A program made the position numbers and the translations under genes. DNA of 64,000 nucleotides, taken from a virus. Shown here one piece after another: positions 1-64,000 of the stretch. The notes under the pieces are model-generated. The model searched no databases, was not told the DNA's origin, and saw only the letters and a program-made list of their open reading frames with translations. The DNA is taken from positions 11,444 to 75,443 of IMG/VR virus record IMGVR_UViG_3300023174_007026. One strand, written 5' to 3'. The first letter of the stretch is position 1; every line of letters starts with the position of its first letter.

Positions 1-2113
1 TACAGAGCTGACACCTGTGTATCAAAATGCTGATACATTCAGAACAGACATCAACAGCATAGTTAACTTTGCTAGCAGTGTAATTACACCACCTTTGAGC
101 GCTGCTACACAAATTCTCAGCAGCAATGTATTCACTCAAATTGGTTTGAGGTTGCCATTGGCAGGTGGTACCATGACTGGATACATAACAGCCAATGCAG
201 ATCCTACTTCACCATTGCATACAGCTACCAAAGGATATGTTGACAGTGCTGATGCATTGCGTGTACCATTGAGTGGCGGTACTATGACAGGGTTCCTGTC
301 TGTAGCAGTTCCAATAAGATCTGTTGAAGTAGCAAATAAGCAATACGTTGACTCTTTGTTTGCTGCTAGTACAGCAGCTGCTGTTGAATTGATTCGTGGA
401 GCCAAAGCATCTAGATTTTTGTATGGATTTCCTTTTGAAGGTGGTGCAGTAAGTCAGGGAACTCGTGGCAAATTTTTCTATTTGGATGGTCTCAATCGCC
501 TGAGAATGAGCGGCAGAGATGGAAATTATGTAAATACAGGCAATTTTAATCCTCTGTTTGGTGGTGGTGGAACTGGTCAAGCATACAGTACAACATACAA
601 TGCATTTTTAAATACTATTGTTCCAATTCAGATGGAAACCAATGAATATGCAGTAAGTGCAGTTGGAATTGGTGCTGCTTCTTTCTTGATGACCAACAAA
701 GGTAACGTTTACAGTACAGGGCAGAATTCAATGAATCATCCTGAAGTTAGTATTGTATCAAATGGATTTCTAGGTATTAATAATACTACAACACCTTATT
801 TTGAAACATGGCAAAAAATTTCCAATTCTACTTTTGGTGGTGCATCTGCAATACAAATTGCAGCAACAGAAGTAACAGGAGGTTTTACAAGACCTCGTGG
901 TCAAGTTGCAGTAATTGATACCAATGGCAGAGGGTATGCATGGGGTTCAAATAACTTTAATCAAATTTTAGATGCAACTGTCGATGCTGTAGCATATCCT
1001 GCTGTTTTGAGTGGTGGCAGCTTGGGCCAAAATACATTGAAGCAGGTTTTACCTGCAAATTGTGCAATGTTTGTCATTGATTCCAGCAACAAAGTGCATG
1101 TTCGTGGCAATGGAATTACTAATACGACAGTTAATAATTGGGCAGGAGGTTTTCAGCCTGGACTTGACAATGGCAGCTCATATGCCAAATTTATGGCATT
1201 GAACAGCAACACCACAGGTGCTGTTACATTTAGTGCTTGTTATTTTACTCCATTGAATGGATCACCTATAATAGGTATGCAAGCAGATCGACTTTACATA
1301 AGTGGTGCTATTGGAGGTGGTTCCATTGGTGCATACAATGTAAGCAGTGAAAGAGCTACTGTTATTACCAATTATTCTGTGGCAACTACTTATGCACTTA
1401 CAGCAGGTAGAATTTGGGCCACTGGTTACAATTGGTATGGTCAGTGTGCACAGTTGACTCAAGGCAATACTTTATCTACTTTTAGACCTGTATTGTCTGC
1501 TGCTGGTGCGCCACTCATGGGCAATTTCAAAGCAATTTACCCCAGTTGGTCAGGAGGAGTTTTGGCAGTAGAAGATAATGGTCGTACATGGGGCTGGGGT
1601 TGGAGAAAAAACATTGGATTGCCAGGCTCTGGTACCTTTGTTACTTCTGCTAGCATTATACCATCTTTATCTGCTTATAACATCAAGAAAATTCTAAATG
1701 CAACTGCAAATATAAATGCTTCCAACCCTGCTGCTGTTGCTATTACTACAGATGGAAAGGTACTTGCAACTGGCAGCAATAAATTTGGTGCCAATGGTCA
1801 AGGAACAATTACATCAACAGGTGCAGGATCAAGTACATGGTTACAAGTTAATTTACCTACAGGTGTATCTGCAATTGATGTCAACTATAGTGCATTTTTG
1901 TATAGTACCTCAGATGATGGTGATGATGATTTAACTGTTACAAATGCACCAAGTATTTATTTACTGACAACTGACTCACCTGATAAAACACTGTATGATA
2001 TATACGCATTTGGAAGCAATGCAGGTTTTTCATTGGGAATAAATCAAATGACCAACGCAGCTGTTGGCAGCAACGCTGTATCTTTGCCTATCAAGGTATC
2101 AATTAATTTGTAA
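1..2113 (+). CDS. Tail fibre / receptor-binding protein with RCC1-like repeats (5' truncated by window edge)
   Basis: Frame open to window start; LPLAGGTMTG...ATKGYVD / VPLSGGTMTG...ANKQYVD fibre repeats followed by RCC1-like units (GNVYSTGQN, GYAWGSN, IWATGYNWYGQ, VLATGSNKFG); Ser/Thr/Gly rich. Confidence 0.75.
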   Translation, partial: TELTPVYQNADTFRTDINSIVNFASSVITPPLSAATQILSSNVFTQIGLRLPLAGGTMTGYITANADPTSPLHTATKGYVDSADALRVPLSGGTMTGFLSVAVPIRSVEVANKQYVDSLFAASTAAAVELIRGAKASRFLYGFPFEGGAVSQGTRGKFFYLDGLNRLRMSGRDGNYVNTGNFNPLFGGGGTGQAYSTTYNAFLNTIVPIQMETNEYAVSAVGIGAASFLMTNKGNVYSTGQNSMNHPEVSIVSNGFLGINNTTTPYFETWQKISNSTFGGASAIQIAATEVTGGFTRPRGQVAVIDTNGRGYAWGSNNFNQILDATVDAVAYPAVLSGGSLGQNTLKQVLPANCAMFVIDSSNKVHVRGNGITNTTVNNWAGGFQPGLDNGSSYAKFMALNSNTTGAVTFSACYFTPLNGSPIIGMQADRLYISGAIGGGSIGAYNVSSERATVITNYSVATTYALTAGRIWATGYNWYGQCAQLTQGNTLSTFRPVLSAAGAPLMGNFKAIYPSWSGGVLAVEDNGRTWGWGWRKNIGLPGSGTFVTSASIIPSLSAYNIKKILNATANINASNPAAVAITTDGKVLATGSNKFGANGQGTITSTGAGSSTWLQVNLPTGVSAIDVNYSAFLYSTSDDGDDDLTVTNAPSIYLLTTDSPDKTLYDIYAFGSNAGFSLGINQMTNAAVGSNAVSLPIKVSINL

Positions 2114-2378
2114 TTGTTGCTCTTGCATTCTCAAGTGCAATCTCGCATTTGAGATCGTACAACATAGAATGATATCTCTCTTTGATGTATTTGCCAAATG
2201 CAATGGGATTTACCCAATCTACTTCATCTGGATCCACTTGCATGTCTGTCATCTTCTGATCTACAACTGAAATTGCTTCTGCCAGACACATCCAGCGGGC
2301 CTTTTCTTCCATGGACATGTTGATGCTTTGACTAGTAGTGGACTTGACGGACTGTTTATTTTGATTTTTGTTTTTCAT
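2103..2378 (-). CDS. Hypothetical protein
   Basis: 91-aa ORF coupled to upstream minus-strand genes. Confidence 0.6.
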   Translation of the reverse strand: MKNKNQNKQSVKSTTSQSINMSMEEKARWMCLAEAISVVDQKMTDMQVDPDEVDWVNPIAFGKYIKERYHSMLYDLKCEIALENARATITN

Positions 2379-2796
2379 AGCCTGATGTTATATACCCTGA
2401 CATTATAGCCAAGATTTCAGGTTCTGACAACTGTTTCCCATGACTTGCAACGAAAAACTGCCATGCTGTTTGCAAAACTTTGAGCAAAAGTGTAGCTTTT
2501 TCATTGAATATTGGATCATTTTCTTTGCTTTTAATGCCTTCAATGATTGCTGCATACAGATTTTCAATGGACTGCGTTTTGCCATACAGTCTGCCAATGT
2601 TGAATGGAGTTTCTACGTTGTTGATTCTGGCCCACTGCATTAAATCATGTAAACTAGAATTAATTTGAGGTTCAGCAGCAGGCAATGGCTGCGTAATGGA
2701 ACTTGCAACAGTTGTTGCTGCATTGTATAAATGACTTTGTGTCACATCTATGTTGTGATTTATATTTTGCAGCTGATTGTATGGTGGATTATTCAT
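2356..2796 (-). CDS. Hypothetical protein
   Basis: 146-aa ORF overlapping neighbours in operon fashion. Confidence 0.65.
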   Translation of the reverse strand: MNNPPYNQLQNINHNIDVTQSHLYNAATTVASSITQPLPAAEPQINSSLHDLMQWARINNVETPFNIGRLYGKTQSIENLYAAIIEGIKSKENDPIFNEKATLLLKVLQTAWQFFVASHGKQLSEPEILAIMSGYITSGYEKQKSK

Positions 2797-3232
2797 TTAC
2801 TTTATTTTCAATGACTTTTTGCTGCATTTGCTGTACCAAGTCACTGTGAGATGCATCCAAATCAAGTATTTGTGTAGGTAAAATGGTGCTCACTGATACT
2901 TTGCAATTGATCAATTTGTCACACATGGCACAATTGTAATAGTTTTGTCTGTTGAAGAATAGTGGCACAGTTTGTTCAATGTTGCGCTCGCATGGACAAG
3001 CAAGCTTCATGGTTTGCTTGTTGATCTCAGTTATTCTATCATTTGCAATCTGCTCAAATTCCTTTTGGCTCCTGTATTGCAAATAGGTATTGAAAATGCC
3101 ACCAAGCACAAAGTGTAAAACAAGGGACAACCCAAAGCCTCCAGGGAATCCCAATGGTGAATTTAAAGTGCATAAACCGACAAAGGCACTAATTAATACA
3201 GTAACCACAATGGGCACTAACATACTTTTCAT
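2789..3232 (-). CDS. Membrane protein with C-terminal Zn-ribbon-like motif
   Basis: Two N-terminal hydrophobic segments; CPC...CxxC. Confidence 0.6.
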   Translation of the reverse strand: MKSMLVPIVVTVLISAFVGLCTLNSPLGFPGGFGLSLVLHFVLGGIFNTYLQYRSQKEFEQIANDRITEINKQTMKLACPCERNIEQTVPLFFNRQNYYNCAMCDKLINCKVSVSTILPTQILDLDASHSDLVQQMQQKVIENKVNE

Positions 3233-3258
3233 GCCAGTAGTTATTCTGTTGCATTAAA

Positions 3259-3651
3259 TTATCCAGATATAGTGATTCTGTCTAATAACTTTCTCAAGCT
3301 GATAGAATCATTAGGAGTGTTGGAGTCATTGGGACCAGCAATGATGTCTAAAATTTTGTTGATTTGATGCAACATGATCTTGACTGTTCTTTTTTGAGAG
3401 TCTTTGAGAGCTGGATTGCTGAGTGATGCTCTGAGGCTGCTTTTGGCATTTGCAGCATTGATGTATGTATTTCCAATGAATTCGTGTAAATTTTGTAGTT
3501 CAAATGCAGTTACTGGATTGCTAGCAGGCGTATCTAGTTTGCTGCCATCAAAATCTCTGTATTCCAACGGTTTCAAGGAACCATCACGAACGCCAGCCAT
3601 TTTTGTTTGACCAGATACCTGGCGGTTGTAATCTTTTATTGACTGATCCAT
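3259..3651 (-). CDS. Hypothetical protein
   Basis: 130-aa ORF; TAAATA on minus strand 13 nt before ATG. Confidence 0.65.
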   Translation of the reverse strand: MDQSIKDYNRQVSGQTKMAGVRDGSLKPLEYRDFDGSKLDTPASNPVTAFELQNLHEFIGNTYINAANAKSSLRASLSNPALKDSQKRTVKIMLHQINKILDIIAGPNDSNTPNDSISLRKLLDRITISG

Positions 3652-3691
3652 GTTCTTTTATTTATTCTACCGCATAAATATAAATAAGCAT

Positions 3692-4138
3692 ATGTCAAAT
3701 AGAATCTTCGCAAAAATGTTCAGAGTTGTTTTAGAACAGGACCAACAACAAACTGGTGAACCTGCTGATGCACCAGAACAAATGACCGATGCACAAGCTG
3801 CTCAATCTCAACTTGGTGATGGTGCACAAGTATCTGAACTTGGTGCTGATATGAATCAACAAGCAGTGGAGATGTCTGCAAAACAGCAGCAAGCAATGAA
3901 TGCACGTCTGGAAGAGTGGATGGCTCAAGTAGGTGAGATGGTTGAATATCTCAACAGTCCCAATGGTGAATCAATTCAAAACGTTTTATCCAAAGCCATT
4001 CCTGATACACTGTTTGACAAAATCAAAAAAGGCGAGAGCAAGCGCATTGCTCGTGTAGCTGAAGAACTTGCTGGCTTGCAGCAGTCATTTGCTGGATACA
4101 GAGCTACCAGCAACAATCCTTCTTACAAGTACGTATAA
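3692..4138 (+). CDS. Late protein, possible internal head protein
   Basis: TAAATA at 3681 then ATG 3692; N-terminal VLE motif resembling a prohead-protease site. Confidence 0.65.
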   Translation: MSNRIFAKMFRVVLEQDQQQTGEPADAPEQMTDAQAAQSQLGDGAQVSELGADMNQQAVEMSAKQQQAMNARLEEWMAQVGEMVEYLNSPNGESIQNVLSKAIPDTLFDKIKKGESKRIARVAEELAGLQQSFAGYRATSNNPSYKYV

Positions 4139-5158
4139 TTAGTTGATGGTCTTGAGCATAATCTCTGCTTGAAGACCTTTGGCACAATGTTGCTTGATAA
4201 AATTGTGTGAAATGCTGTTGATGCCGTATTTGAGCGCAACATCATTGAAATCTTTGCATACAGTACCAATGTTCTTGGGCCAGATGAAAACAGTTTCACC
4301 TGCATCAATGAGTTTTTGAGTCTTGAGCCTGCTGGCACTGTCTAGCCATTGCGAGTCAAGCACCCAAATAAAATTGTAAAATCCGCTGATGCTGTTGATC
4401 TGCATTTGCTGACGTGATGAATACAATTGCATGCTCTTTTCTTGGATGCCTGCTACAGCTATGCCATTTTTAACAAAGCAGCAGTCAATGGGCCCTTCAA
4501 ATACAAATACATCATTGCATGCACTATCAATGTTGTTGAAGTTGAAGATGGCTCGATCACCATGAATCTTGCTCATGTACTTGGGTCGTTCATCATTTGC
4601 TTCAACGCTGCGAGATTGATAATAAACTATCTTGCCAGATGCATCAAAAAAAGGTAAAATGAGCCTGCCTTTGTGAGTCTCATCTTTGAGACATGCATAC
4701 AGTGCAGTTGGTTTGTTGATTGCACTCATGAGACCACGAGATACAGCATAATTATAAACTTGCTGCACAGTCTTGTTGTCTTTGTAGAATTCAACTTGAT
4801 TGGACTGCATCAAATTGATGCACTCTCCTGGCAATGATGGCACTTGCACCTTTTCTTGCTGCTTGGGCGCACTGTTGATGTCAACAGTATCAAATGATTC
4901 ACTATCATTTTGAATCTCGTGTTTGGTCATACCAGACACTTGCAACAACCATTTGAGAGGCTTGCTGCTCCATCCACAATTGTGACAAAAGATGCTTTCT
5001 TTGTCAGGAATATAATACAGTCGCTTTTTGCGCAACCAACTCTTGCCTTCTCTACAAATAGGACAGGAGCCCTGATAGGTTTTTGTCAACCTATTATACT
5101 TGGGGGCTCCTGCGTATTGATAGAACTTGGTAACTATGTAATGTTGAGGCAATTGCAC
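4139..5158 (-). CDS. DNA primase (T4 gp61-like)
   Basis: CPIC...CHNC zinc finger; TOPRIM EGPID and LD motifs; KDFND. Confidence 0.92.
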   Translation of the reverse strand: MQLPQHYIVTKFYQYAGAPKYNRLTKTYQGSCPICREGKSWLRKKRLYYIPDKESIFCHNCGWSSKPLKWLLQVSGMTKHEIQNDSESFDTVDINSAPKQQEKVQVPSLPGECINLMQSNQVEFYKDNKTVQQVYNYAVSRGLMSAINKPTALYACLKDETHKGRLILPFFDASGKIVYYQSRSVEANDERPKYMSKIHGDRAIFNFNNIDSACNDVFVFEGPIDCCFVKNGIAVAGIQEKSMQLYSSRQQMQINSISGFYNFIWVLDSQWLDSASRLKTQKLIDAGETVFIWPKNIGTVCKDFNDVALKYGINSISHNFIKQHCAKGLQAEIMLKTIN

Positions 5159-5171
5159 CTCTTAACATATA

Positions 5172-5354
5172 TTACTTATTCGGTTGTTCAACTTGTTTAA
5201 TTTCAACTAAACCCCTGTGAAAGAAAGCGCCGCTGGCAGGATCATACCAGTGAGCTTCCACATGGATCTGTTGACCAACTTGTTTTTCTACAATTTTAGG
5301 TGTAGACATTTGGCCGGTTGGGGAAACCATTTTGACTGGACGTACGTAATTCAT
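5172..5354 (-). CDS. Small hypothetical protein
   Basis: 60-aa ORF filling the gap between RNase H and primase. Confidence 0.6.
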   Translation of the reverse strand: MNYVRPVKMVSPTGQMSTPKIVEKQVGQQIHVEAHWYDPASGAFFHRGLVEIKQVEQPNK

Positions 5355-5358
5355 AATG

Positions 5359-6243
5359 TTATTTATTCAAACCTAGCAACTTAATGAGATTAGTCATGTT
5401 TTGTTGACCAAAAAAAGTTTTTCTCCAGCTTGCTGCATTATCAACAATGGTATTCAGATTCAGCTGCTTGCATGCATCAATGAATGCATCGAAATTTGGA
5501 ACACGATCAAGCTGTTGCAACTGCTGCTGCATGCGTGACAGTTCATTGGGTTGATGGTTGTAAGATTCATGCAAGTTCATCATTTTGTCATTGTGATGAT
5601 ATTGCAACACTTGATCTTGATTCAAGATTTGTGACATATCTGCAATGCCTGTAGCAATTTTCTTGGCTTTGCTGGGAGTTGTTACTTTGGCAATGTTGTC
5701 AGATGCATCTCCCACCAAACACTTGAACATCAAAAAGGATTCACGAGCAATGCCTGTAAATTCTTCAAAGTTGTTGGGTGTAACTACAACTTTTTTAGCA
5801 AGACTGTACATGTGAACATCATTGCTGACCAGTTGCAGCAAATCTCTATCAGATGATACAATCATCTTCTTGCCAGGCAGTTGACGTGTTAAGAAAGCAA
5901 TGACGTCATCAGCCTCCAAACAGAATGGGTAGATATTGTATACACCCAAATGATCAACCAACATTTTAATTTCGTCAGACTTTTCATATACTGCAGCTCC
6001 AATGGTTTTATCTCTATTTATTTTATAGGTTTCTGACGCAATTTGTTTGCGAAAACTTTTTTGTGTATGATCCAACATTGCATCCCATGCACAATATACT
6101 GCTGTTGGCTTGAACATGTCAATGTAACTTTTGAGAGACCGCAAAAAAAGCAACACTTGCATGTTGCTGTCTTGTTCATACCTCTTTTGAGACATGTGAA
6201 AAGAGCGATGAATAATGTTGCTGGCGTCAATTAGAAGATTCAT
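5359..6243 (-). CDS. rnh: 5'-3' exonuclease / T4 RNase H-like flap nuclease
   Basis: LLIDASN, YKINR, EADDVI, SSDRDLLQL, GDASDNI motifs. Confidence 0.9.
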   Translation of the reverse strand: MNLLIDASNIIHRSFHMSQKRYEQDSNMQVLLFLRSLKSYIDMFKPTAVYCAWDAMLDHTQKSFRKQIASETYKINRDKTIGAAVYEKSDEIKMLVDHLGVYNIYPFCLEADDVIAFLTRQLPGKKMIVSSDRDLLQLVSNDVHMYSLAKKVVVTPNNFEEFTGIARESFLMFKCLVGDASDNIAKVTTPSKAKKIATGIADMSQILNQDQVLQYHHNDKMMNLHESYNHQPNELSRMQQQLQQLDRVPNFDAFIDACKQLNLNTIVDNAASWRKTFFGQQNMTNLIKLLGLNK

Positions 6244-6520
6244 TTTTTTGGTATTGTTGTTCAACTGTAGCAAAGACGTCCTTGGGCAAACTCTTTACAT
6301 GTTCCAATATACCATTCTTTAAACCAAAATCAAACTTTTCCTTGGGAATATTTCTGTTGACCATGTTGGGTATGCTCAAAAAGCAGTGATGTGTCATTGA
6401 GCTGCGCACATAAATCAGAATTTCACCTACAAACACACCACATGTTACTGCATATGATGCAGAATAATGCGGATGAACCACTGGCTGTTTTTGAAAAAGT
6501 GATGTAATGAATTTAAACAT
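6227..6520 (-). CDS. Hypothetical protein
   Basis: 97-aa ORF in operon. Confidence 0.6.
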   Translation of the reverse strand: MFKFITSLFQKQPVVHPHYSASYAVTCGVFVGEILIYVRSSMTHHCFLSIPNMVNRNIPKEKFDFGLKNGILEHVKSLPKDVFATVEQQYQKNESSN

Positions 6521-6523
6521 GCA

Positions 6524-6862
6524 TCAATCATCGTTATAAAAAGCAGAATTGCTGCTCATCATGAATTTTTGCATTGCAAATGACAGTGCATCTGCTTCTT
6601 GACCATTGTGTGCTTGTATGATTTTAATGTGTGTTCCTTGGAAATCATAACCAATGATTATGAATGCTTGCAAAAACTCTTGCAGTGTTGCAGCTGCTGC
6701 AGCTGCACAATCTTCTTTATAAAATTTACCTGAATTGGTCTTGATGTAGTTGAGCAAAGCATCTTTTATAATATTTGATGCTTCTTTATCAATTTTTGGT
6801 TTTGATGTCTTGTTCTTCCTAGAATTGTCAGAACTCAATGCATCAGACAAACTATTACTCAT
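6524..6862 (-). CDS. Hypothetical protein
   Basis: 112-aa ORF in operon. Confidence 0.65.
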   Translation of the reverse strand: MSNSLSDALSSDNSRKNKTSKPKIDKEASNIIKDALLNYIKTNSGKFYKEDCAAAAAATLQEFLQAFIIIGYDFQGTHIKIIQAHNGQEADALSFAMQKFMMSSNSAFYNDD

Positions 6863-7193
6863 GTTGTTCTTTAGTCTTTACCACTGAAGGTACAACACCA
6901 CGTGACAACAGTGTTGTAATAATCACTTCAATGCTGGATGTTTTGATGGAGAAGTTTTTTGGAAAGTTTTTGCCACCATCATTGATTTCAAATAAGATTT
7001 CCTTGAATGTGTCTTTGTTTTCATAACATGTCACATACACACTAAATGCTCCAGGTTCAATGAGAATTGTCCAACGGCGAGGATCACTCTCTGCATAAGA
7101 TGAAAAGATGCGATGGGTGATGAAACCATTGTCTTTGAGTCTCTTGATGAAATATCCTGCAGTGCTGATTTTGTTGCGTGCGTTTTTGTTCAT
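6855..7193 (-). CDS. Hypothetical protein
   Basis: 112-aa ORF, ATGA-coupled to the clamp gene. Confidence 0.65.
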   Translation of the reverse strand: MNKNARNKISTAGYFIKRLKDNGFITHRIFSSYAESDPRRWTILIEPGAFSVYVTCYENKDTFKEILFEINDGGKNFPKNFSIKTSSIEVIITTLLSRGVVPSVVKTKEQHE

Positions 7194-7900
7194 GATGTAA
7201 ATGCAGATGTAATATACTTCAATTTATAGTTATCATTGAAAATATCAATGCATACAACGCCATGTTGTTCGTTGACACGCACTGTTATATTACTATTGTT
7301 GGTATAGCTCAAGCTTCTGATGAAGTCAAGGTTGATGGGCACAGCATCAAATGGCTTGGAAAATTCACCAAGCACCAATTCAATGCTGTCAATGTTGTGC
7401 CTTGACTTGTCTGTTAATTCACCATGCAGCAGTTTGCCATCACAGCTCAAATAAAGTTTATTAGAGTCATTTGCAAACGAACTAGCTTTGCACAGATCAG
7501 TAAGAGTTTGGCACCCCATGGTGAAAGAAATATCATATTCAAAAGACTGAATCTTTTTGATGTTGATGAGCGGCTGTGAAAGGATTCCATTGTCGAGCAA
7601 ATGATATTTAAATCGAACCATGGGTGATTTGTATTCCAAGTTGTTGTTATTTACCTTGAAAGCAAATTCATTATTGACATGATCCAGTGCTCTGGTAAGC
7701 TTTGCTAGACTAGGCATGTTGAGAAAGCCAGAATACTCTGACTTGCACGGCATACTACCATACAAAAAGCAGGTATTGTCAGGTGTCCCTATGAGACATG
7801 ATAAAGCATCTGCTGTTGTTGATAAGATAGCTGCATCATTAATTTTATTGACAGCTTTGAGAAATTGCACAAAGCTCTCTGGCAGTATAAGTTGGCTCAT
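7190..7900 (-). CDS. Sliding clamp (T4 gp45-like)
   Basis: 236 aa with two clamp-like repeats (FLKAVNKIN...; DLCKASSF...LHGELTD), in replication operon. Confidence 0.7.
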   Translation of the reverse strand: MSQLILPESFVQFLKAVNKINDAAILSTTADALSCLIGTPDNTCFLYGSMPCKSEYSGFLNMPSLAKLTRALDHVNNEFAFKVNNNNLEYKSPMVRFKYHLLDNGILSQPLINIKKIQSFEYDISFTMGCQTLTDLCKASSFANDSNKLYLSCDGKLLHGELTDKSRHNIDSIELVLGEFSKPFDAVPINLDFIRSLSYTNNSNITVRVNEQHGVVCIDIFNDNYKLKYITSAFTS

Positions 7901-7912
7901 GATATTAATATA

Positions 7913-8518
7913 TCACTGATTGTCTTTATTCCACTCTTTAACTGCATTTTTAGCTGTTGCATGCTCTTGTGTGGTGCTGGCATTGCAGTTGGTACAACGA
8001 ACTTCAAATGCATTGTTAGCAAGTGTTGAAACTGTTGCTTTGGTTCCACACAAAATACAATCACTGATTTTCTTCTTGGGTGCTGGCTGTGTCTTTTTAT
8101 TTTCCAGCAGGATTTTTTTGATGTCATACAAGACGTTGTATATATCTTGCAATACATTCTTTTCAGCTTGTTTAAAATTGAATTCAAGCTGAAATTCATC
8201 TGGTGCAGTTAGTGTTGGTGCAGGTGCAGCATGATGAATGGGCTGCACCTGTACAGGCATTGCTTGCGGTTGAGCAAAAACAGGACTCTGAACTGGCGGT
8301 AATTCCAGTTCAGAGTCATAGTTTGGTTGTGGAGGTTGCGCAACAATTGGAGTTGTAGCCAATGTTTCAAATTGACGTTTGAGGGCTTCACTGCGCCCTG
8401 CAAATTTGGCATTGCTACCAGCTGCAGCAATGTGAGTATCAATTTCTTTCATTTGCCCGTAAGTGTGTCCCAAGAGACCCAAAAGGGCGCGGTGCTGTTC
8501 AATTTGTTGCGGTTCCAT
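7913..8518 (-). CDS. Hypothetical protein with C-terminal Lar-like zinc ribbon
   Basis: CILCG...VRCTNCNA...AVKEWN; Pro/Gln-rich linker. Confidence 0.55.
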   Translation of the reverse strand: MEPQQIEQHRALLGLLGHTYGQMKEIDTHIAAAGSNAKFAGRSEALKRQFETLATTPIVAQPPQPNYDSELELPPVQSPVFAQPQAMPVQVQPIHHAAPAPTLTAPDEFQLEFNFKQAEKNVLQDIYNVLYDIKKILLENKKTQPAPKKKISDCILCGTKATVSTLANNAFEVRCTNCNASTTQEHATAKNAVKEWNKDNQ

Positions 8519-8521
8519 GCT

Positions 8522-9367
8522 TTAAATGCCTTCCAAGAGAGCCCGCATCTTGGCATCATCGTCATCGTCAAATGCTGGCGGTGAGTCAGAGTCTTCTGCA
8601 GGTGGTTGCACGTAGTTATGAACAGGTGCGGAAGATGCAAATGATTCTGTTGAAGGAGATGCACTTTTGTTGGCGAAATAATGTTCATCCAACATCTTTT
8701 TGAGCTCGTCATAAGACTTGACAGTCAAGACGCTCTTGAGTTCAGTTGTACTCTCGTACAGTTTATCAATTTGGTCAGCACTCAGCTTGAGATCAACAGA
8801 AGATGTAAAGCGGCTGGCTGTATAGTTTGCATAACCACCTTGGTCATCAACTTTGATCTTCAAGTTGACACCATTTGGTGACAAGTCAAACACCTTGATG
8901 CCAAATTCATCAGCATCTTCTCCATTGATGGCACTGTCAATGATGTTATGCAATTGCTTGCCGAACCTCAACAGCTTGACTTTGCCATTGTTGTCAGGAT
9001 TGGTGGGGTCATTGATGACGTACACATTTGCCAACCACTTTTCAGCGCGTTTGACGTTCTTGATTTTCTCTTTGTCAGCATCAGAACCTGCACGATATGC
9101 ACGAATGCGTTCTTCTGCAATGGGATCACGTTCACCCCAAGAAGTTGGTGATACAGCTTGGACATAGCCACCAGTACTGAAGCTGTTCCAGCCAAAAGTG
9201 TAGTAATGAAGCAGAGTATTTTCTGGATCTGCGACGTTGGGCAAAAGTCTTACAAGATATGTCTTGTCTTTTTCAAGAGTCAAAATGTCTTTGGTTGCGC
9301 TCTTGGTATTCTTTTGCTTGTTAAGTGCATCTTTGATGCTTTCGAACATGGATGAGTTGAATTTCAT
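8522..9367 (-). CDS. Single-stranded DNA-binding protein (T4 gp32-like)
   Basis: VRLLP, ANVYVINDPTNPDNNGKVKL.RFGK, FD...G.N, YTASRF, acidic C-terminal tail. Confidence 0.92.
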   Translation of the reverse strand: MKFNSSMFESIKDALNKQKNTKSATKDILTLEKDKTYLVRLLPNVADPENTLLHYYTFGWNSFSTGGYVQAVSPTSWGERDPIAEERIRAYRAGSDADKEKIKNVKRAEKWLANVYVINDPTNPDNNGKVKLLRFGKQLHNIIDSAINGEDADEFGIKVFDLSPNGVNLKIKVDDQGGYANYTASRFTSSVDLKLSADQIDKLYESTTELKSVLTVKSYDELKKMLDEHYFANKSASPSTESFASSAPVHNYVQPPAEDSDSPPAFDDDDDAKMRALLEGI

Positions 9368-9381
9368 ATTGATATTATAGT

Positions 9382-10038
9382 TTATGTTGTTTGTTTTGCT
9401 AGGTTTGTTGTTGTTATTTTTTGATATGCTTGTCTTGCATTGTCTTTACATTTGTTGGATGTAATGAATTTGGATATGTATGTGCTTAGTTTTTTGCTAA
9501 GATTATTGCCGATGATTTCATCTAGGTGTTGTGCACTGCCATTGAGTTGTTTATCAGCATCTGGAAATGCAAGCAGAGCATATATATTTATGCTAAACTG
9601 TTGCAAATGCAACACAAACCATGCAATGTTTGCAGGTGTTTTAGCATGCATATAATGTTGAAACTCAATGTTATTCATCTTACAAAATTTATAGATAAAA
9701 ATCATTGATTCTTTGATTTTATCCAAATTCCATTGACTATCTGCACTCATCATTTGCTCATAATTGTAAAGAGAAAACAACTTGATGGCTCGCATGCTCT
9801 TGTAAAATGGCAATTTGATGTGACCACCTTCTTGCATTTTAAATGGTGCATCAAAAAAGTCTTTGATGTTGATGTTGGGAAATTTTTGCAGCAACATTGC
9901 TATTTGTTTGCATGCTACAACGTTTTCACTGTCCAAGTCATCAAACTGCTTGCGTGGTGAGAATGGTTTGTTGTTGTGTGTCCTGCTGGCGTAAAGATAT
10001 TGATTGTATATCTTTTTTTCAAACTCATTCAATTGCAT
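9382..10038 (-). CDS. Hypothetical protein, possibly gp59-like helicase loader
   Basis: Size (218 aa), helical character and position just upstream of gp32; no diagnostic motif recognised. Confidence 0.4.
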   Translation of the reverse strand: MQLNEFEKKIYNQYLYASRTHNNKPFSPRKQFDDLDSENVVACKQIAMLLQKFPNINIKDFFDAPFKMQEGGHIKLPFYKSMRAIKLFSLYNYEQMMSADSQWNLDKIKESMIFIYKFCKMNNIEFQHYMHAKTPANIAWFVLHLQQFSINIYALLAFPDADKQLNGSAQHLDEIIGNNLSKKLSTYISKFITSNKCKDNARQAYQKITTTNLAKQTT

Positions 10039-10072
10039 AATTAACTATAATGCAGAAAATGAATAATGCTAC

Positions 10073-10339
10073 TCATTTCAACCCTGTTTTGATGGAGTTG
10101 AGATATTTTGAAATGTATTTGCTCTTGCAAAGATTTGGCTCGTAGTCAACAAAGATTTTAAAAATTTGGTAATCAGTTTCAAGGTCCAGCATGGTCTTGA
10201 AAATTTCCCTGTATTTTTTGTTTTTTAACAGTAGTAAAAAGATGTTGGGAAGGTTCAACTTTTTGCCATGCAAGATTGTCAAGAAGCTGCAAAATGCTAG
10301 CAGGTAATACTCAGTTTCATGTTGCTCAAATAAATTCAT
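10073..10339 (-). CDS. Hypothetical protein
   Basis: 88-aa ORF coupled to the DHH gene. Confidence 0.6.
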   Translation of the reverse strand: MNLFEQHETEYYLLAFCSFLTILHGKKLNLPNIFLLLLKNKKYREIFKTMLDLETDYQIFKIFVDYEPNLCKSKYISKYLNSIKTGLK

Positions 10340-11214
10340 ACTGGTTGCAATGTCTGGGTAAAATTTATAAAGGTCTGTGTCAATTTGCCACCAGCAGCTT
10401 GCGCATGACCTCCACCTTCACACAATTTTTGAGCCAGCAAAGATACATCAGCTGTGCATGTTTTGCTGCATCTAAATGAAACAGTCTCTCTGTCTACATT
10501 GACCATCATCAAAATGTCAGCATCAGTAGTATTAAACACATGCTGTGCAACTTCAGAGTGACATGTTGTACAAAATGTTGCAATGCATTTGTGTTGATTG
10601 ATTTTGCCTTGGTATAGCTTCAAGTCATTGATGATGTTTTTTACTTTGCTGGCATGAATTGCTAATGCAGCTTGATGCTGCGGTGAAAAGCCATTGAAAC
10701 CTTTTTGAAACTGTTTGCTAAATTCAATGACTCTGTTGCCTTGCAGGGTCCAAAAAATGTTGTTGAGATCTTGTGATTGTTTGAGACTGTTGGTACCACT
10801 GTCAAAATCACTGGTCAATGCAATGAGCATTTTCTGCTGAGTAGTAAGAAAATCTTTTTTGGTTTTGAATGTTTCATGAATCAACTGCGCTGTTGATTTG
10901 CAGTCTTTGACAATGGCTTTGCAATTTTTGTAATTGGCAGCTTGATCAACATGAGTTTTGTGATGATCAAAAATTACAACATTGGCATTGTCAACCAAAT
11001 CCGCAATGTCTGTTGTATCCAAGTCCAAGATGTAAATCTTCTCATAATCAGATGCTTTGTTGGTTTGCAGCCATGCAAGATAACATTCACGTAATTTTGC
11101 ACCAGTGCATATGCGTGGAATCAAGTTGATGCCTGGTTTATACCAACTCAACACCAAAAACGATGCTGCTCCATCCAGATCTGCATCTGTCCATACTATA
11201 GTTTGCTTAGACAT
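10336..11214 (-). CDS. DHH/DHHA1 phosphoesterase
   Basis: DADLDG, FDHH, GGGHAQAAG motifs. Confidence 0.9.
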   Translation of the reverse strand: MSKQTIVWTDADLDGAASFLVLSWYKPGINLIPRICTGAKLRECYLAWLQTNKASDYEKIYILDLDTTDIADLVDNANVVIFDHHKTHVDQAANYKNCKAIVKDCKSTAQLIHETFKTKKDFLTTQQKMLIALTSDFDSGTNSLKQSQDLNNIFWTLQGNRVIEFSKQFQKGFNGFSPQHQAALAIHASKVKNIINDLKLYQGKINQHKCIATFCTTCHSEVAQHVFNTTDADILMMVNVDRETVSFRCSKTCTADVSLLAQKLCEGGGHAQAAGGKLTQTFINFTQTLQPV

Positions 11215-11249
11215 TATCGTTAATTTATGAGTATCAACGCAAAACTCAA

Positions 11250-11420
11250 CTATTGCAGTGCATCTGCAATCAAAGTACTACAGCGGTATAAACTTGCTTC
11301 CAGCTGCATGATGGTTCTTGAATTGGATGATGATGCAGCAGGTAAATCATTCATATAATCTACATAAAAAAATATATTCTGTGCAGATACATTTAAAAGT
11401 GATAATTTACTTGCTGTCAT
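11250..11420 (-). CDS. Small hypothetical protein (56 aa, absent from ORF track)
   Basis: Manually translated MTASKLSLLNVSAQNIFFYVDY...ADALQ*; fills the gap downstream of the helicase. Confidence 0.4.
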   Translation of the reverse strand: MTASKLSLLNVSAQNIFFYVDYMNDLPAASSSNSRTIMQLEASLYRCSTLIADALQ

Positions 11421-11438
11421 TTGATTGTATGTATTTAA

Positions 11439-12761
11439 TCAATGAGACAGCATGCGTAATGAGTTTGCAGCATCTTCAGAATCTTGAGTCATGCTGTTGA
11501 GTTGTTCATCTTCACTCAATGTCAATGTAGAATAGTCAATCTTGAATGCATTGCTTCCAGAGTTGATGCCAAAGCGATTTTTGAGCAATGATGCGCGCAT
11601 GATGCCCAGTTCTTTGTCACCATCTCCCTGCCACAAACTTCCTACAAAGTCAGATGTAGCACCCAACGCATAACTTTCACTGACAGTTGTCAAGTCTGGC
11701 TCATTGACATTGGTACCACTTCTGTTGGTTTGAGTAACAGTAACCAATGGGCAGTTGAATGCATAAGTCATTGCTCGGGTTTCTTCTGCAATGTATTTGA
11801 TGCGTTCATAACTGTTGTTGCCTTTGGTAGTAGTCAACAGATTCAAGTAATCCAACACAATCAAATCAATCTTGATGTTGCGCTTTTGCAATTTGCGCAA
11901 GTATACTTCCAAGGCTCTGGGAGTCATGGTGCTTGGAGGAAACTCTTTGATGAATACTTTGCAATTGCTGTTGAATTCTTTGAGGTTATCCATTTGAGCA
12001 CGCACAATGTCAATGTCTTTGGCAAGAGAATTGATGCCTATTTTAGTCAAGTTGGCAGTCAGCCGTTTGGCATACATGGTCTCAGACATTTCAAGTGAGA
12101 TGACTACTACATTCTTGCCTTGCAGTGCCACATTGCAAGCAATGTTGCCAAGAATGATGCTTTTGCCAATGTTGGTTTGACCTGCAAACACATACATGGC
12201 GCGGCCATTTCTTTGCAACCCTCCTCCCAGCTTTTCATCCAGCCACTTGAAGCCAGTGGGTATAGTTGGCTCTGGATTCATTAACTCTTGCTCAACTTTG
12301 CTGAAGTCTTTGAGTAGATCCAATCCTAAATCTGGAATCAAACTCACATTGCATGATTTTTCAAACTTGTCAAGAATCAAACTGGTATCAATGTTGCCAG
12401 CTCCAACATCTTGAGCTACAGCCATCATTGCTTCATAGATGCCTCGCTCTTTCAAAAACCGTTCTGTATTTTCATATAATTCTTCTCTGTTGAGAGCTTT
12501 GTCAATACTGGAAATGCTGTTGACTGCATTTTTAAACTTCTGTTTGTCAGCATCTGTTGACAAATAACTTTTGATTTCAGTAGTTGTTGGAATGCTTTTG
12601 CGTTTTTCATAAAAGCTGCACACAATCTCAAATACAAGTCTCAAGTTTGCATCTGAAAAGTATGATGGCTTGACATAATCAATGACACTTGCCAAGTACT
12701 CATCATCTGTAATGCTTTTGAAAGCAATTACCTTTTCCATCCAATCTAAGTCCAATTTCAT
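11439..12761 (-). CDS. Replicative DnaB-like helicase (T4 gp41-like)
   Basis: Walker A GQTNIGKS, SLEMSE, IVLDYLNLL, TQTNR, LKNRFG. Confidence 0.95.
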   Translation of the reverse strand: MKLDLDWMEKVIAFKSITDDEYLASVIDYVKPSYFSDANLRLVFEIVCSFYEKRKSIPTTTEIKSYLSTDADKQKFKNAVNSISSIDKALNREELYENTERFLKERGIYEAMMAVAQDVGAGNIDTSLILDKFEKSCNVSLIPDLGLDLLKDFSKVEQELMNPEPTIPTGFKWLDEKLGGGLQRNGRAMYVFAGQTNIGKSIILGNIACNVALQGKNVVVISLEMSETMYAKRLTANLTKIGINSLAKDIDIVRAQMDNLKEFNSNCKVFIKEFPPSTMTPRALEVYLRKLQKRNIKIDLIVLDYLNLLTTTKGNNSYERIKYIAEETRAMTYAFNCPLVTVTQTNRSGTNVNEPDLTTVSESYALGATSDFVGSLWQGDGDKELGIMRASLLKNRFGINSGSNAFKIDYSTLTLSEDEQLNSMTQDSEDAANSLRMLSH

Positions 12762-12770
12762 ATTATATTA

Positions 12771-13451
12771 TTATTGCTGAAAGTACAATTGCAAAAACTT
12801 TTTATTGCTTGCAGACCATTTAACATCATCCAAGCTCAATAATCCTGGTGATTGATGAAATACATTGATGGGATACACTCCAACTCTCATACTACATTTG
12901 TTTGCATCAATGCAAGATGCAATGTCATAATGATGAAAGTCAAAGTTTTCATTCCACTGCCAATTCTTTTGCATTGCTGCTGCAACATTGACTGCAACAA
13001 ACAATCCATCAACAATTGCTACCCTTGCAGGTGTTGTTCCAAACCCTGTCATAAATTTAGTACCATCATGAGCTAAATGTCCTGCATATCCTCGTTGATG
13101 TTCTCTTTTGCTCATTATGTGCCACAGTGCAGGGTGTTGAATGGTAGGATTGAGTCCACCTGCAAGTCCAACAATGTCATAATTCAAATTGTTCATGGCA
13201 TCATCCAGCTTGCTGTCCAGCATAGCATCATCCAATGCAACATCATCATGAATATACACAATGCGTTCATAATTTTTAGCATGGTCTTTGAATGCTGCAT
13301 TGTACATTTTGCTGAGACCCATTTGATTCTCACAATACCATTGTGTGTCAAAGTCAGTTAGTGTTTGGATTTTACTCAAGCTTTGATGCAGCAGTGTATC
13401 TTGAAAATGCTTTTTTGTGGTGCAGCTTACTATCAATGTTGGTTTTTGCAT
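12771..13451 (-). CDS. GT-A (GT2-like) glycosyltransferase
   Basis: YIHDDV DxD-type motif, GLAG, DGLF, FHHYD. Confidence 0.75.
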   Translation of the reverse strand: MQKPTLIVSCTTKKHFQDTLLHQSLSKIQTLTDFDTQWYCENQMGLSKMYNAAFKDHAKNYERIVYIHDDVALDDAMLDSKLDDAMNNLNYDIVGLAGGLNPTIQHPALWHIMSKREHQRGYAGHLAHDGTKFMTGFGTTPARVAIVDGLFVAVNVAAAMQKNWQWNENFDFHHYDIASCIDANKCSMRVGVYPINVFHQSPGLLSLDDVKWSASNKKFLQLYFQQ

Positions 13452-13461
13452 AAATAAAAAT

Positions 13462-13815
13462 ATGACTATCTCTGATGTTGTAACTCGGTTGATGTATTTG
13501 CAGTTGCAGATACGTATTTTTCACTGGCAAACCACTTCGTTTGCTCAGCATGAAGCATTTGGTAAATTTTATGATTCATTGAGCGGATTGTTGGATGAGT
13601 TTGTAGAAGCATTTCAAGGACGTTATGACAGAATCATGTTCAATGACTCCATTGTATTGAAAAATATGGATGAAGTTGATATTAATACAGCTTTAGAAAG
13701 AGTTACTGACATTCTGGTTAATGAAATTGAATTGACTGATACTGATTTACTCAACATTCGTGATGAAATCTTAGGTGCAGTCAACAAGCTCAAGTATCTT
13801 CTGACTCTGCAATGA
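13462..13815 (+). CDS. Ferritin/Dps-like four-helix protein (DUF5856-like), late
   Basis: HWQT.SFAQHEAFGKFY..L..LLDEFVE..QG; TAAATA at 13451. Confidence 0.7.
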   Translation: MTISDVVTRLMYLQLQIRIFHWQTTSFAQHEAFGKFYDSLSGLLDEFVEAFQGRYDRIMFNDSIVLKNMDEVDINTALERVTDILVNEIELTDTDLLNIRDEILGAVNKLKYLLTLQ

Positions 13816-14485
13816 ATAAAAATGGTGAATCTGTTGTAAACTTTTCAATGGGTTCAATGTTTTTTTCAGCAATATCTATTTTGTAGATGCATCCTTCTCC
13901 AAGTTCACACCACTCTTTGTTTTTGCAAGGCACAGAGCAGAAAGAACCAGTGCTCATGTTAGCAAAGATGGTGCTGCCTTGACGAGCCAAAAACACTTGC
14001 TTGGTTTTCTTGTGAACAATCCACAATCCAAATGTGCCTTTGAGCTCACTCAATGTATTTTTGATGCATGATGCAACAGTTTGATGATCTTGTTGCTCAT
14101 ACATATGCAACAGTGCTGGAATCACTGCAGTATCAACTTGACTCTGTACTTGCAGATTGTACTTCTCAGTGAGTTGTTCTGCATTGGTAAGGACTCCATT
14201 GTGCGCAACAATCCAATTTTCATAAACAAATGGATGTGCATCTGAGTCTTTCCATTTTCTAACGCTGCTGGTAGGTGCTTGACAATGTCCCAAGTGCAGT
14301 TTATTGATATCCAAATCCTTTAAGTCGTTAACCTTGGGATGCTTATCAAATCTTTGTATATGAAACGGCGTATTCTTGTCTTTGGTCAAGAAACAATGAC
14401 CATACGCAAATTTACCACGTTGTTGAGATGCCTCATACAAGACATCATACATATTTTTGCTAAAAGCTCCCAGGATTCCACACAT
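13790..14485 (-). CDS. Class II (Ntn) glutamine amidotransferase
   Basis: N-terminal MCGI, RG, GH..APT, HPF, HNG, DT motifs. Confidence 0.88.
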   Translation of the reverse strand: MCGILGAFSKNMYDVLYEASQQRGKFAYGHCFLTKDKNTPFHIQRFDKHPKVNDLKDLDINKLHLGHCQAPTSSVRKWKDSDAHPFVYENWIVAHNGVLTNAEQLTEKYNLQVQSQVDTAVIPALLHMYEQQDHQTVASCIKNTLSELKGTFGLWIVHKKTKQVFLARQGSTIFANMSTGSFCSVPCKNKEWCELGEGCIYKIDIAEKNIEPIEKFTTDSPFLFIAESEDT

Positions 14486-14540
14486 TGTAATTCAATATAA
14501 GGTATGCAGTAAAAAGATCAACATTTTACTAAATATACAC

Positions 14541-15431
14541 ATGAGTATTCTTAAACGTCCAGGATGGAGTAATGTTATCAATGAAATGGCTGATGCCAAA
14601 GCATTTGGCTTGACTGCCAAGCAAAAGAGAGTGGAACAAGGCACAGCATACAGAGTAGTTCGCATGCTGTTGGCAGATTTTCTCAAGACCAATGGGTTGA
14701 TTCCCAAGGAAGCACGCACTGTTACTGCTGCTGAAGTCAATAACATCATTGCAGGGCTTGGTGATGATGCAGTTACACAAGATGTATTGGGTGCATGGGA
14801 ACAGTATGCTGAGCAACAACTGGGCAGCAATGCAACTGCAGAAGTTCAGCAGCAAGTTGATGTTGTTGCACAAGAGATTGAAGATGCATCACAAGGACAA
14901 CTGGCAACAGGTGCACGTGAAGCTGGTGGACACACCAGCAGATTCATTCAAGACATGCAAGACAAGATTAAAAGTGTAGAAGATTTTCTTGCTGTTACAC
15001 AATTTCCCAAAGGTTACAGACACATGGAACCCAGCGGCATGGGCATGGATACTGATCATCAGTATGTCAATCAAACAGGTGGCGGCAAAGCAATTCGTGT
15101 GCTTTCCAAGACACCATTGCGTTCCAAAGCTGATTTGAGATCATCTCAAATTGTATTTCAAGATGGTCCTGAAGAATACAACATCTCATTTGATCAAAAT
15201 GGCAATTCCAAGTCACAATCTGTACTATATACAGGTGAGAATGAAGAAAGCAGCAAAGATTGTGGATGTCCTGCTGATGAAGATTGTGAGCACATGCAAA
15301 CTCATTACTCATCAGATGTTTATATGCCTGAAAGTCACAAGTTGTCTCTCAAAAAGCAGACTGTATTGGCAGAACAAGCCAGGGTACAACGTTATCAACA
15401 CATGATGCGCATGGAACAACGTTACATGTAA
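14541..15431 (+). CDS. Late protein, possible internal head protein
   Basis: TAAATA at 14530; N-terminal INE motif. Confidence 0.7.
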   Translation: MSILKRPGWSNVINEMADAKAFGLTAKQKRVEQGTAYRVVRMLLADFLKTNGLIPKEARTVTAAEVNNIIAGLGDDAVTQDVLGAWEQYAEQQLGSNATAEVQQQVDVVAQEIEDASQGQLATGAREAGGHTSRFIQDMQDKIKSVEDFLAVTQFPKGYRHMEPSGMGMDTDHQYVNQTGGGKAIRVLSKTPLRSKADLRSSQIVFQDGPEEYNISFDQNGNSKSQSVLYTGENEESSKDCGCPADEDCEHMQTHYSSDVYMPESHKLSLKKQTVLAEQARVQRYQHMMRMEQRYM

Positions 15432-15434
15432 CAA

Positions 15435-15620
15435 ATGAGACTTTCTGAACATCAGAAAAGTAGATATGCATATGAACTTGATCATCATGCCACTCGCATG
15501 CACGTTGAACTTTCATACAGCAACAGCAAGGACACTGATGATACGCTACCTTATCAGATGAGGTATTTGCTATCTCAGTTGAGTTACATTCAACGATTCA
15601 TAGGTTATTTCATCAAATGA
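15435..15620 (+). CDS. Small hypothetical protein
   Basis: 61 aa, immediately downstream of the late gene. Confidence 0.55.
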   Translation: MRLSEHQKSRYAYELDHHATRMHVELSYSNSKDTDDTLPYQMRYLLSQLSYIQRFIGYFIK

Positions 15621-15796
15621 AAATTACACCCAGACAACGAGAAATAAGAGCAAAAAATCTTGCATGGAGTGTAAAAAGATTGCCTTATGCTGTCCATGAT
15701 ATGATCCATGAGAATGGAAATGAAATGCCGTTGATCAAAAGTTGTGTATCTGAAATGCAGCGCATATTCAGAGACTACATCACTGGTCGTTGGTGA
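15617..15796 (+). CDS. Small hypothetical protein (59 aa, absent from ORF track)
   Basis: ATGA overlap with previous stop; MKITPRQREIRAKNLAWSVKRLPY...DYITGRW*. Confidence 0.55.
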   Translation: MKITPRQREIRAKNLAWSVKRLPYAVHDMIHENGNEMPLIKSCVSEMQRIFRDYITGRW

Positions 15797-16529
15797 TGTC
15801 TTTGCATTGGTGCTGTTGATACAATGCATCAATTTGCTTTTGTTGCTTGTACTTGATAGGATCTTTGTAGCCTGCTTTGAGGAAGCCTTGAATGCGCAAA
15901 CTGCTGCTTGGTGTTGTTGCATCTGCTAACTCTTCACCAGAGTAACAAGTGTATGTCTTGGCAAATGGGACATTCAATGATACTCCCATTCTCACAATGT
16001 CTGCCTTGTCGCAATTGATTAATGGAGCCACAACACTGATTGCATTTTCTCTGTTGAGAGAACAAAGGCTATTGAGTGATGGCAGAAACTCTGCTGATGC
16101 ATCCCAATAACCGGCCAGTGAATCAACTGCTGTTGCTCCATGCCAAACTTGCTCTGCACCTACAGCTTCAGCATGTGACAATGCAATGCTCAAAAACATC
16201 AAGTTGCGAAATGGTACATAACTCTTGGGCTGAGCTTCTCCTGCAATTTTTCTGATGTCAGGAGTTTCAATGTCATCATTGGTGAGAGATGAAGTTGGTG
16301 CAAGGTGGCGAATGAATGATGCATCTACATTTTTCAAGAACACTGGCTTCTTGCTTTTGTACTTTGCATCTGCATACAACCACCCTGCACACTGCAACTC
16401 TCTGTTGTGCCTCTGACCATAATCAAACGTGATGCAATGCACTTCATCAAATTCTCTTACAGCTTTATATAAAAGTACAGCGCTATCTACACCACCGCTC
16501 AAATTGACGACAACTTTTTTAGTATCCAT
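15780..16529 (-). CDS. queC: 7-cyano-7-deazaguanine synthase QueC
   Basis: SGGVDS PP-loop, FDYGQRH..EL, YVPFRN, D..GY.D, PL...KADIV, TYTCY. Confidence 0.92.
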   Translation of the reverse strand: MDTKKVVVNLSGGVDSAVLLYKAVREFDEVHCITFDYGQRHNRELQCAGWLYADAKYKSKKPVFLKNVDASFIRHLAPTSSLTNDDIETPDIRKIAGEAQPKSYVPFRNLMFLSIALSHAEAVGAEQVWHGATAVDSLAGYWDASAEFLPSLNSLCSLNRENAISVVAPLINCDKADIVRMGVSLNVPFAKTYTCYSGEELADATTPSSSLRIQGFLKAGYKDPIKYKQQKQIDALYQQHQCKDITNDQ

Positions 16530-16563
16530 ACATATATCTTAGTATCCATTCATAAATAATCAA

Positions 16564-17244
16564 GTGAAAATAATCCACCCTGAAAATGAAAAATATAAAC
16601 GCGTGGATAATTACTGGTATATAGTGTACCGCGTTGACATATTACACACTAACAAATATTACATTGGTTCTCGTAAAACAAATAATTTATTTGATAATTA
16701 CTACGGCTCACCTAGTAAAACAAATGAATATTATGACATACTAAAAGAATGTGTTGCTCAGCGTTCATATGATCGTTTAACGTTTACGGTCATTGAGTGG
16801 ACTACAAAGCAACAAAGATATAAAGATGAAGAACGAATATTGCAAGCTTGTAAGAATGATAGTAATTGTATGAATAGAAATTTTTATCCATGCAATTCAT
16901 ACTTTGCTTACAATCAAGGCGATGATAATAACCCATTCATCAAAAATAAAATTGAAATTTCAGCAAAAAATATAGAGCGTAACATTGAACGTGCAGGTGT
17001 GTATCGTTTTTTTCATCCAATATATGGTGAATACATTTGTTCCATTTCAGAACTGATTAACACCTTTAAAGAAATCGGAATTAAAATGGATAGAGGTGTG
17101 ATGAATGTTATAACCCAATATGGCAATTTAAAGAATGGGTGGCCTGAAAAGTATAACAAACGGACCAAAAAAATAACTCCCACAAACAAGTATTATTTGT
17201 GGGAGTGTAAGGAGATTGTACGTAAACCTTTTATACGCAAATAA
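16564..17244 (+). CDS. Free-standing GIY-YIG homing endonuclease
   Basis: YIVYRV...KYYIGSR...YYGS; TA-rich composition unlike flanks; TAAATA at 16553. Confidence 0.8.
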   Translation: MKIIHPENEKYKRVDNYWYIVYRVDILHTNKYYIGSRKTNNLFDNYYGSPSKTNEYYDILKECVAQRSYDRLTFTVIEWTTKQQRYKDEERILQACKNDSNCMNRNFYPCNSYFAYNQGDDNNPFIKNKIEISAKNIERNIERAGVYRFFHPIYGEYICSISELINTFKEIGIKMDRGVMNVITQYGNLKNGWPEKYNKRTKKITPTNKYYLWECKEIVRKPFIRK

Positions 17245-17245
17245 T

Positions 17246-17497
17246 TCAAATACTAGCCTCGTCCAGCAATTGTTCCAGCTTATTTTTGCTTTGAACACCA
17301 GAAACTCTGGTGACTTCTTTGTTGTCCTTGAAGAATATGATGGTAGGCACTGCAGTAACCTTGAAAGGTATTTCATTGTGAGCATCCAAAAACTCAGTTT
17401 CAATTTCTGGATGCTCACTGAAAAACTTCTCAATGATTGGTTTGAACATTTTGCATGGACCACATGTGATTGTACTGATGTAGCAAATTTTAATCAT
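17246..17497 (-). CDS. Thioredoxin
   Basis: CGPC active site, VPT cis-Pro motif; start overlaps the uvsX stop. Confidence 0.88.
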   Translation of the reverse strand: MIKICYISTITCGPCKMFKPIIEKFFSEHPEIETEFLDAHNEIPFKVTAVPTIIFFKDNKEVTRVSGVQSKNKLEQLLDEASI

Positions 17498-18599
17498 TGT
17501 ATTCAATCTCCTCTCCTTCTTCTGGAACATCTTCTTCAACTTTGTTGCCATAAGCCCATTCAATTTTCATCTTCTCTTCCAACTTGGGCAAAATGGTCTC
17601 TTCCCACAGTTTGGTATCTTTGCGCCAGCTCTTGGCATAACCCAACTTAGTACCATCAGCCAATGCATATGTTGAACCATTTTGAATGATGATGCCCATG
17701 CCAACTGCCATGTCCAGCAATCCATAGTAACGATCCAATCCAGTTGAGAAACTCAAATACATTTCACCTTCCAAGTATTGCTTGATGAATCGATTTTTTC
17801 TGGTGAGTGCTCTGATGATGATGCCACCATAATTGCGTTGACCCACTGCCAACTCATTGTTGTCAACTGTCTTGCCTCCATCATCCTTCAATGGCTTGCG
17901 AGCCAACTGAACTGTAACAGATGGCAAATACACAACAGACTTGCCACCTGGCATATTTTTTTCAATGCTGGGATACATGGCAGAAGGATCATCATAAACA
18001 TGATTGGTGATGATGAATGTTGTGCGTGTAACAGCGCCTAAATTAGTACAAGTCTGCAACAATGATTTGATGGCACGAGCTTTGGTGCCCATGTCAGCGC
18101 TGGTACTTTCTTTGTCCATGCGAGCCAATTCCAACTCTGATTGCAAGTTGCCCAATGAGTCAATGGCTACAATGAACTTACCTTCCAAGCCTTTTTCTTT
18201 GATGCTGCTCAAAAACTTGTATACAGCATTGCGAGTCTGCTCAATGCTGATGCACGGCACGTATTTTACTTTGCTGATGTCCAATCCCAGTCGTTCTGCA
18301 CCAGTTGGATCAATGGCTGATTCTGTATCAAAGATGACTGGATACAGTCCCATTTTTTGAGCATTGGCCAAGATCTTTTGTACAAACAAACTCTTGCCTG
18401 TCATGGACTCACCTGCAATCATTGTTACTCGTCCCTTGGGAATACCACCATTGCGTGAGCCAGATATGATGCTGTTGAGTACATATGATCCAGTATCAAT
18501 CCATTCATTTACAGTACTGAGCGTATTGTTGTTGAGATAAGTTGCATAAGGATTTATTTCGTTGATGCTGTCTAGTGCAGCTGAGATGTCTTTGTCCAT
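17490..18599 (-). CDS. uvsX: RecA-like recombinase UvsX
   Basis: TGSYVLN, GESMTGKS, FDTE, IDSLGNL, TNH, GG. Confidence 0.93.
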   Translation of the reverse strand: MDKDISAALDSINEINPYATYLNNNTLSTVNEWIDTGSYVLNSIISGSRNGGIPKGRVTMIAGESMTGKSLFVQKILANAQKMGLYPVIFDTESAIDPTGAERLGLDISKVKYVPCISIEQTRNAVYKFLSSIKEKGLEGKFIVAIDSLGNLQSELELARMDKESTSADMGTKARAIKSLLQTCTNLGAVTRTTFIITNHVYDDPSAMYPSIEKNMPGGKSVVYLPSVTVQLARKPLKDDGGKTVDNNELAVGQRNYGGIIIRALTRKNRFIKQYLEGEMYLSFSTGLDRYYGLLDMAVGMGIIIQNGSTYALADGTKLGYAKSWRKDTKLWEETILPKLEEKMKIEWAYGNKVEEDVPEEGEEIEYND

Positions 18600-18635
18600 G
18601 TAACTATTTACAGCAAATCTGCTAAAAATCTACAT

Positions 18636-18663
18636 AAAAAAAGACCACATTTCTGTGGTCTTT
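18636..18663 (-). terminator. Rho-independent terminator after the polymerase operon
   Basis: Hairpin GACCACA-4nt-TGTGGTC followed by a T7 run on the minus strand. Confidence 0.7.
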
Positions 18664-18685
18664 CTTCTTGAATCTCAATGATTTA

Positions 18686-19036
18686 TCAATCATCAAAAAG
18701 TTTGATAACTTCTGGGGTATTTGGTGTGATGATGGGGCTTGGATTGAAGATTCTGGTGTACTGACTGATGAGTTTTTCATCCAACTCAATGCTGGTTGCT
18801 ACTGCATTGCTAGCTTTGGCAAAGCTCCAAACTGTACCCCTTTTCTTGCTCTCTGCAGACAGCAACTCACCAAAAATCATGGGAAACAACTGCACATTGA
18901 GTTGACCATTTTGTGTAGGTTGAATAAACAGTGTTGCAGGATTAGTGAGCTGAATGTCATTAGCAGTTTCACCTGCTAGTTCTCCCAAAATAATGCTTCC
19001 TGATGCGTCTTTGATTGCTGTGATGGTTGGTTTCAT
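18686..19036 (-). CDS. Hypothetical protein (small beta-rich, Sm-like appearance)
   Basis: 116 aa directly downstream of the polymerase. Confidence 0.6.
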   Translation of the reverse strand: MKPTITAIKDASGSIILGELAGETANDIQLTNPATLFIQPTQNGQLNVQLFPMIFGELLSAESKKRGTVWSFAKASNAVATSIELDEKLISQYTRIFNPSPIITPNTPEVIKLFDD

Positions 19037-19066
19037 ATATATAAGTTATAATAGGTTTTGTAAATT

Positions 19067-21616
19067 TCAAGCAAATAAATCCAACAAATCACTTTTTACT
19101 TGTTCATTGGGTTTGTGAGCAGACCATTTGACAGCCGCATAAAATCTCTCTACAACACTGAACACAATCTTTTCAAACATCTTTTCATAGTCAGGTTCAA
19201 ATGCTTCAACAAACTCTTGAGGGTAGTAATATTTGAATGCAATGCTTTGCATGTTGTATTTGTTGGGATGTTTGATGTACATCCATCTTACTTTGTCGCC
19301 GCTCTGCAACACTTCATATTTGTTTTCAATGTCTAGCTTTTTGATGAGTGTATTATAACCATGCGCTGATTTGACATGCACTGGTGTACCTTTGGGCATG
19401 TTCATCTCCTTGCTCTTGCTGGCAAACTTATCATAATCACTCATACCGCTGGTGTATGCCAATTCTTCTGGTTTGAGACTCTTGAATACCTCATAAGCTT
19501 CATTGACAACATCATTGGTCGCTTTGCGATTTTGAGACACCATCATGGTCTCAATGATTTTCTTGACATATGGCTTGATGGCTTTGGGCATTGTTGTTCT
19601 CACAACATCTACACCCACATATTTCCATTTATCACACTCAATGCCTTCATCATCAACTACGTGAGCAACATATCGCTTCTTTTCCAAGAACAATCCCTTG
19701 TCAATGATGGCTTCACGTTTGAATTCAATGCGAGGATCTTGACTGTTGAGTGCATCTTGCATCCATGCTTTGATTTTATCATTCAAGTACACATTGAGCT
19801 GCTCAATGATTGCATGGGCACCTGCTGTCACTTTACCATTTTCAATGAGATTGATGTTGCGAGCTCGCAGCAATGGTGCAACAGAGAAATAAGCTGAGTC
19901 TGTATCACCTGCTACAGCAATGTCTTCAAAATCATTATGACCAATAACGCTCTGTGCAAACTCTCTGCCATATGTTCGTGCTGCTTTGATGACTGACTGG
20001 CCAGTCAATGTGATGCTGGCTGCAATGTCATCATCACCAATGGGAGCATTTTTATTGCCCATGTATCCATATACGCTGTTGATGAAAATCTTGATGCACA
20101 ATTGCTTGGCATTGAGCTGCACAATTTTATCTTTGGTATATCCATCAGACTTGCCACCTTTCTTGAGCATTTGCATCTCTTTGCGAATCTTGACACGTTC
20201 TTTATAATAATGGTCAACAATCTCAGGCAAGATTCCTTTGTGCTTCTGTGTAAACAATACTTTGGCACGAGAAATAGCTACTTGCTCATCTTTGACAAAC
20301 TGTCCAAACTTGGCATGACTCAACTTGAATGTGGATCCGCTGCAATGCTGCACTGTGACATTGTTATCATCTTTGTCGATGATTTTGCCAATTTTAGTCT
20401 CTGGTGACATGTTGAGACTAATCATGATGTTGGGGTACAGAGAGTTAGCATCAAATGATACCACATCTTTTTGAAAGCCTTCCAATGGCTCTGCAACATA
20501 TGCACCAGGATTTTTCTCATCACTGCCATGACGAATAAATGTTGGCAGAAACTGCTGACGCAATCGAGCTTTGATGGCTGCAGTTCCAGTGATGGTAGAC
20601 AATGTACTCATGGCGTTCTCCATGGTAGTCAATCCCATGTATGACAACATGCGCAGCAATTCAACAAATTGCAGTTTAGCATCCATCTTTACCAGCAGAT
20701 TGACGTCTTGAATGTTGTAATCCACAAACAGCTGCCAATTGTCTTTGGACAAACTGGCAAGGTTGGTGTTGCCATAGTCAATCTTCTTTTCACCCAGCTC
20801 CAACTCTGCAATGAAATCAAGTTTGTAGCTCTCACGGTTGACAAAGCTGAATCGTTTGTAGATGTCAATGTAGTCCACACAAGAAATGCCGTCAATGTAC
20901 CATCTGATTTCTTCTTTGCCAAACATACCACTGCGCAATGTTCTGCAATACACCTTTTGAATTGGTGACAGTTGCTTGACAAACTCTTCACCCAACATGT
21001 TGGTGATGCGATTGATGATGTACGGAATATCAAAGCCTGATGTATTCCATCCAGTCAACAAATCTGGTGCATTGTTTTCAAAGTAAGTGATGAATTCCAT
21101 CAACAAGTGCTTTTCACTCCTGCAATACTTGTATACAACATCAGCATTGCTGTTCTTGTAAGGTGCAGTGCCCCATGAATAAAACTTTTGATCAATGCTG
21201 TCATGAACAGTAATGACATTGATGGGATGCTGCGCTAATTCAGCCTTGGGAAACACATCTGGACTGTACACCTCAATATCCAAAAACATGGTACGTATAG
21301 GATGCTGCTGAAACTCCTCTGTTTCATTGTATTTGTAATATGCATCAACTAAAAACTGCTGCACTGGTGCAAGATTCTCAAATACTCGACGAGTGCCGCA
21401 CTCTTTGAGGAATTTGTATCGCTCATACTGCGTCTTGAAAGTCTTTTTACGCAACTTGGTATTGAAGATGCTGACATCATTGCCAGTGCGATCTTCCAAC
21501 ATGATGTATGGGTTGTATGAACTAGTAAAGCTGACTCTGTTGCCTTGTTTATCCCAGGAGAAAATCTTGATGCATTCTTCTTGCGGTATGTATACTGCGT
21601 TTCTATAGCCAATCAT
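19067..21616 (-). CDS. Family B DNA polymerase (T4 gp43-like)
   Basis: Exo DIE, GWN..FD, YN..D; Pol DANSLYP, KIFINSVYG, GDTDS, KKRY. Confidence 0.97.
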   Translation of the reverse strand: MIGYRNAVYIPQEECIKIFSWDKQGNRVSFTSSYNPYIMLEDRTGNDVSIFNTKLRKKTFKTQYERYKFLKECGTRRVFENLAPVQQFLVDAYYKYNETEEFQQHPIRTMFLDIEVYSPDVFPKAELAQHPINVITVHDSIDQKFYSWGTAPYKNSNADVVYKYCRSEKHLLMEFITYFENNAPDLLTGWNTSGFDIPYIINRITNMLGEEFVKQLSPIQKVYCRTLRSGMFGKEEIRWYIDGISCVDYIDIYKRFSFVNRESYKLDFIAELELGEKKIDYGNTNLASLSKDNWQLFVDYNIQDVNLLVKMDAKLQFVELLRMLSYMGLTTMENAMSTLSTITGTAAIKARLRQQFLPTFIRHGSDEKNPGAYVAEPLEGFQKDVVSFDANSLYPNIMISLNMSPETKIGKIIDKDDNNVTVQHCSGSTFKLSHAKFGQFVKDEQVAISRAKVLFTQKHKGILPEIVDHYYKERVKIRKEMQMLKKGGKSDGYTKDKIVQLNAKQLCIKIFINSVYGYMGNKNAPIGDDDIAASITLTGQSVIKAARTYGREFAQSVIGHNDFEDIAVAGDTDSAYFSVAPLLRARNINLIENGKVTAGAHAIIEQLNVYLNDKIKAWMQDALNSQDPRIEFKREAIIDKGLFLEKKRYVAHVVDDEGIECDKWKYVGVDVVRTTMPKAIKPYVKKIIETMMVSQNRKATNDVVNEAYEVFKSLKPEELAYTSGMSDYDKFASKSKEMNMPKGTPVHVKSAHGYNTLIKKLDIENKYEVLQSGDKVRWMYIKHPNKYNMQSIAFKYYYPQEFVEAFEPDYEKMFEKIVFSVVERFYAAVKWSAHKPNEQVKSDLLDLFA

Positions 21617-21664
21617 GCATATACAATAGCATGTTCTTGAATGTTTTCAACATAAATATTTTTG

Positions 21665-21961
21665 ATGGACAATAAACCTAAATTATCGCAGCTTTGGAAT
21701 GATGTTGCTATCAAGTGCAGAAAAACAGCAATTTTTATGAATGATGTTGATTACGGGCCACGAGCTCGCCAATTTGAGAATTATTTTGTGTCTGACTATG
21801 TTAATTATCTTGCAGAAGCCATTGCAATGCTGGTGCGTGATGATTTTTTAATCACGAGACAATACAAGATCATGAAGAAGCACAGAGCTGGTTTGGAGAC
21901 TGTAACTAACAAACAAAATAAATATGTTGCTCTAGCTGGTTATGATGCAGCAGAACTTTAA
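21665..21961 (+). CDS. Late hypothetical protein, paralog A
   Basis: TAAATATTTTTGATG; MDNKPKLSQLWNDVA. Confidence 0.7.
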   Translation: MDNKPKLSQLWNDVAIKCRKTAIFMNDVDYGPRARQFENYFVSDYVNYLAEAIAMLVRDDFLITRQYKIMKKHRAGLETVTNKQNKYVALAGYDAAEL

Positions 21962-21970
21962 ATATTTTTG

Positions 21971-22273
21971 ATGAATAACAAGCCAGGATTATCACAGCTA
22001 TGGAATGATGTTGCTACATCAGGCATCGAGATTGTAATTAATTTGATTGAAAGTCCTATAACACTCAAACACCACAAAACCAGTGACTACCTTTTTAATA
22101 CTTACTGCAAATATTTAGCTGTAGCCATAGCAATGCTGTTGAAGAATGGTGGACCATCTAAATTTCAAGAACGTGTATTGTGGAATGTCAACTATAAAAA
22201 AGCACTACAGATGATGCACTGGGAAAATCCATCTGCTAAGACAGTTGATTTGTATGATGTGACAAAGCTTTAA
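21971..22273 (+). CDS. Late hypothetical protein, paralog B
   Basis: TAAATATTTTTGATG; MNNKPGLSQLWNDVA. Confidence 0.7.
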   Translation: MNNKPGLSQLWNDVATSGIEIVINLIESPITLKHHKTSDYLFNTYCKYLAVAIAMLLKNGGPSKFQERVLWNVNYKKALQMMHWENPSAKTVDLYDVTKL

Positions 22274-23487
22274 ATGCTGTTGTTGTATCTGTTGAGATTG
22301 GTGCGCTTGCTGCTGCCATAAGGAGTAGCAAACAATTCAGAATAACATTCAATGTTGTTGTTGCGTTCCAAGAATCTACTCTCTGCAACTTTGCGATATT
22401 GATATTGTTTTTCGCTGTATGCATTGGTACGACGCAATGTATCTTCAATGCAGTGCAGCATTTCTTCACCTGTGTTGAACTTGATAGGTGCATCTTTGTA
22501 TGTGCACAAGTCTTGACATGCAACAGGCAATCCATATGCACATGCTTCAATGTATTTGATATCGCTTTTGCATTTGTTGAAGTTGTTGTCTTGCAATGGT
22601 GCTACCATCATTTGGACGCCCAGTTCAAACAGCTTTTTAGGATAATCATACAACGTCTGCCAGTTTTGAAACTCCATTTCTCCTTTTTGGATATACGGAA
22701 TCAACTGCATAGGAGCTGCACCCATGAACACCCACTGATATTTGTGTCTGGAGTCAATGATGGCTTTGATGACGTGTTCAAAATCATCTTTGAAACCTGT
22801 CTTGTTTTCAACATCAAAGTGTGCACCAGATCCAGCATACAAGACGCGAGGTTTCTTTTTGTTCTTTTGCAGTAGTTGTGTATTGCGTTGTGGATTAAAA
22901 TATTGTCCACACCACCACTCTGGCGGGAAGTTGGGAATGACTGTAACTTCTTTTTTACCCAATTTGCTGCGGAAGTAGTCACGCATGAAGTCATTGGTTA
23001 CTGTTACTTCATCACACAGGTTCATAATTTCTGTAACTACTCTGCGCGTCTCATCATTATCAAATGCAAACTTGAATTTGTTGTAATCAGGAATATCTTC
23101 TTTGAAGACAACATCATCAATTTCATAAATGAGTCTGAAATTAAATTGCTTTTGCAAATGTTTAAGGTATTGAACAAATTCCAACTGCTGTACAGTTGCT
23201 TGTCTCTGCACTCGTACAGCTTGTAGTCCACTGTACATGCCATCTTGAGTAGTCATGATGGTACTAGTGTGTACCAATGCTTTGCCTTGTGCATTCAAGT
23301 AGTGCTCTGGCCAGATCATGCGCCAGAATCCACATCCAGACAAGTCAGCTGCATACTGTAAAATTCTTGGCAGTGATGCTTCTGGTGGCTCAGGCTCAAC
23401 AGGAGGTGCAGTTGGCTGAATTAAAAACTTGGGTGTCTGAAATGGAGTTTTGCCAAACGGTGTTGCTGCAAAAGGCTGTGGAAACAT
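22270..23487 (-). CDS. GT-B (GT4-like) glycosyltransferase
   Basis: GCGFWRM..P, YEIDD, VIPN, APLQDNNFNKCKSDIKYIE..AYG.P. Confidence 0.85.
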   Translation of the reverse strand: MFPQPFAATPFGKTPFQTPKFLIQPTAPPVEPEPPEASLPRILQYAADLSGCGFWRMIWPEHYLNAQGKALVHTSTIMTTQDGMYSGLQAVRVQRQATVQQLEFVQYLKHLQKQFNFRLIYEIDDVVFKEDIPDYNKFKFAFDNDETRRVVTEIMNLCDEVTVTNDFMRDYFRSKLGKKEVTVIPNFPPEWWCGQYFNPQRNTQLLQKNKKKPRVLYAGSGAHFDVENKTGFKDDFEHVIKAIIDSRHKYQWVFMGAAPMQLIPYIQKGEMEFQNWQTLYDYPKKLFELGVQMMVAPLQDNNFNKCKSDIKYIEACAYGLPVACQDLCTYKDAPIKFNTGEEMLHCIEDTLRRTNAYSEKQYQYRKVAESRFLERNNNIECYSELFATPYGSSKRTNLNRYNNSI

Positions 23488-23507
23488 ACATGCATTTATT
23501 GCATGCA

Positions 23508-25310
23508 TTACAATTGGCAACTGGCTCTGCGTGTGATGCCATTGTGTTTTTCAAGATAAATGATCTCACCAGTTGCAGCTTTAATGCTTTCTTTGCGATG
23601 AGATATTACCAATGCACATTCATTGTTCTTCTCAACACGTTCTTTAATGATGTCAATGACCATGTCAACGCCGCGTGTATCCAGGCTGCTGTCAAACAAT
23701 TCATCATAAATGGTCAAGTTGTATACCACATCACCTTGCATGCGACGAATGTCAATGAATGAGAACAAGCATGCAAGGTCAATGCTTTTGCGTTCAGCGC
23801 CAGAGAAGTTGAAGTATGAGCAAATTTTGCCTTTGTCATTGACAATTTCTTCTTCAAAATATTCATTGAATTTGCATACGCAGTTGGCATCCATTTTATC
23901 AAGATACGCTGCAAGTTTACTGTTGAGCAATTGCAGGATTTTTTTGACAATGAAAGATTTAACACCTTCTTCACATGCAATGTACTTGACGACATCCAAC
24001 ATGTTGATGAGACTGCGTTGCTTGTTGATGCTTTGCTCAACATTGTCAATACGAACCTTCATATCTTGAATCAATTCATCAAATTCAGTATCATCATTGT
24101 TGAGTTGTTCAATGTCATTGCTCAATTGTGTACACCAAGTCTGCAATTGATTGATGCGATCTTGCAATCCTTCTTTTTCTTTGGCAGCTACATTGTACTT
24201 GTTGATTTTGTCTTTGTAAGCATCCACCATTTTTTTGATTTCTTTGTGGCGATGCTTTTGCTGTTCAAGTTTTTGCTGAGCTTGAGCAATGTTGGTTTTG
24301 CATTCATCAATTTGCTGTTGTAAATTTTGCTTCTCCTGTGCAATGTGTTGTACATCGTGTTGTGTAATGGGACGCAAACACTTGTTACACATTGTACCAT
24401 TGACATCAATGTCTCTAAGACGCAGTGTCAAGTTGTTGCAGCTCATTTGTGTAACAGCCACGTGTTGCAAATGCTGGTCAACATTGTTTTGACACTTTTC
24501 AGCACCATCATTGAGCTGTTCAATGGCACTCTTGAGTTTATCAACATCAATGTCAATGATGTCATTCATGCTTTGCATCAACCTTTGCATCTCCATCTGG
24601 TTATCTGTCTGGCGCTGCTTGTAAACCTGTTGTTTATCTTTACGACTCTTAAGAACATTGCTTTTTTGTTGCTCATAATTGGCAACATTGCTTTTATAAC
24701 CCTCATAAGCTGCCAGTTCTATGTCATAAGTCTTTTTGTTTTCATTGTACTCTTCTCTGACATGGCCCAACATCTTGGTAAACACTTCCAAATTGAAAAT
24801 GCCTTCAATGAATTTACGTTTTTCAACTTTGTTCTGAGCCATGAACGGCACAGTATCATTGAGTGTCATGATGACACAGTTTTTGAAAATGCTGGGCGTT
24901 GCATTGATGAGATTGCATATTTCAATGGTAGTGTTTGCAATGCTGTCACGTGTAATATCAACACCATCCTCCATCAAGATGCATTTGCTGGGGTTTAAAC
25001 ATCTGGTGATGACATATTCTTTGGTGCCTTGTTCAGAGGCAATGGAGAATTCCAACTCAACGGCGCATGTTGCATTGGTGATGTTGTTGATGATGAGATC
25101 CTTTTTGAGTTCTCTCAAGCTGGTACCAAAGATTGCAAAATAAATTGCATCTGCAATGGTGGATTTGCCAATGGCATTTTGTCTGTCTGGCTTATCCTTG
25201 TTGGCACCAGTGATGATGTGCAGTCCTTTCTTGAACTCCACTTCCACTGTCTCATGTCCAACAGACAAAAAGTTTTGAATTGCTACGCGGCGAAAATTAA
25301 CGTATTTCAT
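23508..25310 (-). CDS. SbcC/Rad50-like recombination ATPase (T4 gp46-like)
   Basis: NFLSVG, GKST, coiled coil with CNKC hook, FSGAE signature, DE, ISH. Confidence 0.95.
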   Translation of the reverse strand: MKYVNFRRVAIQNFLSVGHETVEVEFKKGLHIITGANKDKPDRQNAIGKSTIADAIYFAIFGTSLRELKKDLIINNITNATCAVELEFSIASEQGTKEYVITRCLNPSKCILMEDGVDITRDSIANTTIEICNLINATPSIFKNCVIMTLNDTVPFMAQNKVEKRKFIEGIFNLEVFTKMLGHVREEYNENKKTYDIELAAYEGYKSNVANYEQQKSNVLKSRKDKQQVYKQRQTDNQMEMQRLMQSMNDIIDIDVDKLKSAIEQLNDGAEKCQNNVDQHLQHVAVTQMSCNNLTLRLRDIDVNGTMCNKCLRPITQHDVQHIAQEKQNLQQQIDECKTNIAQAQQKLEQQKHRHKEIKKMVDAYKDKINKYNVAAKEKEGLQDRINQLQTWCTQLSNDIEQLNNDDTEFDELIQDMKVRIDNVEQSINKQRSLINMLDVVKYIACEEGVKSFIVKKILQLLNSKLAAYLDKMDANCVCKFNEYFEEEIVNDKGKICSYFNFSGAERKSIDLACLFSFIDIRRMQGDVVYNLTIYDELFDSSLDTRGVDMVIDIIKERVEKNNECALVISHRKESIKAATGEIIYLEKHNGITRRASCQL

Positions 25311-26344
25311 CTGTACTTTCTATAAAGTTGCAAGCAGTATTGCTCAATTTCTTGTTTGTTTTCAATCTCCAGCATGGCAATGAAGTCATGAATGGCTTGT
25401 TCAACATCAATTCCAGACAGGTCTTTGCGGTCATCTGCATTGATCTGTGATGCTGTACTGTTGTAGTCCACACTCAGCTGCAGTGGCTTGAGAGAACCTA
25501 GTTTGGTTACCAAATAATCTGCATCTTCTGTGCTTACAACTCTGTCAATGATGAATCTGATGATGTTGTTGTTGCATAATTTGCGCAATTGCAATGCATC
25601 AACTTGATTGCTGATGAGATTGGACAACTGCAGCTTGTAAATGAGTGGTGATTGTGTGTTTTTGTGGAACTCAAACTCATTGAGCAAGCTGTCATAGATG
25701 TAAAATCCTTTGACATTGCCAGAATCATTCAAGTCTGTTTGAAATGGATTGCCAACATACTTGATAGTTCCTGTTTCAAACACTCTATCATCTCTAAAGT
25801 GGAAATGCCCGCTCACAATCATGGGAGATTTCTGCAGCAAGTCTTTGATATTGAATCCATGTTCACAAACTCTGAAAGAATTCATCTTGAATGTCTGAAT
25901 TTCAAAATGACCAAACATCAAATCACATTGTGGTATGTCATTGATATCAAAACCCCATGGCACCATGCATGCATGTTTGTTGCCAATGTGAATGCTCTGC
26001 ACTTTATCAAACACACAAATGTTTTGCCACCCACTGAACATAGCCAGAGAGTGCACATCAGCCTTCTCTTTGTAGTAACAGTCATGATTGCCTGGAATCA
26101 TGAACAGTCTAAATGGCTTGAATTTGTCTAAAATTTGACATGCAATGTGCATGCTGTTGACTGCCACAGCATCACGGTCGTGAAAGAAGTCGCCACAAAA
26201 AATTACATCTTGTATCTTATGATGATGCAGCTGTTTTACAAACCAATCAGCCCAATCCAGTGTAATTTTGTGCCACATGCTGCTGTTGCAGTGTACACCT
26301 ACATGCAAATCACTGAAGATGGCTACTCTGTTACTCAGATTCAT
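25307..26344 (-). CDS. SbcD/Mre11-like nuclease (T4 gp47-like)
   Basis: SDLHVG, GDFFH, GNHD, GHFE, SGHFH. Confidence 0.93.
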   Translation of the reverse strand: MNLSNRVAIFSDLHVGVHCNSSMWHKITLDWADWFVKQLHHHKIQDVIFCGDFFHDRDAVAVNSMHIACQILDKFKPFRLFMIPGNHDCYYKEKADVHSLAMFSGWQNICVFDKVQSIHIGNKHACMVPWGFDINDIPQCDLMFGHFEIQTFKMNSFRVCEHGFNIKDLLQKSPMIVSGHFHFRDDRVFETGTIKYVGNPFQTDLNDSGNVKGFYIYDSLLNEFEFHKNTQSPLIYKLQLSNLISNQVDALQLRKLCNNNIIRFIIDRVVSTEDADYLVTKLGSLKPLQLSVDYNSTASQINADDRKDLSGIDVEQAIHDFIAMLEIENKQEIEQYCLQLYRKYR

Positions 26345-26807
26345 CATAATATCTGTCAGAAGCATCATCACTTGTTGTTGGTCTGCTGTAGATAAAACCA
26401 TTGCCTTCTGCACTGCTGGTCAGCAGTTGTTTATAATGGCTCTCTCTGTAGTCTTCCAAAGTTTGATGATGTTTTTTCTCCCTCTTGATTCTGTTGATGA
26501 ATGCATGAAATGCAATGGTAGTAAAGTAACTGAATGGATTAGTTTCAGATGTTACATTATACTTTTTGTGTTTAAGAGCAGCATACATCTTTACCAATGC
26601 ATCTCCTATCATTTCATCTTTGTAAGTATAATTGATGAAGCTAGGAGAGTAGCTGAGACCTTTAGCAATTTTGTTGAGACATTCACCCAGTGTTGAAGAG
26701 CAATTGTTGGATACATAAAACTCTTCAATCTCTTTCTTGAAGTTTGCGGGGTCTACATAGAATTCGTCTTTGCTGAACTTGGTTGTAGGTCTTTTTGTTT
26801 TAGACAT
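26331..26807 (-). CDS. Late transcription sigma factor (T4 gp55-like)
   Basis: F.NYTYKDEMIGDA, NPFSYFT.IA..AF..RI..EKK. Confidence 0.92.
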   Translation of the reverse strand: MSKTKRPTTKFSKDEFYVDPANFKKEIEEFYVSNNCSSTLGECLNKIAKGLSYSPSFINYTYKDEMIGDALVKMYAALKHKKYNVTSETNPFSYFTTIAFHAFINRIKREKKHHQTLEDYRESHYKQLLTSSAEGNGFIYSRPTTSDDASDRYYDESE

Positions 26808-26829
26808 ACAACATTATAACATTGATGTG

Positions 26830-28281
26830 CTAGTTCTCAACTAACTTTGTTTGTATACAACTGATTTTTTCAGTCTCATAGATCTTAGATCGTTGTTGAT
26901 GATGGCGCATGCCGTATCTGAGATTATCAACAATGTCAATGATAGTGAGTATTTGTTTGTTTTGTGACTTTCTGAGACCACGACCAATGCTTTGTACTAC
27001 TCGAATGAAGCTTTTGCCACCTGCAGCAAAAATAATCATGTGCAGATTCTTGATGTTGATGCCTGTTGAGAAGATGCTGCTCATGGCTATGCATACAACA
27101 TTGTTGCATGACTCCAACAACTGCTTGCCTGCATTGCGTTGATCCAATGAAGTATCACCATTGATGTATATGACTTGTTTTTCTGTGCACTGCTGCAATG
27201 CATTGTATAAACACTCACCATGCTGCAAGTGATTGATGAGTATCAAGATGTTGTTGTCATAGTTTTTACATATTTGTGTTATGACTCTGTTTCTGAACTC
27301 ATTGTTGTATATGAAATCCAACTCTTTTCTGTAGTTTTCAGTCATGTGCACATCGCTATCTTCATCCTGTGCAACATATTGCGGAACTGATTTGTACGTT
27401 ATATTGATTGCACTGACTTTTACATTGGTTAAAACTTGCTGCTCACGCAATTCAGCACTGGATTTCGTCATTAACACCTTGCCTATCTTGCCCAACACAC
27501 ACCACAAATCCAATGCATCAACAGGCAAGGTTCCGGTGAACCCAAACTTGTTTTTGGTGTGTATTTTGTCAATGATTTTGGTTATTGAATTGTTTTTCTT
27601 GATGGTATGTACTTCATCTACAATCAATGCACCTACATCTTTCAGCCATTCATAATTTTCAAACCTTGACAATACAATGTCATGGTTAGCAATGATGATT
27701 TGAGCTGATGCATCCAAGTTGGGTGTTGTTCCAGTCCACAAACACATGCTGGCTGTTACACCATAGCTTACAAAGTCATTGTAAGTTTGATCTGCCAAGC
27801 CAGGATCAGGAACCAAAATCAATACATTGCTTTTGCACTGCAACAAACTGCATGCAAGTGCAGCAGTAATGAGTGTTTTACCTGCACCTGTTCCAAGAAC
27901 ACATATGCCTCTGCCATTGTCAATGCAATGCTGTACTGCAGTGGTCTGATAATCTCTCAATGACAAGTTGAGCTGTTCAAATACATTAGTTTGAATCTTG
28001 CTGCCATACAAATTATCAAACAAAGGTGTAGTATCTACACTTGATGCCAGTTGTTCTGCTGCTACAAAGTTGCGTATTTCATCTGCCATGCCAGGCTCAA
28101 ACAATCCTGTAGGTGTAATGGCATACAGTCGCGATGGCATGTGCCGCGCCTTGAGCTTATTTTTAATGAACTTCTTGGCTTTGTTTTCAATGCTGAAATG
28201 GTGACGAATATACTCAAACATATTGCTGTCAGAGCATCTCAAAACTGCTTTGGTTTTATCAGCATCAAATGTTACATTCAT
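26830..28281 (-). CDS. uvsW: SF2 helicase UvsW
   Basis: LRDYQ, TGAGKT, DEVH, GFTGT, STGINI, QSIGRGLR. Confidence 0.93.
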   Translation of the reverse strand: MNVTFDADKTKAVLRCSDSNMFEYIRHHFSIENKAKKFIKNKLKARHMPSRLYAITPTGLFEPGMADEIRNFVAAEQLASSVDTTPLFDNLYGSKIQTNVFEQLNLSLRDYQTTAVQHCIDNGRGICVLGTGAGKTLITAALACSLLQCKSNVLILVPDPGLADQTYNDFVSYGVTASMCLWTGTTPNLDASAQIIIANHDIVLSRFENYEWLKDVGALIVDEVHTIKKNNSITKIIDKIHTKNKFGFTGTLPVDALDLWCVLGKIGKVLMTKSSAELREQQVLTNVKVSAINITYKSVPQYVAQDEDSDVHMTENYRKELDFIYNNEFRNRVITQICKNYDNNILILINHLQHGECLYNALQQCTEKQVIYINGDTSLDQRNAGKQLLESCNNVVCIAMSSIFSTGINIKNLHMIIFAAGGKSFIRVVQSIGRGLRKSQNKQILTIIDIVDNLRYGMRHHQQRSKIYETEKISCIQTKLVEN

Positions 28282-28673
28282 GATTGTTCAAGCTGCATCA
28301 ACTGAATTACATTTTTGATGTCATATGTTGCTGAGAAAAAATTCTTTTGTACACTTTCCAAAAATTCAATGAGTAGTTCTTGCTCTTGAATCTGCTCATT
28401 GATAATTTTCATCTCATCAGTGCTGCCTACTGCACCCAACAAATTGCTTTTGTTGAATCTGATAGGTGATTCTGTCTCAACTTCTTTGGCAACGTTTTTG
28501 TAGATGTTGTCTTTTTTGGTTTTGAGTTCTCTCAATTTGAGCTTGTGTTCAATGCAACGCGCAGTCCAAAAATGACGCCTGTTGGGCAGTTGTTTTGCTA
28601 CCTGTGAGATATTGATTTCGTTGATGTCCAAATCTTGTTTGATTTGCTCTACATACTTCTGCAATGTTTGCAT
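28278..28673 (-). CDS. uvsY: Recombination mediator UvsY-like
   Basis: 131-aa helical protein coupled to uvsW; C-terminal YDIKNVI. Confidence 0.65.
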   Translation of the reverse strand: MQTLQKYVEQIKQDLDINEINISQVAKQLPNRRHFWTARCIEHKLKLRELKTKKDNIYKNVAKEVETESPIRFNKSNLLGAVGSTDEMKIINEQIQEQELLIEFLESVQKNFFSATYDIKNVIQLMQLEQS

Positions 28674-28705
28674 AAATAACTATATAATACAAATTGTATA
28701 ATTCC

Positions 28706-28936
28706 ATGTTATTTAGTCAAATATTTCGCAATACAATCAATGAAAGCATGACAGCTGGTGGTGCTGATAGTGCTTTTGGTTCTGGTGCAAACAGCACTGC
28801 ATCTCAATTTTCCAAGGATAGTTATGCGCCAGGTGATGCACGAAATGTAACTGGCAACATCAAAGTTAAATTGCAACGCCGCAACTTTCCAGAAACTACA
28901 CTTAAGAAAAATAAAAAGATCAGCAAACCTAGTTGA
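28706..28936 (+). CDS. Small basic hypothetical protein
   Basis: INE motif, DSYAPGDAR, basic C-terminus. Confidence 0.6.
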   Translation: MLFSQIFRNTINESMTAGGADSAFGSGANSTASQFSKDSYAPGDARNVTGNIKVKLQRRNFPETTLKKNKKISKPS

Positions 28937-29017
28937 TTAATATAAAATGTAGCTTTATATTCTCATGGGGATGAGAGTTAATGTGTGGACTAATTATAAT
29001 AATTGATATATAATTAG

Positions 29018-29440
29018 ATGAGCGATCTCGGACATTGGCAATACAATTCAGAAGTACCTGACAGTTTTTATGGATTTGTATATGAGATTACTAATCTTAC
29101 TAACAACAAAGTATACATTGGCAAAAAGCAGAGTGTATTCAGGCGTAGAAAAGCACTGCGCAAAGGAAAAAAGAAGCGTGAAATAGTAATCAAAGAGTCT
29201 GATTGGAAGACATACACTGGTAGTAACAATGAGTTGAATAAAGACATTGCAGAGCTTGGCAAAGATAAATTTTGCTTTAAGATTTTACGTTTTTGTGATG
29301 GTAAATGGCAGTTGTCATACTATGAAATTGAAGAACAAATCAAGCGTGGTGTGTTACTCAACGAAAACTTTTACAATGGCATCATCAACTGCAGATTAGG
29401 TAGACCCAAAACAAAAACAGTTGATAAATCAGCATCATAA
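29018..29440 (+). CDS. SegE-type GIY-YIG endonuclease
   Basis: GFVYEITN...YIGKK...ESDWKTYTGS...YYE...YNG. Confidence 0.85.
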   Translation: MSDLGHWQYNSEVPDSFYGFVYEITNLTNNKVYIGKKQSVFRRRKALRKGKKKREIVIKESDWKTYTGSNNELNKDIAELGKDKFCFKILRFCDGKWQLSYYEIEEQIKRGVLLNENFYNGIINCRLGRPKTKTVDKSAS

Positions 29441-29453
29441 TGCATATACATGC

Positions 29454-29978
29454 ATGGTATATAGTTACCCACTTTATAATGTTTCCATTTGCAACTTCAA
29501 CGAACTGTTTGAATTTGTAAAACAACAGTTGCACGCTCAGTGCATCAAGTATAACTTGAGCAAATGTGATAATGATTATAAAAAGATGTTGATGCACTGC
29601 ATTGTCAAAGCATGTTGTGATGTAGTTGCTCAGCACAAAGATACCAAGTTGGTGTTTTTTGTGCAGCCATCAACATTGCAATGCAATGATACACTCAACA
29701 ACATCAAAGTATGTGCATGGATAACTGGCATTCTCAAGACCGTGCAGAGATATTTGCCACTCAAATGGTATGAGTCTAGTCACGACCTTGATTATTTTCA
29801 AGGTCTCATCAATCAAAACAAAGGCATCTCTTTTTTACATCAAATCAGCAACAAACAAACCAAAACAACCTATACGTTCAGTAGAGCTCAGCAGTTTGCC
29901 AAGAGATACAACTTGAACTTTCTAAGCCGCGTTTGCTTTAATGATTTGAAAATGCGGTATGCTTTATTAAATACATAA
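29454..29978 (+). CDS. Hypothetical protein
   Basis: ~174-aa ORF. Confidence 0.6.
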   Translation: MVYSYPLYNVSICNFNELFEFVKQQLHAQCIKYNLSKCDNDYKKMLMHCIVKACCDVVAQHKDTKLVFFVQPSTLQCNDTLNNIKVCAWITGILKTVQRYLPLKWYESSHDLDYFQGLINQNKGISFLHQISNKQTKTTYTFSRAQQFAKRYNLNFLSRVCFNDLKMRYALLNT

Positions 29979-29979
29979 C

Positions 29980-30441
29980 ATGAAAAGTAAGTTTGACTTG
30001 ATTCTCAAAAATGCGCGCCTCAGATATTTGGTGCATGAACAAAATGAGCAAGAAGCAGCAGCCATTGCAGCTCAATTGGGTGGTCAACCAGCTCCTGCTG
30101 CTGATCCTGCAGCTGCAGCACAATCTGCATTGCCTGATGCTGCTATGCCAGAGGAACCACAGGAACCAGAAGAGCCACAGCAAATGGAAAGCTCAGACAA
30201 AGCTCTTTACAAAGATGCAGTTGATCATTTGGTTGAAGCAGTGCATGATCTGATTATGAAAATCAAAGGAGATGAAGTTTCAATTGATACAGTTCGCTCA
30301 CAATACATTGAAATTAATGACAGTGATTTCAGAGCCATCACCAACACAGATGAAAACAACATTGCAGTCATTGTGCAAAACATTGACCAACTTGCTAACA
30401 AGATGCAAGCACCATTTCAGCGTGATGCTATAAACCTATAA
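29980..30441 (+). CDS. Late protein, possible internal head protein
   Basis: TAAATA at 29968; VHE motif; Ala/Pro/Glu-rich linker. Confidence 0.7.
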   Translation: MKSKFDLILKNARLRYLVHEQNEQEAAAIAAQLGGQPAPAADPAAAAQSALPDAAMPEEPQEPEEPQQMESSDKALYKDAVDHLVEAVHDLIMKIKGDEVSIDTVRSQYIEINDSDFRAITNTDENNIAVIVQNIDQLANKMQAPFQRDAINL

Positions 30442-31730
30442 TGAATAAATTCATTCCATTGTCTGATGTCTATTCAAATTTGAATAGCAGATATCATACA
30501 AAGCCTGCGGCCCCAACACCGTTCAAGTCTTTGCATGAGACATATAAACCTAGTGCACCAGTTGTGAACAAGAGATTGTATGTATTCAATGAAGATGTTG
30601 ACATTGTAGCACGTGATACAGCCAGCAATGAGTATGGAGAATATACTGTAGAAAAAGAGTGGTGGGACAATGTTATTACACATTATCTTGCCTTGCAGAA
30701 GAAAAATCCCAACATTGGCAGTGACATCAAAAAGCTGTTTGATTTGTGTGTGGATAAGAAGATCATCAAAACATCACAAACTGACAAATATGTAAGTCAG
30801 TTGGACTACCTATCATCCATCATGGATTACATCTATGATATTACTGATGATGCAGGTGAAATGTTGCAGAAAATGAAAAGCAACAATATTGGCAATGCAT
30901 TTATTTCCTTTCTCAATTCCAACATCAATAAAAGGGCCAATATTTTTGAATGGCTCAACTCAGCATACAATGCTAATTTTACCAAAGCCAAGAATTCAGT
31001 AGTTACCAACATTTGGCAGTTGTTGCGGCCAGTTAATCCAGGTCAAACACGTGGTTATGCTGGACCAGCAGAAGTGCCTGTTGCATTGTTTTGTGGTGGT
31101 GAAAAGGCTGTGATAGGTGACATTGATATCAATGGCAAGCAATTGGAACTCAAAGCCAATCGTGGCCGCATTGGTACACATTCACCATGGGTTCAAAATA
31201 AAAAAACCATTGATGCTTTCGTCAACAGCTTTGAAGGTAAACAGCCTAGCCAACCCAAGAAAAAGGGTAGCATTGAACAACAGGTACGCAATAAGATGAA
31301 TGAGATTGAAGATACAGTTGTTGATTCAACTGACACTGCTGCCTTGAGAGCAGTGGGAGCTCAAGGCAGCTTTGCTGATGTGCCTGTCGACATCATTGCA
31401 TCTGCAAAGTTGTGTGTTGAGCAAGGCATTGTTACTAACAAACAACAAGCAAGTGCATTCATTGGCATTTGCCAGCTCATTGAGTATGCTGCTAATCAAA
31501 AATTTGACTGGTTGGGAGTCATGAAGACCAATGCTGATGATTCATCAAATCCAAAAATGGGAACAATGTTTATTTTATCAAGCGCTGAGTTGGTGAATAC
31601 ATCTGCTGGATTATACGCACCAGACAAGATTTATAAGATTATGCAAATATTGGCATCTAGCAACATGGGTTTTGATAAACAATATGATGCTGCTGGTTAT
31701 GGCATTTCATTTAGATCTCAAAAGGACTAA
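30441..31730 (+). CDS. Late protein with putative PD-(D/E)XK nuclease-like motif
   Basis: GPAE...GDIDINGKQLELKA...GR. Confidence 0.55.
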   Translation: MNKFIPLSDVYSNLNSRYHTKPAAPTPFKSLHETYKPSAPVVNKRLYVFNEDVDIVARDTASNEYGEYTVEKEWWDNVITHYLALQKKNPNIGSDIKKLFDLCVDKKIIKTSQTDKYVSQLDYLSSIMDYIYDITDDAGEMLQKMKSNNIGNAFISFLNSNINKRANIFEWLNSAYNANFTKAKNSVVTNIWQLLRPVNPGQTRGYAGPAEVPVALFCGGEKAVIGDIDINGKQLELKANRGRIGTHSPWVQNKKTIDAFVNSFEGKQPSQPKKKGSIEQQVRNKMNEIEDTVVDSTDTAALRAVGAQGSFADVPVDIIASAKLCVEQGIVTNKQQASAFIGICQLIEYAANQKFDWLGVMKTNADDSSNPKMGTMFILSSAELVNTSAGLYAPDKIYKIMQILASSNMGFDKQYDAAGYGISFRSQKD

Positions 31731-32413
31731 ATTCGATTTGCAATGTAAAGCTTCTCAATGATGCTGTCAAAATCATTGTTCATGGGCACGCCATAGTAAT
31801 TGAAGAATGCTTGTTTAGCTTGTGTAAAATTAGCAGCAGTTTGCAATTTTTGTCTGAATGCTGATGCTTTGTAAGGTGCACCTGTATCAGGATCAACAAC
31901 ATCAGCCATGACACGTACATATCCTCTGCCTTGACTCAAAGGCAATGCTGCATCGCGCAATGTTTCATAAGGCTGCAAAAATGTAGGTTCCGGTGTTTTG
32001 ATTTTCATGTTGAGTCCAGTGCCTTTGTCAATGTTTTTAAATTCAAATCTTGGCTTGTCTGGCGGTATTGGATGTTGATCCTTGTATCCAACTGCCAGAA
32101 TCAGAATGCTGTCTGGAGAGCCTAGATGTGCGTAACTCTCACCTGCATATGGTGCTTTGACATTGATGACTTTGTCAGGTGCAATGCCCATGAGTTGAGT
32201 CATGACTTGCTGTTTTTCAGCAAAATTGAGAGGACTCTTGGGTACCTTGACAGAATCAGATGTTGCAAGATAAACATTGTTTTCACCATATTCTTCTGCA
32301 AGTTTATCATACACAGCTTTGTGATGTTTCAGCATGGGCTGAAATCTACCTGGATATACAACTACATACTGTGGCTGTGTTTGTTCAAAAAAGAATTGTT
32401 CAAAGTTAATCAT
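31727..32413 (-). CDS. HIGH-type (cytidylyltransferase-like) nucleotidyltransferase
   Basis: VVYPGRFQPMLKHH, SPL.F.EK, VG.KD, SAS.FR-like motif. Confidence 0.75.
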   Translation of the reverse strand: MINFEQFFFEQTQPQYVVVYPGRFQPMLKHHKAVYDKLAEEYGENNVYLATSDSVKVPKSPLNFAEKQQVMTQLMGIAPDKVINVKAPYAGESYAHLGSPDSILILAVGYKDQHPIPPDKPRFEFKNIDKGTGLNMKIKTPEPTFLQPYETLRDAALPLSQGRGYVRVMADVVDPDTGAPYKASAFRQKLQTAANFTQAKQAFFNYYGVPMNNDFDSIIEKLYIANRI

Positions 32414-33681
32414 ACGTCAAAACCTATTTCTGCAAGTGATGGAATACTGCCGCGGCGGTATCGTCGCATGCCTAAAATTTGGTTGGCAGGTGCAAATGCA
32501 CCTGTTATTTTGAAGAGTTTACCCGGTGCATCTGGTGATGAAAAAACAACACCTTCCAGTGCTGATGCTACATTGCTGATGGTTTGCAATCTCTTCATAT
32601 TGGATTGCAAAATTTGCATGCGTTGTTCACGGTGGGCATCTTGAGCTTGTTCTACTGCAGCAATGGTTTTTTCCAACTCTTTGTGCAATCGTTTGATCTC
32701 AGTACTCTGATCTTTGACAAAGAAAGAAGCTACACCTTGCAACACTTTGAAGCTCAATTCAAATACCAAGTCCTTGATGGGTTCAACAGCTTGTGATTGC
32801 TTTTTGAACTTGGAATCTGATGTACAAAAGTCAGAAACAATACCAGCATACTCCTTGTATTTTTTCTTGAGGGACACCGCATTGTCCTCAGATTTTTCAG
32901 ACACACACAATGCTATGTCAATGGATGCAGCCATGGAAACAATGTCTTTGAGTTTTTGCTTGATTGTAGCATACACAAAATCTCCAATGGTACCAGTATT
33001 GATATCAATGCTGTATCTGGCACACAACTCAGCAACGCCTTGTTCAAATTCACCATAACCTTGCTCATCATAGTTGATGAGTTGTGTAATTTTCGGACCA
33101 GCCCACTCCCACATTTTTTCATTTTGCTTTTCAGTCTTATTATCCATCAATTTGACCAGTTGATCAAAATTAGCTTGCAGTAACAAAGGTTCTTGACCTT
33201 TGGTAAATCTGGTCATGTTGTGCATCACAATGTAATTGCCAGAATACTGAATAACATTGGGATTTGAAGAATGCATGATTTCAGCATTGACCCATGTATC
33301 ACCATCTTCACCAAACAATTTATTTCTTACATTGTCATCCAATGCTTGCAATGCAGAGTTGATGACTGTGCCACCATCAGCAAATGCCAATTCAACTGCA
33401 CCGCGTCCAGCAAACTTTTGACGCAATTGCATCAAGCTCATGCCTCCACTCTTTACATCACCTGTGTTGCGCGCAAACATAGTTTGACCTTGCTGCTCAT
33501 TCCACGTAAAAAAGATATTCTGACCATCCACCTTTTCAATGGCCTGAATTTCACCTCTCATGAGGCCTTTGAACATGTGCAGCATAGTTGAAAATGGTAA
33601 GCTCATGTCTTCATATACAAACTGCATGTGACCAGCTGCTCCACCTTCATTTAATACAAAAAATTTATCAAATGATATCAT
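32410..33681 (-). CDS. Ligase/capping-enzyme-superfamily nucleotidyltransferase (DUF6267-like)
   Basis: EGGAAGHM, motif I EKVDG, motif IV EGVV, motif V FKITG. Confidence 0.7.
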   Translation of the reverse strand: MISFDKFFVLNEGGAAGHMQFVYEDMSLPFSTMLHMFKGLMRGEIQAIEKVDGQNIFFTWNEQQGQTMFARNTGDVKSGGMSLMQLRQKFAGRGAVELAFADGGTVINSALQALDDNVRNKLFGEDGDTWVNAEIMHSSNPNVIQYSGNYIVMHNMTRFTKGQEPLLLQANFDQLVKLMDNKTEKQNEKMWEWAGPKITQLINYDEQGYGEFEQGVAELCARYSIDINTGTIGDFVYATIKQKLKDIVSMAASIDIALCVSEKSEDNAVSLKKKYKEYAGIVSDFCTSDSKFKKQSQAVEPIKDLVFELSFKVLQGVASFFVKDQSTEIKRLHKELEKTIAAVEQAQDAHREQRMQILQSNMKRLQTISNVASALEGVVFSSPDAPGKLFKITGAFAPANQILGMRRYRRGSIPSLAEIGFDV

Positions 33682-33686
33682 TCATG

Positions 33687-33698
33687 TATTTATAAATA
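33687..33698. promoter_or_regulatory. Palindromic back-to-back late promoters TATTTATAAATA
   Basis: Perfect palindrome giving TATAAATA on both strands; start codons at 33681 (-) and 33704 (+) are each 11 nt from the TAAATA. Confidence 0.75.
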
Positions 33699-33703
33699 AT
33701 GTT

Positions 33704-34105
33704 GTGAATGACTTTGACAAACTCTATCAAAAAGCTGTAGTTATAGGCGTAAACTTGCCCATTGAGATACAAAACATTGGAACACTCAAAGCAAAAGCTG
33801 ATACAGGCAATGATGGATACTGTGTATTACATGGAACAAATGTTGACATACAACAAGGTTCAGTAACATTTGAAACTGTAGGTGGCAAACAAGTGCAATT
33901 TCCATGCAATGAAACTATTGATATTAACATTGGCAGTGGTAACATTGAAAAGAGACCAGTCATCAACTTGAACATAAAAATAAACGGAACACCTTATTCA
34001 AGTGTTCCGTTTTCTGTTGCTGACAGAAGCAGCAATGATGTTCCTATTTTGTTGGGCAAAGACTTCCTTGCTCAACACAATTGCTTGGTAGACCCAAGCA
34101 AATGA
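33704..34105 (+). CDS. Retropepsin-like aspartic protease (RimK-associated type)
   Basis: AKADTG, E.RPV, DRS, ILLG..FL. Confidence 0.82.
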   Translation: MNDFDKLYQKAVVIGVNLPIEIQNIGTLKAKADTGNDGYCVLHGTNVDIQQGSVTFETVGGKQVQFPCNETIDINIGSGNIEKRPVINLNIKINGTPYSSVPFSVADRSSNDVPILLGKDFLAQHNCLVDPSK

Positions 34106-34108
34106 AGC

Positions 34109-34750
34109 TTAATAGCGAGTTTGTGCAAATTCAATAAACTTATAAAACTCAGCTCTACTTGCACCACTTTCATCATGAAAAGCACCACTCACCCGCGCAG
34201 TTCTCATAGTTGAGTCGTGCTTAATGCCACGATTGCTGCAGCACGTATGATTACACTCAATCATGACTGCAACTCCTTTATTCTTTTCACAGACTTTATC
34301 TACATAATCAAAAATTTGTGAAGTTAGTGCTTCTTGAACTTGTGGTCGACGAGCAAACCAATCAACAATGCGATTGAGTTTGCTTAATCCGATAACTTTA
34401 CCATCTTTAGATGGTAAGTATGCAACATGTGCTCGACCTGTAAATTGCAGGTGGTGGTGTGAGCACATTGATACTACTTTGATGTTGTTTTGACAAACCA
34501 TGCCATCATAACCATCAATGTTATCAAAAGATGTAATGTTGGGCGGAGCAGAGTAACATCCTGCAATGAGATCATTAACCCATGCTTTGGCTACACGTCT
34601 GGGTGTATCAGCACTATTGGGATCATTCTTGAAGTCAAACTTCAGTGCTTTCATAAATTCAGCATAATGTTCTGCTGCTTGTTCAATCATAATCTGGCGT
34701 TCTTGTTCAGATTGCGGCAGATTTCCGTTGGCGTATTTGAGTAATTCCAT
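34109..34750 (-). CDS. folE: GTP cyclohydrolase I
   Basis: DTPRRVAK, SMCSHH, GLSKLNR, RPQVQE, H.C...RG. Confidence 0.95.
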   Translation of the reverse strand: MELLKYANGNLPQSEQERQIMIEQAAEHYAEFMKALKFDFKNDPNSADTPRRVAKAWVNDLIAGCYSAPPNITSFDNIDGYDGMVCQNNIKVVSMCSHHHLQFTGRAHVAYLPSKDGKVIGLSKLNRIVDWFARRPQVQEALTSQIFDYVDKVCEKNKGVAVMIECNHTCCSNRGIKHDSTMRTARVSGAFHDESGASRAEFYKFIEFAQTRY

Positions 34751-34796
34751 AGTTACAATGTAATGTATTATGCGCATGTTTCAACTAAATATATAC

Positions 34797-35867
34797 ATGA
34801 AAAAATTTGAACAGGCTCTGCTTGCAGCTGAACAACAAAACAAACTCAAGAGAGTCAGACTAAAATTGGATCCAAAAATCCGTGAAGCGCAGGACTACTC
34901 TCAATATGAAGGGTATGAAGGGTATGTTTTGAGTGAAACTGAAACACATGTTGAGATACAAATCAAACATCAACGCATCATGTTGCCCAAAGTAGTGTTA
35001 GAAAACAAGTTGATGGATTTTATCAGAGGTGGAGGTAGAGCCGTTGCAGATGCAAGTACAGCATTTGCACGCAATGCAACGCCAGGATTGGCAAGAGGTG
35101 CAGGAAATTTAATTAAGCAAGCCAAGCAAGCCAAGGATTATTATCTTGATCCCAATGCATCTTTGGCAACTAAACTTGGTAGAGGCATTGGCAAAGCAGT
35201 GAATGTAGGAGCTAATGTTTTGTTGAATCCAATGTATACAATCAAAGCTGCTGAAAGATTTGCATCTGCACCTGTTAGAGCAGCAAGCAGTCTATTGGGC
35301 ATTGACGCAGATAAAAAAAATGATGACGTCAAGGACTTGGGCAAACAAACTACATTTGAGTTGACTAGTCAAATGTTAAAAGATATTGATAAAGCATTGA
35401 TTGATACAGCAAATGCATCGAACCCTGGTCATACAAATGCACCTTTAGCATCAAATAAAATATTTTATTACACCATAACGGATAGAGACAATGCTAATGC
35501 AAAACAGCAGTATGTTGTTATACAAGCTGATATACTAGCACAATTTCCAGGCACCAGATCATACAGCAAGCAAAGAATACCCATTGGCAGTATGCATCAA
35601 TACGCTAATACAATACAAGCTGGCATTGCAGCATTAAAGAGGGCACCAGGTACAGGTCGACCTACACTGGATCAATCTTTTTTTGATGCACTGCAACAAG
35701 TTAATGTTATACTGAAGAATTATATATCCGGTATTTCAACAGATAAAAAGCAAGACATTGCTGTCAAAATATTGCACATACCTTCTCTGAAAGAATTTGA
35801 GACTGGTGGAGTACTTACTGATAAAACATTTAAAGACAGTTTCACATTATCAGAAAAATACGCTTGA
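34797..35867 (+). CDS. Late protein, possible virion protein
   Basis: TAAATA at 34786; MKKFEQ N-terminus; YEGYVLSE. Confidence 0.7.
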   Translation: MKKFEQALLAAEQQNKLKRVRLKLDPKIREAQDYSQYEGYEGYVLSETETHVEIQIKHQRIMLPKVVLENKLMDFIRGGGRAVADASTAFARNATPGLARGAGNLIKQAKQAKDYYLDPNASLATKLGRGIGKAVNVGANVLLNPMYTIKAAERFASAPVRAASSLLGIDADKKNDDVKDLGKQTTFELTSQMLKDIDKALIDTANASNPGHTNAPLASNKIFYYTITDRDNANAKQQYVVIQADILAQFPGTRSYSKQRIPIGSMHQYANTIQAGIAALKRAPGTGRPTLDQSFFDALQQVNVILKNYISGISTDKKQDIAVKILHIPSLKEFETGGVLTDKTFKDSFTLSEKYA

Positions 35868-35897
35868 TTTATTATAATTTGACATCACAATGATGTG

Positions 35898-36533
35898 ATG
35901 AAAACAAATTATATATCAACTAAAGTCATTGAATTAGGTTCTTGTGCATTCCGTCAATGGAAAGCTGGTCATTCACATTGCAGACACATGCATGGTTACC
36001 AACTGAAAGCTAAATTTTGGTTTGGTTGTTCAGAATTGGATGAAAAGAACTGGGCAGTAGATTTTGGAAGTCTCAAAGAGCTCAAAGCAAAATTGCAAGA
36101 CACATTTGATCATACATTATGTGTTGCTGCAGATGATCCATGCTTGTACATCTTCAAACAACTGCAGCAACTTGATGCTGTTGCATTGCGTGTATTTGAT
36201 ACAGGTGTTGGCATTGAACGTGCAGCAGAATTCTGCTTCAATGCAGCATCAGAATTTCTTAAAGAGAAATATGGTGATCGATGCTGGGTTGAGCAGGTAG
36301 AAGTATTTGAACATCAAGACAATTCTGTCGTTTACAAACCAGCAGCTGTGCAATTGCCACTTGTAGTTGCATCAGATGCTCCTGCTGAACCTTTACTTGC
36401 AGTAGAACAAACAGCGCCACCACTGGGTCTTGCGCCAGTTGCAGCACCGCAACGAGTACCAACGCCTGCACCAGTAGGTAATACTGTTACCAGCGGCAAA
36501 GGCAATTGGTTTGCAGGTACAACTTGGGGCTAA
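35898..36533 (+). CDS. queD: 6-carboxy-5,6,7,8-tetrahydropterin synthase QueD with Ala/Pro-rich tail
   Basis: HCRHMHGY, VDFG.LK, FDH, E.....E motifs. Confidence 0.88.
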   Translation: MKTNYISTKVIELGSCAFRQWKAGHSHCRHMHGYQLKAKFWFGCSELDEKNWAVDFGSLKELKAKLQDTFDHTLCVAADDPCLYIFKQLQQLDAVALRVFDTGVGIERAAEFCFNAASEFLKEKYGDRCWVEQVEVFEHQDNSVVYKPAAVQLPLVVASDAPAEPLLAVEQTAPPLGLAPVAAPQRVPTPAPVGNTVTSGKGNWFAGTTWG

Positions 36534-37279
36534 CAACCCAGTTTGCGTACGATGAATTTGAGAATCTGTGAACGCACAATCTCATTTTCACCAAACTTGC
36601 AAACATGAATGTTATTATTCTGGCTTTCCTCATCGTCAAAACAACGGACGATGTCTGGAAAGCCAGATTTGTTTCCAATGTCGCTCTGTTGTGTATCGCC
36701 AATGACTACATATCGTGAGTTGTGACCAAATCTGGTCAAAATAGTGACAATTTCACTCTTGGTAAGATTTTGAGCCTCATCAATGATTACCAGAGAGTCA
36801 TGAAATGTTAGGCCTCTGACAAAGTTTACAGGAATACATTTGATGAGACCTTCTTCTATTAGTGAAGAAGCAACAGTTGGTGCTACCAATTCATGCAGTT
36901 TATCCAACATAGGCAAACTCCATGGCTTGAATTTTTCATCCACTTCACCTGGCAGTGCACCAATGCTCTTAGTAGCAGATTCAACAATGCTGCGAATGTA
37001 GACAATTTGTTTGACTTGTTTGGCTTGCAACAATGTGAGACCTGCTAAAACAGCAATGTATGTCTTAGCAGTACCAGCACTGCCATCAACAAACACCATT
37101 TTTGTCTTGTTGTATACACACAAATCTAAAAATGTTTGGTGTACTTGATTGAGCGTATATTTGTTGCGTATACCCAGACCACCTTTTGCATTTGTAGATG
37201 CATTCTCTGAGGGATGTAGAACTTCATCCAGGTCGTCCAACTCTTCTAAACTGCGTCGAAGCCGGCGTTTTTTGCTCAT
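36530..37279 (-). CDS. phoH: PhoH-family ATPase
   Basis: GSAGTAKT, GALPG...EK, RGLTF, DEAQN, TRFG, GD..QSD, IVRS. Confidence 0.93.
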   Translation of the reverse strand: MSKKRRLRRSLEELDDLDEVLHPSENASTNAKGGLGIRNKYTLNQVHQTFLDLCVYNKTKMVFVDGSAGTAKTYIAVLAGLTLLQAKQVKQIVYIRSIVESATKSIGALPGEVDEKFKPWSLPMLDKLHELVAPTVASSLIEEGLIKCIPVNFVRGLTFHDSLVIIDEAQNLTKSEIVTILTRFGHNSRYVVIGDTQQSDIGNKSGFPDIVRCFDDEESQNNNIHVCKFGENEIVRSQILKFIVRKLGC

Positions 37280-37354
37280 ATGTCATGTGTATTTAGTCAT
37301 ATGTTCGTATTTTAATAGTTGAAACATCAGTGAATTACGTTATAATAGTGTAAT

Positions 37355-38128
37355 ATGAATAATCTTGATTTTGATCCTGCACAAGAAACCATCTTTTTAT
37401 CTGATGATAAACTCTTCTATACTATTGAAGGAGAAGGTGAATACATTGGTCAACCATCTGTTTTTATGAGAATGTCCATGTGCAATCTCACTTGCAAAGG
37501 CTTTGCTTCAGAAAGCGCTCCTCACGGTTGTGATTCATATGTTTCATGGTCTGTAAAGAACAAGATGACATTTGAAAGTATATGGAATGAGTTCTTTGTT
37601 AAACAAAAGTTTGCAGATAAACTAAAGAGTGGTGCTATTCTCAAATTTACAGGTGGTGAACCCATGATTCAGCAAAAGCAATTGCTCAAGTTTACTGAGT
37701 ATCTGGTACAACAACTAGGCATGCATCCCAAGATTGATTTTGAAACCAATGCGACATTGCTGCCAGATGAAAGATGGGTAGAAGATTTCAATGCTAGCTT
37801 TACAACTTCACCTAAACTGACAACCAATGGAGATGCAGAGAGCAAGACTTATGTTGCAGAAGTGTTGCGCTGGCATTCTCGACATTACAGTGGTTTCAAG
37901 TTTGTTATCAACAGTGACAAAGACATTGAAGAAATTTGGCGCAAATATGTGGAAGATGACAAAGGTATCAATGTTGATACCAACAGAATTTGGTTTATGC
38001 CTTGTTGTGGTTCACGTCAAGAGCACATTGAACGAGCTCCTGCAGTTGCTGAGTATGCTAAAGCAATGAATGTCAATTTTAGTCCGCGGCTGCATTTGCT
38101 GGTCTGGGATCTAGCTTTGCGTGTGTAA
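37355..38128 (+). CDS. queE: 7-carboxy-7-deazaguanine synthase QueE (radical SAM)
   Basis: FYTIEGEG..IG.P.VF.R, CX3CX11C, TGGEP, ETN, SPK, RLH. Confidence 0.9.
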   Translation: MNNLDFDPAQETIFLSDDKLFYTIEGEGEYIGQPSVFMRMSMCNLTCKGFASESAPHGCDSYVSWSVKNKMTFESIWNEFFVKQKFADKLKSGAILKFTGGEPMIQQKQLLKFTEYLVQQLGMHPKIDFETNATLLPDERWVEDFNASFTTSPKLTTNGDAESKTYVAEVLRWHSRHYSGFKFVINSDKDIEEIWRKYVEDDKGINVDTNRIWFMPCCGSRQEHIERAPAVAEYAKAMNVNFSPRLHLLVWDLALRV

Positions 38129-38147
38129 TGTTTTACTAAATAACAAC

Positions 38148-38612
38148 ATGAAAGATACTAATGCAGTGAGCAAAGCAATTGTTGTTCACAAAGATAAGAT
38201 TTTGTTGTTGAAACCATCAAACAAAAGCAAATGGCATTTGCCAGGTGGTCATTTGGTCAAAGGTGAAAACTTTCAACAAGGCATGATGAGAGAAGTGTAT
38301 GAAGAAACAGGCATACACATCAATCATTATGTGTGCATCAGCACTCAGCACAATTTCAAATTGTTTTTGTGCAAAGCACCCAGAGGCAATGTTAAACTCA
38401 GCAATGAACATGAAAAACATGCATGGTTGACTCCACAACAAGCCATCAAAACATTGGATATGACCAAAGAAACTTTGAGAGATATTCAATTGGTCATCAT
38501 GTGCATCAAGAAGTTTGGTATGTTTTTCTCTCAAAACACTGCAAATAAAACATCTGATGAGTTGCAACAAGAACAAGAGCAAGTAAATACAGCATATGGC
38601 AAAAAATCCTAA
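38148..38612 (+). CDS. Nudix hydrolase
   Basis: Nudix box GGHLVKGENFQQGMMREVYEETGI; TAAATA at 38137. Confidence 0.9.
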   Translation: MKDTNAVSKAIVVHKDKILLLKPSNKSKWHLPGGHLVKGENFQQGMMREVYEETGIHINHYVCISTQHNFKLFLCKAPRGNVKLSNEHEKHAWLTPQQAIKTLDMTKETLRDIQLVIMCIKKFGMFFSQNTANKTSDELQQEQEQVNTAYGKKS

Positions 38613-38835
38613 TACAGAAACCGAAACTGAAGCAGCTGATCCTCGCATTGTAGAGATCACAGTCAATGTATCACGCGGCGATAAGAAAGAATCAGTTGGT
38701 GCGCGATTCAACCTTGAGCATCTCATCAACATTGGCAAAACTTCTGGATTGGAAGCTGCTAATAATGAACTCAACAAACTCACCGGCAAAATTTACGCTG
38801 CAGCCAACGAAAAAGTCAAAGAAATCCTCAAATGA
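38596..38835 (+). CDS. Hypothetical protein
   Basis: 79 aa, coupled on both sides. Confidence 0.6.
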   Translation: MAKNPNTETETEAADPRIVEITVNVSRGDKKESVGARFNLEHLINIGKTSGLEAANNELNKLTGKIYAAANEKVKEILK

Positions 38836-39554
38836 GATTAGCAGTATCTGGCACAGCAAGCCAGGGCAAGACAACCCTCATCAAGGATTTTCTTGCTGTC
38901 TGGCCCATGTATAAAACTCCGTCCAAGAGTTATAGAGATGTATTGGTTGAAAACAACTTGCAGCATAGCAGCAAAACAACACAACACACTCAGCAATGCA
39001 TCTTGGATTTCATGGTCAAACAACTGAGTGAAACTAGCAAAGATGACAATATCATCATGGATCGTTGTCCCTTGGATAATTTAGTTTATTCCATGTGGAT
39101 GAACAGCAAAGACAACAAAGTTGTGACAGATAGTTTCATTGCAGATAGCATCAAAAAGATGCAACAAAGCATGAAACACATTGACATCATCTTCTGGATT
39201 CCATATTCTGAATCCATTGCAATTGCACCAGATGACTTGCGTGATACAGACTTGGAATACATCAAAGAAGTAGATGCATTGTTCAAGGAGATCTATACGC
39301 AGAACCTATATAATGTAGACTTCTCCTTGTTTCTCAAAGGAGACAGACCTCCCATCATCTCAATTTCTGGAACAAGGGAAAACCGCATCATGCAAATTGC
39401 AGACTATGTTGATTTGCAGGGAACTGTAGTGGAACCAGATGAGCAATTCATGAGCCAGCTAACAACACCAGAAGGTGCAAATCAGTTGGAACAACTCATC
39501 AAGCAGCAAAAATCAGCACTGCTTGATGAGACCGGCAATATTTTTGTCGGTTAA
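38832..39554 (+). CDS. P-loop nucleotide kinase-like protein (AAA_28 / dNMP-kinase type)
   Basis: GTASQGKTT, DRCPLD..Y, D..R. Confidence 0.75.
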   Translation: MRLAVSGTASQGKTTLIKDFLAVWPMYKTPSKSYRDVLVENNLQHSSKTTQHTQQCILDFMVKQLSETSKDDNIIMDRCPLDNLVYSMWMNSKDNKVVTDSFIADSIKKMQQSMKHIDIIFWIPYSESIAIAPDDLRDTDLEYIKEVDALFKEIYTQNLYNVDFSLFLKGDRPPIISISGTRENRIMQIADYVDLQGTVVEPDEQFMSQLTTPEGANQLEQLIKQQKSALLDETGNIFVG

Positions 39555-40468
39555 TTGAGTTTGGTTGCAGTGTAGCGACTACCAACTGTTGGAGAAATAC
39601 TCCCTACACTTGCATTAACATTTAATATCACTGATGATGATAAGTTAGTCTGTATTACGACATCAATATCCGCAAATTGATGTTCATATGCATTCAATGC
39701 ATATGTTGCTGGAAAGCTGAATGTTGAAACAGTGCCACCATCGATGGTAGCACCTGAGGTTGATCCGTACAGTGTATCTGAATCAGTAAATCTACTGTGT
39801 ATAATCTTTCCAGTTAATCTTGTAATAGTATTTGAACTACTTATTGAGAATGTTACTGCACCAGCTAAGTTTTTAAAATAAATCAAACTGCACTGCAGTC
39901 TATAAAAAGAACTGTTAGCTAGTAATACACCTGTATCACCAAATATAGATGTTAGTCCACTGCCAGATGAAAGGGATGCATTTGTATTAACATAGTGAAC
40001 AGGTTGAGAGCCTGTTACAGCTATAATAGTTGATCTGAGACTACTGACCGCAGATGATAGTGAAACAATGTTGCTAGCATTAGTTGCAGCAGATAAACTC
40101 AATGTATTAACATTAGCCGAAAGAGCGGTTACAGTTGCATTGAGTGAAACAATGCTGCTGGAGAGTGTGTTGCTGTATGCAAAGCTTGAACTTGACAATG
40201 CAGTGATGGAACTGTATAGAGAAGCAGAAACAGTTTTAACAGTTGCGTTGGTTGTATCAATGGCAGCAGACAAGTTGATAGCACTTGTAACACTGGCGCT
40301 CAATGTTGCTGCAAATGTAATATGATCTTCATCAATGATAAAGTCTCTATAGAGAATAGTAGCTGTGCCTTCAACAGTTTCAATGGGAATCAAATCTGAA
40401 TTAGAGAGAATATCCAACTTGGGCAAGTCTTTGATGTTGATGGGAATGAGATTGTTGTTGGTTGCCAT
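39551..40468 (-). CDS. Ser/Thr-rich virion structural (fibre-like) protein
   Basis: Heptad-like LSA/LSS repeats, beta-rich C-terminus; TAAATA upstream on minus strand. Confidence 0.6.
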   Translation of the reverse strand: MATNNNLIPINIKDLPKLDILSNSDLIPIETVEGTATILYRDFIIDEDHITFAATLSASVTSAINLSAAIDTTNATVKTVSASLYSSITALSSSSFAYSNTLSSSIVSLNATVTALSANVNTLSLSAATNASNIVSLSSAVSSLRSTIIAVTGSQPVHYVNTNASLSSGSGLTSIFGDTGVLLANSSFYRLQCSLIYFKNLAGAVTFSISSSNTITRLTGKIIHSRFTDSDTLYGSTSGATIDGGTVSTFSFPATYALNAYEHQFADIDVVIQTNLSSSVILNVNASVGSISPTVGSRYTATKLN

Positions 40469-40500
40469 TTCAAATTATTTATGTAAATGATGGTGTAACA

Positions 40501-41316
40501 ATGAAAATAGGTGTAGGAATTATTACATGCAACAGACCAGATTTTTTCAGACAATGTTTCAACTCATTGCCTGATAATGTTGATGAAATCGTAGTAATCA
40601 ATGATGGTAATCCACTGCCATTTAATTTGATCAGAGGCACAGAAATTCAAAACGAAGTGAATTTGGGAGTTGGTAAGTCCAAAAATAAAGCACTCAAACA
40701 TCTTTTTGACAAAGGTTGTGATTATCTTTTCTTGATTGAAGATGATATGATTATCAAGAGAGCAGATGTCTTTGATACATACATTGCTGCGTACAAAGCA
40801 TCTGGCATACATCATTTTAACTATGGACCAGGTTCACCATTCAACAGAAAACAAAACATTGAGTTTGACCTGCATAACAGACATTTGCTTGACCAGCACT
40901 CAGAACCCAACCCCAAGCTCATCGTAGACTATAAAGACATCAAGGTTGCACTGTATGAGCACACAGTAGCAATGTTTTCTTTCTTTACTAGAGCTGCAAT
41001 TGAAACAGCAGGCTACATTGATGAAGATTACTATAATGCATGGGAGCATGTAGATCATACATACAGAATAATCAAAGCAGGCATGCATCCTCCGTTTTGG
41101 TGGTTTGCTGACATTGCAAATAGTGAAGACTACTTGACTGAAGCACCAGGTGCCATTGATAATTCATCCATTGCCAACAAAGCAGACCAATGGCATAAAA
41201 ACGTGTATGAAGGTAGAGAGATTTACAAAAACAAGCACGGACATTATCCTAACCAACCACCACTTGTATCGAAACAAGAAGTCATCAACATTATTAAAAA
41301 TCTAAAAACAAAATGA
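40501..41316 (+). CDS. GT2 glycosyltransferase
   Basis: GIITCNR, VINDG, N.GV..SKN, LIEDD, WEH. Confidence 0.88.
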   Translation: MKIGVGIITCNRPDFFRQCFNSLPDNVDEIVVINDGNPLPFNLIRGTEIQNEVNLGVGKSKNKALKHLFDKGCDYLFLIEDDMIIKRADVFDTYIAAYKASGIHHFNYGPGSPFNRKQNIEFDLHNRHLLDQHSEPNPKLIVDYKDIKVALYEHTVAMFSFFTRAAIETAGYIDEDYYNAWEHVDHTYRIIKAGMHPPFWWFADIANSEDYLTEAPGAIDNSSIANKADQWHKNVYEGREIYKNKHGHYPNQPPLVSKQEVINIIKNLKTK

Positions 41317-42089
41317 TACACAAATCTTGTATATTTTACCTTGTAAACAATAATCAAATTCACCTGCAACGGTTGAAGAGCAGCCTTCAGTGTCTGCATG
41401 AAAACTTCTTAAAAAAATATCCATATCCTGTTGTATTTGGTCATGAAAATTTAGATGAGGACACTAAAAATTCCATTCGTGAGTATGCTCCGAAAAATCA
41501 TTATTTTTATAATATAAATTTTGAAATTCCAAATTATTCGGATGATATCCGAAATAAAATTCCTGAACGTTTCAAAGGTCATTGGGATGAAAATGCATTT
41601 TTTTCAATGGGATATCGGCATATGTGCCGACTTTTTTCAGGTGATATCTACAAGCATGACTTTTTTAGTAATGTAAAATACTTGCTCAGAATTGACTGTG
41701 ATTCATATTTTACAGGCAATGTTTCATACGATATCTTTGAAGAAATGCATAAAAGCAAAGCTTATTATGGAACTGTAGGTGAAGAAAAGGATATGGATTA
41801 TGTTGTAGAAGGTCTTGCAGATGCGTCTAAAGATTTCTTCAAAGAAAAATATAGGAGTGATATACCATACAATGGAATGTTTCAAACACACTTTGATCTC
41901 GTCGATGTTGAATGGATAAAAGCAAGTCAATATATGGATTTTTACAACTTCATTGAAAAGACAGGCAACATCTACATCAAAAGATGGGGAGATGCACCTA
42001 TAAAATATCAAGGAATGAGAAATATATTGGATCCAAAACAGATTAAAATTTTTAGCGATTTACCATATAGACATGGAGGTGATTTATAA
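41313..42089 (+). CDS. GT15 (Kre2/Mnt1-like) mannosyltransferase-family protein
   Basis: YPY.V, GYRHMCR.FSG, RID.D, G.IY..RWGDAP. Confidence 0.8.
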   Translation: MIHKSCIFYLVNNNQIHLQRLKSSLQCLHENFLKKYPYPVVFGHENLDEDTKNSIREYAPKNHYFYNINFEIPNYSDDIRNKIPERFKGHWDENAFFSMGYRHMCRLFSGDIYKHDFFSNVKYLLRIDCDSYFTGNVSYDIFEEMHKSKAYYGTVGEEKDMDYVVEGLADASKDFFKEKYRSDIPYNGMFQTHFDLVDVEWIKASQYMDFYNFIEKTGNIYIKRWGDAPIKYQGMRNILDPKQIKIFSDLPYRHGGDL

Positions 42090-42090
42090 T

Positions 42091-42837
42091 ATGAAAATTG
42101 CAATACTTGTTCCATCTAGAGAAAGAATGAATAAGAGACTAACTCTCTTATTCTCAATACTTACAACTGTTAGTGATATCAACAACATCACTGTATATTT
42201 TGGTGTTGATAAAGATGATCCTACTCTTGACGTTATCAAACGTGTATCAAACGCAATACCTTGTTTACGAGTTATAGAAATTGAAAATGAAGGTAAGTTT
42301 TTGGGGTTAGGTAAACTTTGGAATATTTTGGTAGATTCATCTACAGAAGAAATTATTTCTATGATTGGTGACGACATGGTGTTCACTACACCAGATTGGG
42401 ATGAAAAACTAATCAATGAATTCAAAAATGCGCCATCAGATAACATACAAGCTGTTCACTGCAATGATGATTGTCATGGCAGTAAATTAGCAGTAAATCT
42501 TTTCTGTCATAGAATGTATAGGGAAGTACTGGGCCGATTTATGCGGGAAGAATTTAAAATTAACTGGGTTGATCAATGGTTGCACCAAGTTTTTAATGCT
42601 TTTGGCAGATTAAAATACAGGGGAGATATCATGATTGAGCACAGACATTGGGTGTTAGGCAAATCAAATCATGACAAAACTGCTGTCAGAATGGCAGAAG
42701 CAGATGTTAATAAAATCAGTGACAAACTATGGTTTGATCTTGTTGATGAAAGAATAAAAGATGTCAAGCTTTTGAGCAATTATTTGCAAATTCAACCAAA
42801 TTGGAGTGTTGTTGATACCAAAGGAGGTGTAATATAA
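42091..42837 (+). CDS. GT2-like glycosyltransferase
   Basis: LVPSRER, D.DD, GDDMVF.T..WD, IEH.H. Confidence 0.8.
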   Translation: MKIAILVPSRERMNKRLTLLFSILTTVSDINNITVYFGVDKDDPTLDVIKRVSNAIPCLRVIEIENEGKFLGLGKLWNILVDSSTEEIISMIGDDMVFTTPDWDEKLINEFKNAPSDNIQAVHCNDDCHGSKLAVNLFCHRMYREVLGRFMREEFKINWVDQWLHQVFNAFGRLKYRGDIMIEHRHWVLGKSNHDKTAVRMAEADVNKISDKLWFDLVDERIKDVKLLSNYLQIQPNWSVVDTKGGVI

Positions 42838-42838
42838 C

Positions 42839-43501
42839 ATGGGTGAAATTACACAAAATGATCTGTTTGGCAAAGCCATAATAGACATCACAAAAAAATA
42901 TCACATCAATACTGTTTTGGAAATAGGATCTTGGGATGGCACAGGATCTACAGCATGCTTTTATGAAGGCATGAAAGACTTGCAAGGTCACAAATCATTG
43001 GTATGTTTGGAAGTCAATAAAGATAAATTCAAAGACTTGCTGCTAAATACAGCTAGTTACAACTGGATTGAATGCTATAATCAATCGTCAATAAGTTATG
43101 ATGATTTATTGTGCAATGATTTTGATACAATTTGGAATTCGCCTTACAATGGTATACCCAAAGATGATGGTTTCGGTGAAGAAGCAAAAAAAAGCTTGGT
43201 ACGCAGTTGGTTTGACGAAGATGTATCAAATTTAAAACAAGTAAATACAGGATATTTGGTTGATAAAAAAGATGATTTTTACCAAGGAGCATTGATTGAT
43301 GGAGGTGAATTTAATGGATACAGTGAATATGTACTATTAAAAGACAGAGTAAATTTCCTTTTTTTGGATGATTACTACAATGCTTACAAAACAAGACAAG
43401 TTGCTTTTGAGTTGCAAAATAATGCTGATTGGGAAGCAATAGCTGGCAACAAGCAGCTGCGTAATGGATTTGCTGTATTTAAACGCAAAAATTTGTTATG
43501 A
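42839..43501 (+). CDS. SAM-dependent methyltransferase-like protein
   Basis: VLEIGSWDGTGST, LIDGGEF, LDD. Confidence 0.7.
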   Translation: MGEITQNDLFGKAIIDITKKYHINTVLEIGSWDGTGSTACFYEGMKDLQGHKSLVCLEVNKDKFKDLLLNTASYNWIECYNQSSISYDDLLCNDFDTIWNSPYNGIPKDDGFGEEAKKSLVRSWFDEDVSNLKQVNTGYLVDKKDDFYQGALIDGGEFNGYSEYVLLKDRVNFLFLDDYYNAYKTRQVAFELQNNADWEAIAGNKQLRNGFAVFKRKNLL

Positions 43502-44196
43502 AAAAGACAATAGGCATTATACAACCAGGCAGATTAGGTGATATCATCATATGCTTGCCCATTGCAAAATACTACAGTGATCAAGGTTATACAGTTGTGT
43601 GGCCAGTATTTGAATATCTTGCTGCAATGTTGACAGATCGCATTGATTATGTTAAATTTGTTCCTGTTGATTCCAATGTCTACAAATGTGTAAAAGAAGC
43701 AAAGAGTATTTTGACCAAGATAGATGGCATAAAAATATTTGATATAGCTGCTACTTTTCCAGATTCTGATTGCACAGATGAATATGTATCGCTTGGAGAT
43801 GGTTTCGGAGAAGAAAAATTTGACCAATTCAAGTACAGAAAATGCGCAGTGCCGTTCTCTGAAAAATGGAAATTGTATGTAAAATGGAATGAAGAAAAGA
43901 TAGATGCATTGTTCAGAGAGTATGTAAAATCTGAAAGATACGTTGTAGTAGGACTAAACCATTCAAAAGGCAAAATGCCTATCCAAATAGAAACTGACAA
44001 ACAAATTGTTGAATTAAATGAAAATCACAATATTTTTGATTGGATAAAAATTCTCAAACATGCATCAGCTATAGTACTTGTTGATAGTGCAATGGCTAAT
44101 TTAGTTGAGCAGCTAAATCTACACAACAAAAAAATACTAATCACAAAGCCAAACCAACCCACCCCAACATTTAAAAATGTATGGCAAATAAAATGA
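43498..44196 (+). CDS. GT9-like glycosyltransferase
   Basis: GRLGDIIICLP, VDS...NL. Confidence 0.7.
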   Translation: MKKTIGIIQPGRLGDIIICLPIAKYYSDQGYTVVWPVFEYLAAMLTDRIDYVKFVPVDSNVYKCVKEAKSILTKIDGIKIFDIAATFPDSDCTDEYVSLGDGFGEEKFDQFKYRKCAVPFSEKWKLYVKWNEEKIDALFREYVKSERYVVVGLNHSKGKMPIQIETDKQIVELNENHNIFDWIKILKHASAIVLVDSAMANLVEQLNLHNKKILITKPNQPTPTFKNVWQIK

Positions 44197-44981
44197 AAAG
44201 AGTAGCATTTACTATTATTTTAAACGGCATAAAACATCTTCAGCACAACAATTATTATGACTTTGTCTCTAAGAATTTTGACTTGTGGGTAATAGTGGAA
44301 GGTGTTTCATTGCCAGGTGGATCTACATCTTGGTGCAATACATTGGACAACTCATTTCACAACAATTACTTATCAAATGATGGCACTACTGAGTTCTTGG
44401 ATGCAAATGCAAGAGAAAATGTTATAGTTGTGAGACCCAATGTCAACCAAGCATGGGTAAGTAAAGATGATCAAGTAAATGCAGCTATAAATGCAATCAA
44501 AGAGCATTGCACTGAATGCTTTTTGTGGCAAATAGATATTGATGAGCAGTGGAATACAGATCAATTGACGCAAGCAGAGCATGACTTGGTAAAACTGGGT
44601 GGCAAAACAGGATGCTTTCTATGTAATTATTTTGTAGGTCCCAATCAACAAGTATTTGGTGATTGGGGTGAAGGCAAAACAACTCCATACAGACGACTTT
44701 GGAGATGGCAAGGTGAAGCCTTTAAATCACATGAGCCACCTGAGTTGATTGGAAAAAATGGTCCGGGGTATTTGTTGATACAGAGATTCAATCATTACGC
44801 CTATTATTTTGAAATTGATGTAACTTTCAAAGAAAAATATTATAGAAATTATGAAGGTCTAACAGATAGATGGAGAGAAATCCAACAAAACAAGGGAACT
44901 GTTCATGTAAGTAAGTTGCTGGGACCCAATATATGGTGGAGTAATACCAATACTGTTATAAATTATCTCAATGATAATTGA
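44193..44981 (+). CDS. GT-A glycosyltransferase-like protein
   Basis: AFTIILNG, VEG, SNDGTTEFL, QIDIDE, HYAY. Confidence 0.7.
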   Translation: MKRVAFTIILNGIKHLQHNNYYDFVSKNFDLWVIVEGVSLPGGSTSWCNTLDNSFHNNYLSNDGTTEFLDANARENVIVVRPNVNQAWVSKDDQVNAAINAIKEHCTECFLWQIDIDEQWNTDQLTQAEHDLVKLGGKTGCFLCNYFVGPNQQVFGDWGEGKTTPYRRLWRWQGEAFKSHEPPELIGKNGPGYLLIQRFNHYAYYFEIDVTFKEKYYRNYEGLTDRWREIQQNKGTVHVSKLLGPNIWWSNTNTVINYLNDN

Positions 44982-45795
44982 TGGTAACAATTTTATCTCA
45001 CATCACCTCAAACACAATAAACCATTTTGTGCAGGCAAAATAGGTGGCAATGAGTTGCAGTTACTGTATTGTTATCTCAAAAAAAGTAACCCATGGGGAA
45101 TTCAATTTGCAAAAGAAGTTGAAGATGTTGCAGGACTGTATCCTTTTAATGATGCATCACTTGATTGGTTTGGTGAATCTTTTTTAAAGAATATTCACCA
45201 TGTAGATTTGATGCCTGCTTGGAATAGAGTTATTCCAGATTTTGAATCATTTATCTTTCAGCAGCATTGCCCTAAAACTTACATTACAAAGTTGCAGCAT
45301 CTTGAACCATACTTTTTTGATGCTCCTTGGACCAACTATCTTGAAGACAAGACTGTGCTTGTTGTATCACCATTTGCTGATTCAATCAATCATAATTTTA
45401 GTAAATTGCAACAAATTTGGAATAATAAAATTACGCCCAATTTTAAACTCAAGACCATCAAGTATCCTACATCAATTACTATAACTGAAAATGCAAATTA
45501 TAGTACATCCACAGAAATTTACAATAAATTTGCAGATGCAATACACAATACTGATTTTGACATTGGCATATTTGGCACAGGTCACACAGGGTTATTATTT
45601 GCTATTGAATGCAAAAAGATGGGCAAGAGTGGTATACATTTAGGAGGTCCTACACAGATACTCTTTGGCATCAAAGGCAACAGGTGGGAAGAGAACAAAG
45701 ATTTCCAACCGTTTTTCAATGAGCATTGGACCAAACCACTGACACACGAAACACCGAAACGCATAGATAAAGTAGAAGGAGCTTGTTATTGGTGA
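44971..45795 (+). CDS. Putative glycosyltransferase (GT-D-like)
   Basis: GKIG..E, LEPY, DFDI...G.G, IHLGG..Q..FGI.G.RW. Confidence 0.55.
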   Translation: MIIDGNNFISHHLKHNKPFCAGKIGGNELQLLYCYLKKSNPWGIQFAKEVEDVAGLYPFNDASLDWFGESFLKNIHHVDLMPAWNRVIPDFESFIFQQHCPKTYITKLQHLEPYFFDAPWTNYLEDKTVLVVSPFADSINHNFSKLQQIWNNKITPNFKLKTIKYPTSITITENANYSTSTEIYNKFADAIHNTDFDIGIFGTGHTGLLFAIECKKMGKSGIHLGGPTQILFGIKGNRWEENKDFQPFFNEHWTKPLTHETPKRIDKVEGACYW

Positions 45796-46526
45796 AAGGA
45801 GATGTTTATGTAAAGTTTGACCCAGCAGGCAGAATGGGCAACAGAATGTTTCAATATGCATTTGGATATCTTTTAGCCAAAGCAAGAGGATGCAAGTTCT
45901 ATCATGAGGAGCTTCCAAATTTTAATATACCACGCTTGGTTAAAAATCCTGAATCTCCTGCAATTAATACTAGACAACTAGGGAATCAAAAAGTAAATTT
46001 GAAGTATCTAATTGATGCTGATGAAAACATAATTGTAGATAGCTTTGTACAACGATCTGAATATTATGTTCATCATAAAGATGAATTGAAAGAACTCTTC
46101 AACATAAAAGATTTACCTGTTATCAATAAAGGCAAACTGGTGATGCATATAAGAGAGACAGACTACGTTCAGATAGGTTGTTTTCTGGGTTTGAAAGAAT
46201 ATTTGAATTTGATTGAAAGAAGTGGTTTTAGCTGCAGTGATACTATCATTGTGACTGACAATTCATATTGCAGCACAGTTGCAGAGTTGACCAAATTAGG
46301 CTGCAAAGTCAATACAGAGGGGTATGTAGATAAATTTACGCACTGTGCAGATGATAGAGGCATGCAAGATTTCAATACACTTCTTTATAGCGAAAACATT
46401 GCAGTATCACATTCATCCTTTTCATGGTGGCCTGCATTTCTTGGCAATCACAAAATGATATTATTTCCTGATGCAAGTGGCATGTGGAAAAATGATAATG
46501 ATGATTGTATAAATTTAATACTTTAA
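45792..46526 (+). CDS. GT11 alpha-1,2-fucosyltransferase-like protein
   Basis: GRMGNRMFQYA, HIR.TDY, DF, SSFSWW. Confidence 0.85.
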   Translation: MKGDVYVKFDPAGRMGNRMFQYAFGYLLAKARGCKFYHEELPNFNIPRLVKNPESPAINTRQLGNQKVNLKYLIDADENIIVDSFVQRSEYYVHHKDELKELFNIKDLPVINKGKLVMHIRETDYVQIGCFLGLKEYLNLIERSGFSCSDTIIVTDNSYCSTVAELTKLGCKVNTEGYVDKFTHCADDRGMQDFNTLLYSENIAVSHSSFSWWPAFLGNHKMILFPDASGMWKNDNDDCINLIL

Positions 46527-46527
46527 T

Positions 46528-47280
46528 ATGAACAATATAATTTCTTTTGCTGATGGTATGCAACTAAGCAGCAATTACAAAAACAAAGATTATCCAGAAA
46601 AATGGAGTGTGTTGGAAAACCTCTATACAAGTTTTTTTGATCATCAATCACCACACATTATTCCAAAGATTATTCATCAAATTTGGTTAGGTAGTCCACT
46701 GCCAGATCAATTGAGTTCGCTCATAGACACAGTCAAGCATTGCAATGCAGACTACAAACACATGCTCTGGACTGATAAGGATGTTGAGTCTTTTGATTTT
46801 AAAAATAAAGAGCTATTTTATTCTACACCCAACTTTGGACAACGGTCTGATATTTTAAGATATGCTATTTTAGAAAAAATGGGCGGCATTTATTTGGATA
46901 CAGATTTTTACTGCCACAAATCATTTGATAGTTTGCTTTCTGCTGAGCTGTTCGCAGGTCTTGCGTACAGCAAATTTCCTGAAATATTCAATGGGTTGAT
47001 AGGCTCAACACCAGGCAACAAACTCATAGTTGAGCTCAATGAAATTGAAAAATTGAGATGGAAGTCAGGTATGGATATAATAGATACAACTGGGCCATAT
47101 TTTTTCACACGCAAATTCTTTAAACATGCACACACAGAATTAAAATTATTGCCCTTGCCTGTTGAATATTTTTACCCATTTCCAAACTTTGATGTTGATA
47201 AAATACATGGTTCAGAAGCATCAAAATATACAACACCGCAGACAATTTGCACACATCTTTGGCACTCATTATGGAACTAA
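46528..47280 (+). CDS. GT32 (DXD) glycosyltransferase
   Basis: IPKIIHQIWLG, SDILRY, GGIYLDTD, TGP, H.W..SW-like end. Confidence 0.88.
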   Translation: MNNIISFADGMQLSSNYKNKDYPEKWSVLENLYTSFFDHQSPHIIPKIIHQIWLGSPLPDQLSSLIDTVKHCNADYKHMLWTDKDVESFDFKNKELFYSTPNFGQRSDILRYAILEKMGGIYLDTDFYCHKSFDSLLSAELFAGLAYSKFPEIFNGLIGSTPGNKLIVELNEIEKLRWKSGMDIIDTTGPYFFTRKFFKHAHTELKLLPLPVEYFYPFPNFDVDKIHGSEASKYTTPQTICTHLWHSLWN

Positions 47281-48131
47281 AAAATTATATATCTGGTGAA
47301 AAATTCCAAGCACTTGCAGACGTGAGTGTGATACCCATTGGCAGAGGCAATGGAGAGAGTGAATGTGATTTTGTAATACAACAACAAATCAATAACAACT
47401 ATACAGTGTTTTACTATGATGAGAATGTAGTAGAGATTCCTGACTTTGTTCAAAATGCTAAAACAATATTTGTTAATACATGGACATTGGATAAATTCTT
47501 TGATAAAATATTTCCACTTCTCAAGAATGAGTATGTGTTTATTTCACACAATTCTGATTTGGGTATAAATGAGCATCATAAAACGTTTTTAGACTCACCA
47601 AAAGTAAAAAAATGGTATACACAAAACATGTATATTGCTCATCCTAAATTGCATTCAATTCCTATAGGTCTTGCCAATAGTCAATGGCCACATGGCAATG
47701 TTGAGTTAATTGATACAATCAACAGAGAACAAAATAAGAAAGAGTTCTTGGTATATAAAAACTTTGATTGCAATACAAATCTTGCAGAGCGTAGTTTGTG
47801 TGATCTCGCTACAACACATAATGGTATCCCAAAGAGTATGCACACATCAAATGAACAATACTGGAGAACAATATCCAAAAGTGTGTTTATCATCTCACCG
47901 CCTGGCAACGGTGTAGACTGTCACCGCATATGGGAATGTCTGTATCTCAATGCAGTACCTATAGTTAAAAATAATGTTGCATTTTCTCAATTTAAACATC
48001 TTCCAATATTGTGGGTTGACTCTTGGGAGGAAGTGACAATACCATTCTTGAAATCTAAAATTACTACGCAAGATAACGTAGATATAAATGAATTAAATAT
48101 TAAATTTTGGAATCACAAAATAAAAGCATGA
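47271..48131 (+). CDS. Exostosin-like (GT47) glycosyltransferase
   Basis: HNSD, IPIG, SPPGNGVDCHRIWE.LYL..VP. Confidence 0.75.
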   Translation: MELKNYISGEKFQALADVSVIPIGRGNGESECDFVIQQQINNNYTVFYYDENVVEIPDFVQNAKTIFVNTWTLDKFFDKIFPLLKNEYVFISHNSDLGINEHHKTFLDSPKVKKWYTQNMYIAHPKLHSIPIGLANSQWPHGNVELIDTINREQNKKEFLVYKNFDCNTNLAERSLCDLATTHNGIPKSMHTSNEQYWRTISKSVFIISPPGNGVDCHRIWECLYLNAVPIVKNNVAFSQFKHLPILWVDSWEEVTIPFLKSKITTQDNVDINELNIKFWNHKIKA

Positions 48132-48829
48132 AAATAGCTGTATGTTTATCCGGTATACCCAAATATTGGGAAAAGAGTATGATCTCAATAAAGCAATTCT
48201 TGCCAAATGCAGATGTATTTATTCACATGTGGAAAATTGAACATAGTGATGAGATAAATGAAAATACAGCTTATAGCTATAACAAATACACTGATATTGC
48301 AAACGTGGAGTGTAAAAACATAGTTGATGCATACAATACTAAAAAATTTGTAATACAAAACTTCTCTACTAGATTGAATAATTTTGTGTGTGAGAATAAA
48401 AAATATCATGAATTAATAGATGATATACAAGGTAGTAATAGTGTTGCACAGCTCTCTATGTTTTACAGTATAAGAGAAGCATGCAGATTAAAATCAGAAT
48501 ATGAAAGAGACAATGGATTCTTGTATGATATTGTTTTTAGAATTAGATTTGATAGTGAGATAATAAATTTTATAGATCTCCACAGCTGTGTAGAAGATTG
48601 TGTATACATACCGCAGGAAAGCGATTGGGGCGGCATAAATGATCAATTTTCATTTGGAAGCAGTAAAATAATGGATATGGTGTGTGAGTGCTATACTTTT
48701 TATGAACCATGTTTAAAAATCACCAAATTTTACGGGCCGGAAGTTGTATTTAAACAGCATCTCAGTTCCTTCTTAGACACGTCACGCATAAAAAGAATAG
48801 ACGCTAAAATAAAAATTAACAACGAATAA
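48128..48829 (+). CDS. Putative glycosyltransferase
   Basis: KIAVCLSG, DVFIH.W, SMFYS, YD...R.RFD, DQF.FG, E. Confidence 0.6.
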   Translation: MKIAVCLSGIPKYWEKSMISIKQFLPNADVFIHMWKIEHSDEINENTAYSYNKYTDIANVECKNIVDAYNTKKFVIQNFSTRLNNFVCENKKYHELIDDIQGSNSVAQLSMFYSIREACRLKSEYERDNGFLYDIVFRIRFDSEIINFIDLHSCVEDCVYIPQESDWGGINDQFSFGSSKIMDMVCECYTFYEPCLKITKFYGPEVVFKQHLSSFLDTSRIKRIDAKIKINNE

Positions 48830-48835
48830 AAATAT

Positions 48836-50221
48836 ATGAAATGTAAAATGGTGATCTTTGATTTGGATGGTGTGTTAGTAGATGGTAAACATATACATTT
48901 TACAACATTAAATGATTCTATAGCAGAAATAGCTGGAGCTGAATTTTGTATTTCATATGATGAACACCTGAGATTGTATGATGGACTTAAAACAAATGAA
49001 AAACTTCAACTACTATCTAAAAATAAGCATCTAGATCCGGTATTGCATGAAAAAATATGGAATACTAAACAAAAACTTACTTTGAAGGAATTTAACTGCA
49101 TTCAGCCATGCATACAGATTAAAGCTATACTTGAATATCTCAAAGCTAACAATATAAGGGTTGCGTGTTGTACCAACTCAATAAGGCAAACTACAAGATT
49201 GGTTTTAACAAAATTAGAAATTATTAATTTATTTGACATTATTGTATCAAATGAAGATGTAAATTACTCTAAGCCTCATCCTGAAATGTATTGGAAGGCT
49301 ATGGCAGCGTTTGGCATTATGCCTGACGAAACGTTAATTGTAGAAGATTCACCACCAGGACTACTAGGCGCGCACCGTTCTGGATGCGCTGTATTGAGAG
49401 TTAAAAATTCAAAAGATCTCACAGTTGAAAAAATTATCAAAGGCATTAAATCACATGACAATATGCATAACATACCTAAATGGGTTGATAAAAAAATGAA
49501 CATAGTGATACCTATGGCAGGCGCTGGATCAAGATTTGAACAAGCTGGTTTTACTTTTCCAAAACCTCTTATTGATGTTTGCGGCAAGCCAATGATTCAG
49601 ACAGTTGTAGAAAATCTCAACATTGATGCAAACTATATTTACATAGTACAAAAAAAACACAGAATTCAATATAATTTAGATTCTGTATTGAGTCTAATTA
49701 CACCTGGCTGTAAGATCGTTGAAACAGATGGTATAACAGAAGGTGCAGCCTGTACTGTCCTATTAGCTAAAGATTACTTCAATAATGAAGATCCGATGCT
49801 AATTGCAAATTCAGATCAATTTGTAGAATGGAATTCTACAGATTTCCTATACAAAATGCATGAACAAAACGTTGATGGTGGTATCTTAACTTTTGAATCT
49901 ACACACCCGAAATGGTCGTACGTAAAGACTGATAAAGAAGGCTTTGTAACAGAAGTAGCAGAAAAGAATCCAATTTCAAATACAGCGACGGTAGGAATTT
50001 ATTTTTGGAAACATGGTGCTGACTTTGTAAGCTGTGCTGAACGAATGATGAACAAAAATATAAGAGTCAATAATGAGTTTTATGTATGCCCGGTATACAA
50101 TGAAGCAATTTTGCTCAATAAAAAATTAATATCGTTCAATATTAATAAAATGTGGGGGTTAGGTACTCCTGAAGATCTTGCTACCTTTTTACAGCACACA
50201 AAGAGTGAAAACTATAATTGA
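48836..50221 (+). CDS. HAD phosphatase fused to sugar-phosphate nucleotidyltransferase
   Basis: FDLDGVL, KP.P, EDS; then IPMAGAGSRF...PKPLI, EK, GTPEDL. Confidence 0.9.
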   Translation: MKCKMVIFDLDGVLVDGKHIHFTTLNDSIAEIAGAEFCISYDEHLRLYDGLKTNEKLQLLSKNKHLDPVLHEKIWNTKQKLTLKEFNCIQPCIQIKAILEYLKANNIRVACCTNSIRQTTRLVLTKLEIINLFDIIVSNEDVNYSKPHPEMYWKAMAAFGIMPDETLIVEDSPPGLLGAHRSGCAVLRVKNSKDLTVEKIIKGIKSHDNMHNIPKWVDKKMNIVIPMAGAGSRFEQAGFTFPKPLIDVCGKPMIQTVVENLNIDANYIYIVQKKHRIQYNLDSVLSLITPGCKIVETDGITEGAACTVLLAKDYFNNEDPMLIANSDQFVEWNSTDFLYKMHEQNVDGGILTFESTHPKWSYVKTDKEGFVTEVAEKNPISNTATVGIYFWKHGADFVSCAERMMNKNIRVNNEFYVCPVYNEAILLNKKLISFNINKMWGLGTPEDLATFLQHTKSENYN

Positions 50222-50807
50222 ATTGGGCGCAAATAGAGGTACTGATACAGTACGCTTGTTGGAAGAATATAAAGATGCAATAGTTTATGCGTTCGAACCA
50301 ACGCACGAATTACTAATTAACTATTTGTGGCCGATTGCAAGAAATTATGATAGACTCAGAGTTATGCCGTTTGCAGTAGATGTTGAGTGTAGCTTTAAGA
50401 CTTTTAAAATCGCAGGGCAAGCTGATTGGGGTTGTAGTAGTTTGTATGATTTTGCAGATGATATTCATACTAAATGGCCTGGTCGACCTGATTTCAAAAT
50501 GACAGATAGGTATGATGTGCCTACTATAACTATGTATGATTTTTGTAAACTGTTTAAAATTAGTAGTGTGGATTACTTGCATATAGATACACAAGGCAAT
50601 GATTTTAATTGCATGTTATCTTTTGGCGAATATTTTAATTTGGTTAAGGCAGGCAGATGTGAGGTAGCGGCAAATACAGAGTTGTATAAAAATACTAACA
50701 ATACATATCTCAATGTAAAACACTGGCTGCAACAACAAGGCTTTGTAGTTACAACTAATGCAAATATTGAACAAGCTCATGAAATTGATTTGATTTTTAG
50801 AAAGTAA
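50205..50807 (+). CDS. FkbM-family methyltransferase
   Basis: ELGANRG, AFEP, DYLHIDTQG.D. Confidence 0.85.
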   Translation: MKTIIELGANRGTDTVRLLEEYKDAIVYAFEPTHELLINYLWPIARNYDRLRVMPFAVDVECSFKTFKIAGQADWGCSSLYDFADDIHTKWPGRPDFKMTDRYDVPTITMYDFCKLFKISSVDYLHIDTQGNDFNCMLSFGEYFNLVKAGRCEVAANTELYKNTNNTYLNVKHWLQQQGFVVTTNANIEQAHEIDLIFRK

Positions 50808-50812
50808 ATAAT

Positions 50813-51514
50813 ATGAAAAACATACCATCCAATACTATAGAAAAAATTTACAAAGAGCTTATAAAAGTAAATTATACTGAAGAGTATAAGAATAGATATT
50901 TGAGGTTGCCAGTGCATAAGAACAACAAAAAATGGAAATGGGAAGGCAAAGACTTTCCACGAGTAATATCATTACTTGAATTTGAAAGATACATTGAAAA
51001 ATATCAGTTTAATGTGGATAGTTTGCTTATCTTTAACGGTGTTGATGATCCAGAAGTTGAATATCTAAACGGCCGCATCAAAACAATTTATGATGCTAAC
51101 TTTGATGCAAATCCAGAAAAATTTGATTTGCATACATTAGACTTGCCCAAGAAAGATTTTGATTTTGTTTGTTTGCATCAAACCCTGGAACATGTCTATA
51201 ATCCTCACCAATGCTTAGCCAACATAAAATCTCATATGGCTGATAACGGTTATTTGTATATAAATGTACCAGCGTGCAATGCACCACACAGTGAACCATA
51301 TCATTTTTACACTGGGTTTACGCCCATGGGCTTAGCAGCAATAGCTCATCAAACAGGATTTAAAATTCTTGAAGTGGGGCAGTGGGGCAATGCAGAGTAT
51401 TTAGTAAAACTCTGGACACGCAATCCAGGGTGGTCTGATTACACACAACTCAGCCAACCTGGCGTGAATGAAATTGATAATCCAGTTATAACTTGGTGTC
51501 TTCTACAAAAATAA
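50813..51514 (+). CDS. Class I SAM-dependent methyltransferase
   Basis: FD.V...QTLEHV.NP, G.L...VP. Confidence 0.75.
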   Translation: MKNIPSNTIEKIYKELIKVNYTEEYKNRYLRLPVHKNNKKWKWEGKDFPRVISLLEFERYIEKYQFNVDSLLIFNGVDDPEVEYLNGRIKTIYDANFDANPEKFDLHTLDLPKKDFDFVCLHQTLEHVYNPHQCLANIKSHMADNGYLYINVPACNAPHSEPYHFYTGFTPMGLAAIAHQTGFKILEVGQWGNAEYLVKLWTRNPGWSDYTQLSQPGVNEIDNPVITWCLLQK

Positions 51515-51599
51515 AACCTACTACTTTATAAATTATCTATTGATTTATAAACATTATAGTGGAATATCGAGAGTAATAAGGTAAGTAAACTAGTATAAT

Positions 51600-52226
51600 A
51601 TGACAAAAGAGTATCAACAACCACCAGAATTTACTAGAGATTTTTTTAATGACAAACATGGATTATTTTTTGTAGATATAGGAGCCAATGACGGTGAATC
51701 TTGGTCCAATACACTCTTTTTAGAAAAAAACTTAGGGTGGTCTGGATTATGCATTGAGCCTCATCCTACTATGTTTAATAAGTTAGTTGCAACGAGAGAT
51801 GTAGAATGTATTAATGTTGCTGTTGCTGATAAAGATGGTAATGCTGATTTTTTGTGCATTGAAGGCTCATGGGAAGCAAATATGCTTAGCGGATTAGTAG
51901 ATAAATATGATCCACAGCATAGAGAAAGGGTTGATAAAGAATATTTGCGTTACGGTGGCACTTCAACAAACATACAAGTACCTGTAACTACTCTTCAATC
52001 TATATTAAACACAAGAAATATTTCTAAAATTGACTACCTTTCTATAGATACTGAAGGAGCAGAGCTCTCTATCTTACAAGGTTTAGACTTACTAAATGTT
52101 GATGTAACATTAATAAGCGTCGAAACAAACTATGGCAGAGATGTGTTTGATGAATTTTTAGGTAAGTATGGTTTTAAATTTATTACAAAAGTTGCATGTG
52201 ACTCATTCTATGCAAAAAACGTATAA
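51600..52226 (+). CDS. FkbM-family methyltransferase
   Basis: DIGANDG..SNT, GW.G..IEP, IDYLSIDTEGAE. Confidence 0.9.
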   Translation: MTKEYQQPPEFTRDFFNDKHGLFFVDIGANDGESWSNTLFLEKNLGWSGLCIEPHPTMFNKLVATRDVECINVAVADKDGNADFLCIEGSWEANMLSGLVDKYDPQHRERVDKEYLRYGGTSTNIQVPVTTLQSILNTRNISKIDYLSIDTEGAELSILQGLDLLNVDVTLISVETNYGRDVFDEFLGKYGFKFITKVACDSFYAKNV

Positions 52227-53085
52227 AAATAATCCCGTGATTGGTATACTATGCTATGATTCTTTAGAAACAGTGGGGCATAGCTTGTTTCTAAATTTTA
52301 GACTTGCTCTGCAAAACTACTTTGCTCAGCCTCTAAAACCTGTAAATTGTGTTGAGGAATTGGATACAATTACAACATTAATTATTGTAGATGAGCACCA
52401 TATTCCATGTGTAGGTGTATGGAAGAATGATGCATTTATTTCACAACTAAATAAGAACAACATACAAGTTTTAGTGTTTAATTTTGAAAAAATATTCAGC
52501 TCATCATTTCCATGGAATGTAGATCATCAGAAAAAGTTGGAACAAATCAACAACATGGTTCAAATAGTATCAGATGTCAATGACGCAAAGTTGTTGAATA
52601 AAGCAATTGTAAATAAACAGCTGTTGTCAAGAAACACATTCCTTGTAGAACCTAAACTAGAAAAGAAAAACGAAATACTATTCATTGGACAAATCAATAG
52701 TTTTTATCCAACAAGAGAAGCTATTCTCCGTGATATAAGCAACGTTTGCAAGATCAACATTCTAAAAACTGATAGAAAGCTGACATATACTGAGTATTTA
52801 AATTTAGTAAATGATTACAAGTTTATACTCAACCCACTTGGTACTGGTAACTTTATCAATCTCAGGTTTTACGAAGCTCAAAAACTAGGATGCATAATGG
52901 TGCAGCAATACACAGATGAAATGCTGGATCACTGTGATGAATTAACAATGCCAAATGTACTGAAATTTAAAGATGCAGGTGATTTTAGAAATCTAAATTT
53001 TGACATACAACATGTTGATTACAATTTTAAATATCTCGAAGACTACTTTCAAGATATTGCGCTCAAAGAAAAAATTCAACGATGA
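52210..53085 (+). CDS. GT-B glycosyltransferase-like protein
   Basis: LFIG, R...L, Y...LNP, N.RFYEA...G. Confidence 0.65.
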   Translation: MQKTYKNNPVIGILCYDSLETVGHSLFLNFRLALQNYFAQPLKPVNCVEELDTITTLIIVDEHHIPCVGVWKNDAFISQLNKNNIQVLVFNFEKIFSSSFPWNVDHQKKLEQINNMVQIVSDVNDAKLLNKAIVNKQLLSRNTFLVEPKLEKKNEILFIGQINSFYPTREAILRDISNVCKINILKTDRKLTYTEYLNLVNDYKFILNPLGTGNFINLRFYEAQKLGCIMVQQYTDEMLDHCDELTMPNVLKFKDAGDFRNLNFDIQHVDYNFKYLEDYFQDIALKEKIQR

Positions 53086-54005
53086 AAGTTTTTATAGCAG
53101 GTCACAAAGGATTAGTTGGCAGTGCATTGGTAAGACGTTTTACTGATGCACATGAAATTATTACTCAAACAAGACAGCAAGTTGATTTGAGTAATCAGCA
53201 GCAAACATACAATTTTTTACAACAAGCAAAACCAGACCTTGTAATAATTGCAGCAGCCAAAGTTGGTGGTATACATGCCAACAATGCATACCCTGCCCAA
53301 TTCATTTATGAGAACATTGCCATTGCAACCAATTGCATTCATGGTTCATATTTAGCAGGTGTAAAAAATTTGCTGTTCTTAGGAAGTTCATGCATCTATC
53401 CCAAGCATGCACCACAACCATTGACAGAAGAGTGCTTGTTGACTTCAACACTAGAACCAACAAATGAAGCATATGCAATTGCAAAGATTGCTGGACTAAA
53501 AATGACACAATTTTATAGCAAGCAGTATGGTGTCAATTACAAAACATTGATGCCTACAAATTTGTATGGTCCTAATGACAACTATCATCCAGAAAACTCC
53601 CATGTATTGCCTGGATTGATTCGCAGATTTCATGAAGCAAAAGTCAATGCTCAGCCTTATGTTGTTGCTTGGGGAACTGGTTCACCATTGAGAGAGTTCA
53701 TGCACTCAGATGACTTGGCAAGTGCTTGCTTGTTCTTATCTCACCGCATTGAACAAATGCCTGACCTCATCAATGTAGGATCAGGTCAAGAAGTTTCTAT
53801 CAAACAATTGACACAAATGGTTGCACGCATTGTTGAATATACAGGTGAAATTGTTTGGGACTCTTACAAGCCAGATGGCACACCACGCAAGCTCATGGAT
53901 TGTTCCAAGCTCAACCAAATGGGATGGACAGCAAATATACCACTTGAACAAGGCATTGCACATGCTTACAGTTGTTTTCTTGCAGAGCAGGGATACATAA
54001 ATTGA
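53082..54005 (+). CDS. fcl: GDP-L-fucose synthase
   Basis: AGHKGLVG, AAAKVGGI.AN, GSSCIYP, YAIAK, PTNLYG, REF.H..D, KPDG.PRK. Confidence 0.96.
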   Translation: MKVFIAGHKGLVGSALVRRFTDAHEIITQTRQQVDLSNQQQTYNFLQQAKPDLVIIAAAKVGGIHANNAYPAQFIYENIAIATNCIHGSYLAGVKNLLFLGSSCIYPKHAPQPLTEECLLTSTLEPTNEAYAIAKIAGLKMTQFYSKQYGVNYKTLMPTNLYGPNDNYHPENSHVLPGLIRRFHEAKVNAQPYVVAWGTGSPLREFMHSDDLASACLFLSHRIEQMPDLINVGSGQEVSIKQLTQMVARIVEYTGEIVWDSYKPDGTPRKLMDCSKLNQMGWTANIPLEQGIAHAYSCFLAEQGYIN

Positions 54006-54985
54006 TGACAGCATTAATCATTGGAGCCAACGGACAAGATGCATCTTATCTTGCAGAACTACTTTTGGAAAAAGGTTATACAGTTCATGGAACTATCAGA
54101 CGCAACTCTGTTCCTGAATCACAAACTACTAGAATTCAAAACATATTTGAAAAAAACAAAATCAAGCTGCATTATGCAGATTTGACTGATGCAATTAGCA
54201 TTGAGTGTGTCATCAAAGACATTCAACCAGATGAAATTTATCACTTGGCAGCTCAATCACATGTTCAAATCTCATTTGATTTGCCGCAATACACATTGGA
54301 CACCAACTGTGGCGGAACATTGGCAGTGTTGGAAGCTGTTCGTAGATTCTCACCGCATTCCAAAGTTTACTTTGCAGCAACCAGTGAAATGTTTGGCAAC
54401 AACTATGATGCTGACAAATGTCAAAGGGAGACTACAAAAATGACACCAGTGAGTCCATATGGTTGTTCCAAGCTGTATGGCTTCAATTTGTGTAACAATT
54501 ATCGCAATGCATACAACATGTACATTGCATCTGGCATTCTGTTCAATCATGAATCACCTCGCCGCGGCATCAACTTTGTAACCAACAAAGTTGCAATGAA
54601 TGCAGTCAAAATTCATTATGGAATGCAAGATGCATTGCATTTGGGCAACATGCAAGCTTGCAGAGATTGGGGACATGCCAAGGATTACGTAGATGCCATG
54701 TGGAGAATGTTGCAACAAGATGCACCTAAGGATTATGTCATTTCAACAGGGGAGACCAGGTCTGTACAAACTTTGGTTGAAACCATCTTCAACAAGCTCA
54801 ACTTGCCATGGCAGCAATACATTGTTCAAGATGAAAAATACATGAGACCAGAAGAGTTGGACTTTCTCAAAGGTGATTGCAGCTTGGCAAAAAAAGAACT
54901 TGGTTGGAAACAAACCATTTCATTCGATGAAATGATTGACGAAATGGTAGAATATTGGTTGAAAAATCTCAAATGTAGATCATAA
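54005..54985 (+). CDS. gmd: GDP-mannose 4,6-dehydratase
   Basis: G.NGQD.SYL, LAAQSHV, TSE.FG, SPYG.SK, FNHESPRRG..FVT.K, RDWGHAKDYV. Confidence 0.96.
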   Translation: MTALIIGANGQDASYLAELLLEKGYTVHGTIRRNSVPESQTTRIQNIFEKNKIKLHYADLTDAISIECVIKDIQPDEIYHLAAQSHVQISFDLPQYTLDTNCGGTLAVLEAVRRFSPHSKVYFAATSEMFGNNYDADKCQRETTKMTPVSPYGCSKLYGFNLCNNYRNAYNMYIASGILFNHESPRRGINFVTNKVAMNAVKIHYGMQDALHLGNMQACRDWGHAKDYVDAMWRMLQQDAPKDYVISTGETRSVQTLVETIFNKLNLPWQQYIVQDEKYMRPEELDFLKGDCSLAKKELGWKQTISFDEMIDEMVEYWLKNLKCRS

Positions 54986-54996
54986 TAACATATGAA

Positions 54997-55872
54997 TTAT
55001 AACCTATTAGTAAGTTTGCCAAGCTTGTATGTACCATCTAAAATTAATGGATGATTAAATGCAAGTCTAGCATTTTTAATACCGTTATTACACCATCGAG
55101 TATTGCTCATTGCAATACTCTTTTTTTTGTCTATTTCTATACGTTTTTCGACAGTTAGATGTTCATTGTATTGTAGGAGAGATTTGCTTATTTCTTTTTT
55201 TGAAATTTGTGAATGTCTTCTTCCTTTTACTGCATTAGAAATATTATTGCTAATTTTTACTCGCTCCTCAATAGTATAACTTGCCCATCGGCTTATTTGT
55301 GCAATAGTTTGCTTTTCTCTTATAGATGGTGTTTTGAGTAATTTAATTTTTAACCGAACAGTTCGATTTTTAATAAAGTCAAACCGTTGATTCTCTGTAA
55401 GATTTGACCACCATTCTCGTCTGTATTTGCTCAGCTTAGCACTTATATTAGATTTAAAATTATCTGACCAACAATCTCTTGTTTCTTTGCTTTTTAGTGT
55501 TGCTTGATTTCTCGTCCGTTTTATACCTCGCCACCAACGCTTGAGGATTTTTTTACGTTGTTTTTCTGAATATTTAGATGAATATCTCCAACTAAAACCG
55601 CCAGATGGGGTATCTGAAATATTGTAAAAATTTTTGCTCTGAAAAGCGTTATAATTGTTTATCCAATGTAACTCTCGGTCAAATACATTACGTTTATCAA
55701 TATTATTTTCAAGAACAAACTTTACAAAATTGCTATTGCCATACTTTTTAATTGCTGCTTTTAATGCTGTGCCTGAACCTAAGTAATTGTCATTAGTATA
55801 ACCATAATGAGAGCCAATATATTGCTTTTTGTTAATAAGGCAGGTAGTCAAATAAATGTAAAACTGTTTCAT
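54997..55872 (-). CDS. Free-standing GIY-YIG homing endonuclease
   Basis: YIYLTT...KQYIGSH...YLGSG; basic C-terminal DNA-binding repeats, WCNNG; TA-rich; TAAATA upstream. Confidence 0.85.
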   Translation of the reverse strand: MKQFYIYLTTCLINKKQYIGSHYGYTNDNYLGSGTALKAAIKKYGNSNFVKFVLENNIDKRNVFDRELHWINNYNAFQSKNFYNISDTPSGGFSWRYSSKYSEKQRKKILKRWWRGIKRTRNQATLKSKETRDCWSDNFKSNISAKLSKYRREWWSNLTENQRFDFIKNRTVRLKIKLLKTPSIREKQTIAQISRWASYTIEERVKISNNISNAVKGRRHSQISKKEISKSLLQYNEHLTVEKRIEIDKKKSIAMSNTRWCNNGIKNARLAFNHPLILDGTYKLGKLTNRL

Positions 55873-55929
55873 TTCTTTATATTTATGATTAACAGTTGAT
55901 TTTTATGAAGGTTAATTTATATATAACAT

Positions 55930-56532
55930 ATGAACTATAACTTACTAATAAGGGATGATATTGAATGTTATACAGGTGATTTAATTCACTCAAGATTTGC
56001 ATACAAGCTGTTGCGCAACAAAGTATTGCCTCATGGCAACATTGTAGCATTCCGAGCACCCATGCTTGTAGAAGCAGATGGAATGATTGACTTGGAAGAT
56101 GTCTTGAGCAATGACTTCATCTACAGCAAAGATGCAATCAACTTCTGTTGGGAGATTCCTAACCTGGAAGCATTTGGTGCAGTAGCATTTCAACGATTGC
56201 TCAACACTCAGATTGCCAACATTCTGTACAACATCATCAAAAAGCCCATTGAAGTCAATGGTGATGACTTGCTGGTGGTGGATGAGTTTGAAGGTAGTGA
56301 TGGACAGTTGCACAACAAAGGCAAATGCTCTGTTAGTATCACGTATGTCAAGAATGGCGCTGCATTGGGTCACACAGGCATCAACATTGATGCAGGCAAC
56401 AAAGCTCCTGGATTTGCATACTCAACTCATTTGACAGAAGTGCAGATTCAAGAATTCATGCACAAAGTCATTGATGCATTCCATCAAATGACTGACAGCA
56501 TCTTTGTGGCTACGACCAAGGTCATTGCATGA
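55930..56532 (+). CDS. DUF366-like protein (BPL/LplA-like fold)
   Basis: Y.G..I...FAY, IVAFR.P, MIDLED, I.S, QRL, GDDL, K.SVSI, H.GIN. Confidence 0.7.
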   Translation: MNYNLLIRDDIECYTGDLIHSRFAYKLLRNKVLPHGNIVAFRAPMLVEADGMIDLEDVLSNDFIYSKDAINFCWEIPNLEAFGAVAFQRLLNTQIANILYNIIKKPIEVNGDDLLVVDEFEGSDGQLHNKGKCSVSITYVKNGAALGHTGINIDAGNKAPGFAYSTHLTEVQIQEFMHKVIDAFHQMTDSIFVATTKVIA

Positions 56533-56918
56533 ACATATTTGACATCATAGGTTCCATCCTGGTCAATAAAAAGAAGATTGAACTCAACCTTGACAACGAG
56601 GGAGAGTTCAATCTCTATATGACCAACAGATGGCTGAGTATGTATTCAGCTCCTGTTGCTAAACTCATCAATGATACCATCAACAAATGGTGGACAGTGT
56701 TTGACAGCAAACAAGAGCAATATGATTTCTTGTATCATTTGATGCCAAAATGCAAATTCAAACGCATTCAGTACATCAAAAAGACCAAGAAAGAAAAACC
56801 AGATGCAGAGTCCAAAGAAGACTATTCTGCATTGGCTGCACAAAGCATGTGCATCAGCATCAGAGAAATAAAAATGTATCAACAACAAGTTGAACAACTG
56901 CAACAAACTAAACAGTGA
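56529..56918 (+). CDS. Clamp loader small subunit (T4 gp62-like)
   Basis: F..I..I...K, YM.NRWLS, QYDFL...PK, YIKK. Confidence 0.7.
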   Translation: MNIFDIIGSILVNKKKIELNLDNEGEFNLYMTNRWLSMYSAPVAKLINDTINKWWTVFDSKQEQYDFLYHLMPKCKFKRIQYIKKTKKEKPDAESKEDYSALAAQSMCISIREIKMYQQQVEQLQQTKQ

Positions 56919-57225
56919 ATTTAAAGTCAGAAGGCCCAGGGTTATACAATGCCTTGTGCATCAATGGCATTATGTTGGGGTTGTTGATGATGTAGAGGAT
57001 GCTGTTTATTATTTCAGTTAGATAATCAACATTGTCAACAGCTGGAAAGAATTCGCCATTTTCTGCGTCAGCTTCGTAGTAATATAAAACAAGCTGTGCA
57101 ACACCATCTTGATTTTGAGTACTATACAACGTAGTCATTACTTTGTCAAGAACTTCTGCTTTTGCTTTACCTTTGAGTTGGTCAAATGGTTTAAATGGTT
57201 TAAATGGTTTAAATGGTTGTAGCAT
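56908..57225 (-). CDS. Late hypothetical protein with N-terminal (PFK)n repeat
   Basis: TAAATA 11 nt before ATG 57225. Confidence 0.65.
   Translation of the reverse strand: MLQPFKPFKPFKPFDQLKGKAKAEVLDKVMTTLYSTQNQDGVAQLVLYYYEADAENGEFFPAVDNVDYLTEIINSILYIINNPNIMPLMHKALYNPGPSDFKFTV
57184..57218. repeat. 9-bp tandem repeat AAATGGTTT (~3.9 copies)
   Basis: Direct reading; encodes PFKPFKPFKPF on the minus strand. Confidence 0.9.
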
Positions 57226-57294
57226 AGTTTTATTTATGGTGTTTAATGCAATGATAAACAGTTGCACAAGCAAACTGATGCTGTAAATAGTTGC

Positions 57295-57705
57295 ATGCCC
57301 GCAGACATTGACCAACTAGAAACATCCCGCAGCCTCATTGACTTACAAGCTCACAGCCAAGGAGATTTTGGCAATGAGTTGCAAGATTACAGCCTCAGAT
57401 TCATCATTGATGATGTAATGCTGGTAGAATACGTTGATGTATCTGCTGATGGTAAAGAAATTTTACGCAATGGCATTTTTGTGCCTGTCAATGCTGTAAC
57501 CAAAGCATGGCGCAAAGCCAAAGTTGTTTTGGCAGGACCCAATGTCAAGTATGCCAAAGTTGGTGATGTTGTTGTTTTTCCAAATGACAAAGGCATTCCA
57601 GTTTCCAACATTGCAGTGCATGGATACGGCAAAGTCAAGAACGGTATTTTCTTGAATGAGCAACGCATCTTTGGCATCTGTGAACCCTTGACCAATGAAC
57701 AGTGA
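57295..57705 (+). CDS. GroES/gp31-like co-chaperonin
   Basis: D..LVE, GI.VP, AKVVLAGP....KVGDVV.F, FLNE..IFG. Confidence 0.7.
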   Translation: MPADIDQLETSRSLIDLQAHSQGDFGNELQDYSLRFIIDDVMLVEYVDVSADGKEILRNGIFVPVNAVTKAWRKAKVVLAGPNVKYAKVGDVVVFPNDKGIPVSNIAVHGYGKVKNGIFLNEQRIFGICEPLTNEQ

Positions 57706-58066
57706 TGAATTACAACGCATTCTTCTTGCCAATGTTGCAGAGGTAAAATTTACCAGAAGAGAGCCCAAAGCAGGCTCTCCTGCAACACGTCGCATGTTGT
57801 GTACCAACAATGCAGAATTGTTGCGCAGTGCCAATGGCAAAATCGTGCTGCATTATGAATCAGCACGACAGATGCCCAAGTTCAATCCCAAAGAAAAAAA
57901 TCTGGTCATTACTTGGGATATTTTTATGCAGGACTACAGATGCATCAATGCTGATTCAGCAATCATCATCAGAACCATTCCTGCCAATGATGAATTTTGG
58001 AAGTACTTCAATGAACATTTGCTGGCCATGACTCCAACTCAAAAATTAGCTTTCATTAACTCATGA
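57695..58066 (+). CDS. WYL-like/SH3-fold protein (DUF2693-like)
   Basis: VKFTR, RRMLCT, WDI....YR. Confidence 0.5.
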   Translation: MNSDELQRILLANVAEVKFTRREPKAGSPATRRMLCTNNAELLRSANGKIVLHYESARQMPKFNPKEKNLVITWDIFMQDYRCINADSAIIIRTIPANDEFWKYFNEHLLAMTPTQKLAFINS

Positions 58067-58416
58067 TAATCATTGAACATGTAGATAAACTTTTGAGCAG
58101 CATGCTGCAATACAACCTGTCATTTGAATTGGAAGGCAAGCAAATTCGCAAAGGCAAACTCATTTTGTATGCCATCAAAGATTTTCATTTGCATTTGATG
58201 CTGCAAATAGACAAAGATGAAATCAAGCAATTCATTGTACCGTTTCCATTCAACATTTACAAAACTGCAGATGGTATAAATTTAGATTATACATTGGATA
58301 CACTGGCCAACAACAACAATGACTTGTTGTTGAAGCTCAAAACTTTGACACGCAAAAAGAATACCAGATTTTTTAACGCAGTAATTAATTGCAAAATAAT
58401 CAAGCCTAAGCTATAA
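58063..58416 (+). CDS. Hypothetical protein
   Basis: 117 aa, ATGA-coupled. Confidence 0.6.
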   Translation: MIIIEHVDKLLSSMLQYNLSFELEGKQIRKGKLILYAIKDFHLHLMLQIDKDEIKQFIVPFPFNIYKTADGINLDYTLDTLANNNNDLLLKLKTLTRKKNTRFFNAVINCKIIKPKL

Positions 58417-58422
58417 TGTGGA

Positions 58423-60036
58423 ATGATATCACTAGTTGAGCATTTCCCTGAAAATTATACTCCTACACCAGAACAGCGTCAAGTACTAGATCAACTGACG
58501 CAGGCATTTGAAAAACATAAATTTGTAATTTGCTGTGCTCCCACTGGCAGTGGCAAAAGCTTCATTAGTAAAACCATTGCCAATGCTAGTATCAAACCAA
58601 CATCAGAGTTTGTACGTCTCATTGAATCATATGATGCATTCAAGAATGAAGCAGGCAGTTACGTCTATGAAGATGAATGCTTGGCTGAGCCAGCATTTGG
58701 AGCTGCAGCATTGACCATTACCAAACAGTTGCAAGATCAATATCAACAACTGTTTCAAGACACCAAAGTCATCAAAGGCAAGAGCAACTATGTATGTGCT
58801 GTTGACAGCAATTTCTCAGTTGATGTAGCGCCATGCACTTACATGCCCAAGCTCAAACAAGACTGCTGGCGCAACAATGCATGTCCTTATTACACAGCTC
58901 GCAACCAAGCACTCACCAACAAGTTTGCTGCATTCAACTACAGCATGTACATGGCATTGCCGCACCATGTCAAACGCAAACAATATTTGATTTGTGATGA
59001 AGCAGCTGAGTTGGAAGATGAGTTGGTCAAACATTTCTCAGTTGAAGTCAATGCCAAGACCTTGAAATTCTTGCTGCCTAAATTCAATAACTTTGTGGAT
59101 GTTGATAATTTAATCAAGGTTAAACAATATTTGAGTGAGATGTCAACATTGCTGCATGAGTTGTGTGAAGAACTCAAAAGCAAAGTTGCCAAAAAAGCAA
59201 CAGCCATGGACATCTCCAAGCTGCAACAAGCTCGCAATCTCAAAGAGCAAATCAATACAGCCATTGAAAATTGGGGCAAAGCAGAATACATCTGTGAAAA
59301 GACCAAAACAGGCATCATTGTGCAGCCACTCAAAGTTGACAATTTGAGCAATGCATTGTTTCATAATGCTGAAAAAGTATTGCTCATGTCAGCAACCATC
59401 ATTGATCCTGCAAATTATGCTAAATCATTGGGCATTACTGACTATGAATACATTGAACTGCCCAGTGCATTTGATGCCAGCAAAGCACCTATTTTTTGCA
59501 TGAGCAAGTACAAGATGAACAGAGACAACTGGCTCAAGCTTATGCCAACGTTCAAACAGATCATTGATCAGATTTGCGAACAACACAAGGACCACAAGGG
59601 CATCATTCATACACACAACATGGACATCACCAACTACATGAGAGAAAATCTCAAGGGCAACAGGTTCTTGTTTCGTGAAGATGGAGTAGACAATCAAACC
59701 ATTTTGGATACTCACATGCAGAGCCCTTACAATACTGTACTTGTGAGTCCCAGCATGACTCATGGTGTTGACTTGAAAGATGATTTAGCAAGGTTTCAGA
59801 TCATTGTTAAAGCTCCATTTTTGCCTCTCAACAGCAAACGCATCATGAAGCTGTTCAAAGCTGATGCGCAATGGTATGCCAACAAAATGCTGACTACAGT
59901 CATTCAAGCAACTGGACGTGGTGTCAGAACCAAAGATGACCATTGCTCTACATACATTTTGGATGGATGCATTGTGAACAGCATATTGGAAAATGCAGAC
60001 AAAATGCCCAAGTACTTCCTCAAGAGATTTCAATGA
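58423..60036 (+). CDS. DinG/XPD-family helicase
   Basis: APTGSGKS, KGKSNY.C...C...C...CPY (Fe-S), DEA, MSAT, GVD, Q..GR.VR...D. Confidence 0.9.
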   Translation: MISLVEHFPENYTPTPEQRQVLDQLTQAFEKHKFVICCAPTGSGKSFISKTIANASIKPTSEFVRLIESYDAFKNEAGSYVYEDECLAEPAFGAAALTITKQLQDQYQQLFQDTKVIKGKSNYVCAVDSNFSVDVAPCTYMPKLKQDCWRNNACPYYTARNQALTNKFAAFNYSMYMALPHHVKRKQYLICDEAAELEDELVKHFSVEVNAKTLKFLLPKFNNFVDVDNLIKVKQYLSEMSTLLHELCEELKSKVAKKATAMDISKLQQARNLKEQINTAIENWGKAEYICEKTKTGIIVQPLKVDNLSNALFHNAEKVLLMSATIIDPANYAKSLGITDYEYIELPSAFDASKAPIFCMSKYKMNRDNWLKLMPTFKQIIDQICEQHKDHKGIIHTHNMDITNYMRENLKGNRFLFREDGVDNQTILDTHMQSPYNTVLVSPSMTHGVDLKDDLARFQIIVKAPFLPLNSKRIMKLFKADAQWYANKMLTTVIQATGRGVRTKDDHCSTYILDGCIVNSILENADKMPKYFLKRFQ

Positions 60037-60641
60037 AAGTAACAGACATACCATATCATCAGCTTGTTGATGCAACAGCATTTGAACAAGCAATTCAAGG
60101 TGCCGTCAATGCTGTCAAATCAGCAGTTGTACAATACAACATCAACAGCAATGCAGTTGATCAGCAACTGCTCAAGCAGCGTTCACAGGAGTATACCAGC
60201 AGAGAATACTTGAAGCAACAAATGCAAGATCAAACTGACATTGCTGTTGCTGAAAAACGCAACTTGTACAACTTCAAACAAATGGGTGTCAATGAAGCAC
60301 TTGTTCCATTTGTGCAGCAAATGTATCCAGACTTGTATATCAAGTCCAGCGGATTTTTTGTGTATCCTGCCAACTATGGTTTCATGTCATGGCACACCAA
60401 CTCTAATGCACCAGGCAAGAGAATTTATATAGCATATGCTGAGCAAGATGTCAAATCTTTCTTCAGATACTATGATGCTGACAACAGTCAAATGATTACA
60501 TCTTGGGATGCTCAAGGCATCAATGCCAGAGAGTTTCATGTGGATAGTCAAGACCTTTTGTGGCATTGTGTGTATGCAGAGTGCAACAGATACAGTTTTG
60601 GTTTCAGAGCACTGACTGCAGAACAAATGAATAATGCGTGA
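60033..60641 (+). CDS. 2OG-Fe(II) oxygenase-like (DSBH) protein
   Basis: YP...FMSWHTN ... WHCV ... RYSFG. Confidence 0.55.
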   Translation: MKVTDIPYHQLVDATAFEQAIQGAVNAVKSAVVQYNINSNAVDQQLLKQRSQEYTSREYLKQQMQDQTDIAVAEKRNLYNFKQMGVNEALVPFVQQMYPDLYIKSSGFFVYPANYGFMSWHTNSNAPGKRIYIAYAEQDVKSFFRYYDADNSQMITSWDAQGINAREFHVDSQDLLWHCVYAECNRYSFGFRALTAEQMNNA

Positions 60642-60670
60642 TTTTTTATTGTGCTGAACTAAATAATTTT

Positions 60671-60892
60671 ATGAACGATCCACAATACTACCTCAAACCA
60701 CAAGGCAAAGACTCATACAAACTATGCTGCGGTGGCAACAACTGCCCACAAGTAACCAGATTAGACAGTGAGACTGTAGAAATCCAAGATGATGATGGCA
60801 ACAAAGTGACTATCAAAAATGGTCAAGCCAAGCTCATTGCTGATGCAGTCAAATCATTGGAGGACAACAAAAATGAGCTACTACTTGGTTAG
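60671..60892 (+). CDS. Small late protein with CCGGxxCP motif
   Basis: TAAATA at 60660. Confidence 0.65.
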   Translation: MNDPQYYLKPQGKDSYKLCCGGNNCPQVTRLDSETVEIQDDDGNKVTIKNGQAKLIADAVKSLEDNKNELLLG

Positions 60893-61181
60893 TTGCATTG
60901 GCTTGACATTTTTGCTCAAGTATGCAAAAATCCTCAAGCATTACAGAGACCATTGGATCAACGAAGATGAATTTTTCAAAGATTTGTTTGGATGTTCTTT
61001 GTGTCTAGGCTTCTGGGTAGGAATGATACACATTCCATTTATATCTTTGTGTGATGGCACCAACTTGAAACTGTTGTTGTTGCCAGCTGTCAGCGCTGCA
61101 ACATCATGGTTTGCAGACAGTACATTGCAAATGATTCAAGCACTGGAATTGTACTTGATGAAGCAAGTGCGCAAAGATTAA
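60873..61181 (+). CDS. Small membrane protein (DUF1360-like CxxC.GFW)
   Basis: LFGCSLCLGFWVG, hydrophobic segments. Confidence 0.65.
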   Translation: MSYYLVSCIGLTFLLKYAKILKHYRDHWINEDEFFKDLFGCSLCLGFWVGMIHIPFISLCDGTNLKLLLLPAVSAATSWFADSTLQMIQALELYLMKQVRKD

Positions 61182-61522
61182 TGCATTGATTTGATATCAC
61201 TCAACAAAGAGTCAAGCTGACCAATGGCAAATGTCATGTCAGGTTGACTCTGTTTGATGTTTTCAATGCGGCGCTCAATGATGTGTTCAATGCCATCTAG
61301 GACTTCTCGAACACTCATGGGCTTGGGCTTTTCTTCTGCCTCTGAAGGAGTATATGCTCTGTTGGTCTCACTGCTGCCACTGGTAAGACCCAATCCAAGA
61401 TTGGCAGTATGAATATTGTCAGCAACTTGTCTGCCTCCAGCATTTTGTTGCTGTGTTGAGATGCCGTAATAAGAGCCTTCTTGAATGCGTTGAACTAAGC
61501 TGTTGAAATTCATATATTGCAT
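61178..61522 (-). CDS. Late hypothetical protein
   Basis: TATAAATA upstream on minus strand; IQE motif. Confidence 0.65.
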   Translation of the reverse strand: MQYMNFNSLVQRIQEGSYYGISTQQQNAGGRQVADNIHTANLGLGLTSGSSETNRAYTPSEAEEKPKPMSVREVLDGIEHIIERRIENIKQSQPDMTFAIGQLDSLLSDIKSMH

Positions 61523-61536
61523 ATATATTTATAGCT

Positions 61537-61995
61537 ATGAACAAGCATTATGCATCTTGGCAGGAAATTCATGATAGTTGCACCAACATATACACGCAAC
61601 TCAAAAATGAAAACAAACAATATGATTACATCATTGGCGTTTTGAGAGGTGGAGCAGTTCCTGCTACCATTTTGTCTCATTTGTTCAATTGCAAACTGCA
61701 TGTCATTGGCATCAAGACATATGAAGACACAGTGCAGACAGACCGTGCAGAATTTTATGCCATTGATCCTGCATTTTATGCCAACTGCTTTTACAAGCGA
61801 CTGCTCATTGTGGATGACATTTGTGATTCTGGCAACAGTTTGAAACTGCTGCAGGATTTCTTTCATGAGAAGACACACAAGCCAGTGGACACTGCTACCA
61901 TTTACTGGAAACCCACCAGTGTCATCAAGCCACATTATCATGTACATGAAGCTCATAAATGGATCTGCTTCCCATGGGAAGTGGAAAAAGATTAA
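61537..61995 (+). CDS. Purine phosphoribosyltransferase (type I PRTase)
   Basis: GVLRGG..PA, PRPP motif LIVDDICDSGNS, WICFPWE. Confidence 0.92.
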   Translation: MNKHYASWQEIHDSCTNIYTQLKNENKQYDYIIGVLRGGAVPATILSHLFNCKLHVIGIKTYEDTVQTDRAEFYAIDPAFYANCFYKRLLIVDDICDSGNSLKLLQDFFHEKTHKPVDTATIYWKPTSVIKPHYHVHEAHKWICFPWEVEKD

Positions 61996-62065
61996 AAAAA
62001 TAGTAGAAACTAGTTGAACTAACCATAAATAGACTGTACATTCGCTATGAGCAACAGATTACATA

Positions 62066-62445
62066 ACACAAACCAACGACTTCCGCAAAGAAGTTATTGG
62101 AGCGTCTTGTGTGATACAGGAAGCTCTAGCGGGATGAATTTTATTCGACCTGCTAAAAAAGAAACTGCAGGAAAGTTTGAAACTGTAGTTGCCTAAAATA
62201 GGAAACACGGTATAGTAATCAAACAAACAACGAATAAGGTTCACGACGAGGGATGACCATAACAGCCCAAGAGTTCGCAGAATGCGACGTAAAGCCAAAA
62301 GCTGACAGTGTAGTAAAGTATTGGTTTGTAACATTGTTGGGTTTAGCAATGTGAGGCTTCCAATTTAAAGCCGAGTATAAACCATTTTTTAGCACATGGG
62401 TTTGTAACATCATTGTGAAGTTGCCCGGGTAGCCCCAAAAACCAT
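62066..62445 (+). ncRNA. Candidate large structured ncRNA at the head of the tRNA array
   Basis: No long plus-strand ORF; about 10 consecutive hairpins visible (e.g. TAGCGGG/CCTGCTA, AACTGCAG/CTGTAGTT, TCGCA/TGCGA, ACATTGTT/AGCAATGT, GGCTT/AAGCC). Confidence 0.45.
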
Positions 62446-62456
62446 CTATTTCAAAA

Positions 62457-62516
62457 CCCTGTGAAGCAAATCTGGAGATTGCGCTCGCCTGAAGAGTGAG
62501 ACGGTAAGGTTCGAAA
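62457..62516 (+). pseudogene. Truncated tRNA-Phe(GAA)
   Basis: 5' acceptor CCCTGTG, D arm GCAA/TTGC, anticodon arm CTCGC-CTGAAGA-GTGAG, TAAGG-TTCGAAA; 3' T-stem, acceptor strand and CCA are missing. Confidence 0.75.
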
Positions 62517-62542
62517 AGTTCGTTCTTGCTATAAATATTAGC

Positions 62543-63292
62543 ATGAACTATTTACGAATATATGAAAATCTTGTGTCATTTCGACAACAGCATTCTGCAA
62601 AAGGTTACACAGAAAAACATCACATCGTGATGAGATCGCTTGGTGGATCTGATGATCCATCTAATCTCGTTAGATTGACAGGTAGAGAGCATTGGATTGC
62701 TCATCTTTTACTCCATAAAATCTATCATAAACCACAGACTGCTTATGCATGTCATATGATGGCTATGAAATGTGAAGAACGCGGTGTACCATACATTCGC
62801 AATAGTAGAATGTATGAAGAGATACGAAAAGAATGTGCAAAGCTTGCAAGCACAAGAATGAGAAGCTTGCAAAAAGGCAGTAAAAATTCTCAATTTGGAA
62901 CAATGTGGATTTGCAATTTAAATACGAAAGAAAATCGTAAAATTGCAAGAAATTTTCCTATACCTGAAGGATGGGTTTTAGGGCGCAATAAGTGGAAACA
63001 AAAGTATTTAAACAAAACAAAATTTGGTTCTGAAGAACATAAACAACGTGCGTCTGCAGGACAACTAGGCAAAAACCTAAGTTTTGAAACAAAACAAAAA
63101 ATATCAAAAGCCAATAAAAATTCGCTTTTGGGCAATAAGTCACTTTCAGGTAGGGTTTGGATTAACAATGGCCTAATTAATAAAGCTATTATTAAAACAG
63201 AAATAATACCAGAAGGTTTTGTAAAAGGAAAAATTTCGCGTCATAAGTGTTATGTCAGCACGCCGGTCTTCCAATCCGGGAGTGTGAGTTAG
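62543..63292 (+). CDS. HNH homing endonuclease
   Basis: EKHHI..RSLGGSD..SNLV.LT.REH..AH.LL; WI.N, PEG..G repeats; TATAAATA upstream. Confidence 0.9.
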   Translation: MNYLRIYENLVSFRQQHSAKGYTEKHHIVMRSLGGSDDPSNLVRLTGREHWIAHLLLHKIYHKPQTAYACHMMAMKCEERGVPYIRNSRMYEEIRKECAKLASTRMRSLQKGSKNSQFGTMWICNLNTKENRKIARNFPIPEGWVLGRNKWKQKYLNKTKFGSEEHKQRASAGQLGKNLSFETKQKISKANKNSLLGNKSLSGRVWINNGLINKAIIKTEIIPEGFVKGKISRHKCYVSTPVFQSGSVS

Positions 63293-63311
63293 ATTCTCAC
63301 ATGGCGCACCA
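63238..63311 (+). tRNA. tRNA-Gly(TCC)
   Basis: Acceptor GCGTCAT/ATGGCGC, loop CTTCCAA, T arm GTGAG-TTAGATT-CTCAC, encoded CCA. Confidence 0.8.
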
Positions 63312-63319
63312 ATTTCAAA

Positions 63320-63395
63320 CGTCCATTGGCAGAGTAGCTATTGCACTTGTTTTGGGAACAAGTATTCGTCGGTGCAAGTCCGGCATGGGCGACCA
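63320..63395 (+). tRNA. tRNA-Pro(TGG)
   Basis: Acceptor CGTCCAT/ATGGGCG, CTTGT-TTTGGGA-ACAAG, T arm GTCGG-TGCAAGT-CCGGC, ACCA. Confidence 0.88.
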
Positions 63396-63403
63396 ATTTA
63401 CAA

Positions 63404-63617
63404 CAAAGGAAGTTGGCTTAGAAGCAGCCATCTATAATGAGTGAAGCGAAGTACGAGTCTCCGACATCAACGGCCTAGTAAGGTGACTGTGATAATGCAT
63501 GATGTATCAGAGTCAGATATTGGCTCATGCGTTGGATATCGTCTGACTGCGGATAGTAAAAGGGCACCCCGTAAATGGTAAGGCTTGATTCTTCTTGGGC
63601 GTAGCAGCACACCTTTG
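63404..63617 (+). ncRNA. Structured RNA containing a 23S rRNA H43/H44 (uL11-binding, GTPase-associated centre) mimic
   Basis: AGGAAGTTGGCTTAGAAGCAGCCATC (63407-63432) and GCGTAGCAGCACAC (63599-63612) match the two halves of 23S nt ~1054-1104; closed by CAAAGG/CCTTTG. Confidence 0.8.
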
Positions 63618-63632
63618 ATGTAATTAATTTAT

Positions 63633-63723
63633 GGAGAGTTAACTAGACGAGGCGCTAGGGATGTTTGCTAAACATCACGCACTTCTCACGAGGTGTGCGG
63701 GGCAGGACCGCAGCTCTCCTCCA
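63633..63723 (+). tRNA. tRNA-Ser(GCT)
   Basis: Acceptor GGAGAGT/GCTCTCC, GATGT-TTGCTAA-ACATC, long variable arm, T arm TGCGG-GGCAGGA-CCGCA, CCA. Confidence 0.85.
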
Positions 63724-63726
63724 TTT

Positions 63727-63806
63727 TTGTAGAACAGCAATGTTAGTGTGCGGCCGAAAGACTGATGGTGTGGCGTTTCGGGTAAAACCTCGCGACCATC
63801 CTACAA
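63727..63806 (+). ncRNA. Candidate ~80-nt four-way-junction RNA
   Basis: TTGTAG/CTACAA closing stem; GNRA hairpins (GCAA, GAAA); ATGGT/ACCAT arm. Confidence 0.45.
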
Positions 63807-63819
63807 TTCAATTTTTATT

Positions 63820-63896
63820 CGGGTGGTGTCTGGACAAGTAAACGAACTCGGTTTGGATCCGAGTATATGTGGGAGCGTTACCCACTCACCCGACCA
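63820..63896 (+). tRNA. tRNA-Pro(TGG), second divergent copy
   Basis: Acceptor CGGGTGG/TCACCCG, CTCGG-TTTGGAT-CCGAG, T arm GTGGG-AGCGTTA-CCCAC, ACCA. Confidence 0.75.
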
Positions 63897-63905
63897 ATTT
63901 CAAAA

Positions 63906-63994
63906 TCCCCCTTAGCTCAGTGGTAGAGCGCTTGGCTGTTAACCAGGAGGCCCTTGTAAGGTACAGCGACGATCGTAACGTCGAGGGGGAGCCA
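63906..63994 (+). tRNA. tRNA-Asn(GTT) with long variable region
   Basis: Acceptor TCCCCCT/AGGGGGA, canonical D arm, CTTGG-CTGTTAA-CCAGG, T arm CGACG-ATCGTAA-CGTCG, GCCA. Confidence 0.8.
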
Positions 63995-64000
63995 ATTTCA

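Follow-up and report, generated by a model that had tools for sequence, protein, structure and literature searches.

A large phage RNA family that seems to imitate the ribosomal GTPase-associated centre away from the ribosome

The window, i.e. the whole 64,000-nucleotide stretch of the virus record IMGVR_UViG_3300023174_007026 that was analysed, carries within the tRNA gene cluster of a large uncultured phage a single self-closed non-coding RNA whose coordinates are collected in Table 1. Its parts follow one another in the order covarying closing helix, helix 43 (H43), junction, 152-nt inserted arm and helix 44 (H44), the numbered helices being those of the GTPase-associated centre (GAC) in 23S rRNA; the RNA letters read CAAAGG, AAGUUGGCUUAGAAGCAGCCAUCU, AUAAUGAGU, the insert, UUGG, GCGUAGCAGC-ACA and CCUUUG. 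In bacteria, this centre is formed by the top of helix 42 (H42), H43 and H44 (E. coli positions 1051-1108) and constitutes the 58-nt domain that binds uL11 and thiostrepton. A first-pass annotation, made from the sequence alone, had described a GAC mimic at this place. Its letters and its A1067 were found again on rereading, and both the A1067 loop and the 1095-type loop are indeed retained; the closure CAAAGG/CCTTTG was correct as well, yet the helix is longer than these six pairs. A search of the 75-kb record with the family model R1, described below, detected one copy of the element.

Table 1. Features of the element and of its two flanking genes (window positions)
Feature	Position	Strand	Remarks
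tRNA-Pro(UGG)	63320..63395	+	ARAGORN; Rfam tRNA 50.4 bits; CCA end 2 nt before closing helix
Whole RNA element, 228 nt	63397..63624	+	Full-length match to family model R1
Closing helix, 5' strand, replaces top of H42	63398..63409	+	11/12 pairs with 63612-63623, one A.A mismatch; CAAAGG = 63404-63409
Helix 43 equivalent (A1057-U1080), AAGUUGGCUUAGAAGCAGCCAUCU	63410..63433	+	25/26 identity with E. coli; 1058:1080 covaries
Helix 43 loop UUAGAAGCA	63418-63426	+	A1067 = 63420
Junction AUAAU-GAGU	63434..63442	+	A1082-U1086 pair, then G1087, A1088, G1089, U1090
Inserted arm, 152 nt, between U1090 and G1091	63443..63594	+	Base helix GAAG 63443-63446 with CUUC 63591-63594
Conserved 3' module within the insert, GGAUAGUA..GG-CAC-CCG[UAAA]UGG-UAAGG-CU	63551..63590	+	Hairpin 63563-63585
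Linker UUGG, insert to H44 (family consensus UUUG)	63595..63598	+	UUUG in 97/117 members
Helix 44 hairpin GCGUAGCAGC (G1091-C1100), then A1101, C1102, A1103	63599..63611	+	A1095 = 63603
Closing helix, 3' strand	63612..63623	+	Pairing with 63398-63409; CCUUUG = 63612-63617
tRNA-Ser(GCU)-like gene	63633..63723	+	Read by eye; 9 nt 3' of closing helix

The two genes that the first-pass annotation had placed on either side of the element fared differently. The tRNA-Pro is called by both ARAGORN and Rfam, whereas the tRNA-Ser is called by neither and is better described as tRNA-Ser-like: its acceptor stem has 7 bp, its anticodon loop reads GCU, its variable arm is long, and it has a CCA end but a non-canonical T loop. 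The other neighbours are tRNAs and an HNH-like ORF; no gene for a ribosomal protein is among them. Searches of the window against Rfam 15, at the gathering score and at E <=10, matched only tRNAs. This agrees with the earlier statement that no other rRNA sequence flanks the element, even if the local large-subunit (LSU) rRNA match that had been anticipated from Rfam did not appear. The minimum free energy fold of the element by itself is not more stable than that of shuffled sequences (z = -0.97), and the structural evidence is comparative, without thermodynamic support.

The resemblance to 23S rRNA is most immediate in H43, where the 25 of 26 identical nucleotides claimed initially hold against a real E. 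coli-type 23S gene found at one of the loci (L081). The exact 21-mer that is shared with 23S goes far beyond the chance expectation in a 64-kb window. The majority bacterial GAC (...AAAGAGU, GCGUAAUAGC, UCAC) fits the element better than the GAAAGCG variant of E. coli. This majority form was taken from a pattern scan of genome contigs in which 121 of 121 matches were true rRNA, the pattern also fitting the 23S of most bacteria. Because it is the better reference, the insert can be located exactly between U1090 and G1091.

The covariance-model search for phage homologues that had been proposed was successful. R1, a model of 142 positions, was built from 15 other phage sequences (alignment A2), the window being left out, and it nevertheless matches the window over model positions 1-142 of 142 with 77.9 bits (E 2.4e-22). 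The family layout consists of the closing helix, H43, N-UUUAAAGAGU, the insert helix, UUUG, GCGUAAUAGC-ACAC and the closing helix again. The window follows this layout except that position 1081 is deleted in its clade and that UUGG replaces UUUG, two deviations shared by its close relatives L017 and L025; most members have instead an extra A before 1058. The layout was seen in more than 200 IMG/VR phage contigs. Three pattern scans of IMG/VR gave 94 to at least 118 loci each, with just 2 cases of real 23S among them, and R1 gave 95 matches in 100 loci. Real 23S genes behave otherwise in these searches, giving a 74-nt match at 42-56 bits or, in the case of L361, a full LSU match. The family keeps H43 and H44 and shows covariation (below), which bears out the earlier view of a selected stand-alone structural mimic.

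Cultured phages also carry the element. One copy is present in each of the complete genomes of Pseudomonas phage pf16 (host P. putida), Xanthomonas phage XacN1, Aeromonas phage 4_4572 and Cronobacter phage GAP32, with R1 scores of 78.6-91.3 bits and always inside an unannotated gap; Acinetobacter phage ME3 gives a weak and partial match (31.8 bits). The copies are located at KU873925 29410-29610 (-) for pf16, JN882285 289509-289764 (+) for GAP32, MK813943 75075-75370 (+) for 4_4572 and AP018399 150352-150595 (-) for XacN1. The carriers are large lytic phages, T4-like and jumbo, among which the family is widespread. A blastn search of GenBank phages with 510 nt at E 1e-5 returned no match, and the relatives there were reached with a 42-nt core query at E <=10. 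Paenibacillus phage Pd_22F was considered as a carrier and discarded, the match being a real 23S gene in that record. In a sample of 151 gammaproteobacterial genomes, no insert-bearing match was found at E <=1e-15. This large RNA family was found in none of the databases and papers searched, and even familiar cultured phages carry it without annotation. It may sit among the 8,495 unnamed candidates of the IMG/VR csRNA survey (PMC10690425).

Helix covariation was computed on 39 diverse members, with 500 shuffles and slid alignments as controls. Helix cells pair in 95.1% of cases against 66.2% after shuffling; none of the 500 shuffles equals the observed value, the slid alignments give 36-59% pairing, and 20 of 24 helix pairs are changed on both sides. 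Across the family, the closing helix shows both-sided changes at 10 of 10 positions with 93% of its cells paired, and the insert base helix at 4 of 4 pairs. The pair 1058:1080 exists in four types (U:A 36, A:U 22, G:C 17, C:G 3), and the change to A1058 with U1080 in the window, previously suspected to be compensatory, is so at the family level as judged from these sequences.

The H43 hairpin with its 1065-1073 loop and the H44 hairpin with its 1093-1098 loop are both present, and the contacts that join them in 23S rRNA (U1060-A1088, 1082:1086, G1071/(G1091:C1100) and 1072/(1092:1099)) are found in the phage RNA by invariance or covariation. U1060 and A1088 are unchanged in 85 of 85 rows, G1087, G1089 and U1090 are conserved in 98-100% of members and G1071 in 98%. 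The 1082:1086 pair covaries (U:A 34, C:G 27, A:U 11, G:C 2), as does the base triple 1072/(1092:1099), with 98 members C/C:G, 12 U/U:A and 3 exceptions, a result repeated in a model-based alignment, where the two types number 53 and 10 and the exceptions 2; the 13 members with U1072 belong to diverse lineages. Base triples of this kind are documented for the GAC of real rRNA (PMC8614978, PMC2952862). Because of the covariation of the helices and of the tertiary triple, and of the invariance of U1060/A1088, the RNA very probably adopts the real GAC fold. Even the variability at 1058:1080 and at 1061 (U, A, G or C in the family) is of the ribosomal kind, 1061 being variable among real rRNAs too. 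The fold is kept more strictly than the base contacted by factors and thiostrepton, since a search that put no constraint on the loop showed A1067 to be A in no more than about 68% of distinct members, with G in 29%. In the H44 loop, U1094, A1095 and A1098 are 94-100% conserved and 1096/1097 vary.

The phage RNA differs from the 23S GAC in several respects. It is separate from rRNA, and a private covarying helix joins its own ends in place of H42. Between U1090 and G1091 it has an arm of 48-492 nt followed by the UUUG linker, about 90-97% conserved per position. About 98% of members have an A at position 1101, where rRNA has U; A1067 is variable; and most members have the extra A before 1058, while the clade of the window instead lacks 1081.

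The inserted arm was described initially as variable and internally paired. Its length (median 144 nt) and content do vary, inserts being mostly unrelated between lineages with no motif common to the whole family, but a conserved 3' module is shared, without gaps, by 17 distinct members, about a quarter of the family, the window included. Covariation is seen in this module at the outer pair and at the pair that closes the loop, which is of the GNRA or UAAN type. Of the five pairings proposed for the insert, GAAG/CUUC covaries, whereas CGAGUC/GGCUUG and UCCG/CGGA are contradicted by the conserved local hairpin and by substitutions in L017, where G63563 is replaced by an A opposite U63585. The central fold of the insert is predicted. 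The exit point of the insert is constant, always at the same site and through a covarying helix. The possibility that the insert copies another part of rRNA, such as the sarcin-ricin loop, was rejected at the sequence level, as blastn-short gave only noise and the best nhmmer match of the 3' module against 120 rRNA loci had an E of 1.7.

The setting of the element was compared between loci. In the first 95 loci, all of the 509 tRNAs near the element have its orientation; 65 of these loci have a tRNA within 2 kb, so that about a third do not, and in 19 a same-strand tRNA ends at most 40 nt upstream of G1059. In XacN1 and GAP32 the element lies between protein genes. Several neighbours recur, namely a CCA-adding enzyme, a polynucleotide-kinase-like AAA_33 protein and a metallophosphoesterase, to which the XacN1 neighbourhood adds a 2'-5' RNA ligase. 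Clustering of 1664 neighbouring ORFs revealed no protein family that was present at more than 13 of the roughly 228 loci. Searches of five cultured phage genomes yielded no uL11, bL12 or Ro60 domain, and Ro60/TROVE was likewise not found in the record of the window, which is 36% complete. Since these proteins and a conserved neighbour are missing, the partner of the RNA would be host-encoded or unrecognised.

Three groups of known RNAs invite comparison. Like the leaders of ribosomal protein operons (L10, L1, L20, S8, S15), the element is an RNA off the ribosome that imitates a ribosomal protein site on rRNA. These leaders, however, are cis-regulatory parts of cellular mRNAs, lie upstream of the gene of the bound protein and usually copy a local motif only, whereas the phage element is free-standing in a tRNA array, holds a whole tertiary domain and has no ribosomal protein gene nearby; no Rfam leader family matches it, and it lies outside any ribosomal protein operon. 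With the other RNAs of phage tRNA clusters, among them the small stable 'species 1/2' RNAs of T4, it shares locus and strand, a likely release by tRNA enzymes, a likely high abundance and the copying of a host translation component. Unlike phage tRNAs, it is neither a tRNA nor tRNA-like and cannot substitute for the piece of rRNA it reproduces. The Y RNAs of bacteria and phages, the partners of Ro60/Rsr, are likewise modular non-coding RNAs with a long stem made of the 5' and 3' ends and a mimic of a translation RNA on board, in their case a tRNA-like module (PMC4201824). The element departs from them by the absence of a Ro60/TROVE gene noted above and by a closing helix of variable sequence that lacks a conserved Ro-binding motif.

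Because the element belongs to a large phage family with a faithful GAC copy, phages seem, on comparative grounds, to imitate the GAC off the ribosome. In the reading favoured here, the element would encode a stable non-coding RNA some 228 nt long, probably co-transcribed with the phage tRNA array and released by the enzymes that mature the adjacent tRNAs. By the comparative evidence, the long closing helix stands for H42 and carries H43 and H44, these very probably dock through the 23S-type contacts (U1060-A1088, a U1082-A1086-type pair, G1071 on G1091-C1100 and 1072 on 1092-1099), and the additional structured arm leaves H44 between U1090 and G1091. With this fold and docking, the minimal uL11-binding domain would be presented away from the ribosome and recognized in trans by some ligand of the ribosomal GAC. 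uL11 is universal, binds the isolated GAC domain alone and does not require A1067. Action in trans and binding of host uL11 are the most likely properties of the RNA, and this free-standing mimic with host uL11 as its likeliest ligand is the reading we adopt, tentatively and with somewhat less than even confidence. The resulting particle could either withdraw free uL11, thereby weakening the uL11-dependent activation of RelA, or serve as a protected platform. The near-invariance of the fold bases, combined with the variation of A1067 and of 1096/1097, speaks for uL11 rather than factors or thiopeptides, two readings that the family data weaken somewhat. A sponge for uL11 has a weakness of its own, because uL11 is stable on ribosomes and mainly the newly made protein could be caught. 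The changes foreign to real rRNA (insert, UUUG linker, A1101 and, in most members, the extra A before 1058) may also count against uL11 as the ligand, and so may the conservation of A1095 (94%) and A1098 (100%), which suits ligands reading the H44 loop as well. Because about a quarter of the inserts hold the conserved module, the GAC may not account for the whole function.

The main rival, though unlikely, is a decoy substrate or sponge that draws off a weapon aimed at the GAC by the host or by a competitor (such as an ADP-ribosyltransferase, nuclease, methyltransferase or thiopeptide). Plentiful free copies would soak up the effector and keep it from the ribosomes, as phage tRNAs blunt tRNA-targeting defences. 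GAC-targeting toxins do exist, since Tre23 ADP-ribosylates 23S rRNA within 1095-1098 of H44 and blocks the EF-G GTPase (PMC8661411), and the conservation of U1094, A1095 and A1098 would suit such a target. The location in the tRNA and RNA-repair region of large phages is also in keeping with a decoy, as regions of this kind can carry counter-measures against translation-targeting defences, for example a virally encoded tRNA that reportedly neutralises PARIS (PMC11464382). However, no anti-phage defence system directed at the GAC was found in the literature searched, ribosomes already damaged would stay unrepaired, and variation at 1096/1097 and A1067 would be surprising if the RNA strictly mimicked what a loop-reading enzyme or thiostrepton recognises.

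It is less probable still that the GAC fold, probably held by uL11, serves only as a very stable nuclease-resistant scaffold and that the inserted arm does the work as an aptamer, a protein-binding site or a phage-specific antisense RNA. The mostly lineage-specific inserts of 48-492 nt, their single exit through a covarying helix and the recurrence of a GNRA-like tetraloop module would all fit a scaffold, but the inserts have no family-wide motif, the GAC part is conserved to single loop bases, far beyond the needs of a scaffold, and one compact member of 72 nt (L201) exists without insert. An off-ribosome dock, where a translational GTPase or a stringent factor (EF-G, EF-Tu, IF2, RF3 or RelA) would be sequestered or presented to phage proteins, appears quite improbable. 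The GAC is the factor-binding site of the ribosome, and isolated GAC oligonucleotides bind EF-G weakly in vitro. Phage tampering with the stalk is known, e.g. phage-encoded L7/L12 domains (bioRxiv 10.1101/174177). Against such a dock, A1067, a main contact of factors and of the tRNA elbow, is replaced by G or C in roughly one member in three, the RNA lacks the sarcin-ricin loop and the L10/L12 stalk that provide most of the factor affinity, and the insert has no similarity to rRNA. That the element acts in cis on the processing or folding of the tRNA precursor (e.g. as an RNase entry or stop site), without any role in trans, is very improbable: the intertRNA position, 2 nt past a CCA end and 9 nt ahead of the next tRNA-like gene, and the uniform strand of the neighbouring tRNAs agree with it, but not the loci devoid of nearby tRNAs nor the protein genes that flank the element in XacN1 and GAP32, and a processing signal need not copy the tertiary structure of an rRNA domain.

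Returning to the mimic bound by uL11, one may imagine that large phages of many hosts produce large amounts of a free 'mini stalk base', in which a GAC RNA with the right fold carries host uL11, as a general counter-measure off the ribosome; this wider proposal is speculative and rather unlikely as it stands. Such a particle could blind the stress or defence sensing that depends on uL11 or the GAC (RelA-type alarmone synthesis, GAC-directed toxins) or could dock translation factors for the phage. If true, it would be the first viral mimic of an rRNA functional centre and a new class of anti-host RNA. Mimicry of rRNA has been known so far from cellular mRNA leaders, and mimicry of tRNA from viruses and Y RNAs; no free-standing viral RNA reproducing an entire tertiary domain of the ribosomal factor-binding centre was found in the literature. 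Should the RNA bind uL11 or a GAC-directed effector, it would open a new chapter in the conflict between phage and host over the ribosome, and would provide a highly stable GAC scaffold of natural origin in which an insertion is tolerated at one site. With pf16, GAP32, XacN1 and 4_4572 as carriers in culture, the question of function is directly testable.

A functionless captured rRNA fragment, a pseudogene or an assembly chimera with host rRNA, the last envisaged in the first-pass annotation, is already refuted by the more than 200 independent contigs, the complete cultured genomes, the covarying helices and tertiary triple, the family-specific closing helix and the lack of rRNA flanks. The one point in favour of a fragment is L201, which still has rRNA-like H42 flanks and suggests that the family originated by capture of rDNA.

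The comparative data show a conserved, self-closed RNA, very probably folded like the GTPase-associated centre (GAC) of 23S rRNA, which is encoded by large phages, usually in their tRNA arrays. Of the 94 IMG/VR loci that contain the exact 21-mer GUUGGCUUAGAAGCAGCCAUC, just two (L069 and L081) are real 23S and the others have the layout of the window; two more IMG/VR scans, with either the loop or the stem of H43 left free, returned at least 118 loci each. Members of the family begin with a closing helix of their own, 8-12 bp long, followed by H43 and N-UUUAAAGAGU, then by a helix opening an insert whose length ranges from 48 to 492 nt (median 144) and a UUUG linker, and end with GCGUAAUAGC (H44), ACAC and the 3' strand of the closing helix. 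In bacterial genomes, all 121 matches of a pattern scan were true 23S genes, from which the majority bacterial GAC reads ...AAAGAGU-GCGUAAUAGC-UCAC. Relative to this common form, the phage RNA thus shows three changes: it has an arm exactly between U1090 and G1091, A stands in place of U1101, and H42 is replaced. Gammaproteobacterial phages have GAGU where E. coli-type 23S has GAAA, the general pattern of gammaproteobacterial hosts at this site, which argues for a single old family and not for independent captures from each host.

A covariance model, R1, was built on the family structure from 15 other members, the window being left out. It matches the window at full length (63397-63624, 77.9 bits, E 2.4e-22), with a single copy in this virus record, and the search for homologs proposed in the first-pass annotation gave 95 matches among 100 other loci. 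On real 23S genes the match spans only 74 nt (42-56 bits), and nothing scoring like the insert-bearing form was found in 151 sampled gammaproteobacterial genomes. The same annotation had called for an Rfam scan and expected a local LSU match; at E <=10 the scan gave neither rRNA nor any other family at the element. The family has no match in Rfam 15, no description of it was found in full-text literature searches, and the text of the IMG/VR structured-RNA survey mentions no rRNA-like motif.

Five cultured phages contain one copy per genome, each in an unannotated gap: Pseudomonas pf16 (91.3 bits, between tRNA-Asn and tRNA-Pro), Xanthomonas XacN1 (85.5 bits, immediately following a 2'-5' RNA ligase ORF; locus L359, 830-1734), Aeromonas 4_4572 (82.3 bits), Cronobacter GAP32 (78.6 bits) and Acinetobacter ME3 (31.8 bits, a weak and partial match). 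BLAST points further to Ralstonia RSP15, Vibrio 2.275.O, Serratia BF, Erwinia pEa_SNUABM phages, Pectobacterium CBB and Yersinia fHe-Yen9-04. The copy is single in every complete cultured genome checked; one phage contig (L167) holds a pair of members, at 1115-1237 and 2170-2366, separated by about 1 kb. The record of Paenibacillus phage Pd_22F (MZ092003, locus L361) was rejected as a carrier, its match being a true 23S gene: positions 393-3032, in an unannotated gap, hold a bacterial 23S gene of almost full length (Rfam LSU, 2618 bits), whose source is either host DNA that entered the assembly or the flank of a prophage.

The structure was evaluated in A1, a MAFFT alignment of the window and 38 diverse members. 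Standard pairs occupy 95.1% of cells versus 66.2% in shuffles, a level reached by none of 500 shuffles, and sliding the 3' partners by 1-3 columns lowers pairing to 36-59%. Both sides change in 20 of 24 pairs, including all ten closing-helix pairs, 1082:1086, four insert-base pairs and 1058:1080, whose change in the window had rightly been read as compensatory. The MFE energy of the element is not better than that of shuffles. In real rRNA, G1071 lies on G1091-C1100 and C1072 on C1092-G1099 (PMC8614978, PMC2952862). Position 1072 is C with C:G at 1092:1099 in 98 distinct family members and U with U:A in 12, with 3 exceptions to this rule; the corresponding counts are 35 and 4 without exception in A1, and 53 and 10 with two exceptions in the model-based alignment A3. 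Variation in their closing helix, loop, 1058:1080 pair and insert length (63-306 nt) shows that the 13 U1072 members are not one recent clone. All 85 rows have U1060 and A1088; position 1061 is U, A, G or C, as it also varies among real rRNAs, where U1061A stabilises the fold. This constitutes strong evidence, comparative in nature, that the element RNA would adopt the GAC tertiary fold.

In the scan with the H43 loop left free, U1066, G1071 and A1073 are conserved at about 100% (G1071 at 98%), A1067 is A in 68%, G in 29% and C in 3% of rows, and positions 1065, 1068 and 1070 are U or C, G or A, and A or G, respectively. In H44, unconstrained in all scans, U1094 (99%), A1095 (94%) and A1098 (100%) are conserved, 1096 being A or G and 1097 U, C or A. 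The fold is thus kept more strictly than A1067, the exposed adenine contacted by thiostrepton, EF-G and the tRNA elbow.

The insert always exits via a covarying helix. A 3' module that aligns without gaps, RAGUR-N4-NN-CAC-CCR-[GNRA or UAAN]-YGG-UAAGG-NN-N4, stands directly 5' of the 3' strand of this helix in about a quarter of the distinct members, among them that of the window; its outer pair and loop-closing pair covary, it has no detectable similarity to rRNA, and many inserts bearing it start with GAAGUAC. Among the insert helices proposed earlier, GAAG/CUUC is borne out by covarying insert-base pairs, CGAGUC/GGCUUG conflicts with the module hairpin, and UCCG/CGGA is contradicted by family member L017, in which A replaces G63463, consistent with pairing to U63533 instead. 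In a constrained fold of the insert, three of four substitutions of L017 and L025 at paired positions keep pairing.

Features of the element and its surroundings (window positions; E. coli 23S numbering for single bases)
Feature	Position	Remarks
ORF, 249 aa	62543-63292	overlaps tRNA-Gly; H-N-H-type motif by eye
tRNA-Gly	63238-63311	ARAGORN and Rfam; aberrant T loop UUAGAUU
tRNA-Pro	63320-63395	ARAGORN and Rfam; aberrant T loop UGCAAGU
Closing helix	63398-63409 with 63612-63623	
G1059	63412	
A1067	63420	
C1079	63432	
G1087	63439	
U1090	63442	
Insert module	63551-63590	
G1091	63599	
A1095	63603	
C1102	63610	
tRNA-Ser(GCU)-like gene	63633-63723	7-bp acceptor stem, long variable arm, encoded CCA, non-canonical T loop
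Interval between Ser-like and second Pro-like gene	63724-63819	about 95 nt
Second tRNA-like gene	63820-63896	uncalled; anticodon loop UGG, T loop AGCGUUA; would repeat the tRNA-Pro anticodon
tRNA-Asn, odd	63906-63994	ARAGORN and Rfam; 30 nt in place of the expected 15-nt T-arm core

The window is the final 64 kb of a 75,443-bp IMG/VR virus contig (completeness 36%, CheckV) whose end falls within the tRNA array. The sequence first read between tRNA-Pro and the next tRNA-like gene agrees with the window, and its H43 half, 25 of 26 nt identical to E. coli, is equally so to the E. coli-type 23S of L081; the closing helix is present and longer than initially given. The downstream "tRNA-Ser" can be read as a GCU-type tRNA-like gene, but neither ARAGORN nor Rfam (E <=10) calls it a tRNA. 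Only 2 nt separate the tRNA-Pro CCA from the closing helix, and 9 nt the latter from the Ser-like gene; it is reasonable to infer that tRNA-maturing enzymes would release the element RNA. All 509 tRNAs of the first 95 loci share the strand of the element; a tRNA lies within 2 kb in 65 of these loci, and a tRNA ends <=40 nt upstream of G1059 in 19. A spacer, CCAAUUU(C/A)A, follows each tRNA between 63238 and 63994. The 249-aa ORF, without a Pfam match at 1e-3, probably encodes a free-standing homing endonuclease bordering the array.

The element would produce a stable RNA that mimics the uL11 site of the ribosome and acts in trans. Host uL11 is the preferred, if tentative, candidate ligand, because the segment copied corresponds exactly to the smallest domain that binds uL11, because uL11 is universal and its binding depends on the GAC fold rather than on A1067, and because no uL11 is encoded by the carriers themselves. 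Searches of the five cultured phage genomes gave no uL11, bL12 or Ro60 domain, so that any protein ligand would be host-encoded or an unrecognised phage protein. The main rival, less likely than uL11 as ligand, is a decoy for GAC-directed weapons. Tre23, which ADP-ribosylates 23S rRNA within 1095-1098 (PMC8661411), offers a precedent; no anti-phage system of this kind was found in the literature searched. Lesser alternatives see the element as a scaffold that carries the insert, as a sponge for factors or as a processing signal in cis. A pseudogene or an assembly chimera, the latter raised in the first-pass annotation, is excluded by the comparative data.

Clustering of 1664 adjacent ORFs revealed no constant protein partner for the element. 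The ORFs that recur encode HNH endonucleases, a CCA-adding enzyme, a metallophosphoesterase and an AAA_33/KTI12-type kinase; the neighbourhood is the tRNA and RNA-repair region of large phages. A compact, 72-nt GAC copy without insert, closed by its own stem, occurs in another locus, L201 (4350-4421, minus strand). As this copy lacks the insert and retains rRNA-like H42 flanks, GACAACUAGG...CUCACUAGUC, it hints that the family originated by rDNA capture and that the GAC part can persist by itself. The copy itself, which may be a recent rDNA capture, has a GIY-YIG ORF on one side and, judged by eye, a MazG-like ORF on the other; its locus is devoid of rRNA and tRNA.
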